Of a stretch of 64,000 nt of DNA, positions 1-64,000 are shown piece after piece; positions within the stretch are counted from its first letter, which is position 1; the number at the start of each line of letters is the position of its first letter. Source of the DNA: Vicinamibacteria bacterium (GTDB lineage Bacteria > Acidobacteriota > Vicinamibacteria > Marinacidobacterales > Marinacidobacteraceae); contig OZ219816.1 in assembly GCA_964291235.2 (NCBI GenBank), positions 736,001 through 800,000 of the forward strand, read 5' to 3'. The position numbers and the translations under genes are program-made. The notes below the pieces were generated by a model. That model searched no databases. It was not told where the DNA came from and saw only the letters and a list, made by a program, of their open reading frames with translations.

Positions 1-251
1 CGACGGCGATCGGAGGCCTCCCGGAGGTGGTGCTTGACGGAGAAACCGGGCACCTGTTCCCGGTAGGGGAGGTTCGGGGGATGGCGGCGGCCGCGGTACG
101 GCTCCTGACCGACGAACCGGCCCGCCGGGCGATGGGGGAGGCGGGGCGGAACCGGGCGATCACCCACTTTGCCCGCGAGATCGTGATGCCTCGGTACGAG
201 GCTCTCTACGAGCGGGTGATCGCCGGGGCTCCGGCGGTCGCGCCGCGCTGA
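1..251 (+). CDS. GT4 glycosyltransferase (BshA-like), C-terminal part; truncated by window edge
   Basis: GGLPEVVLDGETGHLFP...MGEAGRNRA...YEALY is the typical GT-B/GT4 C-terminus. Confidence 0.8.
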   Translation, partial: TAIGGLPEVVLDGETGHLFPVGEVRGMAAAAVRLLTDEPARRAMGEAGRNRAITHFAREIVMPRYEALYERVIAGAPAVAPR

Positions 252-270
252 TGCCGGTCCGCGGCAGCGG

Positions 271-1260
271 TCACCCCTCGCCGTAGATCCGTTCCCGATA
301 GCCGAGCGCCGCGGGGCGCTCGGCCAGGTAGGCCTGGTCGGCAAGGCTGTCCACCGCGAATTCCGCGGCCCCGCGAGCGAGGGATCGCACCGGCATCGCC
401 AGGGGAACCTCCCGCGCCAGGAAGGCCGTGATTTCCCGGTTCAGGCGGATCCTGGCTGCCGCGCCGAGCTGCTTCTTGAGGTGGCCCGCGAGATGGAGCA
501 GCACGTTGTGGTGGGTTCCGACCGCGGCGGGTTCCGCGAGGCCCGCCAGGAAGCCCGTCCGGTAGGCGGAAAAGGCCGCCGGGGCTCCGCTGGCCCCCGC
601 GAGCCGGTGTCCGAGCTCCCGGGCGGTCTCTTCCGCGTGCGCCATCAGGACCATCTTCCAGCGGGCGTGGAACCCCTGGAGCGCGGCGATCGTCAGCTGG
701 CCGGAACCGAGGGCCCGGAGTTCCGCGCTGGCGAAGACCCGGGTCAGCCAGTGATCCCGGCGGGCCGGGTCGTCGAGGTCCGTTTCACAGATTCGGGGAA
801 TGTCGGGGAGTGCGCCGGCGAGACCGCCGGCGAAGATTCCGGTGCCGTTTTCGGAGACCACGGTTCCCTTCACGTGGAGCTTTACGTCTCCCGTCCCGCA
901 GCTCGGGGAACGCGATTTGAGGACGATCCCGGAGACTCCAGCGTCCCGGAACCGCGCCGCTGCTCCGCTTGCGTATGCCTCCATGAGCGGGGTCAGTTCT
1001 TCGTCCCGCGAGCCAAGGAGCCGGACCCCGGATGCCTCCCGTTCCAGCCGGATTCGGGGCCGGGGGACGCCGAGCCCGATGCCCGTTTCGGGGCACTCGG
1101 AGATCACCTCGAACGCGCGGCCGAGGGCATCGGCGACGTAGTTGCTCCGCCGGTGCCCGCCGTCGTAACGCACGGGCTCCCCCAGCAGACATCCCGACAC
1201 CGCGATCCTCAGACGCGGCGGCGCCGGTGAGCCGCGTTCCACCTCTTGCATCCCGCTCAT
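271..1260 (-). CDS. DUF523 (2-thiouracil desulfurase-like) + DUF1722/YbgA family protein
   Basis: Motifs VSGCLLGEPVRYDGGH, CPE..GLGVPR, LKSRSPSCG; C-terminal FHARWK..LMAH and HHNVLLHLAGHLK. Confidence 0.85.
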   Translation of the reverse strand: MSGMQEVERGSPAPPRLRIAVSGCLLGEPVRYDGGHRRSNYVADALGRAFEVISECPETGIGLGVPRPRIRLEREASGVRLLGSRDEELTPLMEAYASGAAARFRDAGVSGIVLKSRSPSCGTGDVKLHVKGTVVSENGTGIFAGGLAGALPDIPRICETDLDDPARRDHWLTRVFASAELRALGSGQLTIAALQGFHARWKMVLMAHAEETARELGHRLAGASGAPAAFSAYRTGFLAGLAEPAAVGTHHNVLLHLAGHLKKQLGAAARIRLNREITAFLAREVPLAMPVRSLARGAAEFAVDSLADQAYLAERPAALGYRERIYGEG

Positions 1261-1952
1261 CCCCCCGCGAGCCGGCGAGCGTCGGCGAAGACCCGGTGGA
1301 ACATGGGGCGGGTCAGCCGTCCGGTGAAGGTGTTCTGCTGGCTCGGGTGGTAGCTGGCGAGCAGCTCGATCTCGGGAGCGATGGCAGCGCGGGCGCCGTG
1401 ACCGAACTTCGGCGCCGGCGCGGGCGTCTCGCGCCCGATGGCCTTCCAGGTGCGGAGGAACGCGCGGAAGGCGATGGAGCCGAGCGCGACGACCACGCGC
1501 AGCTCGGTTGCTGCCCGGAGTTCCTCCTCCAGGAAGGGCTGGCAGGCGACGAGTTCATCCCGGGTGGGGCGATTCCCGGGTGGAGCGCAGTGGAGAGCGG
1601 CGGTGATCCGGGCTTGCACGAGCCGAAGCCCGTCTTTCGGATCGGGCGAGTGGGGCGCCGACGAGAAGCCGAAGCGATGGAGCGCCTCGTAGAGCCACTC
1701 GCCGGACCGGTCCCCGGTGAACATCCGGCCGGTGCGGTTCGCCCCGTGGGCGGCTGGCGCGAGGCCCACGATCAGCAATCGGAAACCCTCGTCCCCGAAA
1801 GAGGGAACCGGTTGCGCCCAATAGTTCAGCCCGCGATAGCGGCGCGGGGGCTCCCGGGCCACGGCCTCCCGGTGGGCCACCAGACGCGGACAGATCCGGC
1901 ACGCGGCAACGCGTGCGTGGAAGTCGGCGGAGCGGGGCACGGCTGGTCCCAT
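1257..1952 (-). CDS. udgB: Uracil-DNA glycosylase family 5 (UdgB-type, Fe-S)
   Basis: CRICPRL, GLAPAAHGANRTGRMFTGDRSG and YHPSQQNT motifs. Confidence 0.9.
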   Translation of the reverse strand: MGPAVPRSADFHARVAACRICPRLVAHREAVAREPPRRYRGLNYWAQPVPSFGDEGFRLLIVGLAPAAHGANRTGRMFTGDRSGEWLYEALHRFGFSSAPHSPDPKDGLRLVQARITAALHCAPPGNRPTRDELVACQPFLEEELRAATELRVVVALGSIAFRAFLRTWKAIGRETPAPAPKFGHGARAAIAPEIELLASYHPSQQNTFTGRLTRPMFHRVFADARRLAGG

Positions 1953-1993
1953 TGTCGCAGCCCGGCGTGTCGCGAGACGTCATCCGTCAGAAT

Positions 1994-2809
1994 GTGCGGT
2001 CGGAATTTCGTTTGACTCCCGCTACCGCTGACCGCGCCACCCAGGAACGGTTTCTCGAACCCGACGATCCGGGGCGCGCCCGGCTGGCCCTGAGCTGGAT
2101 TCCCCCACATGCATCCGAGGAACCAGTCTGGGTGTTTCTGCACGGGCTCGGGTCCGACCGGAAAGGAGAAAAGGCCCGGCGGTTCCGGGACCATCTCGCC
2201 GGCCGGGGGCCCGGGTTTGTCGCGCTTGACTTCAGCGGCCACGGCGAATCCGGCGGTGACTGCCGGGGACTCTCGTTGACGCGGAACCTCAACGACATCG
2301 GGCGGGTGGCCTCCTTCGTGCGCGAAGAGGTTGCCGCCGCGCCGTTGATTCTGGTCGGCTCTTCCATGGGGGGAATCGCCGCGCTCTGGTACGCCTCCCT
2401 CCATCCCGGCGGCGTCGAACGGGTGTTCGCCATCGCTCCCGCCTTCCTGATGGCGGCCCGGTTCGCGGCGAGCCTGTCTGCCGCCGCCCGGCGGGATTGG
2501 GCCGGGCAGGGGTTCTTGCCAGTTTCTGTCGGAGATCGGAACCTCGAAATCGGCTGGGACATCGTCGCCGACGAGGACGGCTACCGGATGGAGCGGTTGG
2601 CGGAGACGCTGCGTACTCCGGCGCTTCTCATGCACGGGGCGGAAGACATTGTCGTACCGCCCGAGCTGTCTCGCGATTTCGCCGCCAGGTGCCCGGCAGC
2701 CGAACTGTTTGAAATCGAGGATGGCGATCACCGCCTGAGCGAACACCGGGACCTGCTGTTCGAAACCATGTGGACCACCGCGGCGGCGGGAGGCCTCCGG
2801 GCGACCTGA
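1994..2809 (+). CDS. Alpha/beta-fold hydrolase
   Basis: FLHGLGS, DFSGHGES, GSSMGG nucleophile elbow, HGAEDIVVP, DGDHRL; start codon uncertain. Confidence 0.85.
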   Translation: MRSEFRLTPATADRATQERFLEPDDPGRARLALSWIPPHASEEPVWVFLHGLGSDRKGEKARRFRDHLAGRGPGFVALDFSGHGESGGDCRGLSLTRNLNDIGRVASFVREEVAAAPLILVGSSMGGIAALWYASLHPGGVERVFAIAPAFLMAARFAASLSAAARRDWAGQGFLPVSVGDRNLEIGWDIVADEDGYRMERLAETLRTPALLMHGAEDIVVPPELSRDFAARCPAAELFEIEDGDHRLSEHRDLLFETMWTTAAAGGLRAT

Positions 2810-3891
2810 TGTCCGCGTTGTTCATCGCCCTGAGCATCTACGCGGCCGTGCTGGTCGTCGCGTTCGGATTCGGACTGGTGATCGAGCGGGGAGTGCGGGC
2901 ATTTTTCCGGAAGAAGGCGGAAGCGACGCAGACCGACTGGGACGATTGGCTGGCCAGCGAGGGGTTCCACCTGGTGCCCTCCCTGTTGCTGGCGGTGGTC
3001 GCCACCCGGATCCTGATGACGGTGCGGCCGCCGGCCGACTCGGTGGAACCGCTGATCACCACCGGCCTGCAGGTGGTGCTGGTGCTCGCCGCGATCCGCG
3101 TGGGAGTGGACGTGGGCCTCGCCAGCCTCCGCATCCGACAGCAGCGGCTCGGCCACCAGGGCGTTTCGATCCTCCGCAACACGCTCGTCGGAGTAGCCCT
3201 GACCGTGGGGGTGCTCGTCGTCCTGGACCAGCTCGGGATTTCCGTGGCCCCGCTGCTCGCCACTCTGGGCGTCGGGGCGCTTGCCCTCGCCCTCGCGTTG
3301 CAGCCGACCCTCGGGAACATTTTCGCGGGGATCCAGTTGGTCGCTGCCGCGCAGTTCAAGGTGGGCGACTTTCTGCGGATCAACGACGCCGGGGTTGAGG
3401 GCTACGTCACCGACATCGGTTGGCGCACCACCACCCTCCGGACCCTGCTCGACAACTACGTGATCATTCCCAACTCGCAGCTCGCCGATTCGGTGCTCAC
3501 GAATCTGCACACCCCGGACCCCCGGGTTCGGCTCAGCATCGCCGTGGGGGTCCACTACGACACCGATCTGGAGGAAGCGGAACGCATCGCGCGCGAGGTA
3601 ATCCTTGAGGTCCAGAACGACACCGGCGCGGGAGTCTCCGGCTTCAAGGGTGACATCCGCTGGACGGCGTTCGGGGATTCGGCGATCACCTTCGACGCGA
3701 TCCTGCAGGCGCAAAAGCCGCTCGACCGCTTCGATGTCGCCAGTGCCTTCATCAAGCGGCTCCATCGCCGTTACGACGAGGCGGGAATCGAAATCCCGTA
3801 TCCGATTCGGAACCTGTATCTACGTACCGGAGTCGAGGTCACCGGGCCCGGAGGAAGCGGGGCCGCCTCGGCCGGGAACGAGTCGAGCTAG
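2809..3891 (+). CDS. MscS-family mechanosensitive channel
   Basis: TM helices, then LGVGALALALALQPTLGNIFAG, FKVGDFL, VIIPNSQL, AGIEIPYP. Confidence 0.9.
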   Translation: MSALFIALSIYAAVLVVAFGFGLVIERGVRAFFRKKAEATQTDWDDWLASEGFHLVPSLLLAVVATRILMTVRPPADSVEPLITTGLQVVLVLAAIRVGVDVGLASLRIRQQRLGHQGVSILRNTLVGVALTVGVLVVLDQLGISVAPLLATLGVGALALALALQPTLGNIFAGIQLVAAAQFKVGDFLRINDAGVEGYVTDIGWRTTTLRTLLDNYVIIPNSQLADSVLTNLHTPDPRVRLSIAVGVHYDTDLEEAERIAREVILEVQNDTGAGVSGFKGDIRWTAFGDSAITFDAILQAQKPLDRFDVASAFIKRLHRRYDEAGIEIPYPIRNLYLRTGVEVTGPGGSGAASAGNESS

Positions 3892-3938
3892 CAGGGAGGG
3901 CGGATTCCAGCCGCCGGGTCTCATCAGGGAGGTTTTTG

Positions 3939-5693
3939 ATGACAGCAGCGAGTTCCACCGGAAGCGGGGCCGGCCCCCGGGAGGCGTCGGTCCGCTACCA
4001 GCCGGATGAAAGGCCGCCGGAGGCGCTCGCCTTCGGGCTGGGTCTCCAGATGGCGATCCTGCAGATCGCGGGCATTGTCCTCACCCCCGCGATCGTGATC
4101 CGCGCCGCCGGACTCGGCGAGCCGTACCTCTCCTGGGCCGTCTTCGCCGCGCTCATCGTGTGCGGCTTCTCCACCATCCTGCAGGCGAACCGGGTCGGCC
4201 GCTTCGGCGCCGGGCATGTGCTCCTGATGGGCACTTCCGGCGCCTTTATCGCGATTTCGGTTGCCGCGCTACGAGAAGGGGGGCCAGCGCTCCTCGCGGT
4301 GCTGGTCCTCGCTTCCTCGCTGTTCCAGTTCGGGCTCGCCTTCCAACTCACCTGGCTGCGCCGCGTGATTACCCCAACCGTCGCCGGCATCGTGATCATG
4401 CTGATCGCGGCGACGGTGATGCCCATCCTGTTCCCGCTGCTGGGGGATGTTCCCGAGGGCGCCGGAGTCCTGGCGGCGCCTCTGAGTGCCGGGGTGGCGC
4501 TCGCGGTCTTCGCTGGACTCGCGCTCCGGGGAAGGGGAATCCTGCGGCTCTGGGCGCCGATCATTGGGGTTGTCGTCGGATCCACGATCGGAGCCCTGAC
4601 CGGGATCTTCGATTTCGAGCCGGTCAGGAACGCCGGCTGGATCGGCATACCCACCGGATGGCCGGGGCTGGACTTTTCCTTCGGGGCTTCCTTTTGGGCG
4701 CTCCTGCCCGCTTTTGTCTTCGTGACCCTCATCGGCGCCATCGAGACGATCGGAGATGCCATCGCCATCCAGCGGGTCTCCTGGAGGAAGCCCCGGGCGC
4801 CCGACTACCGGGTGGTGGGGGGCGCCGTCGCCGCCGATGGGGTGGGCAACCTGCTCTCCGGGGTGCTGGGGACGGTGCCGAACACGACCTATTCCAACAG
4901 CATTTCGATGACGGAGCTGACCGGGGTGGCTTCGCGCCGGGTGGGTACCTGGATCGGCGTCAGCTTCCTGGGGCTGGCCCTGTTCCCGAAAGTGGCGGCC
5001 CTCTTTCTGGCGATTCCGGGTCCGGTGGTGGGCGCCTTCGGGATCGGCCTGATCGGGATCCTCTTCAGTCTCGGCATGCACCTGGTGGTGAAGGACGGAA
5101 TGAACCTGCAAAAGGCCGTCATCGTGGGTCTCTCCTTCTGGATCGGTACCGGATTCCAGGCCCGGGCCATCTTCCCCGAGGTTCTTGAGGGCTTTTGGGG
5201 GGTTCTGCTCGACAACGGGATGACGGCGGGCGGTCTGATGGCGATCCTGCTGATGGTTTTCCTGAATCTCACCGGAGCGCGGCCGAAGCGACTGCAGGCC
5301 CGCCTCGATATGTCGGCCGGAGCGAAGATCGAGGACTTCCTGAGAGCCGAGGCCGGCCGCCGCCGGTGGGACGAGGGGTCCACCTCCCGCCTCGTTTCCG
5401 CGGGAGAGGAGGCGCTCCTCAGCCTGCTCGAGGAGGGGGTTCCCGACGACGCGGAGGCACGGCAACTGCGTCTCACTGCCCGGACTGGACGGCGATCCGC
5501 GGAGTTGGAGTTCGTCGCGGCCGCCGGCGACCTCAACATCGAGGACCGCATGGCGATGATGGGCGACCGCCCCGAGGTTCCCGACGAGAGCGAGATATCG
5601 CTGCGCCTGTTGAAGCACTACGCGAGTTCGGTACGGCACCAGAAGTACCACGATGTGGACATCGTGACGGTGGAGGTGGAAGGACGGGCCTGA
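3939..5693 (+). CDS. NCS2/NAT xanthine-uracil permease family protein with extra C-terminal soluble domain
   Basis: Multi-TM core with IETIGD, ADGVGN, PNTTYS...LTGVASRRV; ~140-aa hydrophilic tail; GGAGG RBS at 3928-3932. Confidence 0.85.
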   Translation: MTAASSTGSGAGPREASVRYQPDERPPEALAFGLGLQMAILQIAGIVLTPAIVIRAAGLGEPYLSWAVFAALIVCGFSTILQANRVGRFGAGHVLLMGTSGAFIAISVAALREGGPALLAVLVLASSLFQFGLAFQLTWLRRVITPTVAGIVIMLIAATVMPILFPLLGDVPEGAGVLAAPLSAGVALAVFAGLALRGRGILRLWAPIIGVVVGSTIGALTGIFDFEPVRNAGWIGIPTGWPGLDFSFGASFWALLPAFVFVTLIGAIETIGDAIAIQRVSWRKPRAPDYRVVGGAVAADGVGNLLSGVLGTVPNTTYSNSISMTELTGVASRRVGTWIGVSFLGLALFPKVAALFLAIPGPVVGAFGIGLIGILFSLGMHLVVKDGMNLQKAVIVGLSFWIGTGFQARAIFPEVLEGFWGVLLDNGMTAGGLMAILLMVFLNLTGARPKRLQARLDMSAGAKIEDFLRAEAGRRRWDEGSTSRLVSAGEEALLSLLEEGVPDDAEARQLRLTARTGRRSAELEFVAAAGDLNIEDRMAMMGDRPEVPDESEISLRLLKHYASSVRHQKYHDVDIVTVEVEGRA

Positions 5694-5907
5694 TCGGCCC
5701 GTTGCGCAGTGCCCAAGGAATCGCCAACGGTCGCTCCGCCGTCATCGCGATGGCCGCCCTCGGCATCGTTCGGCCTGGCGCCGACGGCCGCAACCGGGGA
5801 GTCCTGAACTCGGGTTTCACCGGCAGGTTTGCCCGCGTGCGTGGTGTACGCTCGCGGGCCGGCCGTGCGGCAGGGTAATGACGCCGCGCGGAGGGGAGGC
5901 GAGTCCC

Positions 5908-8900
5908 ATGTTTGTTCCGTTTGCATCGTTTGGCAGGGCCCGGAGCGGTAGTGCCCAGTCCCTGCTTGTCGCCGCGTTCGTGCTCCTGGCGGCAGCGCCG
6001 GCGGGGGCCCAGACGGCCGAACAGGTCGAATCCATCCTGAACCGGATCGAGTGGCGGAACATCGGCCCGGCGATCATGGGCGGCCGGATCGACGACTTCG
6101 CCGTCGTCGAGTCCGACCCGAAGGTCTTCTGGGTGGCCACCGCCAGCGCGGGCCTCTGGAAGACCGAAAACCACGGCACCACCTGGATCCCCCAGTTCCA
6201 GAGCGAGGCGGTGTCCTCGATCGGCTCGGTCGCGGTAGCCCCCTCGGATCCCTCGGTGGTGTGGGTGGGCACCGGGGAGCCGGCGAACCGGCAGAGCAGC
6301 TCGTGGGGCAACGGGGTTTACGTTTCCACCGACGGCGGCAACACCTGGGACCACAAGGGGCTCGAGGACACGCACCACATCGGCCGGGTCCTGGTGCACC
6401 CGACGGACCCCGGAACCGTGTATGTCGCGGCGATCGGCCATCTCTGGGGCCCGAACGCGGAGCGCGGGGTCTATCGGACCCGGGACGGCGGTGAAACCTG
6501 GGACCGCGTGCTGCACGGCGACGACAACACCGGCGCGGTGGAACTCGCGATGGACCCGGAGAGCCCGGACACCGTGTACGCGGCGCTCTACCAGCGACGC
6601 CGGCGCGCCTACGGATTCGCCGGGGGCGGACCGGGCAGCGGAATCCACCGCACGACCGACGGAGGCGACACCTGGATGAAACTGGCCGGCGGCCTTCCCG
6701 AGGGGGACACCGGCCGGATCGGGCTCAGCGTGTATCGCCGCGATCCCCGGGTCGTTTACGCGATCGTCGAGAACCGGGAAGGCGGGGTCTTCCGTTCCGA
6801 GGACAAGGGGCTCACCTGGGAACGGATGAGCGACACGAATCCTCGTCCGATGTATTACAGCCAGATCCGGATCGATCCCAACAACGACCAGCGCATCTGG
6901 GTTCTCGGGACGCAGATGTACTACTCCCAGGACGGCGGACGGACCTTCGCCACCGACTGGGTCGAGCGCATCCACGTGGACCATCACGCAATGTGGATCG
7001 ATCCCGCCGACTCCAACCACATGCTGCTCGGCAACGACGGGGGGATCCACTTCTCCTGGGACCGGGGACGCACCTGGGACTTCGTGAACACCATCCCGCT
7101 CGCGCAGTTCTACGAGATCGGCCACGACATGAACACGCCGTACATGGTTTACGGCGGGCTCCAGGACAACGGAAGCTGGGCCGGCCCGTCGCGCACCTTC
7201 TTCCGCCAGGGAATCAGCAACGAGGACTGGTTTCGGATCGGCGGTGGCGACGGCTTCTACACGCAGGTCGTCCCGGACGACCCGGACACGGTGTACGTCG
7301 AGTCCCAGAACGGGAACCTGCGCCGGCTGAACCGCCGCACCTCCGAAACCAAACTGATCCGCCCACAGCCGGAAAACGGCGGCGAGCGCTACCGCTTCGA
7401 CTGGAACAGTCCGATCGTGATCTCGCCACACGACCCGAGCACCGTGTACTACGGAGGGAACCGGCTCTTCATTTCACGGAACCGGGGCGACGCCTGGACC
7501 CGCACCGACGACCTCACCAAGCGTCTCGATCGGGACGAGCTTCCCATCATGGACGTTCCGGTGACCGAGGACACGCTCTCGCGTCACGACGGGATCTCAA
7601 GCTTCGGCCAGATCGTGACCATCGCGGCTTCGCCGCTCGAAGAAGGGGTCATCTACGTGGGCGCCGACGACGGAAACCTGCAGCGGAGCCGGGACGGCGG
7701 CGCGACCTGGGACAACCTGACCTCGAACCTGCCGGGTGTCCCCGACCAGACCTACGTGACCCGGCTGATTGCGTCGGCGCACTCCGCGTCACGGGTCTAT
7801 GTCACCCTGGACGGCCACCGGAACGACGACTACGCCACCTACGCCTTCCTGAGCGACGACTACGGGGACAGCTTCCGCTCGATGGGGGCGACGCTGCCGC
7901 CGGAGGCCGCGCTCAACGTGATTCGTGAGCATCATGACAACGAGGATTTCCTGGTGGCGAGCGGTGAGTTCGGCGTTTACGTGACCCTCGACCGGGGCGC
8001 GAACTGGCACCGGGTCGGCGGCCAGATCCCTACCGTGCCGGTGGATGACCTCGCCATCCATCCGCGCGAGAACGACCTGATCCTCGGCACTCACGGCCGG
8101 GGCGTCTGGATCGCCGACGACATCGCTCCGCTCACCACCCTCGACGCGATGGTCTTCGAGAAGGATGTCCACCTGTTCCCGGTGCGCGACGCCGTCGCGT
8201 GGCGCATCTACACCCACAAGGGAAACACGGGCCACAAGTTCTTCATCGCTGAGAATCCGCCGGAGGGCGCGCTGCTCCACATCCATGTGAGGGCGGCCGG
8301 CGAGGCCGAGATCACGGTCAGCGCCGCGGGCGGCGATGCGGTCCGCACCCTGAAGGCCGAGCTTGAGCCGGGGCTCAACCGGGTGAACTGGGACCTCCGC
8401 TACGACTCCCCGGTTCCGGACGGCGGTCAAGGTTTTGGCGGACCGCCGCGGGGGCCGCGCGTGCTTCCGGGCGCCTACACCGTTCGGGTGACGAGCGGCG
8501 AGGCCTCGGCCGAGGGGGCCGTTCAGGTTTCCGAGGATCCCCGCATCCAGATTTCGGATACCGACCGCCGCGCCAACCACGACGCCCTGGTGCGGCTCAC
8601 CGGGATGATCGCCGGCATGACCCAGGCCCACGAGGCGGCCGAGACCACCGCCAAGGAGGCCGCGGGACTCGTGCAGGCATTCGCCAGCGAGCCGGACGGA
8701 GAACTGAAGACGCGCGTCTTCGATTTCCAGGAGGCCGCCGCGGAGGCGGCGAAGAACCTCTCCCGGAACGAGGGGCGCCAGGGACGCGGCGCCTGGCCGC
8801 GGCCGCTCTTCGCCCGCATCGGGGCCGAGGCCCGAAATCTGGATGCCTACACCGAGGCGCCGAGCGCGGAGGTGAGCGCCAGGATTGACTCGCTGGGCGC

Positions 8901-9021
8901 CGAGTACGACGAGCGGATCGCCGCCTGGGAGGCGGTGCGCGGGCAGATAGAGGCTCTGAACGAGTCCCTCCGCGGCGAGGGGCCGCCCCGACTCACGCCC
9001 CGCTCCGGCGGCATGAATTGA
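5908..9021 (+). CDS. Secreted VPS10/BNR-repeat beta-propeller glycosyl hydrolase-like protein
   Basis: Signal peptide, WRNIGPAIMGGRI, many S/T-x-D-G-G-x-T-W Asp-box repeats, GGLQDNGSW. Confidence 0.9.
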   Translation: MFVPFASFGRARSGSAQSLLVAAFVLLAAAPAGAQTAEQVESILNRIEWRNIGPAIMGGRIDDFAVVESDPKVFWVATASAGLWKTENHGTTWIPQFQSEAVSSIGSVAVAPSDPSVVWVGTGEPANRQSSSWGNGVYVSTDGGNTWDHKGLEDTHHIGRVLVHPTDPGTVYVAAIGHLWGPNAERGVYRTRDGGETWDRVLHGDDNTGAVELAMDPESPDTVYAALYQRRRRAYGFAGGGPGSGIHRTTDGGDTWMKLAGGLPEGDTGRIGLSVYRRDPRVVYAIVENREGGVFRSEDKGLTWERMSDTNPRPMYYSQIRIDPNNDQRIWVLGTQMYYSQDGGRTFATDWVERIHVDHHAMWIDPADSNHMLLGNDGGIHFSWDRGRTWDFVNTIPLAQFYEIGHDMNTPYMVYGGLQDNGSWAGPSRTFFRQGISNEDWFRIGGGDGFYTQVVPDDPDTVYVESQNGNLRRLNRRTSETKLIRPQPENGGERYRFDWNSPIVISPHDPSTVYYGGNRLFISRNRGDAWTRTDDLTKRLDRDELPIMDVPVTEDTLSRHDGISSFGQIVTIAASPLEEGVIYVGADDGNLQRSRDGGATWDNLTSNLPGVPDQTYVTRLIASAHSASRVYVTLDGHRNDDYATYAFLSDDYGDSFRSMGATLPPEAALNVIREHHDNEDFLVASGEFGVYVTLDRGANWHRVGGQIPTVPVDDLAIHPRENDLILGTHGRGVWIADDIAPLTTLDAMVFEKDVHLFPVRDAVAWRIYTHKGNTGHKFFIAENPPEGALLHIHVRAAGEAEITVSAAGGDAVRTLKAELEPGLNRVNWDLRYDSPVPDGGQGFGGPPRGPRVLPGAYTVRVTSGEASAEGAVQVSEDPRIQISDTDRRANHDALVRLTGMIAGMTQAHEAAETTAKEAAGLVQAFASEPDGELKTRVFDFQEAAAEAAKNLSRNEGRQGRGAWPRPLFARIGAEARNLDAYTEAPSAEVSARIDSLGAEYDERIAAWEAVRGQIEALNESLRGEGPPRLTPRSGGMN

Positions 9022-9103
9022 AACGCCTCCTTCCTCATGTGGAGCCCTGCGCCGTATGCTCTCCGCTCGCTGACACCCTTCCCACGTCAGGAGGAAACCG
9101 CCC

Positions 9104-10831
9104 GTGTCCCGTCTGCTTGACAAGAACCTGAGCCGCGCCGAATTCCTGAAGCTCTCGGGCGCCGCTGCCGCCGCCGGGCTCACGACTGCCGCCGGCTGCC
9201 AGCCCGCGGCGTCGAGCCGGCCCGACATGGTGGTCCATAACGCGCGGGTGTACACCTCGGAGTACTCCGAAGGCGCGGACACGATGGACCGGGCGGAAGC
9301 GTTCGCCGTCCAGCACGGGAAGTTCGTCGCCGTCGGTTCGAACGACGAGATCATGAACCTTGCCGGGCCCGGCGTCGAAGTCGTGGACGCCGGCGGGATG
9401 ACGGTGGTCCCCGGCTTCATCGACGCTCACTGCCACCCCGGCGGGATGCGGGATCTCTTCGAGGTGAACCTCGATGTCCGCACCATCGAGGACATCAAGC
9501 TGGCGATCCGTGCCGCCGCCGCCGACACCCAGGCGGGCTACTGGGTGGACGGGTTCAAGTACGACGACACCAAGGTCACGGGCGAGGACGGGGAATACCG
9601 CCGGATCACCAAGCACGATCTCGACGAAGCGACGACGGACGTTCCGGTCCGCGTTTCTCACCGGGGCGGCCATATCTACTGGTACAACTCGAAGGCCTTC
9701 GAGATGGCCGGGGTGACCAACGATGTCGCCGATCCACCAGGCGGCCGTTTCGAAAAGGACGCGAACGGGGAACTGACGGGCCTCGTCGAGGAGCGCGCCG
9801 ACGACGTCTTCAACGGGGTCGGTCAGCGGCGGGTTTACGGCCGGGCCGAGTTCCGGCAGGGCGTCGCCCACATGTCGAAGCTGATGACCGCCGCCGGGAT
9901 CACCGGCGTCCACCAGACCGGCGGCGACTCCGAAGGTCTGCGGGCTCTCGAAGACGCGTACGCCGCGGGCGAGCTGCGCTACCGGATGTACTACTTCGCT
10001 TCCGGGAACTCGGACCTCTACAGCGGGTTGAAGGCCGCCGGGATCCACCGCGGCTTCGGCAACGAGTGGCTCCGGATCGGCGCGGTGAAGTACGGCGCCG
10101 ACGGGTCGGCCTCCGGCCGCACCATGTACATGAGCACTCCGTACGAGGGCACCGACGACCACGGCATCCTCACCATGACTCCGGAGGAGATCATGGAGGC
10201 GGTCGAGGATTCGCACGCGCACGACTTCCACATCGGAATTCACGCGAACGGCGACCTGACGATCGGCTACGTGCTCGATGCCTACGAGAAGGTGCTCGCC
10301 GAGGCGCCCCGGGACGCCCGGCACCGCCTTGAGCACTGCTCGCTGGTGAACCCCGAACTGCTCGAGCGGATTCGGGACACCGGCTCCATTCCCACCCCGT
10401 TCTGGACCTATGTCCACTACCACGGGAACAAGTGGGTGGAGTACGGCGAAGAGAAAATGAAGTGGATGTTCGCCCACAAGTCCTTCCTCGACTACGACAT
10501 TCCGGTCGCCGGCGCCTCCGACTACGTGCCGGGGCCCTACGAGCCGATGATGGCGCTCCAGGCCATGGTGACCCGCAAGGACACCCAGGGCCGGATCTGG
10601 GGTGAGAACCAGAAGGTCACTGTGGACCAGGGGCTCCGGATCGGCACGATCAACGGCGCCCACGCCTCGTTCGAGGAGAACCTGAAGGGCAGCATCAAGG
10701 CCGGCAAGCTGGCGGACTTCGTGATGCTCGAGCAGGACCCCCATGACGTCGCCGCGAGCGATCCGGACCAGATCAAGCACATCGCCATCCACCGCACCGT
10801 GGTGGGCGGCAAGACCATGCACCAGATTTAG
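9104..10831 (+). CDS. YtcJ-like amidohydrolase (Amidohydro_3), probably exported
   Basis: PGFIDAHCH, HANGD, RHRLEH, GASD, GKLADFV; N-terminal SRAEFLK Tat-like signal with Cys. Confidence 0.9.
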   Translation: MSRLLDKNLSRAEFLKLSGAAAAAGLTTAAGCQPAASSRPDMVVHNARVYTSEYSEGADTMDRAEAFAVQHGKFVAVGSNDEIMNLAGPGVEVVDAGGMTVVPGFIDAHCHPGGMRDLFEVNLDVRTIEDIKLAIRAAAADTQAGYWVDGFKYDDTKVTGEDGEYRRITKHDLDEATTDVPVRVSHRGGHIYWYNSKAFEMAGVTNDVADPPGGRFEKDANGELTGLVEERADDVFNGVGQRRVYGRAEFRQGVAHMSKLMTAAGITGVHQTGGDSEGLRALEDAYAAGELRYRMYYFASGNSDLYSGLKAAGIHRGFGNEWLRIGAVKYGADGSASGRTMYMSTPYEGTDDHGILTMTPEEIMEAVEDSHAHDFHIGIHANGDLTIGYVLDAYEKVLAEAPRDARHRLEHCSLVNPELLERIRDTGSIPTPFWTYVHYHGNKWVEYGEEKMKWMFAHKSFLDYDIPVAGASDYVPGPYEPMMALQAMVTRKDTQGRIWGENQKVTVDQGLRIGTINGAHASFEENLKGSIKAGKLADFVMLEQDPHDVAASDPDQIKHIAIHRTVVGGKTMHQI

Positions 10832-10835
10832 CCAG

Positions 10836-11345
10836 GGAACGCCGGCCTCCAGGCCGGCACAGCCCCGCCGCAGGCGGGGCGGCGGGACGGTCTCCCCCGT
10901 GTCAGGACGGTTCCCCTCTCGGCAGGGACCCCACCAGCCTTGATGTCGCTCAGGCAGAGCCCCGGCGCCGGCGGGGTGGCGGAACGGTCCCCCTGTTGAG
11001 CACAGCCGGCGGGCGACCGCAATGGAACGCCGGCCTCCAGGCCGGCACAGCCCCGCCGCAGGCGGGGCGGCGGGACGGTCTCCCCCGTGTCAGGACGGTT
11101 CCCCTCTCGGCAGGGCCCCCACCAGCCTTGATGTCGCTCAGGCAGAGCCCCGGCGCCGGCGGGGTGGCGGAACGGTCCCTCTGTTGAGCACACCCGGCGG
11201 GCGACCGCAATGGAACGCCGGCCTCCAGGCCGGCACAGCCCCGCCGCCGGCGGGGCGGCGGGACGGTCTCCCCAATGTCAGGACGGTTCCCCTCTCGGCA
11301 GGGACCCCACCAGCCTTGATGTCGCCGAGGCACAGCCCCGCCGCC
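10836..11345. repeat. Tandem array of ~2.7 x 188-bp units, each starting with a REP-like hairpin
   Basis: GGAACGCCGGCCTCCAGGCCGGCAC starts at 10836, 11024 and 11212 (period 188); units nearly identical. Confidence 0.95.
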
Positions 11346-11430
11346 GTCGGGTGAGGGGCTGCGGTGTTGCAGGGAGGAAGGCGCAGGGGCGTTACGCCGT
11401 CGCGGGACGTCGGGCTGTGGCTGGTACGCG

Positions 11431-11480
11431 CCTGCCGCCCGCCTGCGGCGGGCTGTGCCGACCTGGAGGTCGGCGTTCCC
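11431..11480 (-). repeat. Inverted REP-like copy closing the array
   Basis: Reverse complement GGGAACGCCGACCTCCAGGTCGGCACAGCCCGCCGCAGGCGGGCGGCAGG matches the unit head with a compensatory stem change. Confidence 0.85.
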
Positions 11481-11540
11481 GTGCCTGCGCGCCGTGAGGC
11501 CGGTCGGAGACCGGCTCAGCCCGCGGGAGCGATCTCCCGG

Positions 11541-11996
11541 TCAGCCCTTGGCGCGGAGCTTCGCGGCGATGAACGCGGGGTGCTCGACGTGCAGCAGGGT
11601 CGCCACCTTGCGGATGGTCTGTTCTTCCTCCCCGGCGAGCCAGCCGTCCGCAAACGCGACCCGGAACAGCAGCTCGATAATGGTCGCCTTGTGTTCCTTC
11701 GCCAGACTCCGGTCCACCAGCCGGGTGAACTCGTAGAGGGAAACCGCCTCCGCGGACCGGCGGCCGGCCATCCCGACGATCTCGGCGGTCTCCCCGGTGC
11801 TGAGACCGAAAGCTGACTCCAGGCTCCGGACGATTTCCTGACGCTCCCGCTCGTCCACGTGGTGGTCGGCGGCGGACACCTCCAGCAGGAGGACGGCGGT
11901 CGCGATCTGCACGTCGCGTGGCGACGGCGGCGGGGGAGGGGTGTGGTCGGGGCGGCTATGCCCGCCGCCCTTCACCAGATCGCTGATCCAACCCAT
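11541..11996 (-). CDS. TerB-family (tellurite resistance/DjlA N-terminal-like) protein
   Basis: AVLLLEVSAADHHVDERE...SLYEFT...VAFADGWLAGEEEQTIRKVA duplicated ADG-like motif. Confidence 0.85.
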   Translation of the reverse strand: MGWISDLVKGGGHSRPDHTPPPPPSPRDVQIATAVLLLEVSAADHHVDERERQEIVRSLESAFGLSTGETAEIVGMAGRRSAEAVSLYEFTRLVDRSLAKEHKATIIELLFRVAFADGWLAGEEEQTIRKVATLLHVEHPAFIAAKLRAKG

Positions 11997-12066
11997 GGGG
12001 GGCCTCCGTTTTTGCGACCGCGGCGCCCCGAGGCACCCGACGCAAGAGTGAAACCCGCGTTCTCGT

Positions 12067-12456
12067 TCATGCTCCCACCGGCCAGTGCTCCAGCCGGATT
12101 CCTTCCATGGGGAAGTCCTTCGGATTTCCCGTTACGAGCAACGCGGACGCGGAATAGGCGGCGGCGGCGATCAGGCAGTCGGACTGAGGCAGGGGCATTC
12201 CTCTGGATGCGAAGCGTTGACGCCATTCGCCCGCTCTCCGCCCTTGTTCGAGTCCCAGCGGGAGAATCACCAAGCCGCGCACGAGATCGTCCGTCCGACC
12301 CGTTTCGTCCGGACGAAGACCGCGGTACACCTCTTCGATGTTGATCGCTGTGGTGCAGGCGACGTCACCACGAGACCGTAGTCGCCGCATCCGAACGACG
12401 GCGGGACGACCGCGCAGGTGGTCAATGAGCACCGTGCTGTCGAGCAGCACGAGCAT
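12067..12456 (-). CDS. vapC: VapC-type PIN-domain toxin
   Basis: LLDSTVLID, NIEEV, DCLIAAAA, LVTGNPKDF. Confidence 0.9.
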   Translation of the reverse strand: MLVLLDSTVLIDHLRGRPAVVRMRRLRSRGDVACTTAINIEEVYRGLRPDETGRTDDLVRGLVILPLGLEQGRRAGEWRQRFASRGMPLPQSDCLIAAAAYSASALLVTGNPKDFPMEGIRLEHWPVGA

Positions 12457-12460
12457 TTCC

Positions 12461-12700
12461 TCATCCAGCCCCGCGGGGATCCTCGCGGCGTCCTCGCCGG
12501 ACCCACTCTGCCGGATCGTCGTCCCACTCGTGTCCGTGGTCCGGAATGCTCCCGGCGGCCTTCTCGATCAGATCCCACCGGTTCTGGTGTTCCACGGCAG
12601 CGCGCACGGCCTTCCGGATGAATGCGCTGCGCCCTCGCCGTCCGGCGAGCGCATCCACCCGCTCGATCAACTCGTCCTCAACATGGACGTGTAAACGCAT
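12461..12700 (-). CDS. vapB: Ribbon-helix-helix (CopG-like) antitoxin
   Basis: RLHVHVEDELIERVDALAG...RSAFIRKAV; immediately upstream of the PIN gene. Confidence 0.8.
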   Translation of the reverse strand: MRLHVHVEDELIERVDALAGRRGRSAFIRKAVRAAVEHQNRWDLIEKAAGSIPDHGHEWDDDPAEWVRRGRREDPRGAG

Positions 12701-12759
12701 GTGCCAATGTTAGCCCACACCGGCGGTGAACATGGGACTTCGGGGAAAAGGGCCAGGAT

Positions 12760-14337
12760 CTATGCCGCTGCCGGGCGGCGCGAGCGCCAGATCCAGAGTC
12801 CGAAGGCGCCGAGACCGAAGAACATCACCAGGAGGCCTACGATCCCCCCAACGAACGGAACTTCGACGGCCAACACCAGAATCGCCAGGCCGAGGGCAAT
12901 CCGGCCGATGCGCTGGAGGTTGGTTGAGGCGAGGCCCAGGATTGCCTGGCCGATCACCATGGCGGCGACGACCCGGGAGGCGTAGAGGAGGAAGAGGTAG
13001 AGCGCACCGACCGCGAAGGCGACCGGCAGGCCGATGAAGGTGATCGCGAGGAGGAGCGCCGCGAAGGGGAGCCCCGCAAACAGCAGCAGGCCCAGAAGCA
13101 GGGGGGCGACGGGCCGTCCGCCGACGGCGGCGATGGCTCCCAGCGGCCCGGAGGCGAGCAGGACGAGCACCAGTCCGAGGGCGAGTCCCATGGCCCAGCG
13201 GGTCCCGACCCGCATGACCTCGTCCCAGACGCTGGTTTCCTCGGGTTCAGGCTCGGACCACTCCACGTTGGGGGCGCCGGGCTCCCGCTCCGGCTCCGTG
13301 GGGCCGGTGAAGTGGGCATCGCCGGCAAACGCCGCGCCGGACCCGAGAAACAGTGTTTCCCCGGTGAACTTGAAGTCGCCCTCGATGGGTGCGTCCAATT
13401 CGAGTCTGGTTCCCCCGGCAAGGACCGAGCCTCCGACCGGCCCCGCGACCGAGAGGCGGTCACCGGCCATCATGATGCCGCCTCCGACGCTGCCGCCGGG
13501 AAGGACCGAGACGGTCTCGGCCCCAGCCGCCAGCCCGCGCCCCAGATCGCCGCTGATCCGCACCGACTGCGCCGCGCCGCGCAGGCTGAGGCCGACGCTG
13601 CCCTCCATGTTGATTTCGTTTCCGAATCCGAAGACATCGCCATCCACGCGCCCCGTGATCGTGAGCGAACGTCCGGCGAAATAGAGATCCCCCCGCACGG
13701 TGCCGGCGACCACGGCCTCGTTGCAAAGAAGCAGCAGGTCGTCGTTCACCGTCCGTTCCACGGCGATGCGGCAGCGGCCGGTGTCTCCGCCGATCACTTC
13801 GAGCGCTTGCGCGGGCGCACTGAAGGCGCCGAGCCCGGGAACCAGCGCTGCCAGCAGCAGCGGCATGGCGCCGGCCCGGGGACGGCGGATGGCGTTCGAG
13901 GCCAGGGCAATACCGAAGAGAGTCATGATGACGATGCCTCCGTAGGCAATCTGAAGTCCGATCTGCTGTACGTCCAGCAGCGAAAGAAGGCGAAAACCCA
14001 GATCCGAGAGGACGGGAAGGGCGTCCGGCATCGCGGCCTCGGCCGCCGCTTCGCTCACGCCGAGGAAGAAGCGGCGGAGCGCCACCAGGCCCAGCGAGAG
14101 CACGAGCCCGGCGGCCACCACCCAGCCGAGCTCTCGCGAGACCTCGGGGGCTCCGGCCACCTCGGGCGCCACGGCCGCGCGCAGGAGGTCGCCCTCCCGG
14201 CGGAGCCCCTCGTAGAGGCGGTGGCAGGGGAAGCAGCGGGTCAGGTGGGAGCGCGCCGCGGCCGCCTCCGCCCGGGGCAATTCCTCATCCAGCAGGGCGA
14301 CGAGCCGCAACTCGGAGAGATGCTGAATTTCGGCCAT
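12760..14337 (-). CDS. Zinc-finger anti-sigma factor fused to bactofilin-like beta-helix repeats and a multi-TM domain
   Basis: H...HLTRCFPC ZAS motif, TM segments, repeated (I/V)xGxVxGD motifs, hydrophobic C-terminus; coupled to sigma gene. Confidence 0.75.
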   Translation of the reverse strand: MAEIQHLSELRLVALLDEELPRAEAAAARSHLTRCFPCHRLYEGLRREGDLLRAAVAPEVAGAPEVSRELGWVVAAGLVLSLGLVALRRFFLGVSEAAAEAAMPDALPVLSDLGFRLLSLLDVQQIGLQIAYGGIVIMTLFGIALASNAIRRPRAGAMPLLLAALVPGLGAFSAPAQALEVIGGDTGRCRIAVERTVNDDLLLLCNEAVVAGTVRGDLYFAGRSLTITGRVDGDVFGFGNEINMEGSVGLSLRGAAQSVRISGDLGRGLAAGAETVSVLPGGSVGGGIMMAGDRLSVAGPVGGSVLAGGTRLELDAPIEGDFKFTGETLFLGSGAAFAGDAHFTGPTEPEREPGAPNVEWSEPEPEETSVWDEVMRVGTRWAMGLALGLVLVLLASGPLGAIAAVGGRPVAPLLLGLLLFAGLPFAALLLAITFIGLPVAFAVGALYLFLLYASRVVAAMVIGQAILGLASTNLQRIGRIALGLAILVLAVEVPFVGGIVGLLVMFFGLGAFGLWIWRSRRPAAA

Positions 14338-14933
14338 CAGGTCACCTCCTCCCCCGCGAGGCGGTCCCGCATCCGGCGGCGCCCGCGGAGCAGGACAACG
14401 CCCACGTTGTTCGGGGTGATTCCGAGGATCTCCCCGATCTCGCGGTAGCTGAGCCCGGCGCCGTAGCGGAGGGTCAGCGCGAAGCGCTGCCGGAGCGGCA
14501 GCCCCGAGAGCGCGGCGCGGACGTGCTCGCGCCGCTCCTGGGTGATCAGCCGGTCAAGCGGGCTCGCGGCGTCGGATGCCAGTTGGGCCGTCCCCTCGTC
14601 GTCGAGGGGCTCGGAGCGGCGGTTCTTGCGTGCTTCGTCCCAGCATCGGTTGGCGGCAATCCGGAACAGCCACGGCCCAAAGGGGCGCCCGGCGTCGAAG
14701 GAATCCAGCCGGAAGCGGGTCTTCATCATGATCTCCGCGGCCAGGTCCTCGCCGCTGTCGCCCGGGAGCGTCCGGCGGCAAAACGCGAGTACCTGGGGAT
14801 GGAAGTGCTCGTACAGCGTTCCCCAGGCATCCCGGCTGGCGGCCTGTTCCGCTTCTGGTCCACCGGCCGCGCTCGCTCGGTCGGCTTCCTGGCAGATGCG
14901 GACAAGCCGGTTGATTTCCTGATCGTGGAGCAT
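14337..14933 (-). CDS. ECF RNA polymerase sigma-70 factor
   Basis: EDLAAE, FGPWLFRIAANRCWD (region 2), LSYREIGEILG (region 4). Confidence 0.9.
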   Translation of the reverse strand: MLHDQEINRLVRICQEADRASAAGGPEAEQAASRDAWGTLYEHFHPQVLAFCRRTLPGDSGEDLAAEIMMKTRFRLDSFDAGRPFGPWLFRIAANRCWDEARKNRRSEPLDDEGTAQLASDAASPLDRLITQERREHVRAALSGLPLRQRFALTLRYGAGLSYREIGEILGITPNNVGVVLLRGRRRMRDRLAGEEVT

Positions 14934-15004
14934 CCCTCCGATTCCTATACGTCCCGGACCGACGGAAGTTACAGCGCGCGGCGCGGCTCACCGCCGCGTG
15001 TGTG

Positions 15005-15868
15005 ATGCTTCCGCGCCTTCAGGAGGCTTCGAGAGTGCGCAAACTGCTCAGGCGCTTCGCCGGCCGATTCGCGTTGACGCTTGCTCTGGTTCTCCTGGAG
15101 GCGGCGGGCTGGACCCTGTTTCCGCTGGTGATCGGGCGCGCGATTGACAGCGTCCTGGCCGACTCCGCGCGCGGTCTCTACGAGTTCGCCGCCCTCGGGA
15201 TCGGCACCATGGGGATCGGCATTGCCCGCCGTTTTGTGGACAGTCGGGCATACGCGCGGGTGTTTCGGCGGCTGGGCGAAGACCTGGTTACTCAGGACAC
15301 GGCGAGCGGTACCTCGATAAAGACGGCGCGCCTCCGAATGGTGCAGGAGTTCGTCGAGTTCTTCGAGAACCACATCCCCGGTCTGATCACGGGCGTCATC
15401 GGCCTCGGTGGCACCCTGCTCATTCTCTCGGCGCTCAACCGGCCGGTCTTTGTTGGCTGCCTGGGGGTCACGGCCGTCAGCGTGGTTCTCTACGCCCTGA
15501 CCGGCAAGCTCACCACCCGCTACCACGTCGGGCTCAACGACGAACAGGAACGTCAGGTGGACGCGGTCGAGAGCGGTGAGCCAGGCCGAGTCGCCGGACA
15601 TCTCCGGGCCCTCATGCGCTGGAACATCAAGTTGTCGGACCTGGAGGCGGTCAACTTCGGAGTGGTGTGGCTCTTCCTGATGGGACTGCTGGTCTTCTCG
15701 ATCGGGACGGCGGCGGAGCAGACCCTCGAGTACGGCACGGTGTTCGCCGTAGTGATGTACGTGTTCCAGTTCACCGAGTCCGTGATCGTGCTACCCCTCT
15801 ACTACCAGCAGTGGCTGCGGCTCCGGGAGATTTCGGGTCGGCTGAGCGTGATCGCCGGGCCGGCCTGA
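15005..15868 (+). CDS. Stand-alone ABC transporter six-TM domain protein (ABC_membrane_3-like)
   Basis: PLVIGRAID, RRFVDSRAYAR, EFVEFFE, LNDEQERQV; no ATPase domain. Confidence 0.7.
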   Translation: MLPRLQEASRVRKLLRRFAGRFALTLALVLLEAAGWTLFPLVIGRAIDSVLADSARGLYEFAALGIGTMGIGIARRFVDSRAYARVFRRLGEDLVTQDTASGTSIKTARLRMVQEFVEFFENHIPGLITGVIGLGGTLLILSALNRPVFVGCLGVTAVSVVLYALTGKLTTRYHVGLNDEQERQVDAVESGEPGRVAGHLRALMRWNIKLSDLEAVNFGVVWLFLMGLLVFSIGTAAEQTLEYGTVFAVVMYVFQFTESVIVLPLYYQQWLRLREISGRLSVIAGPA

Positions 15869-15913
15869 GGCTGACCCGCGGACCGAAAGAGGCCGGGGAC
15901 GCCGTGGGCCGAT

Positions 15914-16660
15914 TCAAAGAGTTGGCGTGAGGCTGAAATCGGTCCAGACGCCGAAGTGGTCGGAAAGGTGCTCGTCGCCGATCCGCTTGGGCCAGATTCC
16001 CATGTCAGTGCTGCGGGTCAGGTCGCCAGTGTGGCCGATGTGGTCAATCGCCAGACCCGGATCGCCGGGCAGCTCTCCGGTAGTCGCGATTGTGAGGCCG
16101 TCGAAAGCCGACCTGAGGGCTCGGTACATGTGCTCCGGAGTTGTGCAGCGCGGGATGCGCTGGTTGAAGTCTCCCAAGACGACCGTCCGGACACCGGACG
16201 TTCGATACGGCAGTCGTTCAAACTCCCGGAGCCAAGCCTCGTGGTCCTCCCAACGCTTCCGGTCCCGCTGACCGCTCTTGACGTGAGCGCCAGCCCAGGG
16301 AATGCAAACCCCGACGACGGTTATCCGACCGATCGGGGTTGTGGTGACGCCCTTGACGAAACGGCCTTTGGGCAGGTCTGAAGAATCCTCGCGATCCTCT
16401 TCGGACCACGGGGCGCGGCTCCAGAGGAGCACTTTCCTGCGGTTCTGAGGCCGCACTCGGTAGCCCCAGTCCGTCCCGGCATCGATGATGCAGCCTTCGC
16501 TGGGCAGGAGACCTGCCGATCCCTCCGTTACGCACAGGATGTCGCAGTCGGTGTCCGCGAGGGCGGCACGGACGCGAGCCCCCCGTGGCCGATCGGGCAC
16601 GGCCCATTGAGTGTTCCAAGTGCCGATACGGACGGTGGGTGCCTGCGCATGCTGAACCAT
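15914..16660 (-). CDS. Endonuclease/exonuclease/phosphatase (EEP) family protein
   Basis: IGTWN, DILCVTE, VLGDFN, IDHI, SDHFGV. Confidence 0.9.
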   Translation of the reverse strand: MVQHAQAPTVRIGTWNTQWAVPDRPRGARVRAALADTDCDILCVTEGSAGLLPSEGCIIDAGTDWGYRVRPQNRRKVLLWSRAPWSEEDREDSSDLPKGRFVKGVTTTPIGRITVVGVCIPWAGAHVKSGQRDRKRWEDHEAWLREFERLPYRTSGVRTVVLGDFNQRIPRCTTPEHMYRALRSAFDGLTIATTGELPGDPGLAIDHIGHTGDLTRSTDMGIWPKRIGDEHLSDHFGVWTDFSLTPTL

Positions 16661-16734
16661 GGCGGCCGGGGACCGTACCACCCCGGCGCAGCGTCAGGCG
16701 TCGCCGGGTGGGCGGCGGCGGACGACCGTTCGGG

Positions 16735-17535
16735 CTATGCGCGGGGGGCAGCGACCGTGGGCCAGGCGCCGCGCACCGAGCCCCAATGGCGCGTCAACGA
16801 GCGGAACCCGGCGGATGATGGATCCGGAGTGGCCGGGCTTCCCTGTGAATCCAGGTAGAGGCTGCCGACTTCACTTGCGGGAAGGTCCGCCACCAGTGTC
16901 CGGGCCTCGTCCATCGCGGTGAGCCAGCGGCGCTTGAGGGCGCCGAGGTCGAGCGGTTCCCGGAGCGCCAGCCGGTGGAGGTCCGTTTCGGTATAGGCCG
17001 CGTGCCGCGCCGTCTGCTCCAGCAGGAAGTCCGGGGTGTAGCCCGGATCCTGGCCGCAGGCGGCCCACGCCAGCGCACCCAGCGACAGGTAGGTGTCGTG
17101 GAGATGGAGCACGTCCACGAAGTCGCGGATCTCGTTGCGTCCGGCCAGCGCCAGGACCTTGTTGATGGCGGCGTCGGCATCGTGCAAGCGATAACCGCAC
17201 CGGTCGTCCTGCTGAATCGGATAGAACCGGAACGCGCTGTCATGAGCCCACTCGATCCTCAGCGAGGCGGCGCCCAATCGGGTGACCGCGCGGTGAAATG
17301 CCGAGGTCCGGAGCAGCCAGGACACCTCGTAGCCGGCTTCCCGCAGGGTTGTCGCATCCGCCTCCGCGCAGAGGGCCACGCTTTCTTCCAGGTCGTGGAA
17401 GAGATCGAGATCGAGCGAATAGCGTGGCGTCCGTTTCTCCCGGTGGAGCACCGTCGCGCCAGCGACATAACTGTCCGGGCTGCGGTTGCACGCAATGAGG
17501 CGCAAGACCTCAACCTGGAAGGGACTTAGCGGCAT
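16735..17535 (-). CDS. AbiEii-like nucleotidyltransferase (putative toxin)
   Basis: VAGATVL...RYSLDLDLF, NKVLALAGR...RDFVD; start at MPLSPFQ overlaps the upstream gene. Confidence 0.7.
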   Translation of the reverse strand: MPLSPFQVEVLRLIACNRSPDSYVAGATVLHREKRTPRYSLDLDLFHDLEESVALCAEADATTLREAGYEVSWLLRTSAFHRAVTRLGAASLRIEWAHDSAFRFYPIQQDDRCGYRLHDADAAINKVLALAGRNEIRDFVDVLHLHDTYLSLGALAWAACGQDPGYTPDFLLEQTARHAAYTETDLHRLALREPLDLGALKRRWLTAMDEARTLVADLPASEVGSLYLDSQGSPATPDPSSAGFRSLTRHWGSVRGAWPTVAAPRA

Positions 17536-17798
17536 AGCCGGGCGGCGATTCGGAACCCCTTCCGTCCGCCGTGCTGCCGGAGGCCGCGGACGATCTCGGG
17601 GATATCTTCGAGCGTAACGATCAGATCGGGGCGCAGGTACCAGAAGCACTGGGCGCGAAACTCGCGGAACGCCCGCCGCGCCTCACGCACCCGGACCATG
17701 TCCCGGGCCTCGTCGGAAGAGAGGTTGCGGCGGCTCCGCAATCCACCCCGTCGACCAATTCGGGAGAAGTACTCCCTCACTGCGGGGGGCGGGTCCAT
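17526..17798 (-). CDS. Small partner protein (putative antitoxin)
   Basis: 90 aa; SRIGRRGG N-terminus and CFWY...IVRGLRQHGG; 10-bp overlap with NTase; TAGAAT 6 nt upstream of ATG. Confidence 0.6.
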   Translation of the reverse strand: MDPPPAVREYFSRIGRRGGLRSRRNLSSDEARDMVRVREARRAFREFRAQCFWYLRPDLIVTLEDIPEIVRGLRQHGGRKGFRIAARLCR

Positions 17799-17891
17799 GT
17801 GCGCATTCTAACGTAAGCAGTTTATGTTTGAATGCAATACGCGAGTGAGCGTGGCGCAACCCGGGGCCGTCGGTTTCGCGCTCCCGCGCGA

Positions 17892-17906
17892 TGCCGACCG
17901 GAGGTC
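17892..17906 (+). repeat. att core, left copy
   Basis: TGCCGACCGGAGGTC, identical to 26708-26722. Confidence 0.8.
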
Positions 17907-17934
17907 TGCTTCTGAATGGATTTAAATTGCGATT

Positions 17935-17947
17935 TATCAATGAGTTA
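17935..17947 (+). promoter_or_regulatory. IHF consensus site in left att arm
   Basis: TATCAATGAGTTA is an exact match to WATCAANNNNTTR, in an AT-rich patch. Confidence 0.7.
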
Positions 17948-18554
17948 CGTGCAGTTCTAAAATCCAGATATCACTGCGGCTATCACGCACGGCGATGACC
18001 GGGTCGCGTCGACTCTTGTAGGAACGGTCGGGAAGTCAAGGTAAGCGTTCGGTCGTGGGGGCATGGAGCAGACGCCCGTGTCACTCTCCCGCCGGCAGAG
18101 CCCGATGTTCCTGGTCCGGCGTTCGGCGGCCTCGTCAGGGCGGGGTAGCGGTGTTTTCCTGTGGAATGAGGGCGCCGACAACACCGCACTGCGCCAGCGT
18201 TTACACGACAGCGCGCAAATCAAGGACGACACGAGAATCGTGGGTGACCAGCACGGCGAGATCGCCTTGTTGTTCGACGGCGTCGCCCTCGCTCTTGGGA
18301 TGCGGCGCAGCGGTGCGAAGCAGTGAGGGACCACCACATACCCCCACGACCGAACGCTTACAAGTCAAGTCTGGAAGTCTGATCGGATGACAGCCGTTCC
18401 GCGGGGGCAGCGGCCACCGATCGGGCCGCGATGTCCCTGGGGACGGGACGCGGAAGGTGCATGCATGGCGGGCCTTCCGGAGGGCGCCATCGTATGCGTC
18501 CCGACGCCGGCCCGCAGGCCGGCGCCGGTCGCTGCCTCCGGACGGGGAGATTGG

Positions 18555-20442
18555 CTAACGATTGGGGCAGATTTCCGGCAGGTTCGGCGGGCTCTTCTCC
18601 AACCGGACGTGCGTCGAAAGCCACGTGTTCATCGGGACACCGCCAAGCGCCCACACTTCCACCCGGTAGTCGCAGGGCAAGGACTGCCCCGGGATCTGGA
18701 ACCATTCGAAGGCCGTCTCCGCCGGGATGGTCACGGTCCACCATTTCTGGTTGGGTTCGTTCTGCCATACCTGGATGTTGAATCCGTAACCCAGAACATT
18801 GTCGTTCCGGGAGACGAGAAAGCGGAGGTACGAATATTCCCCGTCAACCGCGTCGCGTCCGCCGGAGAGCGTCTTCGTGGCCGGTACGAGGGTTCCGTAT
18901 TGAGGCAGGCAATAGTCACTCGCCTCGACCTCGAAGTTTGCTGCAACCGGATCCGATCGGAGAGCACGGGCAACATCGCGCGCGCAGCTTCCGCCGGTTG
19001 TGATTTGCCAAGCGTTGCCGACACGGTCCAATCCCGCTGCTGCGCCCTTGTAGACAATCACCGTAGCCCCGTTGGCGTAGTCCGCAGTCGGCGTGGCGCC
19101 CGGTTTCGCCGTCAATCGGAGCCACTCGGTATGGAGCCGGATCCCGCTGCTGTGCCTCACCTCGGTGCTGAACTCCACGCTCGCCGGCCTCGCGGGCAAG
19201 TCCGGTTGGTCCGGTTGGCCTTCGACTCCGATAAGAATGAGATCGTCGTCCCAGACGCGGAGGAGCACGTCCGCCGTCCCGATCCTGAACGGCAACCGGA
19301 TGTCCTCGTAGGCCTCGATCTCCGCCGTGGCGAGGCCGCCGGGCTGCGTCGCCTTGCTGACCACGTTGTCGTCCGTGGTGACGGTGAGGAATCCGGAGAG
19401 CCGGATTTCGTTCGACGTGCCGTCCACGGACCAACCGATGTTGTCCTTCCCGCGGTTCATGCCCGTCAGGATCGTGCTACCCGAGTCGCTCCAGACCGCC
19501 GTCCAACCGGTAGGAACCGAGGCGTCGAAGGTCGGAGCGCCGGTCCCGATCAGAACGCCACCGTCGTAGATCTCAGCCAGGTTGCAGCCCTCGTAGGTGT
19601 CCACCACGAAGTCGCCGCCCTCGGCCCGCGCGCTCATGCGCGGCCGGGGGCCGCTCTCGGCGTGCGGCCGGTAGGGGTAGCCGCAGGACAGGTACATCGT
19701 GGACGTGCCCGTGGCATTCTGAGGATCCGCCAGCGAGTTCACCACCTGCTGCTGCCGGACCGGCTGCTGCTGCCGGACCGGCTCCTGCTGCGGGACCGGC
19801 GTCGGGGCCGCCTCGTCCTCGACGATGACGACCGTCCACACCACGCTGCTTCCGTTGATGTGCAGTCCGACGGACTTGCGGTCTCCCGTGTAATCGGAGT
19901 CGTTCGCCCGGGCGTCGTAGTTGAAACCGAGCGTGCCGTCCGCGTCCCACTTCACCGCGAGCGCGCTCGGGTTCCCGCCCCGCAGCGGAGACACATCGGC
20001 GAAGAGGTTCTGCCAGCCGTTGCTCGCCGTTCCCGTGTTGCCGCCCGGATTGGCGATCCCCGAGCACCGGCCCGCCGCGGAGCCGCCGTCGTTGTAGCGG
20101 CCGTTCTCGGGAATCCGGATCTCCCGCTCGGTAGCGCTCACCGCCACGATCTCCAGGTTGTCCGAGGAGTAGGGCCCCCAGCGGCCACCGGAGCGCGGAG
20201 TGCAGGTCTGCACGGAGGTCGCCAGGATCTGCATCTGCCCGCCCACGGACTGCGCCGTGAGGCCGTCGCCTCCCCCGCCCGCCGGGGGCGCCGCATCCGA
20301 GGCCGCGGGGGAGGGCGCTGCCGGAACGGGCGCGGTGGGGCTATCCGACCCGCAGTTCGCCATGAGGAGAACGGCCAGAGCCGCTACCGCAAGGCCGTGT
20401 CCGGTCCGGGCTTCGTGTGTGTGTGTGTGTGTGTGTGGTCAC
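18555..20442 (-). CDS. Large predicted surface lipoprotein, frameshifted at an (AC)11 tract (putative phase-variable gene)
   Basis: 602-aa ORF 18555-20363 preceded in frame by HGLAVAALAVLL before MANC; GGAGG RBS and GTG at 20442 lie out of frame across the repeat. Confidence 0.75.
20415..20436. repeat. (GT)11 / (AC)11 simple sequence repeat
   Basis: Direct read of 11 GT units. Confidence 0.95.
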
Positions 20443-20786
20443 GATTTCCTCCGATATTCTCCGCCGCTTCCGCACGCGCGGCGCGGACTATAACGCCCAC
20501 CTTAGCGCGCCGGTCCAAAGAAGCAAGCGCAAAGGACTTCACAGCCATGATGCCCTCCGCGCCCCGTGCTGAGGCGGATCACCCTCCGAACGCCACCCCG
20601 CCCGCCGACTGTTCCGAGTCGGACAGCGCGCTATGTCCCCCCGCGATGTGTGGCCGGAGCGGCTGCGGGGACGCGAACTCATGGAGGAGTGGTCGGCGTT
20701 TGTCGCACGATCTTGACATTCGCCCAGGCCCCTGACGTGGAGTACAGGTTTCCCTCCAAGGTCGTCCTGAGCGCCGTTTCCGTTGT

Positions 20787-21104
20787 ATGGTTGCCTGCTT
20801 GGTTGAGAAGGCACTGACACGATTCCTGCTTGGCGCCGTTGCCGTACTCGGCGCTTGTGCGGGCCGCACTCCGGCTCCGGCGGTCGAGGGAGTGGTCCCG
20901 CTCCCGGAGAGCGAGGTCCGGATCTACGAAGGCGATGACCGTGTCCCGGTCCACGATGTGGTCGCGATCCTCAAGGTCTCGGAGGAGCCTCCGGAGCGTG
21001 AAGACCTGCGAGAGCGTGCGGCGGAAATGGGCGCCAACGGCATTCTGCTCACGTACTACCGGTCCGGCGAAGGCACGATCGCTGTCGCAATCCGAACACG
21101 ATGA
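20787..21104 (+). CDS. Small lipoprotein (YbjQ/RcsF-like C-terminal motif)
   Basis: Lipobox LGAC after hydrophobic stretch; EDLRERAAEMGANGILL; start uncertain. Confidence 0.55.
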   Translation: MVACLVEKALTRFLLGAVAVLGACAGRTPAPAVEGVVPLPESEVRIYEGDDRVPVHDVVAILKVSEEPPEREDLRERAAEMGANGILLTYYRSGEGTIAVAIRTR

Positions 21105-21296
21105 GGGGCACCTCTTCGAGCGGCGGCGCGAGTCTTGGGAGAGTGGTCGGCGTTTCTGGACCGGGGTTGAGATTCGTCCAGGCGACGAACCGAATTCGCC
21201 CCCGGCAGGCTCGTAAACCCGGGGTCGAGTGTATTGACTGTGTCTCAGAGCGGCACCTGGCGGGCGGCTTCAGGTTCCCTCGCGAAAGGAGAGACG

Positions 21297-21551
21297 ATGA
21301 GCGACGACGGCAGCCCGGCCCCTGGGCGGCCTGTCACCCTAGAGACGCTCCTCCTTGTCACCTTGGTTGGCGCCGTGATCGGCGTGTACGTTCAGATGGG
21401 GAGTGTGCGCGTTGAAATGGTCGAGCGTGTTGCAACGGTGGAGCGTCGTCTACTCGAGGAGTTCGCGAAGACAGACGAGCGCCTCGCCAGCCTAGAAACC
21501 AAGATCGACATTCAGCAGGGTCCGGCTCAGTCTGGCAACGGAGGCCAGTAA
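21297..21551 (+). CDS. Small single-TM coiled-coil protein
   Basis: AAGGAG RBS; TM helix, then ERLASLETKID. Confidence 0.65.
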   Translation: MSDDGSPAPGRPVTLETLLLVTLVGAVIGVYVQMGSVRVEMVERVATVERRLLEEFAKTDERLASLETKIDIQQGPAQSGNGGQ

Positions 21552-21649
21552 GGCGGCAATCAGCCTCTAGCGACTCCGACACTCCACCGGGCTCGCTGCG
21601 ACCCGAGACACACTGGCAGGTTTGGTACCCTTAGAGTTGTAGGGACAGC

Positions 21650-21895
21650 ATGAACAACGGGAACGGTTGGCGGAACCTCTGGGCCGGATTGATGGTTGCC
21701 CTCATGGTGGTGCTCGTAGGAGTGGTCGTCCAACTGCATGTCACGATGGCAGATTTCCGAGTCGAGGTCGGCCAAGAAATCGGCTCTGTCCGCCTAGAGA
21801 TGGAGCGTCGATTCGGAGAGGTGAATGAGCGTCTCGCTCGGATCGAAACCCTGATCCAGCGCCTCGATCCGGATCTTTCGCAGCCGGCGGATTGA
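21650..21895 (+). CDS. Small single-TM coiled-coil protein, paralogue of 21297-21551
   Basis: TM helix; IGSVRLEM..RF.EVNERLARIET similar to MGSVRVEM...ERLASLET. Confidence 0.65.
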   Translation: MNNGNGWRNLWAGLMVALMVVLVGVVVQLHVTMADFRVEVGQEIGSVRLEMERRFGEVNERLARIETLIQRLDPDLSQPAD

Positions 21896-21941
21896 ACGTT
21901 CTTCGGGGACCGTAGGGGATACGCCCAGCCGTATTGGTTCC

Positions 21942-22271
21942 ATGGCAACGCTGGCCTTCCCGTTTCAGTGCGACGGCGGCGCGGATCGCGTGGCCTCAGC
22001 GCTCGGACTCCGGCAGTCCGGATCCGAGTGGATCGGCGACTGCCCCGCTTGCAAGCGCTCTGAGGCTTTGTCAGTCCGGGAGTCGCGCGATGGCCACCCC
22101 GCGCACATCCTTTGCGTCTGCCGGGGAGCGTGCGTGAGCGCGACCGCGTTCCGGACCGCTCTTGACGAAATCCTCGGTCCGGGGTCCCTGACCCAGCCGT
22201 TGCAGAGGAACACCCGGATCGCTGCCGATCTCCTGAGCTCCGGTGAGGGGTTTCCCCGAAAGCCCGAGTGA
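21942..22271 (+). CDS. Primase-type zinc-ribbon domain protein (stand-alone or truncated)
   Basis: EWIGDCPACK...LSV...CVCRGAC resembles N-terminal Zn fingers of phage/plasmid primases. Confidence 0.5.
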   Translation: MATLAFPFQCDGGADRVASALGLRQSGSEWIGDCPACKRSEALSVRESRDGHPAHILCVCRGACVSATAFRTALDEILGPGSLTQPLQRNTRIAADLLSSGEGFPRKPE

Positions 22272-22311
22272 GCCGGCGGGCTATGGGAGTCTGCTCCAGT
22301 CTGGATGGGTG

Positions 22312-23901
22312 TTAGCGGCTCTGACCGTGGTCCCGATCCCGCGTCCGGTCGCGCTGGCGGATCACCTCCAGCGCCCGCGCAACGTCTCGGCGAGCGTCTC
22401 GTAGTCCCGGTCCAAGCGCGTCATTTGCGCGCTGAGCAGCTCGACACGCCGCCGCAAGGCTTCGACCTGTGCGGCATGCTGCTCGACTTGCTGCCGCAAG
22501 ATTCCGCTCTCGGCGTCCTGCTGCTCGATGCGCCGCTGCAAGGCTCCGGCCAGCTCGGAGTGCCGCCGCTGCTCCTCGCAGTGCTGCTGCTGTGCCGTCT
22601 CGTACTCCTCGGACAACGCCCGCAAGGCGATCGTCAGTTGCCGTTCCAACTCGGTCATAGAGCTCCCTCACTCGCTCGATAGCTTCAAGGCAGGCCGCCC
22701 GCCCACGGTCCAGGGCGGATCCTCCAGCGCGCCGTCCGGCAGCACCAGGAACCGCTCCCCGTCGATCTCCCGTAGCGTCACGCCCCACGTCGTGTCCTCG
22801 ATCTTGGCCAGCGTGTCCCGGGCCTGATCGATCCGTACCTCCAGCATCGCCAAGGTCTCGATCTGGCTCTGGATGCTCGCCGACAACCATTGCATCAGCC
22901 CCCAGCTCCCGCCGCTGAACCCGAGAAAAAGGCTCAGGCCGACTACCAGGGGCCGCAGCCACGCTTTCAGCAGCATCCCGCGCATCCGCGCGACCGACGC
23001 TTCCGTATCGCTTTCGATGGTACGCAGCGCGCCATTCGCGACGGCGCGCAAGTTCTCGCCAAGCAGCCGCTGCTCGCTCGCCGCTGCCTCCTCGATCTGA
23101 CGGCGGTCGGTCGCCATCCGGTTCCTCATCCGGGCGGTCAAGTCGTTCGGGTCTGAAATCCTGCTCATACAGCGCTCCTTTCAGTCGCCACCGTTTTCCG
23201 CTGTCGGGATCGCGGGCGGTCAGGTAGTCCTTGCCCTGGCGGGGCACCTCGAAGCCGGCCTCCTCCAGCGCGGCAACCACGTCGGCGCGGCTCCGCACCA
23301 CGCCGTGCTCGACCCGCTGCAGCAGGTAGTCGCGGATCAGCTCGCGCGGGCCGGCTTCGTGCTCGAGCCCGGCCCGCAGCTTCGCCGCCTCCAGGTAGGC
23401 GCGATGGCCCGGCTGGTGCGCCCGGGCCCGCGTCGGGTCGTCCGGGCGGCTCCAGCCGTGCTGGTGGTTGAAACCGTCACGTAGCGGGCCGAAGGTCTTC
23501 TGCCAGCCGGGCGGAGCGATGTTCAGACTGCGGCCGGTCTCCAGGTCGCAGCGGGCGGTGAGGATGTGCACGTGGACCCCGGTGCCGTGCTCCCGGTGCA
23601 GGACCGCCGTCCAGGCGTAGCGGTCGGGCTCCAGTCCCGCCCAGGCCGTGTTCTCGAACTCGTCGAGGACAGCCCCGATCTGCGCGTCGGTGGGCCGGTC
23701 TTCCGGCGCCCACGCGATCACGCCCGAGGTGTACTTCCGCTCGAAGCCCAGGGAGTCGGCAAGGGCGGCCACCTGGTCCGGGTTGCCGCGGAGGACCTCG
23801 ATGCCCGGACGCACCCGTCCGGCGGAATCGCGTTCACCGACGAGATAGTCGGCCGAGGCGCGGGCGGAGCCGGTGCCGCCCGCAGCGAAGCTAATGTGCA
23901 T
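22312..23901 (-). CDS. mbeA: ColE1 MbeA-like relaxase (MOBP5-related)
   Basis: Motif I ADYL, KYTSGV, H-R-E-H...H-V-H, W.RPDDP, RLKGALY; two genes nested in the C-terminal half as in ColE1. Confidence 0.85.
   Translation of the reverse strand: MHISFAAGGTGSARASADYLVGERDSAGRVRPGIEVLRGNPDQVAALADSLGFERKYTSGVIAWAPEDRPTDAQIGAVLDEFENTAWAGLEPDRYAWTAVLHREHGTGVHVHILTARCDLETGRSLNIAPPGWQKTFGPLRDGFNHQHGWSRPDDPTRARAHQPGHRAYLEAAKLRAGLEHEAGPRELIRDYLLQRVEHGVVRSRADVVAALEEAGFEVPRQGKDYLTARDPDSGKRWRLKGALYEQDFRPERLDRPDEEPDGDRPPSDRGGSGERAAAAWRELARRREWRAAYHRKRYGSVGRADARDAAESVAAAPGSRPEPFSRVQRRELGADAMVVGEHPEPDRDLGDAGGTDRSGPGHAGQDRGHDVGRDATGDRRGAVPGAAGRRAGGSALDRGRAACLEAIERVRELYDRVGTATDDRLAGVVRGVRDGTAAALRGAAAALRAGRSLAAAHRAAGRRERNLAAASRAACRTGRSLAAACRAAQRANDALGPGLRDARRDVARALEVIRQRDRTRDRDHGQSR
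22362..22658 (-). CDS. mbeD: MbeD/MobD-like protein nested in relaxase gene
   Basis: MTELERQL..AL..L...Y N-terminus typical of MbeD; coiled coil. Confidence 0.75.
   Translation of the reverse strand: MTELERQLTIALRALSEEYETAQQQHCEEQRRHSELAGALQRRIEQQDAESGILRQQVEQHAAQVEALRRRVELLSAQMTRLDRDYETLAETLRGRWR
22668..23168 (-). CDS. mbeB: MbeB/MobB-like protein nested in relaxase gene
   Basis: Central TM helix and TWGVTLREIDGERFLVLPDG C-terminal motif. Confidence 0.75.
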   Translation of the reverse strand: MSRISDPNDLTARMRNRMATDRRQIEEAAASEQRLLGENLRAVANGALRTIESDTEASVARMRGMLLKAWLRPLVVGLSLFLGFSGGSWGLMQWLSASIQSQIETLAMLEVRIDQARDTLAKIEDTTWGVTLREIDGERFLVLPDGALEDPPWTVGGRPALKLSSE

Positions 23902-24229
23902 CGTCACGGTCTCCGCCGAGGCGGGCGACGACGCGCAACGAACGCTCGAACGCGACGAGGTTGGCGATCACCGTCACGGCTTCGGTGGCCGAGGTGTGGG
24001 TGTTGGCCCAGCGCGCGAGCTGGTTCAGGTTGTTGCCGATGCGGGCAACCTGGACGTTGCGCTCGCGCTCGATATCGGCCGCCGCCGCGGTCCAGGTGCG
24101 CGTCCGGGCCATCGCGTTCCGGAGCAGTGTGGACAGCGGGACTCCGGCAGCCGCGGCCTTGGCGCGCCAGGCGGCGCGGTCCGCCGGTGATACGCGGAGG
24201 TGGATCTGCACGGAGCGGCGCTCAGCCAT
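23891..24229 (-). CDS. mobC: MobC/MbeC relaxosome accessory protein
   Basis: RHH N-terminus and ARIGNNLNQLARWAN. Confidence 0.9.
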   Translation of the reverse strand: MAERRSVQIHLRVSPADRAAWRAKAAAAGVPLSTLLRNAMARTRTWTAAAADIERERNVQVARIGNNLNQLARWANTHTSATEAVTVIANLVAFERSLRVVARLGGDRDDAH

Positions 24230-24391
24230 GGGCGCACCGGTGAGGGGGTTCAGGGGGCGGCGCCCCCCGTCCGCGCACCGCTTCGGCGGTGGCGCGGCGG
24301 GCCGGGGGTTCGGGGGGCGATGCCCCCCGGCCGCACGCTGCTCCCGCAGCGGCGGATGCCGGGGGTTCGAAGGGGGGCGCAGCCTCCCCTC

Positions 24392-24426
24392 GCCAGTCCC
24401 ATTGTGTACACAATGGGTATGCTGGC
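24392..24426. other. Putative oriT (ColE1-like)
   Basis: Perfect 20-bp palindrome CCCATTGTGTACACAATGGG (24398-24417) running into GTATGCTGGC, similar to ColE1 nic GTATACTGGC; upstream of mobC. Confidence 0.7.
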
Positions 24427-24582
24427 CCTCGTGCCTTAGTGGTCATCAGGAAGGCACGAAGCCTGCCCCGAGTCCCGTGACGAGTGTTACCAGCCTATCG
24501 ACGGATAGGCTGCAAATGAGCGATCCGCCCTTGGCGTGTTATTGGCTTGCCGGCCACCGGCCGGACGCGAGAACGGGCTCGC

Positions 24583-24861
24583 TCAGCTGCCGCCGGGGAA
24601 GTTCCGGAAACCCGGTGCGGGACGGAAACGCACCACGCGTCCCGGGCGAATGCCCGCCGGCTCGCCGGTGCGTGGATTTCGCGCCTTTCCCGTCTTGCGG
24701 GGGCGCGTGTGGAAGACCCCGAACCGCCGGAGCACCACACGGTCGCCGCGCGCCAGCGCGGAGGCAACGGATTCGAACAGCGCCTCCACGGCGTCCTGCG
24801 CGGCGGGAGACTCCAGATTCGCCGCCTCCATCGCCCGGTCGACGAGGTCCGCCTTCACCAT
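24583..24861 (-). CDS. HU/IHF-family DNA-bending protein
   Basis: MVKADLV...GDRVVLRRFGVF...ARNPRTGE...VVRFRP. Confidence 0.9.
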   Translation of the reverse strand: MVKADLVDRAMEAANLESPAAQDAVEALFESVASALARGDRVVLRRFGVFHTRPRKTGKARNPRTGEPAGIRPGRVVRFRPAPGFRNFPGGS

Positions 24862-25349
24862 GCGGAGCGCATCATGGGCGACACGCGACATCGAATAGTC
24901 TCTCCGACCACAGGAGCTGGAGAGCCGGACTCCGGTGACCTCCTCCACCCATCCCGCCGCTGGCGGCTCCGGCGGCAGTTGCCGCCGCCAGTGGCACCCC
25001 GACGCCGCCGCCCAAACTGATGCACCAACGGGTTCGCTCGCGCTGATCGTCATGGGAAGGCTGGCCGCGCCGTCCGGGCGGATTCGGTGACGGAGACTGG
25101 GCCGGTGGGAAAAAGACGCCGCCGGCAGCCGAGGTCAGTCTGGGGGTTGCTCGGGGTCCTGTTTGCCGTGTGGCTCGCCTTTGCGGTCGTATCCGTTGCC
25201 CTGCTCTCGGGGAGCTGCTGAGGCCCGGAGCCTCGGTCCGGGCCGGAGATCGCGTGTGGCTTGAAGTCACGGATAGCTTGGGCCGCTACCGGGCTGCGGC
25301 GGCAGCCGGTAGAGGCCAGTTGCGCGGTCGCGGAACCTCTGGCGCTACC

Positions 25350-26522
25350 TCACGTTCCGGCCAGGAACGCGGCCCACTGCTCCATGAGCGCCCGCCGCCG
25401 CTCGAACAGGTCCGACCGCCGGTAGGCGGCCTCGATGGCGTTCGTGTTCACGTGCGCCAGCGCTAACTCGCACACCTCACGCGGAGCGTCCGAACACTCC
25501 GCCGCCCAGTCACGGAAGCTGGAACGGAAGCCGTGCGGCACCGCACCGATCCCCAGATCCCGGACCAGCTTCGCGATCGCCCGCTTGGACAGCAGCCCGC
25601 CCCGCGCCGAGGGGAACACCGGCCCCGCACCGTCCGCGAGCGCACGCGCCTTCTGGAGCACCGCCAGCGCCCCGCTGGACAGTGGAACCCGGTGCTCCCG
25701 GTTCGTCTTCATCCGCTCCGCGGGAATGCGCCACTCCTGCCGCTCAAGGTCTATCTCACTCCACCGCGCGCCGCGCACCTCGCCGCTCCGGCACGCCGTC
25801 AGCACCAGGAACTCAAACGCCAGTACCGTCGCCGGATACGCGCCCGACCCCCGCACCGTCTCGATGGCTACGGCGACCTCCGCGTACGGGAGCGCGGGGA
25901 GATGGCGCACCGGCACTCCGTTCCTGGGCAGGGCCGCCCCGATGGCCTCCCCCGCCGGGTTGTCCTCCCGGTAGCCCTGCGCCACCGCCCAGCGCATCAC
26001 TGCCGAGATCCGGTGCCGCACCCGACGCGCGGTCACCCGCTTCTCATTCCAGATCGGGAGCAGGATCCCCATCACGTCCGCCGTGGCGATCCGGTCCACC
26101 GGCCTCCCGCCGAGCTTCGGCAGGGCGTAGTCCCGGAGCGTCCCGCGCCAGTCCTCCTCGGACCGGCTTCCGTTCTTCCAACCGGCCCGATGCACGGCGA
26201 TCACCTTCTCGACGGCGTCCTCGAACATCGGGACCGTCCGCTTCCGGCCGGTCACCAGTTCCCCGCGTCGCCGGGCGGCGAGGTTCAGGGCGCACTTCTC
26301 GCGGGCTTCGGCCAGGCTGACGTGGGGCCATGATCCGAGTCCGAGGTTGCGCTGGCGACCGTCCACGCTGATGCGCTGCGCCCAGGACTTGGCCAGGTGT
26401 CCTCGGGCCGTATGCTTGACGAGGAGTGAGAGGCCGCCGGAGCCGCGTCCGTCGCCGTAGCGTCCGGGGTGCTCAATGGTGGCGACGAAGCGGGCGGAGA
26501 GGCGATAGGGTCGCTCCATCAT
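25350..26522 (-). CDS. P4-like tyrosine integrase with N-terminal arm-binding domain
   Basis: GRYGDG..GLSL, LG.WP.VSLAEAR; catalytic R (ACRSGE), K (MKTNREH), HGFR, LAH, AY all present. Confidence 0.95.
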   Translation of the reverse strand: MMERPYRLSARFVATIEHPGRYGDGRGSGGLSLLVKHTARGHLAKSWAQRISVDGRQRNLGLGSWPHVSLAEAREKCALNLAARRRGELVTGRKRTVPMFEDAVEKVIAVHRAGWKNGSRSEEDWRGTLRDYALPKLGGRPVDRIATADVMGILLPIWNEKRVTARRVRHRISAVMRWAVAQGYREDNPAGEAIGAALPRNGVPVRHLPALPYAEVAVAIETVRGSGAYPATVLAFEFLVLTACRSGEVRGARWSEIDLERQEWRIPAERMKTNREHRVPLSSGALAVLQKARALADGAGPVFPSARGGLLSKRAIAKLVRDLGIGAVPHGFRSSFRDWAAECSDAPREVCELALAHVNTNAIEAAYRRSDLFERRRALMEQWAAFLAGT

Positions 26523-26636
26523 GGCTTTTTCGTTCCTGAGGAGGGTTGTTGGTTCCTACCACTACCAAGTGGATATCAGAAAAACGGCGGGAACTATCGA
26601 GCTGCGGTCGTCCTCGGATGGAACACTATAGCACGA

Positions 26637-26649
26637 TAACTCGTTGATA
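26637..26649 (-). promoter_or_regulatory. IHF consensus site in right att arm
   Basis: Reverse complement TATCAACGAGTTA is an exact WATCAANNNNTTR match. Confidence 0.7.
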
Positions 26650-26707
26650 TACAACATGGATCGAAGCATGCAGAGGCACCAATCGGAATCTCATAGAACA
26701 GCAGAAG

Positions 26708-26730
26708 TGCCGACCGGAGGTCGGCGGTCC
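26708..26730. repeat. att core, right copy, within an intact REP-like palindrome
   Basis: TGCCGACCGGAGGTCGGCGGTCC, nearly the same as REP TGCCGACCTGGAGGTCGGCGTTCC at 11456-11479. Confidence 0.8.
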
Positions 26731-26784
26731 AGGTCCACGCGCCATGCGGGCTCCCGACTGGCCACGTCTCCTAGAATCCCGGCG

Positions 26785-28110
26785 ATGCGTGTGCTGCGGC
26801 GGAGGCTGCTCGTTGCCGGGGTCGCCGCCCTGGCGCTGGTTCCGGTTCTCTTCGGGGTCCGATTGCTCGACCGGATGGCGCTCGCCTATACGACGGGGCT
26901 GCGGCGGAGTCCGGACAGTCCGGGGTTCGGCGGCGTCATGCCGCCGTCCGACGGACCGCCGCCGGGCGTTGCCTTCATCGGCTTCTCGCAGCCGGCCGAA
27001 GACGCCGACGGCTTCGTGATGCGGCGGGTCACCGCCGAGGGCCGGGAGGCCGGGCTCCGCAGCGGGGACCGGGTCACGTCCGTGGACGGGGTGACGTACC
27101 GCGATGCGAGGGCGGCGATGGGGGGACTGATCAGTACCCGGCTCGCGGGCGAAACGGTGGACCTCACGGTCGTGCGGAGCGGGGAGGAACTCACCCTGCC
27201 ACTCCGCCTCTCGCGCTACGTGCGGCACCCGGCGGACCTGGGCTTGCCCTACGAGGAGGTATCGCTGGCTTCCGGAAGCGGCCACACGCTTCGCGGGTGG
27301 TGGATCCCTCCCCCCGCGGACAGCGATGGAAGAGCGGTGGTGTGGGTCCACGGCGCCCATTCCTCGCGCTACCAGGCGCTCGACCACGGCGCCGAGTTCC
27401 TGCACGCCCGCGGCTACGGCATCCTGACCATGGATCTCTCCGGCCGGGGCTCGAGTGACGGGGAATACATCACCTACACCTGGAACGAGCGTCACGACGT
27501 GGAGTCCGCGGTCCGCTATCTGCGGGAGCGCCAGGACGCCGATCCGTCCCGGGTGGTCATCTTCGGAACCTCGAACGGCGCCGCCTCCGCGATCTATGCG
27601 GCCGCTGAACTCGGGGATCTCCCGGCGCTCGCCCTCGACGCCCCCTATGCGGATCTCTGGCGGGCCGCGGGCTCCATGCTGGAGATGCGCGGCGGCGTTC
27701 CGGCGCTGCGCGGACCGCTCTCGCTCTTCGTGTGGGCGCGGACCGGTCTCCGGATCCGGGAAGTACGGCCCGTCGAAGTGATTGCCGAGATCCCGGGGCC
27801 GGTGCTCTTCCTGCACGGCGACAACGACCGCCAGGTGCCCCCTGAGCACAGCCTGGAGCTTCACGAAGCCCGACTGGCGGCCGACCTGCCTTCCCGGCGC
27901 TGGATACTCCCGGGTGGGGAGCACGGTTTTGACGACTACCCCCCTCGCGGCATCTTCTGGAACCGGGTCGCCGACTTTTTCGACGACGCGCTGGGTGGTC
28001 GTCCACCGGGCCGGGAACTCGGCGGCCCGACCCCGCACACACTCGACGATCCGACCTGGACCGAGAGTGGCGCTTCCCCGAACGCCGTGAACGGCGGCCG
28101 CCTCCAATGA
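26785..28110 (+). CDS. PDZ domain + alpha/beta hydrolase, membrane anchored
   Basis: TM, AGLRSGDRVTSVDG (PDZ), VHGAH, GTSNG, HGDNDRQVP, GGEH. Confidence 0.85.
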   Translation: MRVLRRRLLVAGVAALALVPVLFGVRLLDRMALAYTTGLRRSPDSPGFGGVMPPSDGPPPGVAFIGFSQPAEDADGFVMRRVTAEGREAGLRSGDRVTSVDGVTYRDARAAMGGLISTRLAGETVDLTVVRSGEELTLPLRLSRYVRHPADLGLPYEEVSLASGSGHTLRGWWIPPPADSDGRAVVWVHGAHSSRYQALDHGAEFLHARGYGILTMDLSGRGSSDGEYITYTWNERHDVESAVRYLRERQDADPSRVVIFGTSNGAASAIYAAAELGDLPALALDAPYADLWRAAGSMLEMRGGVPALRGPLSLFVWARTGLRIREVRPVEVIAEIPGPVLFLHGDNDRQVPPEHSLELHEARLAADLPSRRWILPGGEHGFDDYPPRGIFWNRVADFFDDALGGRPPGRELGGPTPHTLDDPTWTESGASPNAVNGGRLQ

Positions 28111-30530
28111 TCGGCCGGATCCCGGCCCGGCGCCTGGCGGAATTCGCCCTTGTGCTGCTGGCTGGCTGTGGAAGTGCAGACATTCAGGAGTCCGCCGTCA
28201 TTGGGCCGGACTCGGGATACGAGGGACTCGCCTCCCGGCTCGCCGATTTCGTCACCGCGGAAATGGAACAAAAGCGGATACCGGCGTTGGCGGTTGCTCT
28301 TACGGATGGTGACCGGATCGTCTGGGCGCGGGGATTCGGCGAGGCGCAACCGGGTATCCCCGCCGATGCCGACACGCTTTTTCGGGTGGGATCGGTTTCG
28401 AAGCTGTTCACCGACATCGCGGTAGTGGCCCGTGGGCGCAAGGGCGAACTGGACCTCGACGGCGAGGTCGCCGGCATCCTGCCCGGCTTCGCCCCCGCCG
28501 AGGTTCCCGAGGAAGGCGGCATCACTCTCCGCCGGCTTATGGCCCACCGGGCGGGACTCGTTCGCGAGCCTCCGGTCGGCCATTACTTTGACGACACGGA
28601 TCCCTCGCTCGCGGAAACCGTCGAAAGTTTGAACGGCGTTCCCCTCGTCTTCCCGCCCGGAACGCGGCAGAAGTACTCGAACGCCGGAATCGCGGTGGTG
28701 GGCAGGGTCCTCGAGCACCTGGCCGGGATGCCCTTCGCCGAGGCAGCCACCGAGGAGGTGCTGGTTCCGCTCGGATTGGAATCCAGTTCTTTTTCGCTCG
28801 CCGCCGCTCCCGCCGAGCGCGTCGCCGAGGCTTCGATGTGGAGCTACGACGGCCGCGCGTTTCGAGCCCCCGACTTCCCTCTCGGCATGGCGCCGGCCGG
28901 GTCCATGGTGACGTCGGTGCGCGACCTGGGCCGTTTTCTGACTCTCCTGGCCGGCGGCGAGCTGCCCGGGGTGCTCGATGGCGACGGGCTCGCCGAGATG
29001 TGGCGGGTGCAGTTCCCCGAGGACAGCGACGACCCCGACGCTCCCGGCTTCGGGCTCGGTTTCTTCGTGAACACTCTGGAAGCCGACACTGCCTCGGGCG
29101 AGCCCTCTTCCTACCGGGTTGTGCGGCACGGTGGAGCGATCTACGGCTACTCCACCGAGCTGGCGTTCTTGCCGGCGGTCGGCCTGGGGGCGGTAGCGGT
29201 CAGCAACGTGGATTTCACGAATGCAGTCGTGGCCCGTATCGCCGAGTTCGCGCTCCGGGGAGCGCTCGCGCTGGATTCGGGAACGGAGGTTTCCTTCCCG
29301 CGGTCCGGGCCGCTTCCCGAGGGGTTGTCGAGAAGACTGCACGGCCTCTATGAAACCGACGCCGGGGTCCGTCTCCGGGTTCTCGACCGCACTGGGCGCG
29401 CCGAAATGGAAGCCGGGAGCGCCACGCTGGAACTTCGCGCCAGTGGGACTCCGGACACCCTCATCGCCGATTCGCGGCTCGCTTACGGTCCCGAGGTCGC
29501 GATCGTCGAAGAGGAGGCCGGCGAGATTCGGGCGCTCGGGATCGGGGAGCGGGTGTTCCGGCGGGTCCCCGACCCCCGTCCGCCCCCTCCGGCCGAGGCG
29601 TTCTTGCCGCTGATCGGGGAGTACGGCTGGGATCACAACATCCTTTTCGTCTTCGAGCGCGACGGTGCGCTCACCGTGCTGATCGAATGGCTCGAGCGCT
29701 ACCCGTTGACCGCCGATGCCGACGATCCGGATCTCTTCCACTTCCCGGACTCGGGGCTCTATCCGGGGGAGTCGCTCCGTTTCCTCCGGGATGCCGAGGG
29801 TGACGTCACCGGAGCGGATCTCTCCGGGATCGTGTTCGCCCGGCGCCCCGGCCCGTCGGCGGGAACCTTCCGCATCGAACCGCTGCTTCCGGCCGCGGAG
29901 CTTCGCCGCCGGGCCGGCGAGGCATCGCCGCCCGTAGAGGAGGGCGATTTCCGCGCGTCGGACCTGGTGCGCCTCACGGATCTGGATTCCAGCATTCGCC
30001 TGGACGTTCGCTACGCCGGAGAGAACAACTTCATGGGCACCGCCTTCTACGAGGTGGCGGATGCCTTCTTGCAGCGTCCGGCCGCCGCGGCGCTCGCCCG
30101 GGCGCATGCCGCGCTGGCCGAACACGGCTATGGGGTGGTGGTCCATGACGGTTACCGTCCGTGGCGCGTGACCAAGATGTTTTTCGACGCCACCCCCGAG
30201 CACCAGCGGATCTTCGTGGCCGATCCCGCCTCCGGATCGCGGCATAACCGCGGGGCGGCCGTGGACATCGGTCTTTACGACCTGACGACCGGCGACGTTC
30301 AGGTCTTCGTATCGGGCTACGACGAATTCTCGGAACGGGCCTTTCCCCGCTACGCCGGCGGAACCTCGGAGCAGCGCTGGCTTCGCGAGTTGCTCCGCCA
30401 GGTCATGGAGGGCGAGGGCTTCGCCGTTTACGAGCACGAGTGGTGGCACTTCGACTACGGGGACTGGCAGCGCTACGGCATCCAGAACGTCCCCCTCCAC
30501 CGCATCGGAGAGGCGGTCCCCGCCCCGTGA
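28107..30530 (+). CDS. Lipoprotein: serine beta-lactamase-like hydrolase fused to VanX/DdpX D-Ala-D-Ala dipeptidase
   Basis: LAGC lipobox; SVSK, YSN, HGG; C-terminal DGYRP, SRHNRGAAVD, EWWHF. Confidence 0.9.
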   Translation: MIGRIPARRLAEFALVLLAGCGSADIQESAVIGPDSGYEGLASRLADFVTAEMEQKRIPALAVALTDGDRIVWARGFGEAQPGIPADADTLFRVGSVSKLFTDIAVVARGRKGELDLDGEVAGILPGFAPAEVPEEGGITLRRLMAHRAGLVREPPVGHYFDDTDPSLAETVESLNGVPLVFPPGTRQKYSNAGIAVVGRVLEHLAGMPFAEAATEEVLVPLGLESSSFSLAAAPAERVAEASMWSYDGRAFRAPDFPLGMAPAGSMVTSVRDLGRFLTLLAGGELPGVLDGDGLAEMWRVQFPEDSDDPDAPGFGLGFFVNTLEADTASGEPSSYRVVRHGGAIYGYSTELAFLPAVGLGAVAVSNVDFTNAVVARIAEFALRGALALDSGTEVSFPRSGPLPEGLSRRLHGLYETDAGVRLRVLDRTGRAEMEAGSATLELRASGTPDTLIADSRLAYGPEVAIVEEEAGEIRALGIGERVFRRVPDPRPPPPAEAFLPLIGEYGWDHNILFVFERDGALTVLIEWLERYPLTADADDPDLFHFPDSGLYPGESLRFLRDAEGDVTGADLSGIVFARRPGPSAGTFRIEPLLPAAELRRRAGEASPPVEEGDFRASDLVRLTDLDSSIRLDVRYAGENNFMGTAFYEVADAFLQRPAAAALARAHAALAEHGYGVVVHDGYRPWRVTKMFFDATPEHQRIFVADPASGSRHNRGAAVDIGLYDLTTGDVQVFVSGYDEFSERAFPRYAGGTSEQRWLRELLRQVMEGEGFAVYEHEWWHFDYGDWQRYGIQNVPLHRIGEAVPAP

Positions 30531-31252
30531 TTCTCGAGCTGCTTTCGCGCGAAGGCCGGGAGGCGGCCCGGATTCGGCGCGCCGCGAAAACGCTGACCGA
30601 ACGCTACGCCCAGCCGGAGCCCCGGATGGACGCCGCCGAACGGTTGCTGGGGATCGGAACGCCCGAGGCGATCTACCAGCTCGCCCGGCGTTTCACCATT
30701 ACTTCCGGAAATCTGCAACAGGACGATCAGGAAAAGCGCTGGGTCCGCGATCTGCTGGTGGAACTGGGGGAGGGGGCGGTGGCCCCGCTGAAACGGTACG
30801 TGGCGGGCCACGACGAGATCACCTGGGCGATGGACAGCCTCTTGAAGCTCCTCCCGGCCGGTGACTTGGCGGATTTCCTCTTCGAAGTCCTCCAGGACGG
30901 CGACCCGGTAGCGATCCGGGGGTCGAAGGCGACCCAGATTGTCGATTTCCTGGCCGCGCTCGACACGGAAGGGAACGCGGCGGGGGTGGCACGCTGTCTC
31001 AAGAGCAGCGACGACACCGTCCGCATCGCGGCGGTGGCGGCGCTCCGCACCTATGCGGATCCCGGGACCCGCGAAGCGCTCCTCGAGGCTTTTGTTTCCG
31101 GGGAAGAGGACTCCGTAAGGGTCCGGATTGCGATCGCGGAACTCTTCGCCGATCTGGAGTGGGAAATCCGCGGCCATCGCCCCGGAGTCGAGCGGGTGCT
31201 TCCCGACGGTTTCCGGGTCAGTTCCCGTGGCCGGATCCTCCGCGCCGGTTAG
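30527..31252 (+). CDS. HEAT-repeat protein
   Basis: GTGA overlap with upstream gene; helical repeats such as DDTVRIAAVAAL. Confidence 0.7.
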   Translation: MILELLSREGREAARIRRAAKTLTERYAQPEPRMDAAERLLGIGTPEAIYQLARRFTITSGNLQQDDQEKRWVRDLLVELGEGAVAPLKRYVAGHDEITWAMDSLLKLLPAGDLADFLFEVLQDGDPVAIRGSKATQIVDFLAALDTEGNAAGVARCLKSSDDTVRIAAVAALRTYADPGTREALLEAFVSGEEDSVRVRIAIAELFADLEWEIRGHRPGVERVLPDGFRVSSRGRILRAG

Positions 31253-31291
31253 GGATCGGGTGATCCGGCGCCGGCCGAACCGGAGGCGCTG

Positions 31292-32728
31292 ATGGTCTCG
31301 TTTTCCACCGTCCTGGTGGTTCTCGGGTACCTCGCCGGGATCACCGCATTCGGCATCTGGGTGGGCCGGCGGGACCGCACGGTCACGGGGTTTTTCCTTG
31401 CCGGCCGTTCGGCTCCCTTTTGGGCGGTGGGGGCGTGCGTGGTGGCGACCGAAACCAGCGTCCTCACGTTCACCTCGATTCCGGGGTTCGCCTACGAGGG
31501 GAACTTCGGGTTCCTGCAACTCGCGGCCGGTTTCCTGCTGGGCCGGGTGGGGATCGCCCTGGTGCTCCTGCCGGCGTATTTCCGCGGTGAGGTGGTGACC
31601 ACCTACGAGCTCCTGCTGAAGCGCTTCGGAACCCGGGTTCGGAGTGCGGCGGCGGCGATCTTCCTGGTGTACCGGAACCTGGCCGACGGGGTCCGGCTCC
31701 ACGCGGCGGCGCTCATGGTGGCCATCGTCGCCGGAGTCCCCGAATGGTGGTGCATCGTGGCGCTCGCCGCCGCCATGGTGGTGTTCTCGGAGGAGGGTGG
31801 GGTCAAGGCCACCATCTGGACCGACGTGGTTCAGCTCGGGGTGTACCTCATCGGCGCCGGGGTCATCGTGGCGGCGCTCTGGCACGGAAGCGGTCCCGAG
31901 CCGCTCGCCTGGATTCCGGCCGCCCGGGAAGCCGGGAAATTCGCGGTGGCGGTTCCCGTCTTCGATCTGACCATCCCCTATACGGTGTGGGCTGGCGTGA
32001 TTGGCGGATTCTTCCTGACCTTCGCGACGCACGGTGCGGATCAGTACCTGGCGCAGCGCCTGCTTGCCGCTCGCTCGCTCCGCCATGCGCAGGCGGGCCT
32101 GGTGCTCTCCGGGTTCGGAGCCCTGCTCCAGTTCGGACTGTTCCTCGGCATCGGAGCCTGGCTGTGGCACTACTACGGCGGCCGGGAGTTCGCCCGGCCG
32201 GACGAGGTACTGCCGACTTTCGTTGCGGAAAACCTGTCGGGGGCGGCCGCCGGAATCACTCTCGCGGCGGTGGTGGCGGCCGCGCTCTCGCCTTCGCTCG
32301 TCAGCCTGGCCTCCACCACGGTGCGGGATTTCTGGCTCCCCTGGAAGCGGCGTCAGGAAACCGCTGGAGAGCGGGCGGGGGACGACTCCGCACAGGTTCG
32401 GGTGGGCCGCCAGTTCGTGGTGGTGTGGGGCATCGTGCAGACGGCGGTGGCGCTGGCTGCCCAGCGGGCCCCCTCGGCCCTTGAGGCCGGGCTCTCCATC
32501 CTTTCCTACGCCTCGGGTCCCACCGTGGGCGCTTTCCTGCTGGCGGTTTTCGCGCGGCGAACCCCGAGCGGCGCGGTGCTGATCGGGATGGCCGGCGGCT
32601 TTGCGGCGCCGGCGGCGATCCGGCTGGCCGGATTCCCCCTCGCCTGGACCTGGGACGTTATGGTGGGCTCGCTTGCCACCTTCGCGGTGGGTTTGCTACT
32701 CAGCCGCTCCGGCAGGCGTGAGCCGTGA
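31292..32728 (+). CDS. Sodium:solute symporter
   Basis: FFLAGR, VATETS, GGVKATIWTDVVQ, DQYLAQR. Confidence 0.9.
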   Translation: MVSFSTVLVVLGYLAGITAFGIWVGRRDRTVTGFFLAGRSAPFWAVGACVVATETSVLTFTSIPGFAYEGNFGFLQLAAGFLLGRVGIALVLLPAYFRGEVVTTYELLLKRFGTRVRSAAAAIFLVYRNLADGVRLHAAALMVAIVAGVPEWWCIVALAAAMVVFSEEGGVKATIWTDVVQLGVYLIGAGVIVAALWHGSGPEPLAWIPAAREAGKFAVAVPVFDLTIPYTVWAGVIGGFFLTFATHGADQYLAQRLLAARSLRHAQAGLVLSGFGALLQFGLFLGIGAWLWHYYGGREFARPDEVLPTFVAENLSGAAAGITLAAVVAAALSPSLVSLASTTVRDFWLPWKRRQETAGERAGDDSAQVRVGRQFVVVWGIVQTAVALAAQRAPSALEAGLSILSYASGPTVGAFLLAVFARRTPSGAVLIGMAGGFAAPAAIRLAGFPLAWTWDVMVGSLATFAVGLLLSRSGRREP

Positions 32729-34269
32729 CCAACTACCGGATGATTCTCGCCGCCTTTCGCTCCTGGCGGACGCTGTCGGTCACGCTGCTCTCGTTCTCCT
32801 CGGGGATTCCGCTCGGCCTCGTCTGGTTCGCGATTCCCGACTGGATGCGCGACATCGGGGTGGACATCCGCATCGTTGGACTTTTCAACCTGGCGCAGAT
32901 CCCGTGGGCGTTCAAGATCCTCTGGTCTCCCTTCATGGACCGCTACGTGCCGGGCTTCTGGGGCCGGCGACGCGGCTGGATGGCGGTCACCCAGGTGGCG
33001 CTCCTGGGCCTGTGCCTCCTGCTTGGCGGCGTCGGAGATCACCCGGACGCCATCTGGGTTGTCGCAGCGTTGGCGCTGGCGGTGGCGATTGCGTCGGCTT
33101 CCCAGGACATCGTGGTTGATGCCTACGCGGTGGAGGTGCTCCGTCCCGAAGAGCACGGAGTCGCGGTGGGCGCCCGGGTGGCGCTTTACCGGGCGGCCAT
33201 GGTGGTCGCCGGGGGCGGGGCGATCAGCGCCGCGGCCCTTTTCGGCTGGGGGGTGGTGAACGCGGTGCTGGGCCTGCTCTTCCTGCCGCTGCTGCTCGTG
33301 ACCTGGCGCGCCCCCGAACCGGAGGAACGCGTCGATCCGCCCGGGACCCTGCGGGACGCGGTCTGGAAGCCGTTCCTCGAGGCGCTCTCCCGGCCCCGGG
33401 CCTTCGAGATTTTCGCTTTCGTTTTCTTCTACAAGTTCGCCGACAACCTCGCCCAGTCCCTCACCCGGCCGTTCCTGATAGACATGGGCTACGGCGCCGG
33501 CCACCGAGGGATCGCGCTCGCCACCGTGGGAGCGGTGGCGACCATCGTCGGGACCTTCGCCGGCGGGCTGTTCACCACCATCGCCGGGCTCGGGCCCGCG
33601 CTGTGGGCCTTCGGCGCGCTCCAGATCTTCTCCAACCTCGGTTACTTCTTCGTTGCCGGCGCCGACGGGAGCCTCGCCTGGATGTACGGAGCTTCCGCGT
33701 TCGAGCTGTTGACCGGCGGGCTCGGCACCGGGGCGTTTTCCGTGCTGTTGCTGCGGATCACCGAGAAGCGTTTTTCGGCGACGCAGTACGCTCTGTTCTC
33801 CGGGCTCTTTGCGCTGCCTCGCCTCCTCGCCGGCCCCTTTAGCGGGTTCGCGGTGGACGCGCTGGGCTGGCGGACCTTCTTCTTGTCCACCATGGCGATG
33901 GGGATTCCGGGGCTCATCCTGCTGCACCGGTTTTCCCCGCTCGGGGTCCGCGATCCGCGGATCGGTCTCGGCCGCGGCGAAGAACCCGATGCGCCTCGTC
34001 TTTCGTCCAGCCTTGCCGGGCGTTTCGGCCTCTCGGCGCTGCTCGGCGGCGGCGCGGTCTTCGGATTCGCCGTCGTGCTGGGCGCTCTCAAGGCCATGCG
34101 GGTCGATCCCGGGTCCGGCTTCTCGCTGGCCGCGGGGCTCGCTCCAATCCTGAACCCGGTTTCCTTCGCCGACTGGGTTCAGGTCGGGGGGATTGTGGTG
34201 CTGGGCCTGATCGCGGGACTGTTCGGAACCGCCTTCGCGGCCGCCCGGAGAACCCGCTCAGCGGGCTAG
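32725..34269 (+). CDS. ampG: AmpG-like muropeptide MFS permease
   Basis: FSSGIP, KILWSPFMD, GRRRGW, SASQDIVVDAY, SATQYALF. Confidence 0.85.
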   Translation: MTNYRMILAAFRSWRTLSVTLLSFSSGIPLGLVWFAIPDWMRDIGVDIRIVGLFNLAQIPWAFKILWSPFMDRYVPGFWGRRRGWMAVTQVALLGLCLLLGGVGDHPDAIWVVAALALAVAIASASQDIVVDAYAVEVLRPEEHGVAVGARVALYRAAMVVAGGGAISAAALFGWGVVNAVLGLLFLPLLLVTWRAPEPEERVDPPGTLRDAVWKPFLEALSRPRAFEIFAFVFFYKFADNLAQSLTRPFLIDMGYGAGHRGIALATVGAVATIVGTFAGGLFTTIAGLGPALWAFGALQIFSNLGYFFVAGADGSLAWMYGASAFELLTGGLGTGAFSVLLLRITEKRFSATQYALFSGLFALPRLLAGPFSGFAVDALGWRTFFLSTMAMGIPGLILLHRFSPLGVRDPRIGLGRGEEPDAPRLSSSLAGRFGLSALLGGGAVFGFAVVLGALKAMRVDPGSGFSLAAGLAPILNPVSFADWVQVGGIVVLGLIAGLFGTAFAAARRTRSAG

Positions 34270-34280
34270 ATTCCCGGTGG

Positions 34281-36464
34281 ATGCACCGGGTTCGCTTTGG
34301 GATTGTTGTCCTTGTTGCCCTCGGTTGGGCTCTGCCCGCATCGGCCTTCAGGGCGAGGGTCGTGCTCGGGAGCGGAGAGCCGGCAGCGGGAGCGATCGTC
34401 CAGGTTCTCGGACACTCCGGCTCAGCGGTCACCGACGCCGATGGCCGGTTCGAATGGCTTCCGGACCCGGCACCTCCTTTCCACGTGCTCGTGGTGCTTC
34501 CCGGAGACCGCTACACCTCGCCGGTCCTCATCGAGTCGTTCGACGCGCACGATCTGGAGATCCAGGTCGAAGCGCTCGCTCTCCAGGAGAGCGTCACCAT
34601 CACGAGCGGCGTCGTGCCGCACACCGAGGCGACGCCGGGCAGCGCTCCCGCCGTCATTTCCGGCGAGGCGATTCGGGTCCGGCAGGCTCCGCGGCTCACC
34701 GACGTTCTGGAGGCCGTCCCGGGAGCTGGCCGCAGTAGTGATCTGCACGCGGGCGTCCCTTCGATCCGCGGCCTTTCACGGGGGCGCACAGTGCTCCTGC
34801 TCGACGGGGCCCGGGTCTCCTCGGAGCGCCGCGCCGGCGCCAGTGCGACGTTCCTGGATCCTTTCTTTCTGGACGCCGTTGAAGTGGTCCGGGGGCCCTC
34901 CTCGGTGTCCTACGGGTCGGACGCCTTCGGGGGAGTCATCCACGCCCGGACCCGCCGGCCCGTTCCCGACGCACCGTTCAGCGCGCGCGCCCGCGGCACG
35001 TTGGGAAGGGGACTCCCGGAGGCGAGCTTCGGCGCGGAGGTCAGCGGTTCCGCTCTCGGGACCGGATTCCTGGCCCAGGTGCGGCGGCGCGTGTTCTCCG
35101 ACTACGAGAGTCCCGAAGGCCGGGTTGCCGGTTCTGGAGCCGAGGACTACGGGATGCTCCTGCGCGGCGTGCGCGAAGTCGGCGGGGGCCTTCTCGGGTT
35201 GGGCCTCCAGCTGGACGCCGGACGCGATGTTGGACGGCCACGGCGGACGGAGGCCTTTACTTCGTATCCGCTCGAGGACTCGGCGCGACTGGTGGCCGAC
35301 TACCAGTTGTTGCCTCGCTGGGGGTTCGCGCGGCTGGATGCCACGGGTTTCCTCGGCGCGCACCGGCTGCTGACCCGGCGGGAACTGGGACCGGAGGCCA
35401 CCGACTCGGAAGTCGCCGCGCACGACTTCATGCTACGGGGCCGCGGAGTTCGTCCCCTGGGGCAGGGGCGACTCGAACTGGGAGCGGAGTTCCTCAGCCG
35501 CTTCGGGCTGTATTCGGAAACCCGCGGAGGGGTGGACAGTCCGTTCCTGAATGAGACGGCGCTCCGTTCCGGCCTGGATGGCGCCCTGCGCCGGGAAGCG
35601 TCGGTGTACGGCCACGCCGAAACTTCCCTGGCGCGTCGCCTCGGCGGGAGCGCCGGAGCCCGCCTTTCCGCGGTGGCAACGCGCTCGGGCGCCGTCGCGG
35701 GCGGTCCCGGCCATGCCACGAACCACGCTGCGCTCAGCGGGTTCCTCGCACTCCGCGCCGACCTCTGGCGCGGGTTCGCCCTCACCGGACAACTCTCCCG
35801 TGGGTTTCGCGATCCGACGTTGTCCGACCGCTATTACGCGGGCCTGAGCGGTCGTGGAATCGTGCACGGGAATGCCGATCTCCGTCCCGAGCGCTCGCTC
35901 CAATCGGACGTATCCCTTCGCTATGACGGGGACGGTCTGCACGGCGGCTTCTATGCCTACCGCTACCGGATCTCCGACCTCGTTGAGCGGTTTGAAGAAG
36001 GCGCCGACCTCTATTTCTTCCGCAATCGCGGCGAGGCTCTGCTCTCCGGTGTCGAGTTCGAACTCCAGTTCGGAAATCCCGCGGACCGCTTCCTGCTGGA
36101 CCTTTCGGGCGGGGTCACCCGGGGCGAGACGCCGGATGGGATGGCCCTTGACGGTGTGCCGCCAGCCAGCTTCCGCGCGGGATTGCGGCGGCGCCTGCGC
36201 CCGCGCAGTTTCGCCGAGGTCGTCCTGCTGGCATTCGCCACGGATAGCGACCCCGGGCCCACGGAGGCGGCGATGGATGCCTATGCCCGTCTCGATGCGG
36301 CTCTGGGTTTCCCGTTGAGCGGCGGTGCGGAACTCCGCTTGTCCGGCCGGAACCTCCTGAACGCTGCGTATCCGATCAGCGCCGACGCGCGCTCGGTCCT
36401 GGCGCCGGGCCGCAGCCTGGTCGGAACGATCGTCTGGACCCTGGGCGCTTCGTCCGGGCCCTAG
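34281..36464 (+). CDS. TonB-dependent receptor
   Basis: Signal peptide, TDADGRF domain, plug SIRGL...LLDG, VEVVRGPSSVSYG, LRPERS, NLLN.Y, PGRS. Confidence 0.9.
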   Translation: MHRVRFGIVVLVALGWALPASAFRARVVLGSGEPAAGAIVQVLGHSGSAVTDADGRFEWLPDPAPPFHVLVVLPGDRYTSPVLIESFDAHDLEIQVEALALQESVTITSGVVPHTEATPGSAPAVISGEAIRVRQAPRLTDVLEAVPGAGRSSDLHAGVPSIRGLSRGRTVLLLDGARVSSERRAGASATFLDPFFLDAVEVVRGPSSVSYGSDAFGGVIHARTRRPVPDAPFSARARGTLGRGLPEASFGAEVSGSALGTGFLAQVRRRVFSDYESPEGRVAGSGAEDYGMLLRGVREVGGGLLGLGLQLDAGRDVGRPRRTEAFTSYPLEDSARLVADYQLLPRWGFARLDATGFLGAHRLLTRRELGPEATDSEVAAHDFMLRGRGVRPLGQGRLELGAEFLSRFGLYSETRGGVDSPFLNETALRSGLDGALRREASVYGHAETSLARRLGGSAGARLSAVATRSGAVAGGPGHATNHAALSGFLALRADLWRGFALTGQLSRGFRDPTLSDRYYAGLSGRGIVHGNADLRPERSLQSDVSLRYDGDGLHGGFYAYRYRISDLVERFEEGADLYFFRNRGEALLSGVEFELQFGNPADRFLLDLSGGVTRGETPDGMALDGVPPASFRAGLRRRLRPRSFAEVVLLAFATDSDPGPTEAAMDAYARLDAALGFPLSGGAELRLSGRNLLNAAYPISADARSVLAPGRSLVGTIVWTLGASSGP

Positions 36465-37125
36465 CAGCCTCCGGACAAAGGCACCCGGCATGCCCGAGCC
36501 AAGAGGGAAGGGGGCCGGGCAAACCCGTCCCCCGTCCCTCTCGCTCCGGGGTCCGTGCGCGGTTGTCGCCCCGCTCCGGAAAGAAACAGCGGTTCATCCG
36601 GTCTGAACCGGCCCCCCGCCGGGAGGCCGGGCCCCACCGGGAGAACCGGGCCGGCCCCCAGGCCGGCATAGCGGTCCGCAGCTCCGCCGGCAGCGACGCC
36701 GTTCGTCGGCATCGCTTCGGTCTCGGTCGGTGCGCCACCGGGCGCGATGGCGCCCCAAGCAGCGTGTTCACGCGTCGGGAACCCATCAGGACACGCAGAC
36801 GTATGCGTAACTATCACGATCGTGACGATAGGTGTGTGCCCGCTGTTGCCAATATATCGACAACCATCGGTGACTGCGGTATTCGCAAACCGGTCGAGTC
36901 CACTGACATTCGTATGTGACCTGTCGCAATGACACCTGTTACAGGGCAGAGATCATGGACATTTGGAGGTTTGGGAGCGACTGAACCGGACTATTGCTGT
37001 GAGACAATTCAGTTACGTCCTACACAACCAAACAACCTTTTGTCTCGCACGTCGGATGTTGTTGTTCTGTGCGATATGTGACATGTGAAATAGACACGCG
37101 GTGACGTTGCGATGAGAACAGAACG

Positions 37126-38820
37126 ATGAATCTCACAGTGTCGGAACTGGCTCTGGCGGTGGGGAAGAGCGAAAACTATGTGCGCCAACACATTCATCGC
37201 CGTCACTTGACCGTGCGCCGCACTGGTCGCGCCGTGCAGGTGCCACTCGACGAGGCGGTGAAATGGGCGGGAACGCGCGGTCTGTCGTTTACCCCACCAA
37301 AACGGATCAGCCTCACGCTGCTCGATCAGGACGAACGGATCGGAAGGCTGACGGTTCTGGTGTGGTCCCTTCCGGACGGACGCTCACGCAACCTGCTCAC
37401 CCTGATGCGTCATCGCAAGCCCGAGGCCCTGGGGCCGTGGTCAAAGGAGCCCGATGCCCTCTGGACTGCGGAGGAACTCGGTGACGACCTGAGCCTGCTC
37501 ACCTTCAATGCGCTCTATCCGGAGTGTCTGGAGCATCTCGACTGCATTCGCAAAACGGGATCGATTGAAGCGCACGGGAAACAAATTCACTACGCCCTGG
37601 AAGGCGACCCGAGAACCCACTGGGCCTATCGGGACTACCGGCGTCGTTCGGACGCTTCCATCCGGAGTCCGTTCTCGATGCACAGCGCTGCGATCACGGA
37701 GTACTGGAGTTTTGAAGACGAACCGCACAAGCGATGGTTGTCGCAAACGCGGATGGAACGTCTGCAACCCGCGCTTCGCCATCTCGGTTTTCCGCTCGAC
37801 CGATGCCCCGAGCGCGTCGGGAACCTGCTCGTCGCCGCCGCTGAAGATGCAATCACCTGTCGCCTGACGGCGCATCAGGACCAGACGCTTCGACTCCATG
37901 TCGATGCCAAGGGACTCCTGCCCGAAACGTATCGGGCGACGGTGTGGGCAAGTCACAGCGGGGACGAGGTGTTGCGCCGGGAGGTGCCCGTGACTACCGG
38001 CCAGACGACGATCGAACTGGTGTCCGAGGTGGACCGCACCGGGTTTGCGGTTTGTCGTGGATTCGACGGACAGTACGTGGACCTGGTGGAGTACCTGGCC
38101 GACAGCGAGGCCCTCTACGGAGGGTGGCAGGGGAGTCGGCCGCCGGCCTGGACCGGGGATCGCACGCCCCGGGTGCCGCCTCGTGGGCAGGCGGGCCGTT
38201 CGGCCGCCGCGGCGCCGCGACATCCCGAAGGGACCACCGGTCGGCTCGACCGGGGCATCCGGCAACAGTGGCTCCACCGGGTGGCGTCCCAGAAGGAAGC
38301 GGGAGCCCGGCGCGAGTCCAGTCTGGTCCGCTTCGGTCCCGGGAGGTTCGACGAGGCGGCGCGGCACTTTCTGCATCTCATTTCGAACGACTCGCAACAC
38401 GCGGGGCCCATCTATCTCGCCGACCCCTGTTTTGTGGGCCACGCGATGGCCGACGAAGTCGCGCATCTCTTCGTGGACACCTGCAATGCGATTCAGCGCC
38501 GGTCGCTCCGGGTTCTTTGCGCCGAAGGCGAACCGGAGGACGCACCCATGTGGTGGGCGCGGTACTTGCGGAAGATCGGGGCGAACGTCACCGTGCGGAC
38601 ATTCGTGAACCGCAGCGACGAACGCGGCTGTTTTCACGACCGGTACCTGATCACTCCCGCCCGCGAAGTCCTGATGACGAATTCGTTCAACGGTTGGAAC
38701 AGGTTCGGGGTGACCTTCGTGAGTCTTCCCTATGGTGTTTACCGCGCCGAGGCGGAGCGGTTATGGGCTGTGGATCCCGGCGCCGCCGCCTCGGACATCC
38801 TCGTTCGCGAGCTTTCGTGA
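37126..38820 (+). CDS. Excisionase-like HTH + unknown core + PLD-like (HDR) C-terminal domain (VPA1262-like)
   Basis: LTVSELALAVGKSENYVRQHI HTH; IYLADP, FHDRYLI, TNSFNG. Confidence 0.65.
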   Translation: MNLTVSELALAVGKSENYVRQHIHRRHLTVRRTGRAVQVPLDEAVKWAGTRGLSFTPPKRISLTLLDQDERIGRLTVLVWSLPDGRSRNLLTLMRHRKPEALGPWSKEPDALWTAEELGDDLSLLTFNALYPECLEHLDCIRKTGSIEAHGKQIHYALEGDPRTHWAYRDYRRRSDASIRSPFSMHSAAITEYWSFEDEPHKRWLSQTRMERLQPALRHLGFPLDRCPERVGNLLVAAAEDAITCRLTAHQDQTLRLHVDAKGLLPETYRATVWASHSGDEVLRREVPVTTGQTTIELVSEVDRTGFAVCRGFDGQYVDLVEYLADSEALYGGWQGSRPPAWTGDRTPRVPPRGQAGRSAAAAPRHPEGTTGRLDRGIRQQWLHRVASQKEAGARRESSLVRFGPGRFDEAARHFLHLISNDSQHAGPIYLADPCFVGHAMADEVAHLFVDTCNAIQRRSLRVLCAEGEPEDAPMWWARYLRKIGANVTVRTFVNRSDERGCFHDRYLITPAREVLMTNSFNGWNRFGVTFVSLPYGVYRAEAERLWAVDPGAAASDILVRELS

Positions 38821-40964
38821 TGCCGGGCCAGCCAGGGAGCGAAGCATCTCTGACGGCTGAGTCCCGGGAGGCCGTCTGGCGAATCTTCGGTGCCGGGGCG
38901 GCGCCCGGTACCCCCGGATCGGCATTCGACAACATCGATGCGGTTGTCCGGGAACACGTTCCGGCAGCCGATCAGGATTGCGCCATCGTCACCATCGCCA
39001 GTTGGTTCGACTCCGGAACGCACGTGCACTGGCTGAGGGCGGAATGCGCCGAGCCGGTTGCCGAGCTGGTGCTCGCGGGTGTTGGTCCGCGCCGATCCGA
39101 GGACGCGATCTGGGCCATAGCCTCCATCGGGCTCGATCTTTCGGTTGGAATGCTCCGGCGCCGCTGGTCGGAGGGTGAGATCACTTCCTTTATCGAGGCC
39201 GCGGTCAATACGCTGAACGGGGTCCAGGCCCGGACCCCGGGCGACGCCCACGGCGCGGGAGCCGAGGATGGGGAGTTCAGCGGCTTCCACGAGGCGGTGT
39301 CCCAGGACGGGTTTGTGGGCGCCTTTACCCGCCTGGAGAAGCACAGCCTCGAGCTGGTGAATCAGGGATTGCACCCCGCGGTGGCCAACCTGATCGATCT
39401 GGCGGTCGCACTGTCTCCCGAGCCGTCCCCGCTGCTCATCACCAGGCTGGAGGCTCCGACGATGCAGGCGCGGGCGGCCCGTCGCCTGGTGGCCCGGGGA
39501 GCTTCGAGCGATCCGGGCGTAGCGGCCGGATGGATTGGCGGGGACGCGTCGGATGCTGCGGTCGCGCTGGCGATAATGCACACCCTGAGCGCCATCCGGA
39601 GCCTGGACGAGGGCCGGCTGGTATGGGAGAACCCCGCCGCGCGCGCAGGGAAGCGGGATGACGCTGCCGGTGGCGAAGCCAGACCTCTCGAAGATGTCGC
39701 CGCGAATCTGGTTCACAAACTTCTGGATCGGCTGGGAAGCCTCGATCCGTCCCTTTGCCTGCGCTGGCTCGGCGAACTCCTGAACCAGGCCTCACCGGCG
39801 CTGTCGGCCCCGGGCGACGGAGAAAAACCGCCGCGACTGACGCAACTTGAGCAGGCGTGCACGAGGCTTGCGGTGGGTCTGTTCGCCGAATTCGAGTCCG
39901 CCGATCTGCTCCTGTCGTTCCAGGCGGGGCTGCGGCCGGGCCGCCGGCGACCCTGGGTCCGTCATCAAATGGTGATTGCCCGGGCCATGCACGAACTGGC
40001 CACCGAGCGGGCCGAACAACTCGCCCGGGCTACCGTGGACGAGCATCGGCGGCAGGTGGCGGAGCAGCAGGACGGCTACTACCTGGCGCACGAGTGGAAT
40101 GACTGGAGGGATCGGGAGTGGCTCGAAGGTCTGGGCACGGCGCTTGCCCTGATGAGCGAGGACCTCGATCTTCCGACCTGGGTTGCTGAGGAATGCCGGG
40201 GGTTGCCGCTCACCGTCTGGGACGCGGAGGAGGATCCCGATGGTTTTGCCGTGGCGGAGCAAGTGGCCCAGCACTGGTTTGTGGTGGCGTTGCTCGCGAT
40301 TCCACAGCGGAGCGCGTTCGGCAGACCCTTCGATCGCGCCGCGGTTTGTGCCCTCGCCGAGGCCGTGTGGGCACACTGCCGATTCTGCCGCCAGCATCTC
40401 GAAACCCACCCCGAAGCATCGATTGCCGCGGAGCTGGCAGCCCGCTACGCGATGCGGTACGGACAAGCCGACGATCAATGGACGCTCGACCAGGCGCGCG
40501 GCGAGGGGGTTGGGCCACGGGCCCTTTGCGTGCTGCTGGAGGAGCGGCGAGCCCGAACCACTCCCACGCTTGAAGAGAATCCCGATTACGACGACATGAT
40601 CGTCGCCGAATTGGCACGCATTGCGGCTGAGCGATTCGCCGATGGCGGCCAGTTCGACCTGGAGACCCTGCAGTACTGGGGACAGCTCTGGCTGGCGCTC
40701 GGCGCCGTGGACGAGGCGGAACGGACGGCCCTGGCGATTGTCAGCTTTCCGTTGCGGGCGACCGATCGACAGTACCGGATTCTGGCTCTAAAGCTCCTCG
40801 GGCTGGTCGCCCGGCATCGCAAACCGCGCCAGGAGGTAACGGACTTCGTGGTGCCCCTCTACAACCAGCTCTGGCCCGTTTTTGGGGGAACCCCGACCCA
40901 GGAAGCCGAAGACCGCCAGGAGATCGAGCGGGCCTTCGGAAACTCGAACCTCATCGCGCGCTGA
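38820..40964 (+). CDS. Large alpha-helical hypothetical protein (714 aa)
   Basis: ATG overlaps upstream TGA (TGATG); long natural-looking ORF with no recognised motif. Confidence 0.7.
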   Translation: MPGQPGSEASLTAESREAVWRIFGAGAAPGTPGSAFDNIDAVVREHVPAADQDCAIVTIASWFDSGTHVHWLRAECAEPVAELVLAGVGPRRSEDAIWAIASIGLDLSVGMLRRRWSEGEITSFIEAAVNTLNGVQARTPGDAHGAGAEDGEFSGFHEAVSQDGFVGAFTRLEKHSLELVNQGLHPAVANLIDLAVALSPEPSPLLITRLEAPTMQARAARRLVARGASSDPGVAAGWIGGDASDAAVALAIMHTLSAIRSLDEGRLVWENPAARAGKRDDAAGGEARPLEDVAANLVHKLLDRLGSLDPSLCLRWLGELLNQASPALSAPGDGEKPPRLTQLEQACTRLAVGLFAEFESADLLLSFQAGLRPGRRRPWVRHQMVIARAMHELATERAEQLARATVDEHRRQVAEQQDGYYLAHEWNDWRDREWLEGLGTALALMSEDLDLPTWVAEECRGLPLTVWDAEEDPDGFAVAEQVAQHWFVVALLAIPQRSAFGRPFDRAAVCALAEAVWAHCRFCRQHLETHPEASIAAELAARYAMRYGQADDQWTLDQARGEGVGPRALCVLLEERRARTTPTLEENPDYDDMIVAELARIAAERFADGGQFDLETLQYWGQLWLALGAVDEAERTALAIVSFPLRATDRQYRILALKLLGLVARHRKPRQEVTDFVVPLYNQLWPVFGGTPTQEAEDRQEIERAFGNSNLIAR

Positions 40965-41055
40965 TGGAACCGGCGCCGGCGCTCTGCCGGCCGAGGTGTC
41001 CCCAAGCGCCGGGTGGCCCCGGAACTTCGCCGTGGAGCCCGTACCATGAACGTCC

Positions 41056-42066
41056 GTGACTGGGCCGGCGACATTCGAGCGGGCGCTCCGGCGCGCGATC
41101 GACCAAAAGACGAAGCCCATAGGGTCGCTCGGCAGGATCGAGTGGCTGGCGAAGCGAATCGCCAGGGTCCAGAGGACGCTGGCGCCGCGGATGGAGCGCT
41201 GCCGGCTGCTCCTGTTCGCCGCCGACCACGGGATTGCGGCAGCCGGAGTCTCCGCCTATCCCCAGACAGTCACTCGCCAAATGGTCGGCAATCTGCTTTC
41301 CGGCGGCGCCGCCGCGAATGTCCTCGCCCGCAGCGTGGGAGTGGAGGTTTCGATCGTGGACGCCGGGGTTGCGGGCGGACCGATCGCACACCCGGACCTG
41401 CTCGATCGGCGGATAGGGAACGGGACGCGGAATGCTGCCGAGGGTCCCGCGATGACCCCCGCGCAGCGGGAAGCCGCCATCGAGTGCGGCGAGCTCCTGG
41501 GATCCGAAGGCGACAGTGAGGCACTTGCCCTTGGCGAGATGGGGATCGGCAACACCTCGTCCGCCGCTCTCGTGGCTCACAAACTGCTCGGGATTGACCT
41601 CGATGAGCTGGTGGGCCCGGGATCCGGGCTCGATGGGGTCGGCGTCCACCACAAGCGGCAAGTACTCCGCCGGGCGGCGGTTCGCACTCCCTCTCCCCTC
41701 GCCGCCGGCCCCGCCCTGGCCGAGTACGGCGGGTTTGAGATCGCGATGATGGCGGGGGCGATTCTCGGTGGAGCGTCCGCGGGGCGTCTCGTTCTCGTGG
41801 ACGGCTACATCGCGACTGCCGCTGCCGCCGCGGCGCTCTCGATCCGTCCGGAAATCCGGACGACCCTTGTCTTTGCGCATCGCTCCGCCGAGCCTGGGCA
41901 TGACCTGATGCTGCAAGCGCTCGACGTGCTGCCGCTCCTCGACCTGGGGATGCGTCTCGGCGAAGGGACAGGGGCCCTCCTGGCCTGGCCCGTGGTCCGT
42001 GCCGCTGCCGCGATGCTCCGGGAGATGGCAAGCTTCGACGATGCCGGGATCAGTGGGCCGGTATGA
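41056..42066 (+). CDS. cobT: Nicotinate-nucleotide-dimethylbenzimidazole phosphoribosyltransferase
   Basis: KTKPIGSLGRIE, FAADHG, GEMGIGNT, GGFEIA, LGMRLGEGTGA. Confidence 0.95.
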   Translation: MTGPATFERALRRAIDQKTKPIGSLGRIEWLAKRIARVQRTLAPRMERCRLLLFAADHGIAAAGVSAYPQTVTRQMVGNLLSGGAAANVLARSVGVEVSIVDAGVAGGPIAHPDLLDRRIGNGTRNAAEGPAMTPAQREAAIECGELLGSEGDSEALALGEMGIGNTSSAALVAHKLLGIDLDELVGPGSGLDGVGVHHKRQVLRRAAVRTPSPLAAGPALAEYGGFEIAMMAGAILGGASAGRLVLVDGYIATAAAAAALSIRPEIRTTLVFAHRSAEPGHDLMLQALDVLPLLDLGMRLGEGTGALLAWPVVRAAAAMLREMASFDDAGISGPV

Positions 42067-42824
42067 GCGCGTTGACCCGCGAGCTGGTGCTCTTCCGGTT
42101 GGCGGTGCAATTCCTCACGCGGCTGCCGGTCGGTGACATCGCTGCTTTCACGCCGGAGCTCCTCGGCGCCGCCCGCCGCTATTTCCCGGCTGTGGGTGCC
42201 CTGGTCGGTGGGCTGGGGGCGCTCGGCTACGTCGCAGCGGCGACGGTTTTTCCCCCGTCCATCGCGGCGCTGGCAGCCACCGCCATTACGCTGTTGGCCA
42301 CCGGCGCGTTCCACGAAGACGGACTCGCGGACACGTTCGACGGTTTCGGAGGTCGCGACCGGGAAGCCGCGCTGGCGATCATGCGGGACAGCCGGGTCGG
42401 AAGTTACGGAATGGCGGCGCTCGGGCTCGCCCTGGCCTTCAAGGTGGCCGCGCTCGCCAGTCTTCCCGTCGCTGCCGCGGCTGGTGGCCTGGTGAGTGCT
42501 CACGGGCTTTCTCGTCTCTCCGCGCTCCTGGCGGCCCGAACCTCCCGTTACCTCCGGGACGGGGGCGCTGGAGAGCTCCTTCGCGGCGGTATCGGCGTGG
42601 GCGGGAGCTTGCTTGCCGGTTTGACCGGACTGGCCTGTTTCGGCGTGACGGCTGCTGTCTCGATTCCGGCGGCCCTCACCGGACTCGCCGGACTGGCGCT
42701 TGGCCACCTGTTCATGCGTCGCCTCTACGAACCGCGCTTCGGTGGGCACACCGGCGACACTCTCGGGGCCGTCCAGCAGGTCAGCGAAGTCGGGTTCTAT
42801 CTCGGGGTCGCGGTGTGGCTCTGA
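42063..42824 (+). CDS. cobS: Adenosylcobinamide-GDP ribazoletransferase
   Basis: FLTRLP, TGAFHEDGLAD, MRDSRVG, GGHTGDTLGA. Confidence 0.95.
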   Translation: MSALTRELVLFRLAVQFLTRLPVGDIAAFTPELLGAARRYFPAVGALVGGLGALGYVAAATVFPPSIAALAATAITLLATGAFHEDGLADTFDGFGGRDREAALAIMRDSRVGSYGMAALGLALAFKVAALASLPVAAAAGGLVSAHGLSRLSALLAARTSRYLRDGGAGELLRGGIGVGGSLLAGLTGLACFGVTAAVSIPAALTGLAGLALGHLFMRRLYEPRFGGHTGDTLGAVQQVSEVGFYLGVAVWL

Positions 42825-43312
42825 CACTTGTCCGTCACACCCGGCCGGCCTGGGATGCCGGAGTCTGTTACGGGCGAACCGACATCGGCGTGGCCTCCAG
42901 CTTCCCCGACGACGCGCGCGCGGTGATCCGGCGCCTGACGGCGCCCGACCGCCTTGTTTCCAGCCCCCTCCTTCGTTGTCGGGCGCTCGCCGAACGCATT
43001 GGGGCGGCCTTCAACCTCCGCCCGGCCTTCGACGATCGACTCCAGGAGCTGGACTTTGGCGCATGGGAGGGACGACGCTGGAAGGAAATCGCCCGCGCGG
43101 AGCTGGACGCCTGGGCGACCGACGTGCTGCACGCCTGTCCCCACGGCGGCGAGAGCGTCGCCCGGATGGCGGTCCGGGTGGGGGAAGCGCTCGCCGACCT
43201 GCGGGCGCGGGAGGGGTCGTGCGTGGTGGTCACGCACGCTGGCGTGATCCGGATAGCCAGCGGGCGCCGTTGGGATGCGAATATCCCCTACGGCGCGACC
43301 TGCCACCTCTGA
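42815..43312 (+). CDS. cobC: Alpha-ribazole phosphatase-like histidine phosphatase
   Basis: VRH, CYGRTD, SSPLLRC, ELDFGAWEG, VTHAGVIR; cob context. Confidence 0.85.
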   Translation: MALTLVRHTRPAWDAGVCYGRTDIGVASSFPDDARAVIRRLTAPDRLVSSPLLRCRALAERIGAAFNLRPAFDDRLQELDFGAWEGRRWKEIARAELDAWATDVLHACPHGGESVARMAVRVGEALADLRAREGSCVVVTHAGVIRIASGRRWDANIPYGATCHL

Positions 43313-43348
43313 GAACCAATTGAGGGCGCGAGTGCTGAAAATGTCACG

Positions 43349-43963
43349 ATGACCGATAGCAACGATCAGGGCCGCGCCCACCAGGCGCGAATGCGGACGC
43401 TCCAGGCGGAGGTCCGGAAAAAGCGCGCCACCGCGACGGACCCGGGCCGGGGTCTCGTGCTGGTCCACACCGGAGACGGCAAAGGCAAGTCCAGTTCCGC
43501 CTTCGGGGTCGTCGCGCGATCGCTGGGTTGGGGGCGCCGGGTCGGGGTGGTCCAGTTCATCAAGGGCAACTGGAAGACCGGCGAGCGCCAGTTCTTCAGC
43601 CGCTTTCCGGAGGCGGTGACCTGGCGAACGATGGGCGAGGGGTTCACCTGGGACACGCAGGACCGGGACCGCGACATGGCGGTCGCGGAGGAGGCCTTTG
43701 CTGCCGCGCGGGCGATGCTGTCCTCGGGCGACTACGACCTGGTCGTCCTTGACGAGATCAACGTGGTGATGAGCTATGGCTATCTGGACTCCGGAACCGT
43801 CTTGAAGGGCCTCGACGCGCGCGCCGGGCGCACGAGCGTCATCCTGACGGGACGCGGCGCGCTGCCCGAGGTCATGGACCATGCCGACCTGGTCACCGAG
43901 ATGCGCGAGGTGAAGCACCCCTTCGCCGCCGGGATCAAGGCCCAGCGCGGCCTTGACTACTGA
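43349..43963 (+). CDS. cobO: Cob(I)alamin adenosyltransferase (CobO/BtuR)
   Basis: TGDGKGKSS, QFIKG, LDEIN, LTGR, KHPF..GIKAQRG. Confidence 0.95.
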   Translation: MTDSNDQGRAHQARMRTLQAEVRKKRATATDPGRGLVLVHTGDGKGKSSSAFGVVARSLGWGRRVGVVQFIKGNWKTGERQFFSRFPEAVTWRTMGEGFTWDTQDRDRDMAVAEEAFAAARAMLSSGDYDLVVLDEINVVMSYGYLDSGTVLKGLDARAGRTSVILTGRGALPEVMDHADLVTEMREVKHPFAAGIKAQRGLDY

Positions 43964-43990
43964 GGATTGCGGAGCTGGCGTTTCGCCGGA

Positions 43991-44542
43991 TCACTGCGGC
44001 GCCGGGCTGCCGCCGGACGCTGGCTTCAACAACAGCGGCAGGCCGGCAGTTACCAGTTCCACGCGGTCCGCGATCGCTGCCACGAGCTGATTGAGCCGTC
44101 CCTGGGCGTCACGAAACTCGCGGGCAAGGGCGTTGCCGGGGGCGATGCCGGCTCCCACCTCGTTGGAGACCAGGATCAGGGCCTGGTCCGGGCCGCCCGC
44201 TGCCGTCCGGATGGCTTGGCACAGTGCGGACGTCTCCCGCTCCAGGGGGCGTCCGTGGTGCATCAGGTTGGAAAGCCAGATGGTGAGGCAGTCCACGACC
44301 ACGACACGGCCAGGTCCGCATGCGGAACGAACCGCCGCGGTCAACTCGAGCGGGGCCTCTACGGTCGTGAAATCCGGAGCGCGATCGCGCCGGTGCCGGG
44401 CGATGCGCGCCGCCATCTCCCCGTCGAGCGGTTCCGCGGTGGCGACGAAGATCTTCTCGGGGGCGCGCGAGTCGGCGGCGAGAGTCAGGGCCCGGGCGCT
44501 CTTCCCCGAGCGGGCGCCGCCGAGAACCAGGGTAACCGTCAT
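43991..44542 (-). CDS. cobU: Adenosylcobinamide kinase / guanylyltransferase
   Basis: LGGARSGKS, EMAARIARH, VDCLTIW, SNEVG. Confidence 0.95.
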   Translation of the reverse strand: MTVTLVLGGARSGKSARALTLAADSRAPEKIFVATAEPLDGEMAARIARHRRDRAPDFTTVEAPLELTAAVRSACGPGRVVVVDCLTIWLSNLMHHGRPLERETSALCQAIRTAAGGPDQALILVSNEVGAGIAPGNALAREFRDAQGRLNQLVAAIADRVELVTAGLPLLLKPASGGSPAPQ

Positions 44543-44664
44543 CTGCCGCAGGCAAGTCTGGAGCAAAGCGGTCGGGCCGGCAAGACGGGATTCTGGTGCT
44601 CATTGGTTGGACCCCGGGCGGAGTGGGGGAGAATTGCGCCGATGCCCGTACGTTTACCCAGCTC

Positions 44665-45429
44665 ATGAGCGAAACGCTGTCGGTGCGGGGCATCACGGTC
44701 ATCGCCGGCCGCACCACGCTGGTGCGGGATGTCTCGTTTGATCTCATCCCGGGCGAGCTCATTGCGCTGATCGGACCAAACGGCGCCGGCAAGACCACCC
44801 TGCTCCGCGCCGCGCTGGGTCTCCTGAAGCGCTTCGGGGGACAGGCGCTGCTCGGAGAACGGGACACTCGCGCGCTCGCTCCGCGGGAACGGGCGCGTCG
44901 TATTGCCTATCTCCCCCAGCTGCGCCCGTTGGTCTGGCCCCAGGCGGTCCGTGATGTCGTCGCGCTCGGACGCTTTTCGCACGGTGCGGTGCCCGGAAAC
45001 CTCTCCCGAGCGGATGCGGAAGCGGTGGACGCGGCGATCGAGGTCTGCGATCTCACGCATCTTCGGGAACGCTCGGCCGCGACCCTCTCCGGCGGCGAGC
45101 GGGCCCGCATGCACTGCGCTCGGGCGCTCGCGGCACGGGCGCCGCTCCTGCTTGCCGACGAACCGATCGCCTCGCTCGATCCGCGCCATCAGTTCCAGGT
45201 GATGGAACTCATCCGGACGTTCGTGGACGAGGGTGGAGGCGCGCTCATCGTGCTGCACGACGTAGGGCTGGCGAGACGTTTCGCCGACCGGTTCCTGTGG
45301 ATGAAGGACGGCGAAATTGTCGCTGACGGTACGGTCCCGGAGACGCTCGACCCCGAACGAATGGAGTCAGTCTTCGGTGTGCGGGCCCGGGTCGAGCGCG
45401 ACCTGGTCGCGATCGAGGGGCCGGCATGA
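44665..45429 (+). CDS. Cobalamin/iron-chelate ABC transporter ATPase (BtuD-like)
   Basis: GPNGAGKT, LSGGE, ADEP, VLHD. Confidence 0.9.
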   Translation: MSETLSVRGITVIAGRTTLVRDVSFDLIPGELIALIGPNGAGKTTLLRAALGLLKRFGGQALLGERDTRALAPRERARRIAYLPQLRPLVWPQAVRDVVALGRFSHGAVPGNLSRADAEAVDAAIEVCDLTHLRERSAATLSGGERARMHCARALAARAPLLLADEPIASLDPRHQFQVMELIRTFVDEGGGALIVLHDVGLARRFADRFLWMKDGEIVADGTVPETLDPERMESVFGVRARVERDLVAIEGPA

Positions 45430-46247
45430 GGATCGCGCTGCTGCTGGGGATCCTCGGGGTGCTCTTGTTTCCACCGGCGCCCGCCGGGGCGTCCCCGCCG
45501 CAACGAAAACGGCCGTCGCGGATCGTGAGTCTCGACTACTGCTCCGATCAATTCGTGCTCCGCCTGGCGGACCGCGACCGGATCCTCGCGGTGTCGCCCG
45601 ATGCCGGGAAGAGCTTTTCCTACATGCGGGAGGCGGCGACGGGGTTGCCGCGGGTGCGACCGCGGGCGGAGGACGTGGTGCTGCTGGGGCCCGATCTGGT
45701 GGTTCGCGCCTACGGCGGCGGCCCGAACATCGGTGGTTTCCTGGCGCGCGCCGGGATTGAAATGGCGCAGGTCGAATCCGCGGAGGACCTTGATGGGGTC
45801 AAGCGGGTGCTGCGCGAGATGGCGGAGGCACTCGGCGAGCCGGCGAAAGCGGTCTCCATCATCGCCGATATGGAGGAGCGGGAGGTCGCGCTCGGCCGCC
45901 GGCCGGGAACCGAAACGGTCTTGTACATGACGCCGTCCGGCGTCACCACGGGCCCGGGAACGCTCGTCCACGAAATGCTGCGGGCCGCCGGCTTCCTGAA
46001 TTTCCAGCGCGAGCCGGGGTGGCGGACATTGCCGCTCGAGCGACTTGCCTACGAGCGGCCGGATCGGGTGGCCGCCGCGTTCTTCGTCGGCGATATGAGC
46101 CACTTCGAGGCCTGGAGCGCCATGCGCCATCCGATCGCTCGAGCCCAGTTGCGCGAGCGGCCGGTCACCGCCCTCTCGGGCGCCTGGACAGCGTGTGGGG
46201 GTTGGTTCCTGCTCGACGCTGTCGAGGCGCTGGCCGGGAGCGAATGA
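45426..46247 (+). CDS. Periplasmic cobalamin-binding protein (BtuF-like)
   Basis: Signal peptide, RIVSLDYCSDQ, PDLVV. Confidence 0.8.
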   Translation: MRIALLLGILGVLLFPPAPAGASPPQRKRPSRIVSLDYCSDQFVLRLADRDRILAVSPDAGKSFSYMREAATGLPRVRPRAEDVVLLGPDLVVRAYGGGPNIGGFLARAGIEMAQVESAEDLDGVKRVLREMAEALGEPAKAVSIIADMEEREVALGRRPGTETVLYMTPSGVTTGPGTLVHEMLRAAGFLNFQREPGWRTLPLERLAYERPDRVAAAFFVGDMSHFEAWSAMRHPIARAQLRERPVTALSGAWTACGGWFLLDAVEALAGSE

Positions 46248-47233
46248 CCGGTCGCCGGCTCGTCTGGTGCCTCGCCCTTGCCGGGGCAGGGGGACTCGTG
46301 GCAGCGTGCCTCCTCGGCGCCACCCCCCTGTCACCGGGTCGCGTCCTCGCCGCTTTCCTCGGACAGGGAAGTCCGGGCGATCAGGTTGTCGTCTTGCAGA
46401 TTCGCCTGCCGCGGGCGCTCGCGGCCTTCTCCGTAGGCGCCGCCCTCGGGGTGAGCGGCGCCGCGCTTCAGGGCCTTCTCAGGAATCCGCTGGCGGAGCC
46501 CGGGGTGCTTGGCGTCTCGGCGAGCGCCGCCCTCGGGTCCACGGTAGTCATCTATTACGGACTCGCCGGCGCCTGGCTCTGGGCAGTCCCGATCGCCGCG
46601 GTGGCGAGCGCTCTTGCCGTCACGGCGCTCCTCGCCTTCGCGGCGAGCCACACGCGCTCGGTGGTCACGCTGATCCTGATCGGGGTCGGGTTCTCGAGTT
46701 TCGCCGGCGCCGTGATGTCGCTGCTCCTGAACCTCGCACCCAACCCCTTCTCGCTCGCCGAAATGATCAACTGGACGCTCGGATCGGTGGCGAACCGCAG
46801 CTATGAGGATCTGCTGCTCGCCGTGCCGCTGATGGCGGCGGGGGCGGCGATCCTGTTCCGCTACCGGCGCGGGCTCTCGGCGCTGACCCTCGGGGAGGAA
46901 GCTGCGAGCGGGGTGGGTCTCGATCTCCGGCGCCAGCGGATCGCAGTGGTGGTGGGGGCCGGTCTCGCGGCCGGCGCCGCCGTCGCGTTGGCGGGGGTGA
47001 TCGGTTTCGTGGGAATCGTGGCGCCTCACATCGTCCGTCCGCTGGTCGGCTACGACCCCGCCCGGAGCCTTGTCCCCGCGGCGCTCCTGGCGGGCGTCAT
47101 GCTGGTTGGCGCTGACATCGGCGTCCGGTTGTTGCCTACCGCGGTGGAGTTGAATCTCGGCGTAGTGGCGGCGCTCTTCGGCGCTCCGGCGTTTATCTGG
47201 ATCGCCGCCCGCGGGCGCCCCCTCATGGATTAG
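46244..47233 (+). CDS. FecCD/BtuC-family permease
   Basis: IRLPR, LQGLLRNPLAEP, GVIGFVGIVAPH. Confidence 0.9.
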   Translation: MTGRRLVWCLALAGAGGLVAACLLGATPLSPGRVLAAFLGQGSPGDQVVVLQIRLPRALAAFSVGAALGVSGAALQGLLRNPLAEPGVLGVSASAALGSTVVIYYGLAGAWLWAVPIAAVASALAVTALLAFAASHTRSVVTLILIGVGFSSFAGAVMSLLLNLAPNPFSLAEMINWTLGSVANRSYEDLLLAVPLMAAGAAILFRYRRGLSALTLGEEAASGVGLDLRRQRIAVVVGAGLAAGAAVALAGVIGFVGIVAPHIVRPLVGYDPARSLVPAALLAGVMLVGADIGVRLLPTAVELNLGVVAALFGAPAFIWIAARGRPLMD

Positions 47234-47267
47234 CCCGTGGTGAAACTCGCGTGAGCGCCGTCCGTCC

Positions 47268-48743
47268 GTGAAACCCGCTACCGAAGGCCCGGTCCTCGTG
47301 ACCGGCGCGAGCGGTTATGTAGGCGGTCGCCTGGTACCGGCTTTGGAGGCTCGCGGCTTTCGGGTCCGGTGCCTGGCCCGCCGCCCCGAATTCCTCGAGG
47401 GCCGCTTCGCCCCGAACACCCGGATCGTCCGCGGCGATGTCCTGGACCCGGACTCCCTCTGTTCGGCCCTGGAGGGTGTCCACACCGCCTACTACCTCGT
47501 CCACTCCATGGGGGCCTCCGGCGACTTCGAAGAGCAGGATCGCCTAGGGGCGCGCAACTTTGCCCGCGCCGCGCGCCAGCGCGGAGTCCGGCGGGTCATC
47601 TATCTGGGCGGCCTCGGAGAACGCGCACTGTCATCGCATCTGGCGAGCCGTCAGGAAGTCGGTGAAGTCCTGGCGGCGGAGGGGCCGCCGGTCGTGGAGT
47701 TCCGGGCCTCCATCGTGATCGGTTCGGGTTCACTCTCCTTCGAGATGATCCGGGCGCTCGTCAACAAGCTGCCGGTGATGGTCACTCCGCGCTGGGTGCG
47801 GACGCGGACCCAGCCCATCGCCATCGAGGATGTGATCGCCTATCTGGTGCAGGGACAGGAGCTCGAAGCGGAAGCAACGGTCGTATTCGAAATCGGCGGC
47901 CCCGACCGGGTCAGCTACGGCGAGCTGATGCAGGAATATGCCCGGCAGATCGGCGTGCGCAGGCTGATGCTCCCGGCGCCGCTGCTCACCACCCGGCTCT
48001 CCAGCCTGTGGCTCGGGCTGGTCACGCCGCTGTACGCGCGGGTCGGCAGGAAGTTGATCGACAGCCTGCGCAATGAAACGGTAGTCCACCGTCCGAGCGC
48101 CCTGGCGCGGTTTCCCATCCAGCCCCTGAGCGTCCGGGAGGCCATCGCGCGCGCCCTTGAGCAGGAGGATCGGGAGATCGCGGCTACCCGCTGGAGCGAC
48201 GCCGTGTCCTCGAGCGGTAGCACCGGGCGGTGGGGCGGCGAGCGCTTCGGTTCGCGCCTCGTGGACCGCCAGCAGATCCTGGTGAGCGCCGGTCCCCGCG
48301 ACGCGTTCGCCCCGATACAGCGAATTGGCGGCCGTCAGGGCTGGTATTTCGCCACCTGGCTCTGGCGCCTGCGCGGCCTTGTCGATCTTCTTTTCGGGGG
48401 CGTGGGGATGCGGCGCGGACGCCGGCACCCGGTGGAGCTCAGGGCAGGGGATCCGCTCGACTTCTGGCGGGTCGAGGCATGGGAGGAGGACCGTCTGCTC
48501 CGCTTGCGGGCCGAGATGAAGGTGCCCGGAAGAGCCTGGTTGCAGTTCGAGGCGGAGCCGGTCGAGAGGGGCACCCGGATTACCCAGACCGCCGTCTTCG
48601 ATCCGCTGGGAGTGGGAGGGCTCGCTTACTGGTATGGGCTCTATCCCGCCCACTGGTTGATCTTCCGGCGCCTGCTGCGGGAGATTGGTGCACGTGCCAA
48701 CCGTTCCGCAGAGGCACGCGAACCGTTCACCCGGCTCGGTTGA
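47268..48743 (+). CDS. YbjT-like NAD(P)-binding protein with DUF2867
   Basis: VTGASGYVG, YYLVHSM, GDPLDFWRV, AEMKVPG.AWL. Confidence 0.9.
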   Translation: MKPATEGPVLVTGASGYVGGRLVPALEARGFRVRCLARRPEFLEGRFAPNTRIVRGDVLDPDSLCSALEGVHTAYYLVHSMGASGDFEEQDRLGARNFARAARQRGVRRVIYLGGLGERALSSHLASRQEVGEVLAAEGPPVVEFRASIVIGSGSLSFEMIRALVNKLPVMVTPRWVRTRTQPIAIEDVIAYLVQGQELEAEATVVFEIGGPDRVSYGELMQEYARQIGVRRLMLPAPLLTTRLSSLWLGLVTPLYARVGRKLIDSLRNETVVHRPSALARFPIQPLSVREAIARALEQEDREIAATRWSDAVSSSGSTGRWGGERFGSRLVDRQQILVSAGPRDAFAPIQRIGGRQGWYFATWLWRLRGLVDLLFGGVGMRRGRRHPVELRAGDPLDFWRVEAWEEDRLLRLRAEMKVPGRAWLQFEAEPVERGTRITQTAVFDPLGVGGLAYWYGLYPAHWLIFRRLLREIGARANRSAEAREPFTRLG

Positions 48744-48849
48744 ACGGCTGGCGCGCAGCGGAAATCAGCAGATTCCGAGCCGCCCGGTCCGGCTCCCGCT
48801 CCTCAGTGGCCGGGCGCCCGGAAGGTCCCGGGGCCCTTGCGCAGGCGGT

Positions 48850-50103
48850 TCAGACGACTATGAGCGGACGGAGGGCCTTCAGGCCGGTGAGCGCGCGTTC
48901 GACGTGCTCTGCGGTGTTGTAGAGATGCGGAGAGAGTCGGAAGCCGCCCGACGTCGAGCCGGCGACGCCGTGCTCCTCGTACATCCGGGAGAACACCTCC
49001 CGCCGGGACTCGGCGGGAACTTCGACGATGACCACGCCCGCCGAGAGTGCGTCTGCCATCGGGGTCACCAGCGGAATGCCCATTTCGGCGATTCCCTGTT
49101 TGAGGCGCCGAGCCAGATCCATCATCCGGTTCTCCACCTTGTCCGGGCCGATCTCCTCGTGAAATTCCGCGGTGGTGCCCATGGCGGCCAGGCACGCGTC
49201 GTCACGCTGTCCCATGGACTCGAACTTCCGCGCACCGGTCGGATCGGGATCGGCGTCGCCGCCCCACCCCGGGGCGACCACCGAGGGCCAAAGGCGCGGG
49301 ATGATTTCCGAACGGACCACCAGCACGCCGCATTCCTTGGGGCCGCAGAACCACTTGTGGGAACTGCTGGCGAAGGTGTCCGCGCCGATGGCGGGCACGT
49401 CCACGGATAGCCCGCCGAAACTCTGGGCTCCGTCCACATGGACGTGGATTCCCCGTTCGTGGGCGGCATCGGCGATCCGGCGCACCGGCAGGTGGATCCC
49501 GGACACGTTCGAGACGTGCGTGATGGCGACCACCTTGGTGTCGGCGCTGAAGGCATCGATGAACGGGGCGGCGAGGTCGTTCTCGTCCGCGGGAGCCTTC
49601 GGGACCGAAACCCGCCGTACCGAGAAGCCGTAGCGGGCGGCGCGTACGTCCCAGGCCACGTTGTTGGTGGGATGGTTCTGATCCCACAGGACGACTTCGT
49701 CGCCCGCCGCGAGGGGAACTCCGGCGTTGACGATGTTGTTGGCCTCGCTGGTGTTGCGGACGAGCGCCAACTCGTCGCCCGATACTCCGAGCTGCGCCGC
49801 CACCCGCCGGCGCGAGGACTCCAGCAGGTCCCCGAACTTGCCGCGGTTCTGGAACGAACAGTCGTGGTCGATGTCGCGAGTCAGTTCGTTCACCCGGTCG
49901 GCCACCGACCGGGGCGAGGGGCACAGGTTCGCGGCGTTCATCGGCACCTTGTCTTCTTCGAACGGGAACTCCCACCGCACCATGCGGAACAGGGTCTCGT
50001 CGTCGGCGGCAGCGGCCCGGACGACCGGGAAGGCAGCGGGCGTCACCGCGGCGGTACGCAGGAATGCGCGCCGGGTTACGGCATTCGCGAGGGACTTCGT
50101 CAT
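48850..50103 (-). CDS. Tat-exported class V PLP-dependent aminotransferase
   Basis: TRRAFL signal; RNTSEA, VDGAQ, SSHKW. Confidence 0.9.
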   Translation of the reverse strand: MTKSLANAVTRRAFLRTAAVTPAAFPVVRAAAADDETLFRMVRWEFPFEEDKVPMNAANLCPSPRSVADRVNELTRDIDHDCSFQNRGKFGDLLESSRRRVAAQLGVSGDELALVRNTSEANNIVNAGVPLAAGDEVVLWDQNHPTNNVAWDVRAARYGFSVRRVSVPKAPADENDLAAPFIDAFSADTKVVAITHVSNVSGIHLPVRRIADAAHERGIHVHVDGAQSFGGLSVDVPAIGADTFASSSHKWFCGPKECGVLVVRSEIIPRLWPSVVAPGWGGDADPDPTGARKFESMGQRDDACLAAMGTTAEFHEEIGPDKVENRMMDLARRLKQGIAEMGIPLVTPMADALSAGVVIVEVPAESRREVFSRMYEEHGVAGSTSGGFRLSPHLYNTAEHVERALTGLKALRPLIVV

Positions 50104-50128
50104 GGCGGGCGCCTCCGGATTTCGGAGT

Positions 50129-51316
50129 CTATCGGGTTGCCGGAACGCCCGGCGCCCCGGACTCCGTAGCGCCCCGGGCGCTTCCCCGGCTGATGATTCT
50201 GCGGAAGAGGATGGGGCAGGTAATCGAGGTGGCTGCCGCGATCATCACCGCGATGGCCCGATCCTCGCGGTCCAGGAGTCCGAGTTCCAGACCGACGGTG
50301 GCGACCGCGATGACGATGCTGAGCCGAGCCGACAACAGAAATCCGGTGGCTGCCGCCGCCCGCAGGGAGAAGCCCCAGAACATGAAGAGCAGGGAGGGCA
50401 CGAACTTGACGACAAAGGCCACCCCGATGATGACCCCGGCGCGCGCCAGCACCTCCGGATCGAGCAGCGCCTCCACATCGAAGCGGAGCCCCACGTTGAT
50501 GAAGAAGATGGGAATCAGGAACCCCCAGGAAATCCCCGAGAGTTGGTGCCGGAGGCCCTCGGGCGGATGGAAGAGCAACGCGAAGACGCCCCCCGCGAGG
50601 AAGGCCGCGAGGATCGGCTCCACGTCGAGAACGGTCGAGAGTCCGACAAAGATGAGCAGGAGGGCGAGCGCCCCGCGGATTCCCATCTCATCGGGATCGT
50701 CCTTCCGGAACAGCCGGGACACCCGAAGGGGATGCCACCACAGCACGAGTTTCATCACCCGGAGCAAGAGCACCACCGCGACCAGCAGGAGGGGGCCGTT
50801 GATCAGCTCGATGCCCCACCCGTCGCGCGCCCAGATGGTGATTTCGGCGACGAGCAGCAGGGTCACCAGGTCCGCGATCACCGCGGAGACCAGAATCGCC
50901 TGGCCGAGGCTCTCGGTGGTGATGCCGGCGCTTCTCAGGCTCGGGAGGACGAGCGCCGCGGAGGTGGTGGCGAGCACCGGGGCGTAGAAGACCGGCAACT
51001 CCAGCCAGACGGTGGCCAGAAAAGAAAGGGCGAAGGTGCCGGAGAAGACGATGAGCGCTTGCCCGATCGGCCCGGCTCCGCCTCGTCGAAGGGCGGGGAA
51101 GTCGATTTCGAAGCCGGCGAGGAACATCAGCATGAGGAGCCCGAGTTCGCCGATCTGGTCCAGCAACTCGGTCCCCCCGACCAGCCCGAAAACGGGTCCG
51201 ACCAGCACCCCGAAGAGGATCTCGACGACCACCGCGGGGGCGCGCGCCCAGGAGGCGATCGGGGGAAGCAGAAAGGCGGCGATCCCCACGATCACCAGCG
51301 CGCCGGATCCGTCCAT
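50129..51316 (-). CDS. CPA2 cation:proton antiporter
   Basis: Multi-TM; LMFLAGFEID, FLIPIFFINVGL. Confidence 0.85.
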   Translation of the reverse strand: MDGSGALVIVGIAAFLLPPIASWARAPAVVVEILFGVLVGPVFGLVGGTELLDQIGELGLLMLMFLAGFEIDFPALRRGGAGPIGQALIVFSGTFALSFLATVWLELPVFYAPVLATTSAALVLPSLRSAGITTESLGQAILVSAVIADLVTLLLVAEITIWARDGWGIELINGPLLLVAVVLLLRVMKLVLWWHPLRVSRLFRKDDPDEMGIRGALALLLIFVGLSTVLDVEPILAAFLAGGVFALLFHPPEGLRHQLSGISWGFLIPIFFINVGLRFDVEALLDPEVLARAGVIIGVAFVVKFVPSLLFMFWGFSLRAAAATGFLLSARLSIVIAVATVGLELGLLDREDRAIAVMIAAATSITCPILFRRIISRGSARGATESGAPGVPATR

Positions 51317-52605
51317 CAGGCCTCCGCCCCGAGCACCGCGGCCACCGCGAGCGCCAGCGCCGCGGTAGCCCGCACCAGCTCCTCCACCGGGCAGTGCTCA
51401 TCCGGCCGGTGGGCCAGTTCCAGGATTCCCGGGCCGTAGGCCACGCAGTCGGGAACTCCGGCGATCCGCGCCACGTGCTTGTGGTCATAGGTGCCGGGGC
51501 TCGCCACTTCCTCGACTTCCGCTCCGAGGGCGTGCCGCACCCCGTAGCGCACCGCTGCGGTGGCCAGCGATCCGGCCGGCGTCTGTACCGGTTCGACCGT
51601 GAGCAGCTCCTCGATCCGGTAGCGCCGGCCCGGTTCCCGGCCAGCACACTCCGCGACTCGGCGGGCCACCTCCTCGCGAACCCCGTCGAGTCCTTCTTCG
51701 GGCAGAAACCGGCGGTCCACCACGAGTTCGGCCCGGTCGGGAACCTGCGGGCTTTCGGTTCCGGCGCCTGCCTGCCCTCCGCGGATGCTGTTCACGTTCA
51801 CGGTCGCGGCCCGCGCCCCCTCGGGAACGACCGGAAGCGAGGTCCGCCGGGCGGCCAGTTCCGGAACCCATCCGGTACGGATGTCTTCGAGGAGCGGTGC
51901 GAGATGGGTAATGGCGTTCCTTCCGAGGAACGGCATGCTGCCGTGGGCGACCTCCCCCTCGGAGACCACCCGGAACCAGTACACCCCGCGGTGTCCCACG
52001 CACACCCGTCCCGACCCGAACGGCTCGGGAATGATCACCGCATCCGTGTCTCCCGCGATGAGGCCGGACTCCGCCAGCCACGCGACGCCGGCGTGCCCAC
52101 CGGTTTCCTCGTCCACGGTCCCCGAGATTTCGAGCGTTCCTCCCAACCGGGCGCCCGCGCGCCGGAGAACTTCCGCCGCGAAGAACGCCGCCGCGATGCC
52201 TCCTTTCATATCGCTTGCACCGCGGCCCCAAACCGCCCCGTTCCGCACCTCCCCTGAAAACGGATCGGTGCTCCAACCGCTGCCTGCCGGGACCACGTCG
52301 AGGTGCCCGTTCAGGTGGATCCGTCGGCGGCCGCTGCCGAGCCGACCGATGACGTTTCGCCGCGGATATGCGGCCGAGCCCGGTGGACAGGCCTTCTCCG
52401 GAGGATCGTGGAAGGCCACTTCGAAACCGGCGGCGGCGAGCCGCTCACCAAGCAGGGCCGCGCATTCCGGATAGCTCTCGCCGGGAGGATTGACGGTGGG
52501 AATCCGGATCAATTCACCGCAAAAGGCGGCGATTTCCTCCCGGGCCGCTTCCGCGTGGCGCAGGATTTTCGCTTTGAGGCCGGAGACGATCGGGTGGAGC
52601 GGCAT
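51316..52605 (-). CDS. ArgE/DapE-family M20 deacylase
   Basis: NGHLDVVP, GRGASDMKGG, DEETGG, AHGS, AHRPDE. Confidence 0.9.
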   Translation of the reverse strand: MPLHPIVSGLKAKILRHAEAAREEIAAFCGELIRIPTVNPPGESYPECAALLGERLAAAGFEVAFHDPPEKACPPGSAAYPRRNVIGRLGSGRRRIHLNGHLDVVPAGSGWSTDPFSGEVRNGAVWGRGASDMKGGIAAAFFAAEVLRRAGARLGGTLEISGTVDEETGGHAGVAWLAESGLIAGDTDAVIIPEPFGSGRVCVGHRGVYWFRVVSEGEVAHGSMPFLGRNAITHLAPLLEDIRTGWVPELAARRTSLPVVPEGARAATVNVNSIRGGQAGAGTESPQVPDRAELVVDRRFLPEEGLDGVREEVARRVAECAGREPGRRYRIEELLTVEPVQTPAGSLATAAVRYGVRHALGAEVEEVASPGTYDHKHVARIAGVPDCVAYGPGILELAHRPDEHCPVEELVRATAALALAVAAVLGAEA

Positions 52606-52652
52606 CGAAACCGAGGATACCGCCCCGGCCCCGGCCAGCGGTTTGAAGGGAC

Positions 52653-52860
52653 TTGACTTGCGCCCTATGCTTCGATATTATTGGAACTATAGAAATGATG
52701 ACTCACCATCCCCCGCGAAACGACTCCGAGACGGCGGGCACGCCTGCCGGCGATCGCCGCCGGCCGGCGCCCAACGGTTCGTTCCATCGCGGAGAGTGGG
52801 AGATGAGGGGACTCGTCGATTGTTGCCGCCAGGGGCCTTCCCGGGTGGTTGCCCAACCGA
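52653..52860 (+). pseudogene. Decayed arsR copy 1 with retained promoter/operator
   Basis: TTGACT-N17-TATTAT and TTCGATATTATTGGAA as in copy 3; ATA in place of ATG; PAPNGSFH..EMRGLVDCCRQG aligns to PAPTCSFH..KKGGLLSCCRHG. Confidence 0.6.
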
Positions 52861-53034
52861 CGACTTTGATGAGCATGGGAAGCCGGGGGCGGATGGGCCG
52901 CCCCTGGCGGCGATGCCTCGAGACCGCCCATCGGCCACCGGTTCGCTCGCCGAATCGAGGAACCGGATCACCGCTGCCAGGACGCCCCGAAATAGGGGTT
53001 GACTTTGTTCTTTCATTTCAACAATACTGGAAGT

Positions 53035-53484
53035 ATGGAAATGACAGTTGACTATTCCACGAACGAAGCTCTGGAGATGCTCTGCGCACTCTCCCAGGAA
53101 AGTCGCCTCGACATCTTTCGCCTGTTGGTCCAGAGCGGCCCGGAGGGACTTCCTGCCGGCGCGATCGCCAGGCGCTGCAATCTCCCGGCGCCCACCTGCT
53201 CCTTCCACCTGAAGGAACTGAAGAAGGGCGGGCTGCTCAGTTGCTGCCGGCACGGGAGATCCCAGATCTATACGGTCAACGTCCGCGCAATGCGCGGGTT
53301 GGTCGGGTACCTGACGGAGCACTGCTGCGTTGACGAGGACTGCGAGCACGAGATCCCGAACGGATCGGCCCCTTCGCTGGTCGATCGGGACGTAGGTCCG
53401 GAGGCGGATTCGCCGCCTCCGGTGGGGCGGATGGATTCCTCCCCGTTGCCACCTGGAGGCGCCAGCGGTTCGGCGCGCGCCTAA
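53035..53484 (+). CDS. arsR: ArsR/SmtB regulator with C-terminal CC...C (copy 2)
   Basis: ALSQESRLDIFRLLV, SFHLKEL, YLTEHCC. Confidence 0.9.
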   Translation: MEMTVDYSTNEALEMLCALSQESRLDIFRLLVQSGPEGLPAGAIARRCNLPAPTCSFHLKELKKGGLLSCCRHGRSQIYTVNVRAMRGLVGYLTEHCCVDEDCEHEIPNGSAPSLVDRDVGPEADSPPPVGRMDSSPLPPGGASGSARA

Positions 53485-53531
53485 GAGCCGCACCGAGAGT
53501 TCCCCGGGAGACAGAAACAGCTGCCGGACAG

Positions 53532-53567
53532 TTGACTTTTCTCTATTAGTTCGATATTATTGGAAAT
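53532..53567 (+). promoter_or_regulatory. Sigma70 promoter with overlapping ArsR-type operator, leaderless
   Basis: TTGACT 53532-53537, 17 bp, TATTAT 53555-53560, ATG 7 nt later; imperfect palindrome TTCGATATTATTGGAA. Confidence 0.75.
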
Positions 53568-53918
53568 ATGGAAACGACAACCCCCGCCGCCACGACGAAT
53601 GCCCTGGAGGTGCTGTGTGCACTCTCCCAGGAAAGCCGGCTCGACATTTTCCGCCTGCTGGTCCAGAGTGGGCCGGGCGGACTTCCCGCCGGGGCGATTG
53701 CCCGGCAGTGCAATCTCCCGGCGCCGACCTGTTCGTTCCACCTGAAGGAGCTGAAGAAGGGCGGGCTGCTCAGTTGCTGCCGGCACGGAAGGTCTCAGAT
53801 CTACACGGTCAACTTCCGGGCGATCCGAGGACTTCTCGGTTACTTGACGGAGCATTGCTGCGTCGAGGACGACTGCGAGCACGAGACACCGAATGGCGCT
53901 GGCCGGACGGGATCGTGA
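53568..53918 (+). CDS. arsR: ArsR/SmtB regulator (copy 3), near-identical to copy 2
   Basis: Same motifs as copy 2; ends HCCVEDDC. Confidence 0.9.
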   Translation: METTTPAATTNALEVLCALSQESRLDIFRLLVQSGPGGLPAGAIARQCNLPAPTCSFHLKELKKGGLLSCCRHGRSQIYTVNFRAIRGLLGYLTEHCCVEDDCEHETPNGAGRTGS

Positions 53919-54077
53919 GGACGCGGTTGGTTTTGATTTTCGCGACGGGCTCCGCTGGGGGTGGATTCAGTTGGTGGACAAGGGGCCGGGGGCGGATAGG
54001 CCGCTCTCGGCGCGGGTGCGAATGAATGGGGAATGCGAGTTCGGCAAGGCCGAAGATGGACTACTGAAGGTGGAATC

Positions 54078-54407
54078 ATGGAAACAGGAACGTATCGCCA
54101 CGTGGAAGCGCCGACCTCGGGATCGGCCGATGGCTGTTGGATGGACGCGCTGACGGAACCCGGCGGGGCCGGAGTGGCCGGGCCATTCGCCCCGGGCCGT
54201 TCGCCCCGGTCCGTCCGCGCGCACGATTTGAGGAGCGCCGGAGACGCGTCCTGCTGCGGGTACGGCAGTTCCCGGCCTGCCTCTCCCTATTCCCGGCTCT
54301 TGCGTGCCCTGGCGAGGCAGCGCACGCGGCATTGCCGTTGCCTCGCGGGAAACCACCATGCGGGAGCCGTTCATGAGTCTTGGCAGCCGGTGGTGAAGCC
54401 CGGGTGA
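54078..54407 (+). pseudogene. Highly diverged arsR copy 4
   Basis: Ungapped match of HDLRSAGDASCCGYGSSRPASPYSRLLRALARQRTRHC to KELKKGGLLSCCRHGRSQIYTVNFRAIRGLLGYLTEHC; starts MET as copy 3. Confidence 0.5.
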
Positions 54408-54535
54408 GCGCCGAGAGCCGCCAGCCGAGGTGACCCTCCGGACGGCCCACAGGGTGCGAACCGGCGGCGTCCCCGCCGGCAGGGCGGCGGACGGCGGCCT
54501 CGGTCCGGGGGACGCGACATAGAATCGAATCCGTT

Positions 54536-55654
54536 CTGTTCATTCGCCCAGCCTCGGTCCTCGCGGCGCTCCTCGCCCTCGGGATCGCCGTTCCCAATGG
54601 GGTTTCTTCCGGGACGCCCGAACGCCAGCCGGGTGCTGCGCCTGCGGAGGATCCCGGGTTGGTCGCCGTTGGTGGCATCGAAGTCGGCCACCACGAGCTG
54701 GACGGCCTGCCCACCGGCTGCACCGTCGTGCTGGCCCGCGAGGGCGCGGTCGCCGGAGTGGACGTGCGGGGTTCCGCCCCCGGGACCCGGGAGACCGACC
54801 TGCTCGATCCGGAGAACACCGTGGAACGCGTCCACGCGGTGGTGCTTTCCGGCGGCAGCGCCTTCGGGCTGGCGGCGGCCGATGGAACCGTGCGCTATCT
54901 CGAAGAGGCCGGGATCGGTTATCCGGTAGGCCCCTTCCGGGTGCCCATCGTGCCGGCGGCCATCCTCTTCGATCTCGGAGTCCAGGGCCCGGGCGCTGTC
55001 CGTCCGGGTCCCGAGTGCGGCTACCGGGCGGCGGCCGTGGCGGGGATCCACCCCGTCCGCCGGGGCAACGCCGGCGCCGGAGCGGGGGCCACGGTCGGGA
55101 AGAGCCGGGGGTCCGGCCGGGCCATGAAGGGAGGCGTCGGGTCCGCCTCGCTACGCTTTTCCGACGGGCTGGTGGTGGCGGCGCTCATCGTGGTGAACGC
55201 GGTGGGGGACGTGGTGGACCCCGCGAGCGGACGCGTGGTCGCCGGGGTGCGCGGTGACGACGGGAACCTCGCCGACGCCCGGCGGTTGCTCCTCGAGGAG
55301 CCGCCCGGTCCGGCCGGCGCCGCGGCGGACGCCCCCCTCGGCGGTGCGAACACCACGATTGGAGTGGTGGCCGTGAACGCCCCGCTCACCAAGGCGGAAG
55401 CGAACAAGGTGGCCGAGATGGCGCATGACGGTTTGGCGCGCACCATTTACCCGGTCCACACCCCAGCCGATGGGGACACCCTGTTCGCGCTCGCGACCGG
55501 CGTCGGTCCTCAGGCCCGAGTCGGCCGGATCGGAGCGCTTGCCGCCGAGGCGGTGGCGCGGGCGGTGCTGGATGCGGTGCGCTCAGCCGAGTCGCTCCCC
55601 GGGCTGCCAGCGATTCGGGATCTGCCCGAGCCCCCGCTGCCGCGGGAGCGCTAA
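54536..55654 (+). CDS. DmpA/P1 (S58) family peptidase; start uncertain
   Basis: VGH, TGCTV, RGSAPGTRETDLL, GGSAFGL, NTTIG, HT..DGDT; in-frame signal-like segment upstream of TTG 54659. Confidence 0.85.
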   Translation: MFIRPASVLAALLALGIAVPNGVSSGTPERQPGAAPAEDPGLVAVGGIEVGHHELDGLPTGCTVVLAREGAVAGVDVRGSAPGTRETDLLDPENTVERVHAVVLSGGSAFGLAAADGTVRYLEEAGIGYPVGPFRVPIVPAAILFDLGVQGPGAVRPGPECGYRAAAVAGIHPVRRGNAGAGAGATVGKSRGSGRAMKGGVGSASLRFSDGLVVAALIVVNAVGDVVDPASGRVVAGVRGDDGNLADARRLLLEEPPGPAGAAADAPLGGANTTIGVVAVNAPLTKAEANKVAEMAHDGLARTIYPVHTPADGDTLFALATGVGPQARVGRIGALAAEAVARAVLDAVRSAESLPGLPAIRDLPEPPLPRER

Positions 55655-55660
55655 GCGGGC

Positions 55661-57022
55661 GTGTCCCTGCATCTTGTTGTCCTCGCCGCCTATTCCATCC
55701 TGCTGATCGCGGTCGGCTGGCACGTTTCCCGCCGGAGTCGCTCCGCCGAGGGATTCTTTGTGGCTGGCCGCCGGCTGCCGCCGAGGCTGATCTTCGCGAC
55801 GGTGCTGGCCGCCAACATCGGGGCGGGATCCACCATCGGGGCGGCGGCGCTCGGATACGAACACGGGCTGGCGGCGTTTTGGTGGGTGGGAGCCGCCGGC
55901 GTCGGGACCCTGCTCCTGGCGGTCTGGCTGGGGCCCCGGATGTGGCGGGTGTCGACCGACGCCCGTCTCCGCACCGTCGGGGATTTCCTGGAGCTGCGCT
56001 ACGGCGTAGCGGTCCGGATTGCGCTGACCGGGCTGCTCCTGGTGGCCACCCTCTTCGTCCTCGCCGCCCAGTTGCTCGCTGCCGGTGTCCTGATCGAGGG
56101 GGCCGCGGGTATTCCGCTACCGCTCGCCATCCTCGCCTCGGCGCTGGTGATGACGGCCTACTTCGCGGTCGGGGGTCTCCAAAGCGCCGCATCCGTCAAC
56201 TTCATCCAGCTCGGCGTGCTGCTTCTGGGTCTCGGACTCGCGGTGCCATACGCCCTTGCCGCGGCCGGTGGCGTGGACGGGGTCCGGGCGAGCCTGGGGG
56301 AAGGCGCTCTCGACATCTTCTCGAGCGCGTCGCTGGCGTTCGCCTACACCGCGCTGCTGGTGCCGGCCTTCCTGGTCTCTCCCGGCATCCTGCAAAAGCT
56401 GTTCGGGGCACGGGACGAGAGCGCCGTCCGGCGTGGACTCACCGCCGCTGGCGTTGCGCTCCTGCTTTTCGCGGCGGTTCCGCCGCTCCTCGGCGCCGCG
56501 GCGGCGGTCCTCCATCCCGACCTCGCCCGTCCCGATGCCGCCCTTCCGGCGCTGCTGGTGGAGTCGCTCCCCCTGTGGCTCGGTGCCTTCGGGGTGGCGG
56601 CGCTCTTTTCGGCCGAGGTGTCGAGCGCCGACGCGGTGCTCTTCATGCTGTCCACCTCGCTCTCCCGCGACGTTTTTCATCGCTTTTGGCGGCCAGGAGC
56701 CGACGATCGCACCGTCCTTCGGGTAGCACGCGGCGCAGCGGTGGCCTCCGGGTTGGTCGGGGTCGTGATCGCGATCCTGGCCCAGAGCGTGATCGCTTCG
56801 CTCACCGTCTTCTACTCGATCCTGGGCGTGTCCCTCTTCGTGCCGGTGGTGGTCGGCCTCCACCGCCACCGGCCTCCGGCGCGCGCCATCCTGAGCGGCG
56901 CGGCGGTCGGGGTGGCCGTGTTCCTCGTGGCTCCTGCCGGTGGCGCCCTGCCGCCGCCCCTGCTCGGGATTGCCGCCTCCGCGGTGGTGGTGTTCTTGCA
57001 CCTCAGGAAGTCGCGGGCGTGA
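55661..57022 (+). CDS. Sodium:solute symporter
   Basis: FFVAGR, AANIGAG, GGLQS, SSADAVL. Confidence 0.9.
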   Translation: MSLHLVVLAAYSILLIAVGWHVSRRSRSAEGFFVAGRRLPPRLIFATVLAANIGAGSTIGAAALGYEHGLAAFWWVGAAGVGTLLLAVWLGPRMWRVSTDARLRTVGDFLELRYGVAVRIALTGLLLVATLFVLAAQLLAAGVLIEGAAGIPLPLAILASALVMTAYFAVGGLQSAASVNFIQLGVLLLGLGLAVPYALAAAGGVDGVRASLGEGALDIFSSASLAFAYTALLVPAFLVSPGILQKLFGARDESAVRRGLTAAGVALLLFAAVPPLLGAAAAVLHPDLARPDAALPALLVESLPLWLGAFGVAALFSAEVSSADAVLFMLSTSLSRDVFHRFWRPGADDRTVLRVARGAAVASGLVGVVIAILAQSVIASLTVFYSILGVSLFVPVVVGLHRHRPPARAILSGAAVGVAVFLVAPAGGALPPPLLGIAASAVVVFLHLRKSRA

Positions 57023-58182
57023 CCCATCCGGAACCCGGCGACCCAACCCGGGTTTCGGCCGATCTGGCGGTTGTCGGGGCCGGGCTCGCGGGATTGCAGT
57101 GCGCCCGCCTGGTTGCCGAGGCCGGGTTCTCGGTCTGTCTGCTGGACCGGAAAAAGGACCTGGCGGAGCGTGTCCACACCACCGGGATCTTCGTCCGCAA
57201 ATCGCTCGAGGACTTCGATCTGCCGGCGCGATGCCTCGGTCCGCCGATCCGCACCGTCGCGCTCTATTCGCCGGCCCGGCGCGTGGTCCGGCTCTCGAGT
57301 CCGCGTGACGAATTCCGGGTGGGGCGGATGGGCGCCCTCTACCGGGAGCTGCTCGATCGCTGCCTCGGCGCGGGTGTCCGTTTCCTGTCCGGCACCCGCT
57401 ACCGCGGGTTCCGGCGGGCTGGGCCGGGGCTCGTGGTCCAGGCGGAACGCGAGGGATCCGGCCTTGAGCTCGCAACGTGTTTCCTGGTGGGGGCCGACGG
57501 CGCGAACTCCCAGGTGGGCCGGGATCTCGGGCTGGATTCCAACACCGAGTGGCTGGTGGGCCTGGAGTCGGTCTATGAAGGGGTTCCCTTCTCGGGACCG
57601 GCGACCCTGCACTGCTTTCTGGATCCCCGGATCGCGCCGGGGTACCTGGCGTGGGTGGTTCAGGACGGTGAGGAAACCCACGTGGGCGTGGGGGGCTATC
57701 CGGACCGTTTCAAGCCGCAGAGCGCGTTGGCCGAGTTCACCTCCAGCCTGGACGGTCGCTTCGCCCTAGCTCGGGGGCGGCTCCTCGAACAGCGCGGAGG
57801 CCGGATTCCGGTAGGCGGCGTGCTGCGCCGCATCGGCAGGGACGACGGCCTGTTGGTTGGCGACGCGGCGGGAGCGGTCTCGCCGCTCACGGCCGGCGGT
57901 TTCGACGCCTGCCTGCGTCTCTCGAGGCACGCGGCCGATCTCATCGTGCGGCGCTTCGAGACCGGTGATCCGGGAGTCCTGACGTCCTATTCGGGACGCC
58001 GGCTCCGGGCCCGATTCCTTTCCCGCCGCTGGATGCGCGCGCTGCTCTCGGGAATCCGGAACCCGGTCGCGATGGAGTTGGCCTGCCTGCTCCTCCGGCG
58101 GCCCCCGTTCCGCAATTTCGCGTGGCAGGTTTTCTTCCGGCGCCGCTCCTTTCCGGACGTGGATCCGTCCTCCGGGGCATAA
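57019..58182 (+). CDS. FAD-dependent oxidoreductase (geranylgeranyl reductase-like)
   Basis: VVGAGLAG, VGADG, LVGDAAG.VSPLTAGG. Confidence 0.85.
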   Translation: MTHPEPGDPTRVSADLAVVGAGLAGLQCARLVAEAGFSVCLLDRKKDLAERVHTTGIFVRKSLEDFDLPARCLGPPIRTVALYSPARRVVRLSSPRDEFRVGRMGALYRELLDRCLGAGVRFLSGTRYRGFRRAGPGLVVQAEREGSGLELATCFLVGADGANSQVGRDLGLDSNTEWLVGLESVYEGVPFSGPATLHCFLDPRIAPGYLAWVVQDGEETHVGVGGYPDRFKPQSALAEFTSSLDGRFALARGRLLEQRGGRIPVGGVLRRIGRDDGLLVGDAAGAVSPLTAGGFDACLRLSRHAADLIVRRFETGDPGVLTSYSGRRLRARFLSRRWMRALLSGIRNPVAMELACLLLRRPPFRNFAWQVFFRRRSFPDVDPSSGA

Positions 58183-58192
58183 TTCGCGCGCC

Positions 58193-58978
58193 GTGACCGC
58201 GTCTGTCTTTTCGCTCGCCGGAATGGACGTGGTGGTCATCGGCGGGGCTTCCGGGATCGGCGAAGCGAGCGGCCGCCTCGCCGCGGACTGCGGAGCGCGG
58301 GTCGTGGTCGCCGACCGGGACCAGGAAGCCGCCGCCGGGGTCGCGGCCGGGATCGGCGCCGCCGGGGGGACTGCCGTCTCCCGCGAAGTGGATATCCGAT
58401 CCGGTGCGTCGGTCGAGAATCTCTTCCGGGGTCTTGAGTCCGACGGATTCCAGCCGCGCGGACTCGTCTCCACCCCCGGGGTAAACGTCAGAAAGCGCCT
58501 CGCCGACACCAGCGAGGATGAGTTCGAGCGGGTGGTGTCCCTCAATCTGAAGGGAACCTTTTACGCCCTCCGCCACGGAGCGGCGAGCCTCGCCCGCTCC
58601 GGCGGCGGCAGCATCGTGCTGCTCTCCTCGATCCGCTCGCAGGTGGTGGAGCCGGGCCAGGGGGTGTACGCCGCGACCAAGGCGGGCATCGTGCAGCTTG
58701 CCCGCACCGCGGCGGCCGAGTGGGCCCGATCGGGGGTTCGCGTGAATGCCCTCGCTCCGGGGGTGGTGGAGACCCCGCTGACCGCGCCCATCGAGCAGCG
58801 GCCGGACTGGAAGCAGGCCTACACCGACAAGACCCTGCTCGGCCGCTGGGCAAGCGCGGACGAGATGGCCGCGCCGGCCGTGTTCCTGCTCTCCCCGGCG
58901 GCGAGCTACGTCACCGGCTCGGTCCTCTTCGCGGACGGCGGCTGGACCGCGGTTGACGGACGTTTCGACCCGCTCTGA
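58193..58978 (+). CDS. SDR family oxidoreductase
   Basis: GGASGIG, YAATK, VRVNALAPG, DGG. Confidence 0.9.
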   Translation: MTASVFSLAGMDVVVIGGASGIGEASGRLAADCGARVVVADRDQEAAAGVAAGIGAAGGTAVSREVDIRSGASVENLFRGLESDGFQPRGLVSTPGVNVRKRLADTSEDEFERVVSLNLKGTFYALRHGAASLARSGGGSIVLLSSIRSQVVEPGQGVYAATKAGIVQLARTAAAEWARSGVRVNALAPGVVETPLTAPIEQRPDWKQAYTDKTLLGRWASADEMAAPAVFLLSPAASYVTGSVLFADGGWTAVDGRFDPL

Positions 58979-59029
58979 GGCGGTCGCCCGGCGGCGTGAA
59001 TGCCGCGTCGGGACTACCTGCCGACGCTG

Positions 59030-59092
59030 GCAGCCTGTGGTGAAACCCCCGTGAGCCCCGAGAGTGGCCGCGGGGGTGTTGCCCCAGGCTGC
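59030..59092. terminator. Long imperfect hairpin between convergent genes; member of a dispersed repeat family
   Basis: GCAGCCTGTGGTGAAACCCCCG...CGGGGGTGTTGCCCCAGGCTGC. Confidence 0.55.
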
Positions 59093-62000
59093 TAGACGTA
59101 GAGCAGTACGGCCCGCGCTGGATGGCCGGTGGCTCGTTCTACCGCCCGGGCGTAGAGACTGACCTGGCGCCGGTAACGCGCCTCGCGGGCCTGGAATTCC
59201 GGGTCGTCCGCCGTCTCGCCGTCCGGGCGGGAGTCCGTCTTGAAATCGAGCACCGTCCACGTCCCGCCGGCCGTGTCCTGGAAGACCAGGTCGGCGATCC
59301 CCTCCACCAGGGTCGGATGCATCCCGTTCGCGGGCGCGGCGGCGAGTGCGGCATCCGCGAAGGCCGCCGCACCCGTCCCTCCCTCGAATCCCTCACCGAA
59401 TCCCTCGTCAAATCCCCCAGCGAATCCGTCGTCAACACCCTCGTTTGGCAGGGTGGACGCGGTTTCGAACGCCGCTGTCGGAGCTTCGCTCGCCGCGGGT
59501 TCGGGCGCACCATGCTCGAAGTGCAGGAGCGGCAGTTCCCGGTAACACGCCCCGTGCTCTTCCGCCTGCCGCGCTTCGGCGAGCAGGGGGTGGGTGAGAG
59601 CGGCTGCCACCGCCTTCGTCGCCGAGGCGGCCAGTTCCTCCGGCAGGTCGAGCTCGCGGGCGGACCGCGTCGCTTCTCCCTGGATCGAAGGCGCGGCGGC
59701 GTCCAGCGGAATTCGCTCGAGCACGCGGTGGACAAGTTCGCCGAAGGCCAACCCGGCGGACCGATTCGAATCCCGCGGCAAGCTCTCGACATCAACGGGT
59801 CCGGCCTCGGCCTCGAGGGCGGCCAACCCCGTCGCCGAGACGACTCGGCGGCTGGGAGTGCGCCCCTGGTCCAGGGCTCGTGTTCGCCCGGCGAGGAACT
59901 CCGCTTCGGCCGCTCTCCCCGCCGCTGGCGCCCGGGCGCGCGCATCGGCTCGCAGCAGGTCCCATAGCGGGTTGTTGCTCCTGCCCCTTTCCGGCGCTCC
60001 CGGTGGACCGGGGTCGGTGACCCGGTGCGAAGCGTCGCGCCCCAGCAGTGGTTTGAGCCCCGCGGCTACCGGCGCCAGCAGGCTTTCCGGCGGAAACTGC
60101 CCCTCGGCCACCGGCGCCGCCAGCAGATCCCGGGCCCGGGTCATCGCGACGTAGAGCAACCGGTCCAGTTCCGCGAGTTCCTCTGCCTCTTCGGCCGGAG
60201 TTCCCTCGACGAGATCCCACGGAATGATGCCGGCCCCGAGGTCACAGGCGTAGAGCCGCTCTTCGGAATTCACCACCCGGCTCGCCCGGCCGCTCCGCTG
60301 GAAAGCCCCGTCGCAAAGGATCACGACCGGGAACTCGAGACCCTTGGCGTTGTGGGTGGTCATGATCCGCACCCCGCTGACGTCCTCATCGATGGCGTGC
60401 GCCGATCCGGCATCGGGATCCTCCGCTTCCGCGGCCAGTTGCTCCACGAAGGCGCGGAACGAAAGCCCTCCCCGCGCCTCGAAGGCACGCGCCGCCTCGG
60501 CCAGCCGGCGCAGGTTCGAGAGCACCTGATCCGGAGCATCCCAGAATGCGAACCCGGTTTCCGCGCGGTGCCGGCCCAGTAGCTCCTGGAGCGTTACGGC
60601 GATCGGCTGGTGGGTGCGGCGCCGGTGGAGGCGGTAGAGGAAAGCGAGCCCGTCCCGGATTGTCCGGTCCATCGTTCCGCTCGACGCCGCCGATTCGTCG
60701 TCGAGTCCGAGTAGCCGGGCCCGGGCCGGATGCAGTCGGATCTCGGGATGACGCTCGCGGAAGAGGAACAGATCCTGGTCCGGGATCGCGAACAGCGGAC
60801 CCCGGAGCGCGGCATAGACGCTCAGTTCGTCCTCGGGAAACTCGATGGCGGTCAGCGCCGCGCGCAGCAAGGACAGCTCGGCGCTGCCGATGTACGTCTG
60901 CACCGCCGCCAGCGAATGGGAAACGCCGAAATCCCGCAGGGCATCGGCGTAGGGCTGGGGGACCAGCCGCCCGTAGTTCCGAAAGCGCCGGAACAACAGG
61001 CAGATGTCGCTCGGCTCCACCGGACGCGGCGAAGCTCCATCTGCCGGCGAGACGCGGAAGCCGCTATCGATGAGTCCTCTGACAAAACGGGCAACCGCGC
61101 CCGGCTCCTGCTCCTCGAGTTGGCGGAGGTAGGGAGCGTGCGCCAGCGGAATGGCGGCGAGGGCGGGGCCCTGCGGCAAGGCTTCCCGGGAAGAGTGGAG
61201 CGGGACGTAGTCCACCTGGCGGGCGAGCCCGGAGAATCCCGGCCCCTCCTCGAACCGCGGCCGCAGCGTGCGGTTCACGAAATCGCAGATTTCCGGAACG
61301 GAGCGGAAATTCGTGGTCAGCCGAACCTCGGCGGCGCCGCTCGCCAGCAGGCGCTCCTTGACGGCGAGATAGTGAGAGACGTCGGCGCGCCGGAAACGGT
61401 AAATGGACTGTTTGGGATCCCCTACCAGACAGAGTCGTCCGGGCACCGGAATCGCCGCCCGCCAGTTGCCGTCCGGCGGTTCGTCGGCGGTCAGCAACAG
61501 GATGATCTCCGTCTGGATCGGGTCGGTGTCCTGGTATTCGTCCACCACCAGGTGCCGGAAGCGCCCCCCGAGTTCCCGGCGGACCCCCGCGTGGTCCCGG
61601 AGCAGGCTGCGGGTTCGGAGCAGCAGATCGTCGAAGTCCAGGAGACCGGCTCGTTGTTTGGCGTTCTCGTACGCCTCGACCAGGCCCCGCAGGTCCTCGC
61701 GCAGCAGGGCTGCGAGGTCGGCGTTGCTCGCCTGCTGGAAGGCGAGCAGGCGGGTGCGGAATCCGTCGCGCCATTTGCGGGTGTGGGGAAACCCGGTTGG
61801 GGTGCGCCCGCCGTATCCGGGAACCTTGAGTTCCGCGAGCGCCTGCTCGATCCAGTCGAGATCTCGCCCGGAGGCGGCCTCCCGCACCCGGATCTCACGG
61901 CCAAGGTCCGCGGCCGCCGCGAGGGAACGGATCAGCCAGTTGGGTCTCGCTCCCGGGGGATCCTTGGGGAGCGATCGGTAGAGCTCCTCGATCATGAAGA

Positions 62001-62673
62001 GGGAAGGGACCTGTTCGCGCTCCTTGCCGGCGGGTTGCTCCACGAGTTCCCGGACGGCCTGCTCCGGATTCCATTCCCGCCGCCTCCACGGGGCGTCCAG
62101 ATTCCGGTAGTCCAGAAGACGGAGTCCGGCCTGGCGGAGGATGTCCACCGGGCTTACTGCGGGGCTGCGGCTCCGGCGCAGGAGGCGCGCGACTCCCTTA
62201 CCGGGGTTTTCGAGCTGTGCGTCCACGAAGCGGCGGAACGTGCGGTCGAAAAACCCCTTCTGTTCCGCGATCGTCAGAATCTCGAAGTCGGGGTCCACCC
62301 CGGCCTCGATGGGACGTTCCCGCAGGATCGTGGCGCAAAACGCATGGATCGTTCCGATGGATGCCTCTTCAAGCTGCGCGAGCGCCTGCTCGAGGCGCTG
62401 CCTCGCGGGAACCGCCTCAGGGCCGGTACCCGCGCCTTCGATCCGGGCTTCGAGTCGCTGCCGGATTCTGAGCCGCAGCTCCCCCGCGGCTTTTTCGGTA
62501 AAGGTAATGGCGGCAATCTGTCCGATGCGGGCGGTCCCGGCGGCGACCATTTCGACCACCCTGTCAACCACCGAGGTGGTCTTCCCGGTGCCGGCGGCCG
62601 CCTCCACGATCAGCGTCGTGTCATGGTCGGTGCGGATCCTTTCCCGGGCCCGGGCGTCCGGAAGGGGGCTCAC
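59092..62673 (-). CDS. addA: AddA-like UvrD helicase-RecB-type nuclease
   Basis: AAAGTGKT, TFTEKAA, VDEYQD, GDPKQSIYRFR, KGLEF, YVAMTRA, GIADLV..DFKT. Confidence 0.9.
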   Translation of the reverse strand: MSPLPDARARERIRTDHDTTLIVEAAAGTGKTTSVVDRVVEMVAAGTARIGQIAAITFTEKAAGELRLRIRQRLEARIEGAGTGPEAVPARQRLEQALAQLEEASIGTIHAFCATILRERPIEAGVDPDFEILTIAEQKGFFDRTFRRFVDAQLENPGKGVARLLRRSRSPAVSPVDILRQAGLRLLDYRNLDAPWRRREWNPEQAVRELVEQPAGKEREQVPSLFMIEELYRSLPKDPPGARPNWLIRSLAAAADLGREIRVREAASGRDLDWIEQALAELKVPGYGGRTPTGFPHTRKWRDGFRTRLLAFQQASNADLAALLREDLRGLVEAYENAKQRAGLLDFDDLLLRTRSLLRDHAGVRRELGGRFRHLVVDEYQDTDPIQTEIILLLTADEPPDGNWRAAIPVPGRLCLVGDPKQSIYRFRRADVSHYLAVKERLLASGAAEVRLTTNFRSVPEICDFVNRTLRPRFEEGPGFSGLARQVDYVPLHSSREALPQGPALAAIPLAHAPYLRQLEEQEPGAVARFVRGLIDSGFRVSPADGASPRPVEPSDICLLFRRFRNYGRLVPQPYADALRDFGVSHSLAAVQTYIGSAELSLLRAALTAIEFPEDELSVYAALRGPLFAIPDQDLFLFRERHPEIRLHPARARLLGLDDESAASSGTMDRTIRDGLAFLYRLHRRRTHQPIAVTLQELLGRHRAETGFAFWDAPDQVLSNLRRLAEAARAFEARGGLSFRAFVEQLAAEAEDPDAGSAHAIDEDVSGVRIMTTHNAKGLEFPVVILCDGAFQRSGRASRVVNSEERLYACDLGAGIIPWDLVEGTPAEEAEELAELDRLLYVAMTRARDLLAAPVAEGQFPPESLLAPVAAGLKPLLGRDASHRVTDPGPPGAPERGRSNNPLWDLLRADARARAPAAGRAAEAEFLAGRTRALDQGRTPSRRVVSATGLAALEAEAGPVDVESLPRDSNRSAGLAFGELVHRVLERIPLDAAAPSIQGEATRSARELDLPEELAASATKAVAAALTHPLLAEARQAEEHGACYRELPLLHFEHGAPEPAASEAPTAAFETASTLPNEGVDDGFAGGFDEGFGEGFEGGTGAAAFADAALAAAPANGMHPTLVEGIADLVFQDTAGGTWTVLDFKTDSRPDGETADDPEFQAREARYRRQVSLYARAVERATGHPARAVLLYV

Positions 62674-64000
62674 GGCAGGCTCCGAATGGCGATGACTTCG
62701 TCGAGGGCGCTGGCGAATCCGGCCCGGGCCTTCGTGCGTTCGTACCCGGCGGGTCGCGGTCCGCACACCGGAAGGTAGTCACAGTATTTGCACACCGAGT
62801 AGGACACGGCCGGGTTCGGCAGCGCGGGGAAGCGCCCGTCGCGAATCGCCCGGTCGATCCCGGCGACGAACGACTCGAAAACGGCCCGGGAGCGCTCGCT
62901 CGCAGCGTCCACCTGGGTGTGGAGATACGCGCCGCGGATGGTCGCGTAGTAGAGCCGGCCGGAGGCCGCCGGCGCTCCGGACAGCGCCTCGTAGGCCAGC
63001 GCGTAGAGGAGCGGCTGGAGAGCCCGTCCTCCGAAGAGGACATCGGATTCGCCGGTGGATTCGATCGATGCCTTGCCCGTCTTGTAGTCGGTGATCTGAA
63101 CGCTGCCGTCCGGGAGCTTTTCCACCACGTCAATCGCGCCGTGGAGGCGCAGCCCGCCCGGGAGCACCGCCGCTTCGGTTCGGCTGGCCGGGTCGGCCGG
63201 TTGCTTCGCTCCCATGCCGAAGGTCAGTTCGTTGGCGAGCGGCACTCTTCCGGTGCCGGCGTAACGCTCCAGGAAACCCCGCAGGTCGCCGAGCAGTCCA
63301 TCCATCTGGTCCTGCCAGATGCGGTCGATGACGGGCGCCACGCGCTCCCTCACCTCGGCCTCGACCCGCCAGAACACCTCCGTGAGGACGTCGAAAGCCT
63401 CAAGGAGCCGCTCCTCGCGGAGCGGGGCCAGGTTTCGTTCGCGGAGTTCGTGCCCGAGGTGGAAGAACACGTCATGCAGCAGCGAGCCCCGCGTGAGCGG
63501 ATCCAGGTGGATCAGGGCTTCGGGGCGCTCGACCGGCCTCAGCCGGAGGAGGTTCTTGAGAAAAAACTGATACGGACAGGTCGCATAGGCCTCGAGTCCG
63601 GTTGCCGAGAAAGAGCGGTTTCCCGGCCGGTGTCGGTCGAGTGCCGTCACGGCGTCCCGGTCGGGGTACAAGAAGCCGTCGGGTGACTGCCACTTCCACT
63701 GCCCGCGCATGTATTCCTGGCGCAGCGCGCGCGCCAGGGTCGGGTCCGAGAGCAGGTAGGCTGCGGTTCCGTGACCGCCGGAGCGTTCCTCCGGCCGTCC
63801 CAGGGCCGGAGCGACCTGCGCGAGGTCGAATTCGCGGCGATCGATGGCGAGCGAATCGCGGCGCGGAGCGCGAATTCCGCGGATGACCTCGCTCTCCCGG
63901 CCGGCCTGGGACCGGATTTCGCTGAGCGTGGGGACCTTCCCCAGACCGGCTCGGAACGCTTCCGCCAGGTAGTACGACGGCACCTGCGGCCGACCCTCGA
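62670..64000 (-). CDS. addB: AddB-like PD-(D/E)XK nuclease with Fe-S cysteines; 5' part outside window
   Basis: FSATGLEAYATCPYQF, GAIDVV, DYKTG, CKYCDYLPVC. Confidence 0.85.
   Translation of the reverse strand, partial: EGRPQVPSYYLAEAFRAGLGKVPTLSEIRSQAGRESEVIRGIRAPRRDSLAIDRREFDLAQVAPALGRPEERSGGHGTAAYLLSDPTLARALRQEYMRGQWKWQSPDGFLYPDRDAVTALDRHRPGNRSFSATGLEAYATCPYQFFLKNLLRLRPVERPEALIHLDPLTRGSLLHDVFFHLGHELRERNLAPLREERLLEAFDVLTEVFWRVEAEVRERVAPVIDRIWQDQMDGLLGDLRGFLERYAGTGRVPLANELTFGMGAKQPADPASRTEAAVLPGGLRLHGAIDVVEKLPDGSVQITDYKTGKASIESTGESDVLFGGRALQPLLYALAYEALSGAPAASGRLYYATIRGAYLHTQVDAASERSRAVFESFVAGIDRAIRDGRFPALPNPAVSYSVCKYCDYLPVCGPRPAGYERTKARAGFASALDEVIAIRSLP

Follow-up and report, generated by a model that had tools for sequence, protein, structure and literature searches.

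Positions 17907-26707 of the window (the whole 64-kb stretch of DNA that was analysed) hold genes for integration and mobilization together with a cargo gene. A gene on the minus strand (25350-26522) encodes a tyrosine integrase of 390 aa. Pfam and motif searches give it the P4/CP4-57-type order of an arm-binding (Arm-DNA-bind_3, PF13356, 2.8e-8), a core-binding (Phage_int_M, PF22022, 3e-23) and a catalytic domain (Phage_integrase, PF00589, 8e-17), and it matches NF007246 (3.8e-40) under the curated cut-off. Tyrosine recombinases are recognized by the catalytic signature R...HxxR...H/W...Y. The motifs CRSGE, HGFRSSFR, LAH and AAYRR were all read in the translation, and the integrase looks intact. 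The minus-strand gene at 24583-25053 encodes an IHF/HU-like DNA-bending protein (PF00216, 1.2e-20) with IHF-alpha as its top NCBIfam match (1e-17, under the cut-off). As its HU fold does not begin until residue 65, the true start codon may be a later one.

The mobilization genes, both on the minus strand, encode an MbeA/MobA-type relaxase of 531 aa (22312-23907; PF03432, 27 bits; NF047848 MbeA, E 5e-29 over residues 3-489, under the curated cut-off) and a relaxosome accessory protein of the NikA-like/MobC type (23891-24229; PF21983, 1.6e-12; PF05713, 1.2e-9). A candidate oriT (24275-24440, plus strand) contains G5/C5 inverted repeats and the hairpin CCCATTGTGTACACAATGGG at 24398-24417, followed by TATGCTGGCC, and is assumed here to bear a likeness to a nic site. 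This segment is conserved at seven other places in the genome, in some cases beside integrases that are just 41-45% identical, and its hairpin arms covary between copies; it is probably the origin of transfer. No type IV secretion or coupling-protein family was detected among the element ORFs scanned.

The cargo gene (18555-20363, minus strand, GC3 0.85) encodes a protein of 602 aa with four homologues (53-95% identity). Neither Pfam nor PADLOC yielded a match to this protein, and its fold model (pLDDT 30) was unusable. A 782-aa ORF on the plus strand (18387-20735; GC3 0.65, no homologues) was discarded as an antisense artefact of this gene. The segment at 18038-18362 (plus strand) is a genomic repeat with further copies of 88-93% identity. 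It contains an 87-aa ORF (18063-18326, GC3 0.81) that matched no family and could encode a regulator or directionality factor.

The integrase-proximal attP arm (26523-26707, plus strand) carries GGAAC repeats and a match (26637-26649, minus strand) to a consensus that we take to be that of the IHF site. Another match, TATCAATGAGTTA (17935-17947, plus strand), lies 29 bp inside the left end. The 64-kb window holds these two matches, both in the element ends, versus 0.12 expected, and a role for the IHF-like sites and for the IHF-like protein seems probable.

An exact 15-bp direct repeat, TGCCGACCGGAGGTC, was found by repeat search and sequence reading at 17892-17906 (attL core) and 26708-26722 (attR core), both on the plus strand; as the earlier note had claimed, it brackets the integrase, IHF/HU and mob genes. 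The attL core comprises the left arm and the centre of a REP hairpin 2 together with the first 4 nt of its right arm, and this hairpin is truncated after GGTC because TGCTTCTG comes next. The right copy continues as GGCGGTCC, which gives the perfect 17-bp palindrome GCCGACC-GGA-GGTCGGC at 26709-26725. On the left host side, the 5' part of the split REP (17872-17891, plus strand) consists of the GGTTTCGC tail and hairpin 1 (TCGCGC-TCCC-GCGCGA, 17876-17891). On the right host side lies the 3' part (26723-26730, plus strand), in which GGC finishes the palindrome and GGTCC is the REP tail; the tail GGCG[G/T]TCC trails REPs genome-wide in the same way. The sequence thus bears out the earlier description of a hairpin at the right copy and a left copy that stops after 15 bp. 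The hairpin at 11456-11479, reported as nearly the same, is identical apart from one extra T in its loop, and the reported absence of tRNA genes at the ends extends to the whole 64-kb window, where ARAGORN found no tRNA or tmRNA gene. The insertion site is located about 63 bp upstream of the ATG of a hydrolase gene, in a divergent promoter region, so that insertion here need not be as harmless as the earlier note supposed. By itself, the 15-bp repeat is weak evidence because it is a member of a repeat family: allowing two mismatches or fewer, the window contains three matches (0.68 expected), a number reached in 4 of 100 shuffles. The evidential weight lies in the comparative data and in the fact that each end of the element adjoins a different half of the REP.

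The target is hairpin 2 of a two-hairpin REP, composed of GTTTCGC, hairpin 1, TGCCGACC-GGA-GGTCGGCG and (G/T)TCC. These REPs, which are short and GC-rich palindromes, are scattered through the genome in many copies and are intergenic at the individual sites inspected. The genome-wide REP count proposed in the earlier note gives approximately 324 hairpin-2-type REPs in the element's own genome. Across the genus, the exact 17-bp target palindrome is present in 1-245 copies per genome (control pattern 0) and the hairpin-1 target in 0-107 copies, and the 35 bp up to position 17906 are found again with 100% identity at many loci in 15 of 15 other genomes. The own genome has just four exact target palindromes, two of which are occupied, so few perfect sites exist here for the element. 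A RAYT-like gene (PF01797, 32-33 bits, cut-off 23) is located at C1:16193-16924 between reverse REPs (15839, 15959) and forward REPs (17063-17547), i.e. a Y1 (IS200-like) transposase gene between inverted REP arrays, as in REP/RAYT systems. Integrase copy number does not follow target number, as one genome with 139 targets (G004) has no close integrase.

The earlier note also proposed a search for the empty site in related genomes. Six related species have the orthologous site with REPs and no element, the flanks lying 166-639 bp apart versus 8871 bp here; these are species other than the element's host, and their flanks are 78-86% identical. Two of them (L022 and L024) carry a single intact two-hairpin REP in the layout predicted for the empty site, and in L018-L020 the interval between the flanks is more complex than one REP. 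The own genome contains a second copy of 3.5 kb (el2, C2:1590985-1594491), whose integrase is 81% identical and which sits with the same geometry in another REP. In seven genus genomes, the sequence orthologous to its right flank aligns without an extra piece and in none of them aligns to the integrase-proximal arm, and a clear REP hairpin is present in three (L112, L113 and L117) of the six orthologues viewed.

Mapping of both ends succeeded for 14 elements, which measure 2.5-11.2 kb. They comprise 12 of the 23 foreign loci for which about 10 kb of interior sequence was available and two of three own-genome copies; for the other 11 foreign loci and the own-genome copy el3, the distal end was not found. 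Each mapped element splits one REP. In all pairs the outer flanks are complementary REP halves and the central triplet is identical between attL and attR, which share 10-19 bp. The minimal members (2.5-3.5 kb) contain the integrase, the oriT-like site and one small gene. Two same-genome pairs of closely similar elements (L062/L063 and L043/L046) lose their similarity at the REP, which points to recent movement.

The genus contains dozens of further, related elements that are also found at REPs, at many different sites. The survey covered 71 integrase homologue loci whose flank extends for 215 bp or more, and a strict rule was applied: a 7+3+7 palindrome, with no fewer than 6 of its 7 pairs formed, had to start at a distance of 164-166 or 184-186 bp from the ATG of the integrase. 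A GC palindrome at this fixed integrase-side offset occurs at 48 of the 71 loci, compared to 110 of 15216 background windows (0.7%). The palindrome-bearing sites are distinct loci and include both REP orientations and different REP hairpins. The 23 loci that fail the strict rule are five near-palindromic hybrids, as judged by eye, 11 close homologues elsewhere and seven loci from other phyla. These last homologues, with 57-60% identity, do not adjoin REPs, and neither does one integrase subclade (7-8 loci). In an alignment of 16 elements (A2), conservation reaches the palindrome and ends exactly there. No tRNA lies at the junctions; 60 homologue loci hold six tRNAs, all distant. As many as 18 family members occur in a single genome. 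The homologues' repeats thus fall within REPs at different loci, the check that had been suggested beforehand, with 48 strict and five hybrid sites and none at a tRNA.

These comparisons establish how the element is built, that it was inserted and that its target is a REP, as well as the pattern across the family. An integrase with att repeats at an insertion absent from relatives, and an own relaxase, MobC/NikA protein and oriT-like segment without conjugation apparatus, are the hallmarks of an integrative mobilizable element (IME). We consider it very probable that the 8.8-kb stretch (17907-26707 plus the duplicated core) is such an element, integrated into hairpin 2 of a two-hairpin REP. 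The interpretation in the earlier note, a REP-homing IME, is supported by the split REP, the element-free relatives and the 48 of 71 homologues at palindromes.

Integration would proceed by site-specific recombination between the attP core and hairpin 2 of the REP, whose 7-nt inverted arms around a 3-nt centre would provide the inverted half-sites and short overlap of a tyrosine-recombinase core. The crossover, with its presumed cleavage positions, would fall within the 10-19 bp common to attP and REP. As a consequence, the 5' half of the REP stays at attL and its 3' half at attR, and one REP would be rebuilt on excision. Depending on the lineage, hairpin 2 or hairpin 1 is used, in either orientation, and the dispersed nature of the target repeat leaves room for up to 18 copies per genome. 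The 17906-to-26722 joint was absent among the matches listed for contigs of four runs, which break inside the REP at 17902; likewise, these contig-level data yielded no same-species empty site, and two metagenome scans gave no matches to the element ends. The element may still be active today.

Alternatively, the recombination could be structure-specific, with the integrase reading an extruded or single-stranded REP hairpin instead of a duplex core site, comparable to the folded attC read by integron integrases, perhaps during single-stranded conjugative entry. Such a reading would suit targets that vary in sequence at a constant geometry (7+3+7 with GC.G..C...G..C.GC invariant), near-identical integrases at both orientations and different centres (L036/L044 versus L040/L089; L047 versus L038), and a single element arm, GCGGACC, joined to five centre/right-arm combinations; the relaxase also implies a single-stranded stage. 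It is nevertheless improbable, as attL and attR share their centre and an identical stretch of 10-19 bp in 14 of 14 mapped pairs, which is the pattern of ordinary homology-dependent duplex recombination, the integrase has the domain order of the arm-binding phage type with IHF-type sites in the arms, and no IntI-type signal was obtained (XerA/integron-integrase model, E 1.9e-4, 21 bits versus a cut-off of 220).

Direct repeats flank the element and one core copy must travel in attP, which would also be compatible with REP-like ends that belong to the element itself, arose as a target-site duplication by other transposition, or were later inserted by the RAYT. We give this very little credence: Pfam matched none of the 26 element ORFs scanned to a DDE or HUH transposase, the repeats differ in length between elements (10-19 bp), which fits att identity rather than a fixed duplication, only the 5' REP half is present at attL and only the 3' half at attR, and the empty sites of related species carry whole REPs. 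The least credible alternative, a unique or unrelated true target with REPs nearby because they are common between genes, draws on the roughly 324 REPs in the genome and the low significance of the 15-mer alone, and is already contradicted by the fixed-offset palindromes (48 of 71 versus 0.7% background), by the inter-element conservation that stops at the palindrome and by the REP halves on opposite sides of the element.

Within the preferred reading of site-specific integration into REPs, the integrase clade might be retargeted by its attP core and not by a change of the protein. The protein would need only GC.G..C...G..C.GC, the central bases of attP would set the hairpin and the orientation, and extruded or single-stranded hairpins might be the substrate. 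We put this forward tentatively and regard it as rather doubtful. If true, it would explain why near-identical integrases occur on hairpin 2 in forward or in reverse orientation, or on hairpin 1 with either centre, and the family would represent a natural multi-copy landing system that is easily re-aimed.

Elements of the P4/CP4-57 type insert at tRNA/tmRNA 3' ends, usually once per genome. The element described here shares with them the three-domain order of the integrase, the placement of the integrase gene next to one of the att sites, and the presence of short direct repeats and of IHF-type arm sites. A review of IMEs lists tRNA genes and gene ends as targets (PMC5704250). Here, by contrast, the P4-family target, which is typical but not strictly defining, is replaced by a dispersed REP palindrome, with junctions without tRNA and up to 18 copies per genome. 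IS1397, ISKpn1, ISPpu10 and the IS621/IS110 family likewise exploit REP palindromes as multi-copy intergenic landing sites. They rely on DDE or DEDD transposases, and IS621 also on a bridge RNA, whereas a tyrosine integrase with attP arms, mob genes and cargo is found here, and Pfam scans of the element's ORFs yielded no DDE or DEDD transposase.

The prophage-like element phiRv1 of Mycobacterium tuberculosis uses a serine recombinase and targets a long repeat element in few copies. The attB of its integrase is inside the REP13E12 repeat, with several sites available (PMC9317374). Both systems thus combine a site-specific integrase with an attB in a repeated chromosomal sequence, but here the enzyme is a tyrosine integrase and the target a short REP hairpin in tens to hundreds of copies. 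IntI/attC systems, such as the Vibrio cholerae repeats, also pair a tyrosine recombinase with multi-copy imperfect palindromic repeats. Their attC sites are borne by the cassettes of a single array and recombine in folded, single-stranded form, whereas here the REPs are dispersed and of the RAYT type, not arrayed, the integrase has an arm-binding domain and no match to an IntI family exceeded a cut-off. IMEX that use XerCD at dif also exploit a host-owned palindromic site of the recombination type. However, dif is a single site and XerCD belongs to the host, in contrast to the element-borne integrase and multi-copy target described here. No published REP-targeting tyrosine integrase was found in the literature searched.

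Tyrosine-integrase islands are taught as single-site elements bound to tRNA genes or gene ends, and to our knowledge REP targeting has so far been credited to insertion sequences. The significance of the REP-targeting family rests on sequence comparison; if the reading is correct, an arm-binding integrase family that uses REP hairpins would constitute a new class of attachment site and would account for the 10-18 copies per genome attained by a mobilizable element that is site-specific. The REP palindrome resembles a ready-made core site and would therefore make it easy to study by experiment how an integrase gains new targets, and the minimal members of 2.5-3.5 kb may serve as compact natural vectors. 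The selfish RAYT/REP repeats and the integrative elements, a second selfish system, would then be linked in one genome.

The 8.8-kb mobilizable element (17907-26707) is bracketed by the 15-mer TGCCGACCGGAGGTC, which occurs as two exact copies in direct orientation (17892-17906 and 26708-26722), as the earlier note had described. The right copy extends as GGCGGTCC, giving a perfect 17-bp palindrome, GCCGACC-GGA-GGTCGGC, whereas the left copy extends as TGCTTCTG and holds the left arm, the centre and only four right-arm bases; the hairpin is complete only at the right. The hairpin at 11456-11479, which the note had called almost the same, is identical to the target hairpin except for one additional loop T. 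ARAGORN detected no tRNA or tmRNA gene in the 64-kb window, in agreement with the statement that neither end lies at a tRNA. The element sits inside the common promoter region of two divergent host genes. One encodes an AbiEii-like nucleotidyltransferase (16735-17798, minus strand) and has a small ORF upstream; the other, whose ATG is ~63 bp downstream of the element, encodes an S9 peptidase-like alpha/beta-hydrolase that includes a PDZ domain (26785-28110, plus strand).

The integrase, IHF/HU and mob genes said to lie between the repeats each have profile matches. A 390-aa integrase with Arm-DNA-bind_3, Phage_int_M and Phage_integrase domains and the expected catalytic motifs occupies the right end, the next gene inward encodes an IHF/HU-like protein and, inward of a candidate oriT, a NikA/MobC-like protein is followed by an MbeA/MobA-like relaxase. 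A sequence search of the integrase against the PDB returned only two entries, both NMR structures of core-binding domains. The IHF consensus WATCAANNNNTTR has only two matches in the whole window versus 0.12 expected, located 29 bp inward of the left element end and 59 bp inward of the right core. No excisionase family of the Xis/AlpA type was found among the small element ORFs scanned, and the small ORFs over the ~2 kb between the relaxase and a 602-aa cargo gene gave no family matches. This cargo gene (18555-20363, minus strand) has a GC3 of 0.85, a proper codon-position GC pattern and four homologues, and its alignment consensus starts MAxCGSDxPTAP; it had no match in Pfam or PADLOC, and its AlphaFold model was unusable (pLDDT 29.9). 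A 782-aa ORF (18387-20735, plus strand) was rejected as a gene and regarded as an antisense shadow, with a GC1 of 0.81, a GC3 of 0.65, no families and no homologues. The C-terminal half of the relaxase ORF (22312-23100, residues ~250-531) shows an odd codon-position GC (GC1 0.84-0.92, GC3 0.40-0.50); the frame is nonetheless open here and in a 538-aa paralogue, and no long alternative frame is present on the opposite strand.

The target of the element is a true REP. The final 35 bp of the left flank, the 15-mer included, recur as 100% identical repeats in many places in 15/15 other genus genomes. The REP unit consists of a GTTTCGC tail, a variable hairpin 1, the hairpin-2 stretch TGCCGRCC-GGA-GGYCGGCG and YTCC. 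A count in the own genome (3.45 Mb, 68% GC, two contigs, C1 and C2) gave ~324 hairpin-2-type units (179 forward, 145 reverse) of several sub-families. The hairpin-1 palindrome is multi-copy as well (0-107 per genome, control at most 1). Many target sites per genome had been proposed, which holds for the genus, where the exact 17-bp target palindrome is present in 1 to 245 copies per genome (control pattern 0), but less so for the own genome, with just 4 exact copies, two of them occupied as attR sites of elements. A reversed-genome control (183 vs 301) was discarded as invalid, because a reversed stem-loop is still a stem-loop; a within-locus background took its place. A gene with a PF01797 (IS200-like Y1 transposase) match, a 243-aa ORF at C1:16193-16924, lies amid inverted REP arrays, which is the arrangement of a REP-associated Y1 transposase-type gene (RAYT). 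Around it (locus L109, C1:15839-17563), two reverse REPs are found to one side, and on the other five forward REPs with 121-bp spacing. Tandem arrays of 4-5 REP units with regular spacing (88, 119, 121 bp) were also seen at C1:277947-278299, C2:346041-346517 and C2:1062896-1063259.

A scan for integrase homologues, with one genome per species, yielded 274 relatives, of which 80 loci were kept, mostly from MAGs labelled Acidobacteria/Acidobacteriota, Vicinamibacteria or Candidatus Marinacidobacterium, with several loci per genome. For the junction test, 5/80 loci were dropped because a contig end truncates the integrase N-terminus (L091, L094, L099, L106 and L107), and four further loci were excluded for too short a flank (n = 71). 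A GC palindrome (7+3+7, ≥ 6/7 pairs) begins at a distance of 164-166 or 184-186 bp from the ATG of the integrase gene in 48/71 loci, compared to a background of 110/15216 other 65-bp windows from the same loci; homologous integrases at REPs in different loci, which the earlier note had proposed to look for, are well represented. Near-palindromes resembling hybrids of element arm and host arm were found at 5/71 loci, 8/71 adjoin the start of a conserved lipoprotein-like ORF rather than a REP, and three have other contexts. The palindrome was found in 0/7 homologues with 57-60% identity from other phyla, and a tRNA at the junction in 0/60 loci scanned. Four classes of palindrome were distinguished: hairpin 2 forward followed by GTTCC; hairpin 2 reversed, with hairpin 1 and GAAAC after it; hairpin 1 (GCGGCCC-TGC/GCA-GGGCCGC), forward or reverse; and a GCGGAGC-GGA-GCGCCGC type. 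When 16 integrase-proximal arms were aligned, they were conserved up to the palindrome but not past it, with GC.G..C...G..C.GC invariant within the palindrome.

Both ends could be mapped for 12/23 foreign loci with ~10 kb of interior sequence and for 2/3 own-genome copies, with sizes of 2.5-11.2 kb; a convincing attL was not found in the other 11/23. In each mapped pair, the 5' REP part lies outside attL and the 3' REP part outside attR, with a common core of 10-19 bp and a central triplet identical at both ends. Candidates for attL in L030, L037, L056, L057 and L076 were not counted, as their outer side has no REP half. The similarity between closely related elements within one genome (L062/L063 and L043/L046) ends exactly at the REP. 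On these comparisons, this integrase clade very probably targets REP hairpins; the observation in the earlier note is confirmed and its interpretation is supported. Across the 16 genus genomes, there are 107 close integrases (E at most 1e-150), with 0-18 in each genome.

A well-supported subclade of 75-80% identical integrases (L073, L075, L079, L082, L086, L087, L088 and perhaps L090) is not located at a REP; it adjoins the ribosome-binding site and start of a conserved lipoprotein-like ORF (MKSFTGKF...), which may be either the gene targeted or an element gene. Integrases with 77-87% identity also occur at L054, L079, L082 and L088, on contigs binned as Gemmatimonadetes, Gammaproteobacteria and Syntrophobacterales. 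At its junction, L054 has the same acidobacterial-type REP; for these contigs of other phyla, mis-binning therefore seems no less likely than transfer.

An empty site was sought in 40 relatives with the left flank as query, and the returned loci were compared. In six congeneric species, 166-639 bp separate the left flank from the right (8871 bp here), with one or more REPs in the interval, and L022 and L024 carry a single two-hairpin REP where the element is inserted, which in L024 reads GGTTTCGCG..GCGATGCCGACCTGGAGGTCGGCGGTTCC. These sites come from other species only, with flanks 78-86% identical, and therefore represent an orthologous but not a same-strain empty site. In L019 (~2650-2905) and L020 (~2590-2905), ~230 bp of unrelated DNA breaks the orthologous REP directly after GCGATGCC, and a complete REP lies downstream; a different insertion at the same hairpin may have left this as a scar or remnant.

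Two more close integrases are encoded in the own genome, 86% (el3) and 81% (el2) identical to the one in the window. The 3.5-kb element el2 (C2:1590985-1594491) has a left repeat, TACCGACCGGAGGTC, that ends after GGTC and is preceded by hairpin 1, and a right repeat in which TGCCGACCGGAGGTC extends as GGCGTTCC. Judged by these ends, el2 is the product of the same crossover as in the window, at another REP. Its right-flank orthologues in seven genus genomes aligned without any additional segment, and the integrase-proximal arm of the element had no alignment in any of them; a clear REP hairpin is visible at this spot in 3/6 orthologues displayed (L112, L113 and L117). The sole well-supported cargo ORF of el2 (C2:1591407-1591940, minus strand) encodes 177 aa with a lipoprotein-type signal (…LLLASC). 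The integrase-proximal junction of el3 (integrase at C2:233122-234291) lies on a hairpin-1-type palindrome, and neither a search of 14 kb nor a k-mer search over 80 kb revealed the distal end of this copy. The region C2:557115-569761 resembles an accumulation of decayed elements, with a cluster of stop-codon-bearing integrase fragments (75-80% identical pieces, 557-565 kb) and two full-length integrases that share 41-44% identity with the query.

Logan contigs over 16500-28100 from sequencing runs X5-X8 end at 17902, inside the REP, and the joints listed include neither a 17906-to-26722 joint nor a back-joint across the ends, although contig data cannot show absence in either respect. In runs X1-X4, just 5-6% of the words of the stretch are present. 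Neither the exact right end (33 nt) nor the exact left end (32 nt) of the element gave any hit in metagenome scans.

By domain order, the window integrase belongs to the arm-binding phage-integrase family, but the typical tRNA target of this family is not shared. By its sequence, the element qualifies as an integrative mobilizable element (IME). A review of IMEs gives as their targets tRNA genes, gene ends, oriT nic sites and AT-rich sequences of low specificity, and describes IMEs of high specificity as nearly always single-copy; the word stem 'palindrom' is absent from it (PMC5704250). Target choice is alike in REP-homing insertion sequences, but the element has none of their transposases. 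It also resembles phiRv1, whose serine integrase is reported to use the REP13E12 repeat (PMC9317374), and, more loosely, both attC recombination in integrons and the hitchhikers of XerCD/dif. The accessible parts of PMC3390384, PMC5704250 and PMC9317374 contain no report of a REP-targeting tyrosine integrase, nor was one found in the literature searched, the coverage of which is incomplete and does not extend to all that is in print.

The REP palindrome has the form of a tyrosine-recombinase core, with two inverted half-sites flanking a short asymmetric centre. In elements with attP arms unlike the host arms, identity is reduced to ~10 bp centred on the dyad, as in L043, where attP reads TGCGGACC-GGA-GGTTGGCG versus TGCCGACC-GGA-GGTCGGCG in the REP; this would place the strand exchanges around the centre, like ordinary homology-dependent recombination. 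Conserved GGAAC repeats, arm sites of the IHF type and the element-borne IHF/HU-like gene would fit an intasome of the lambda/P4 kind.

An integrase tree of 68 rows was built, excluding L043, L046, L059, L085, L091-L095, L097, L099-L101, L106 and L107, where the integrase is truncated, interrupted or of uncertain start. Target classes cluster on the tree (20 changes vs 47 with shuffled labels) and also switch repeatedly, even among near-identical proteins, the switches including forward versus reverse use of one hairpin. Retargeting therefore seems to require little or no change in the integrase protein. That target choice is set by attP and not by the protein is a tentative and rather doubtful extension. 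It is quite improbable that the integrase instead recognises the hairpin as a folded structure.

The conserved non-coding segment upstream of mobC (24275-24440), with G5/C5 inverted repeats and a hairpin followed by TATGCTGGCC, is a candidate oriT, and the arms of its hairpin change in step from copy to copy (covarying). Similar segments are found at C2:1592836-1593008, C2:1674454-1674583 and C2:568225-568355, with further copies at C2:1677638-1677791, C2:564950-565079 and C1:2122-2207. They occur beside integrases just 41-45% identical and in the relaxase-less, 3.5-kb el2. If this segment is truly a shared oriT, minimal elements would be mobilized in trans.
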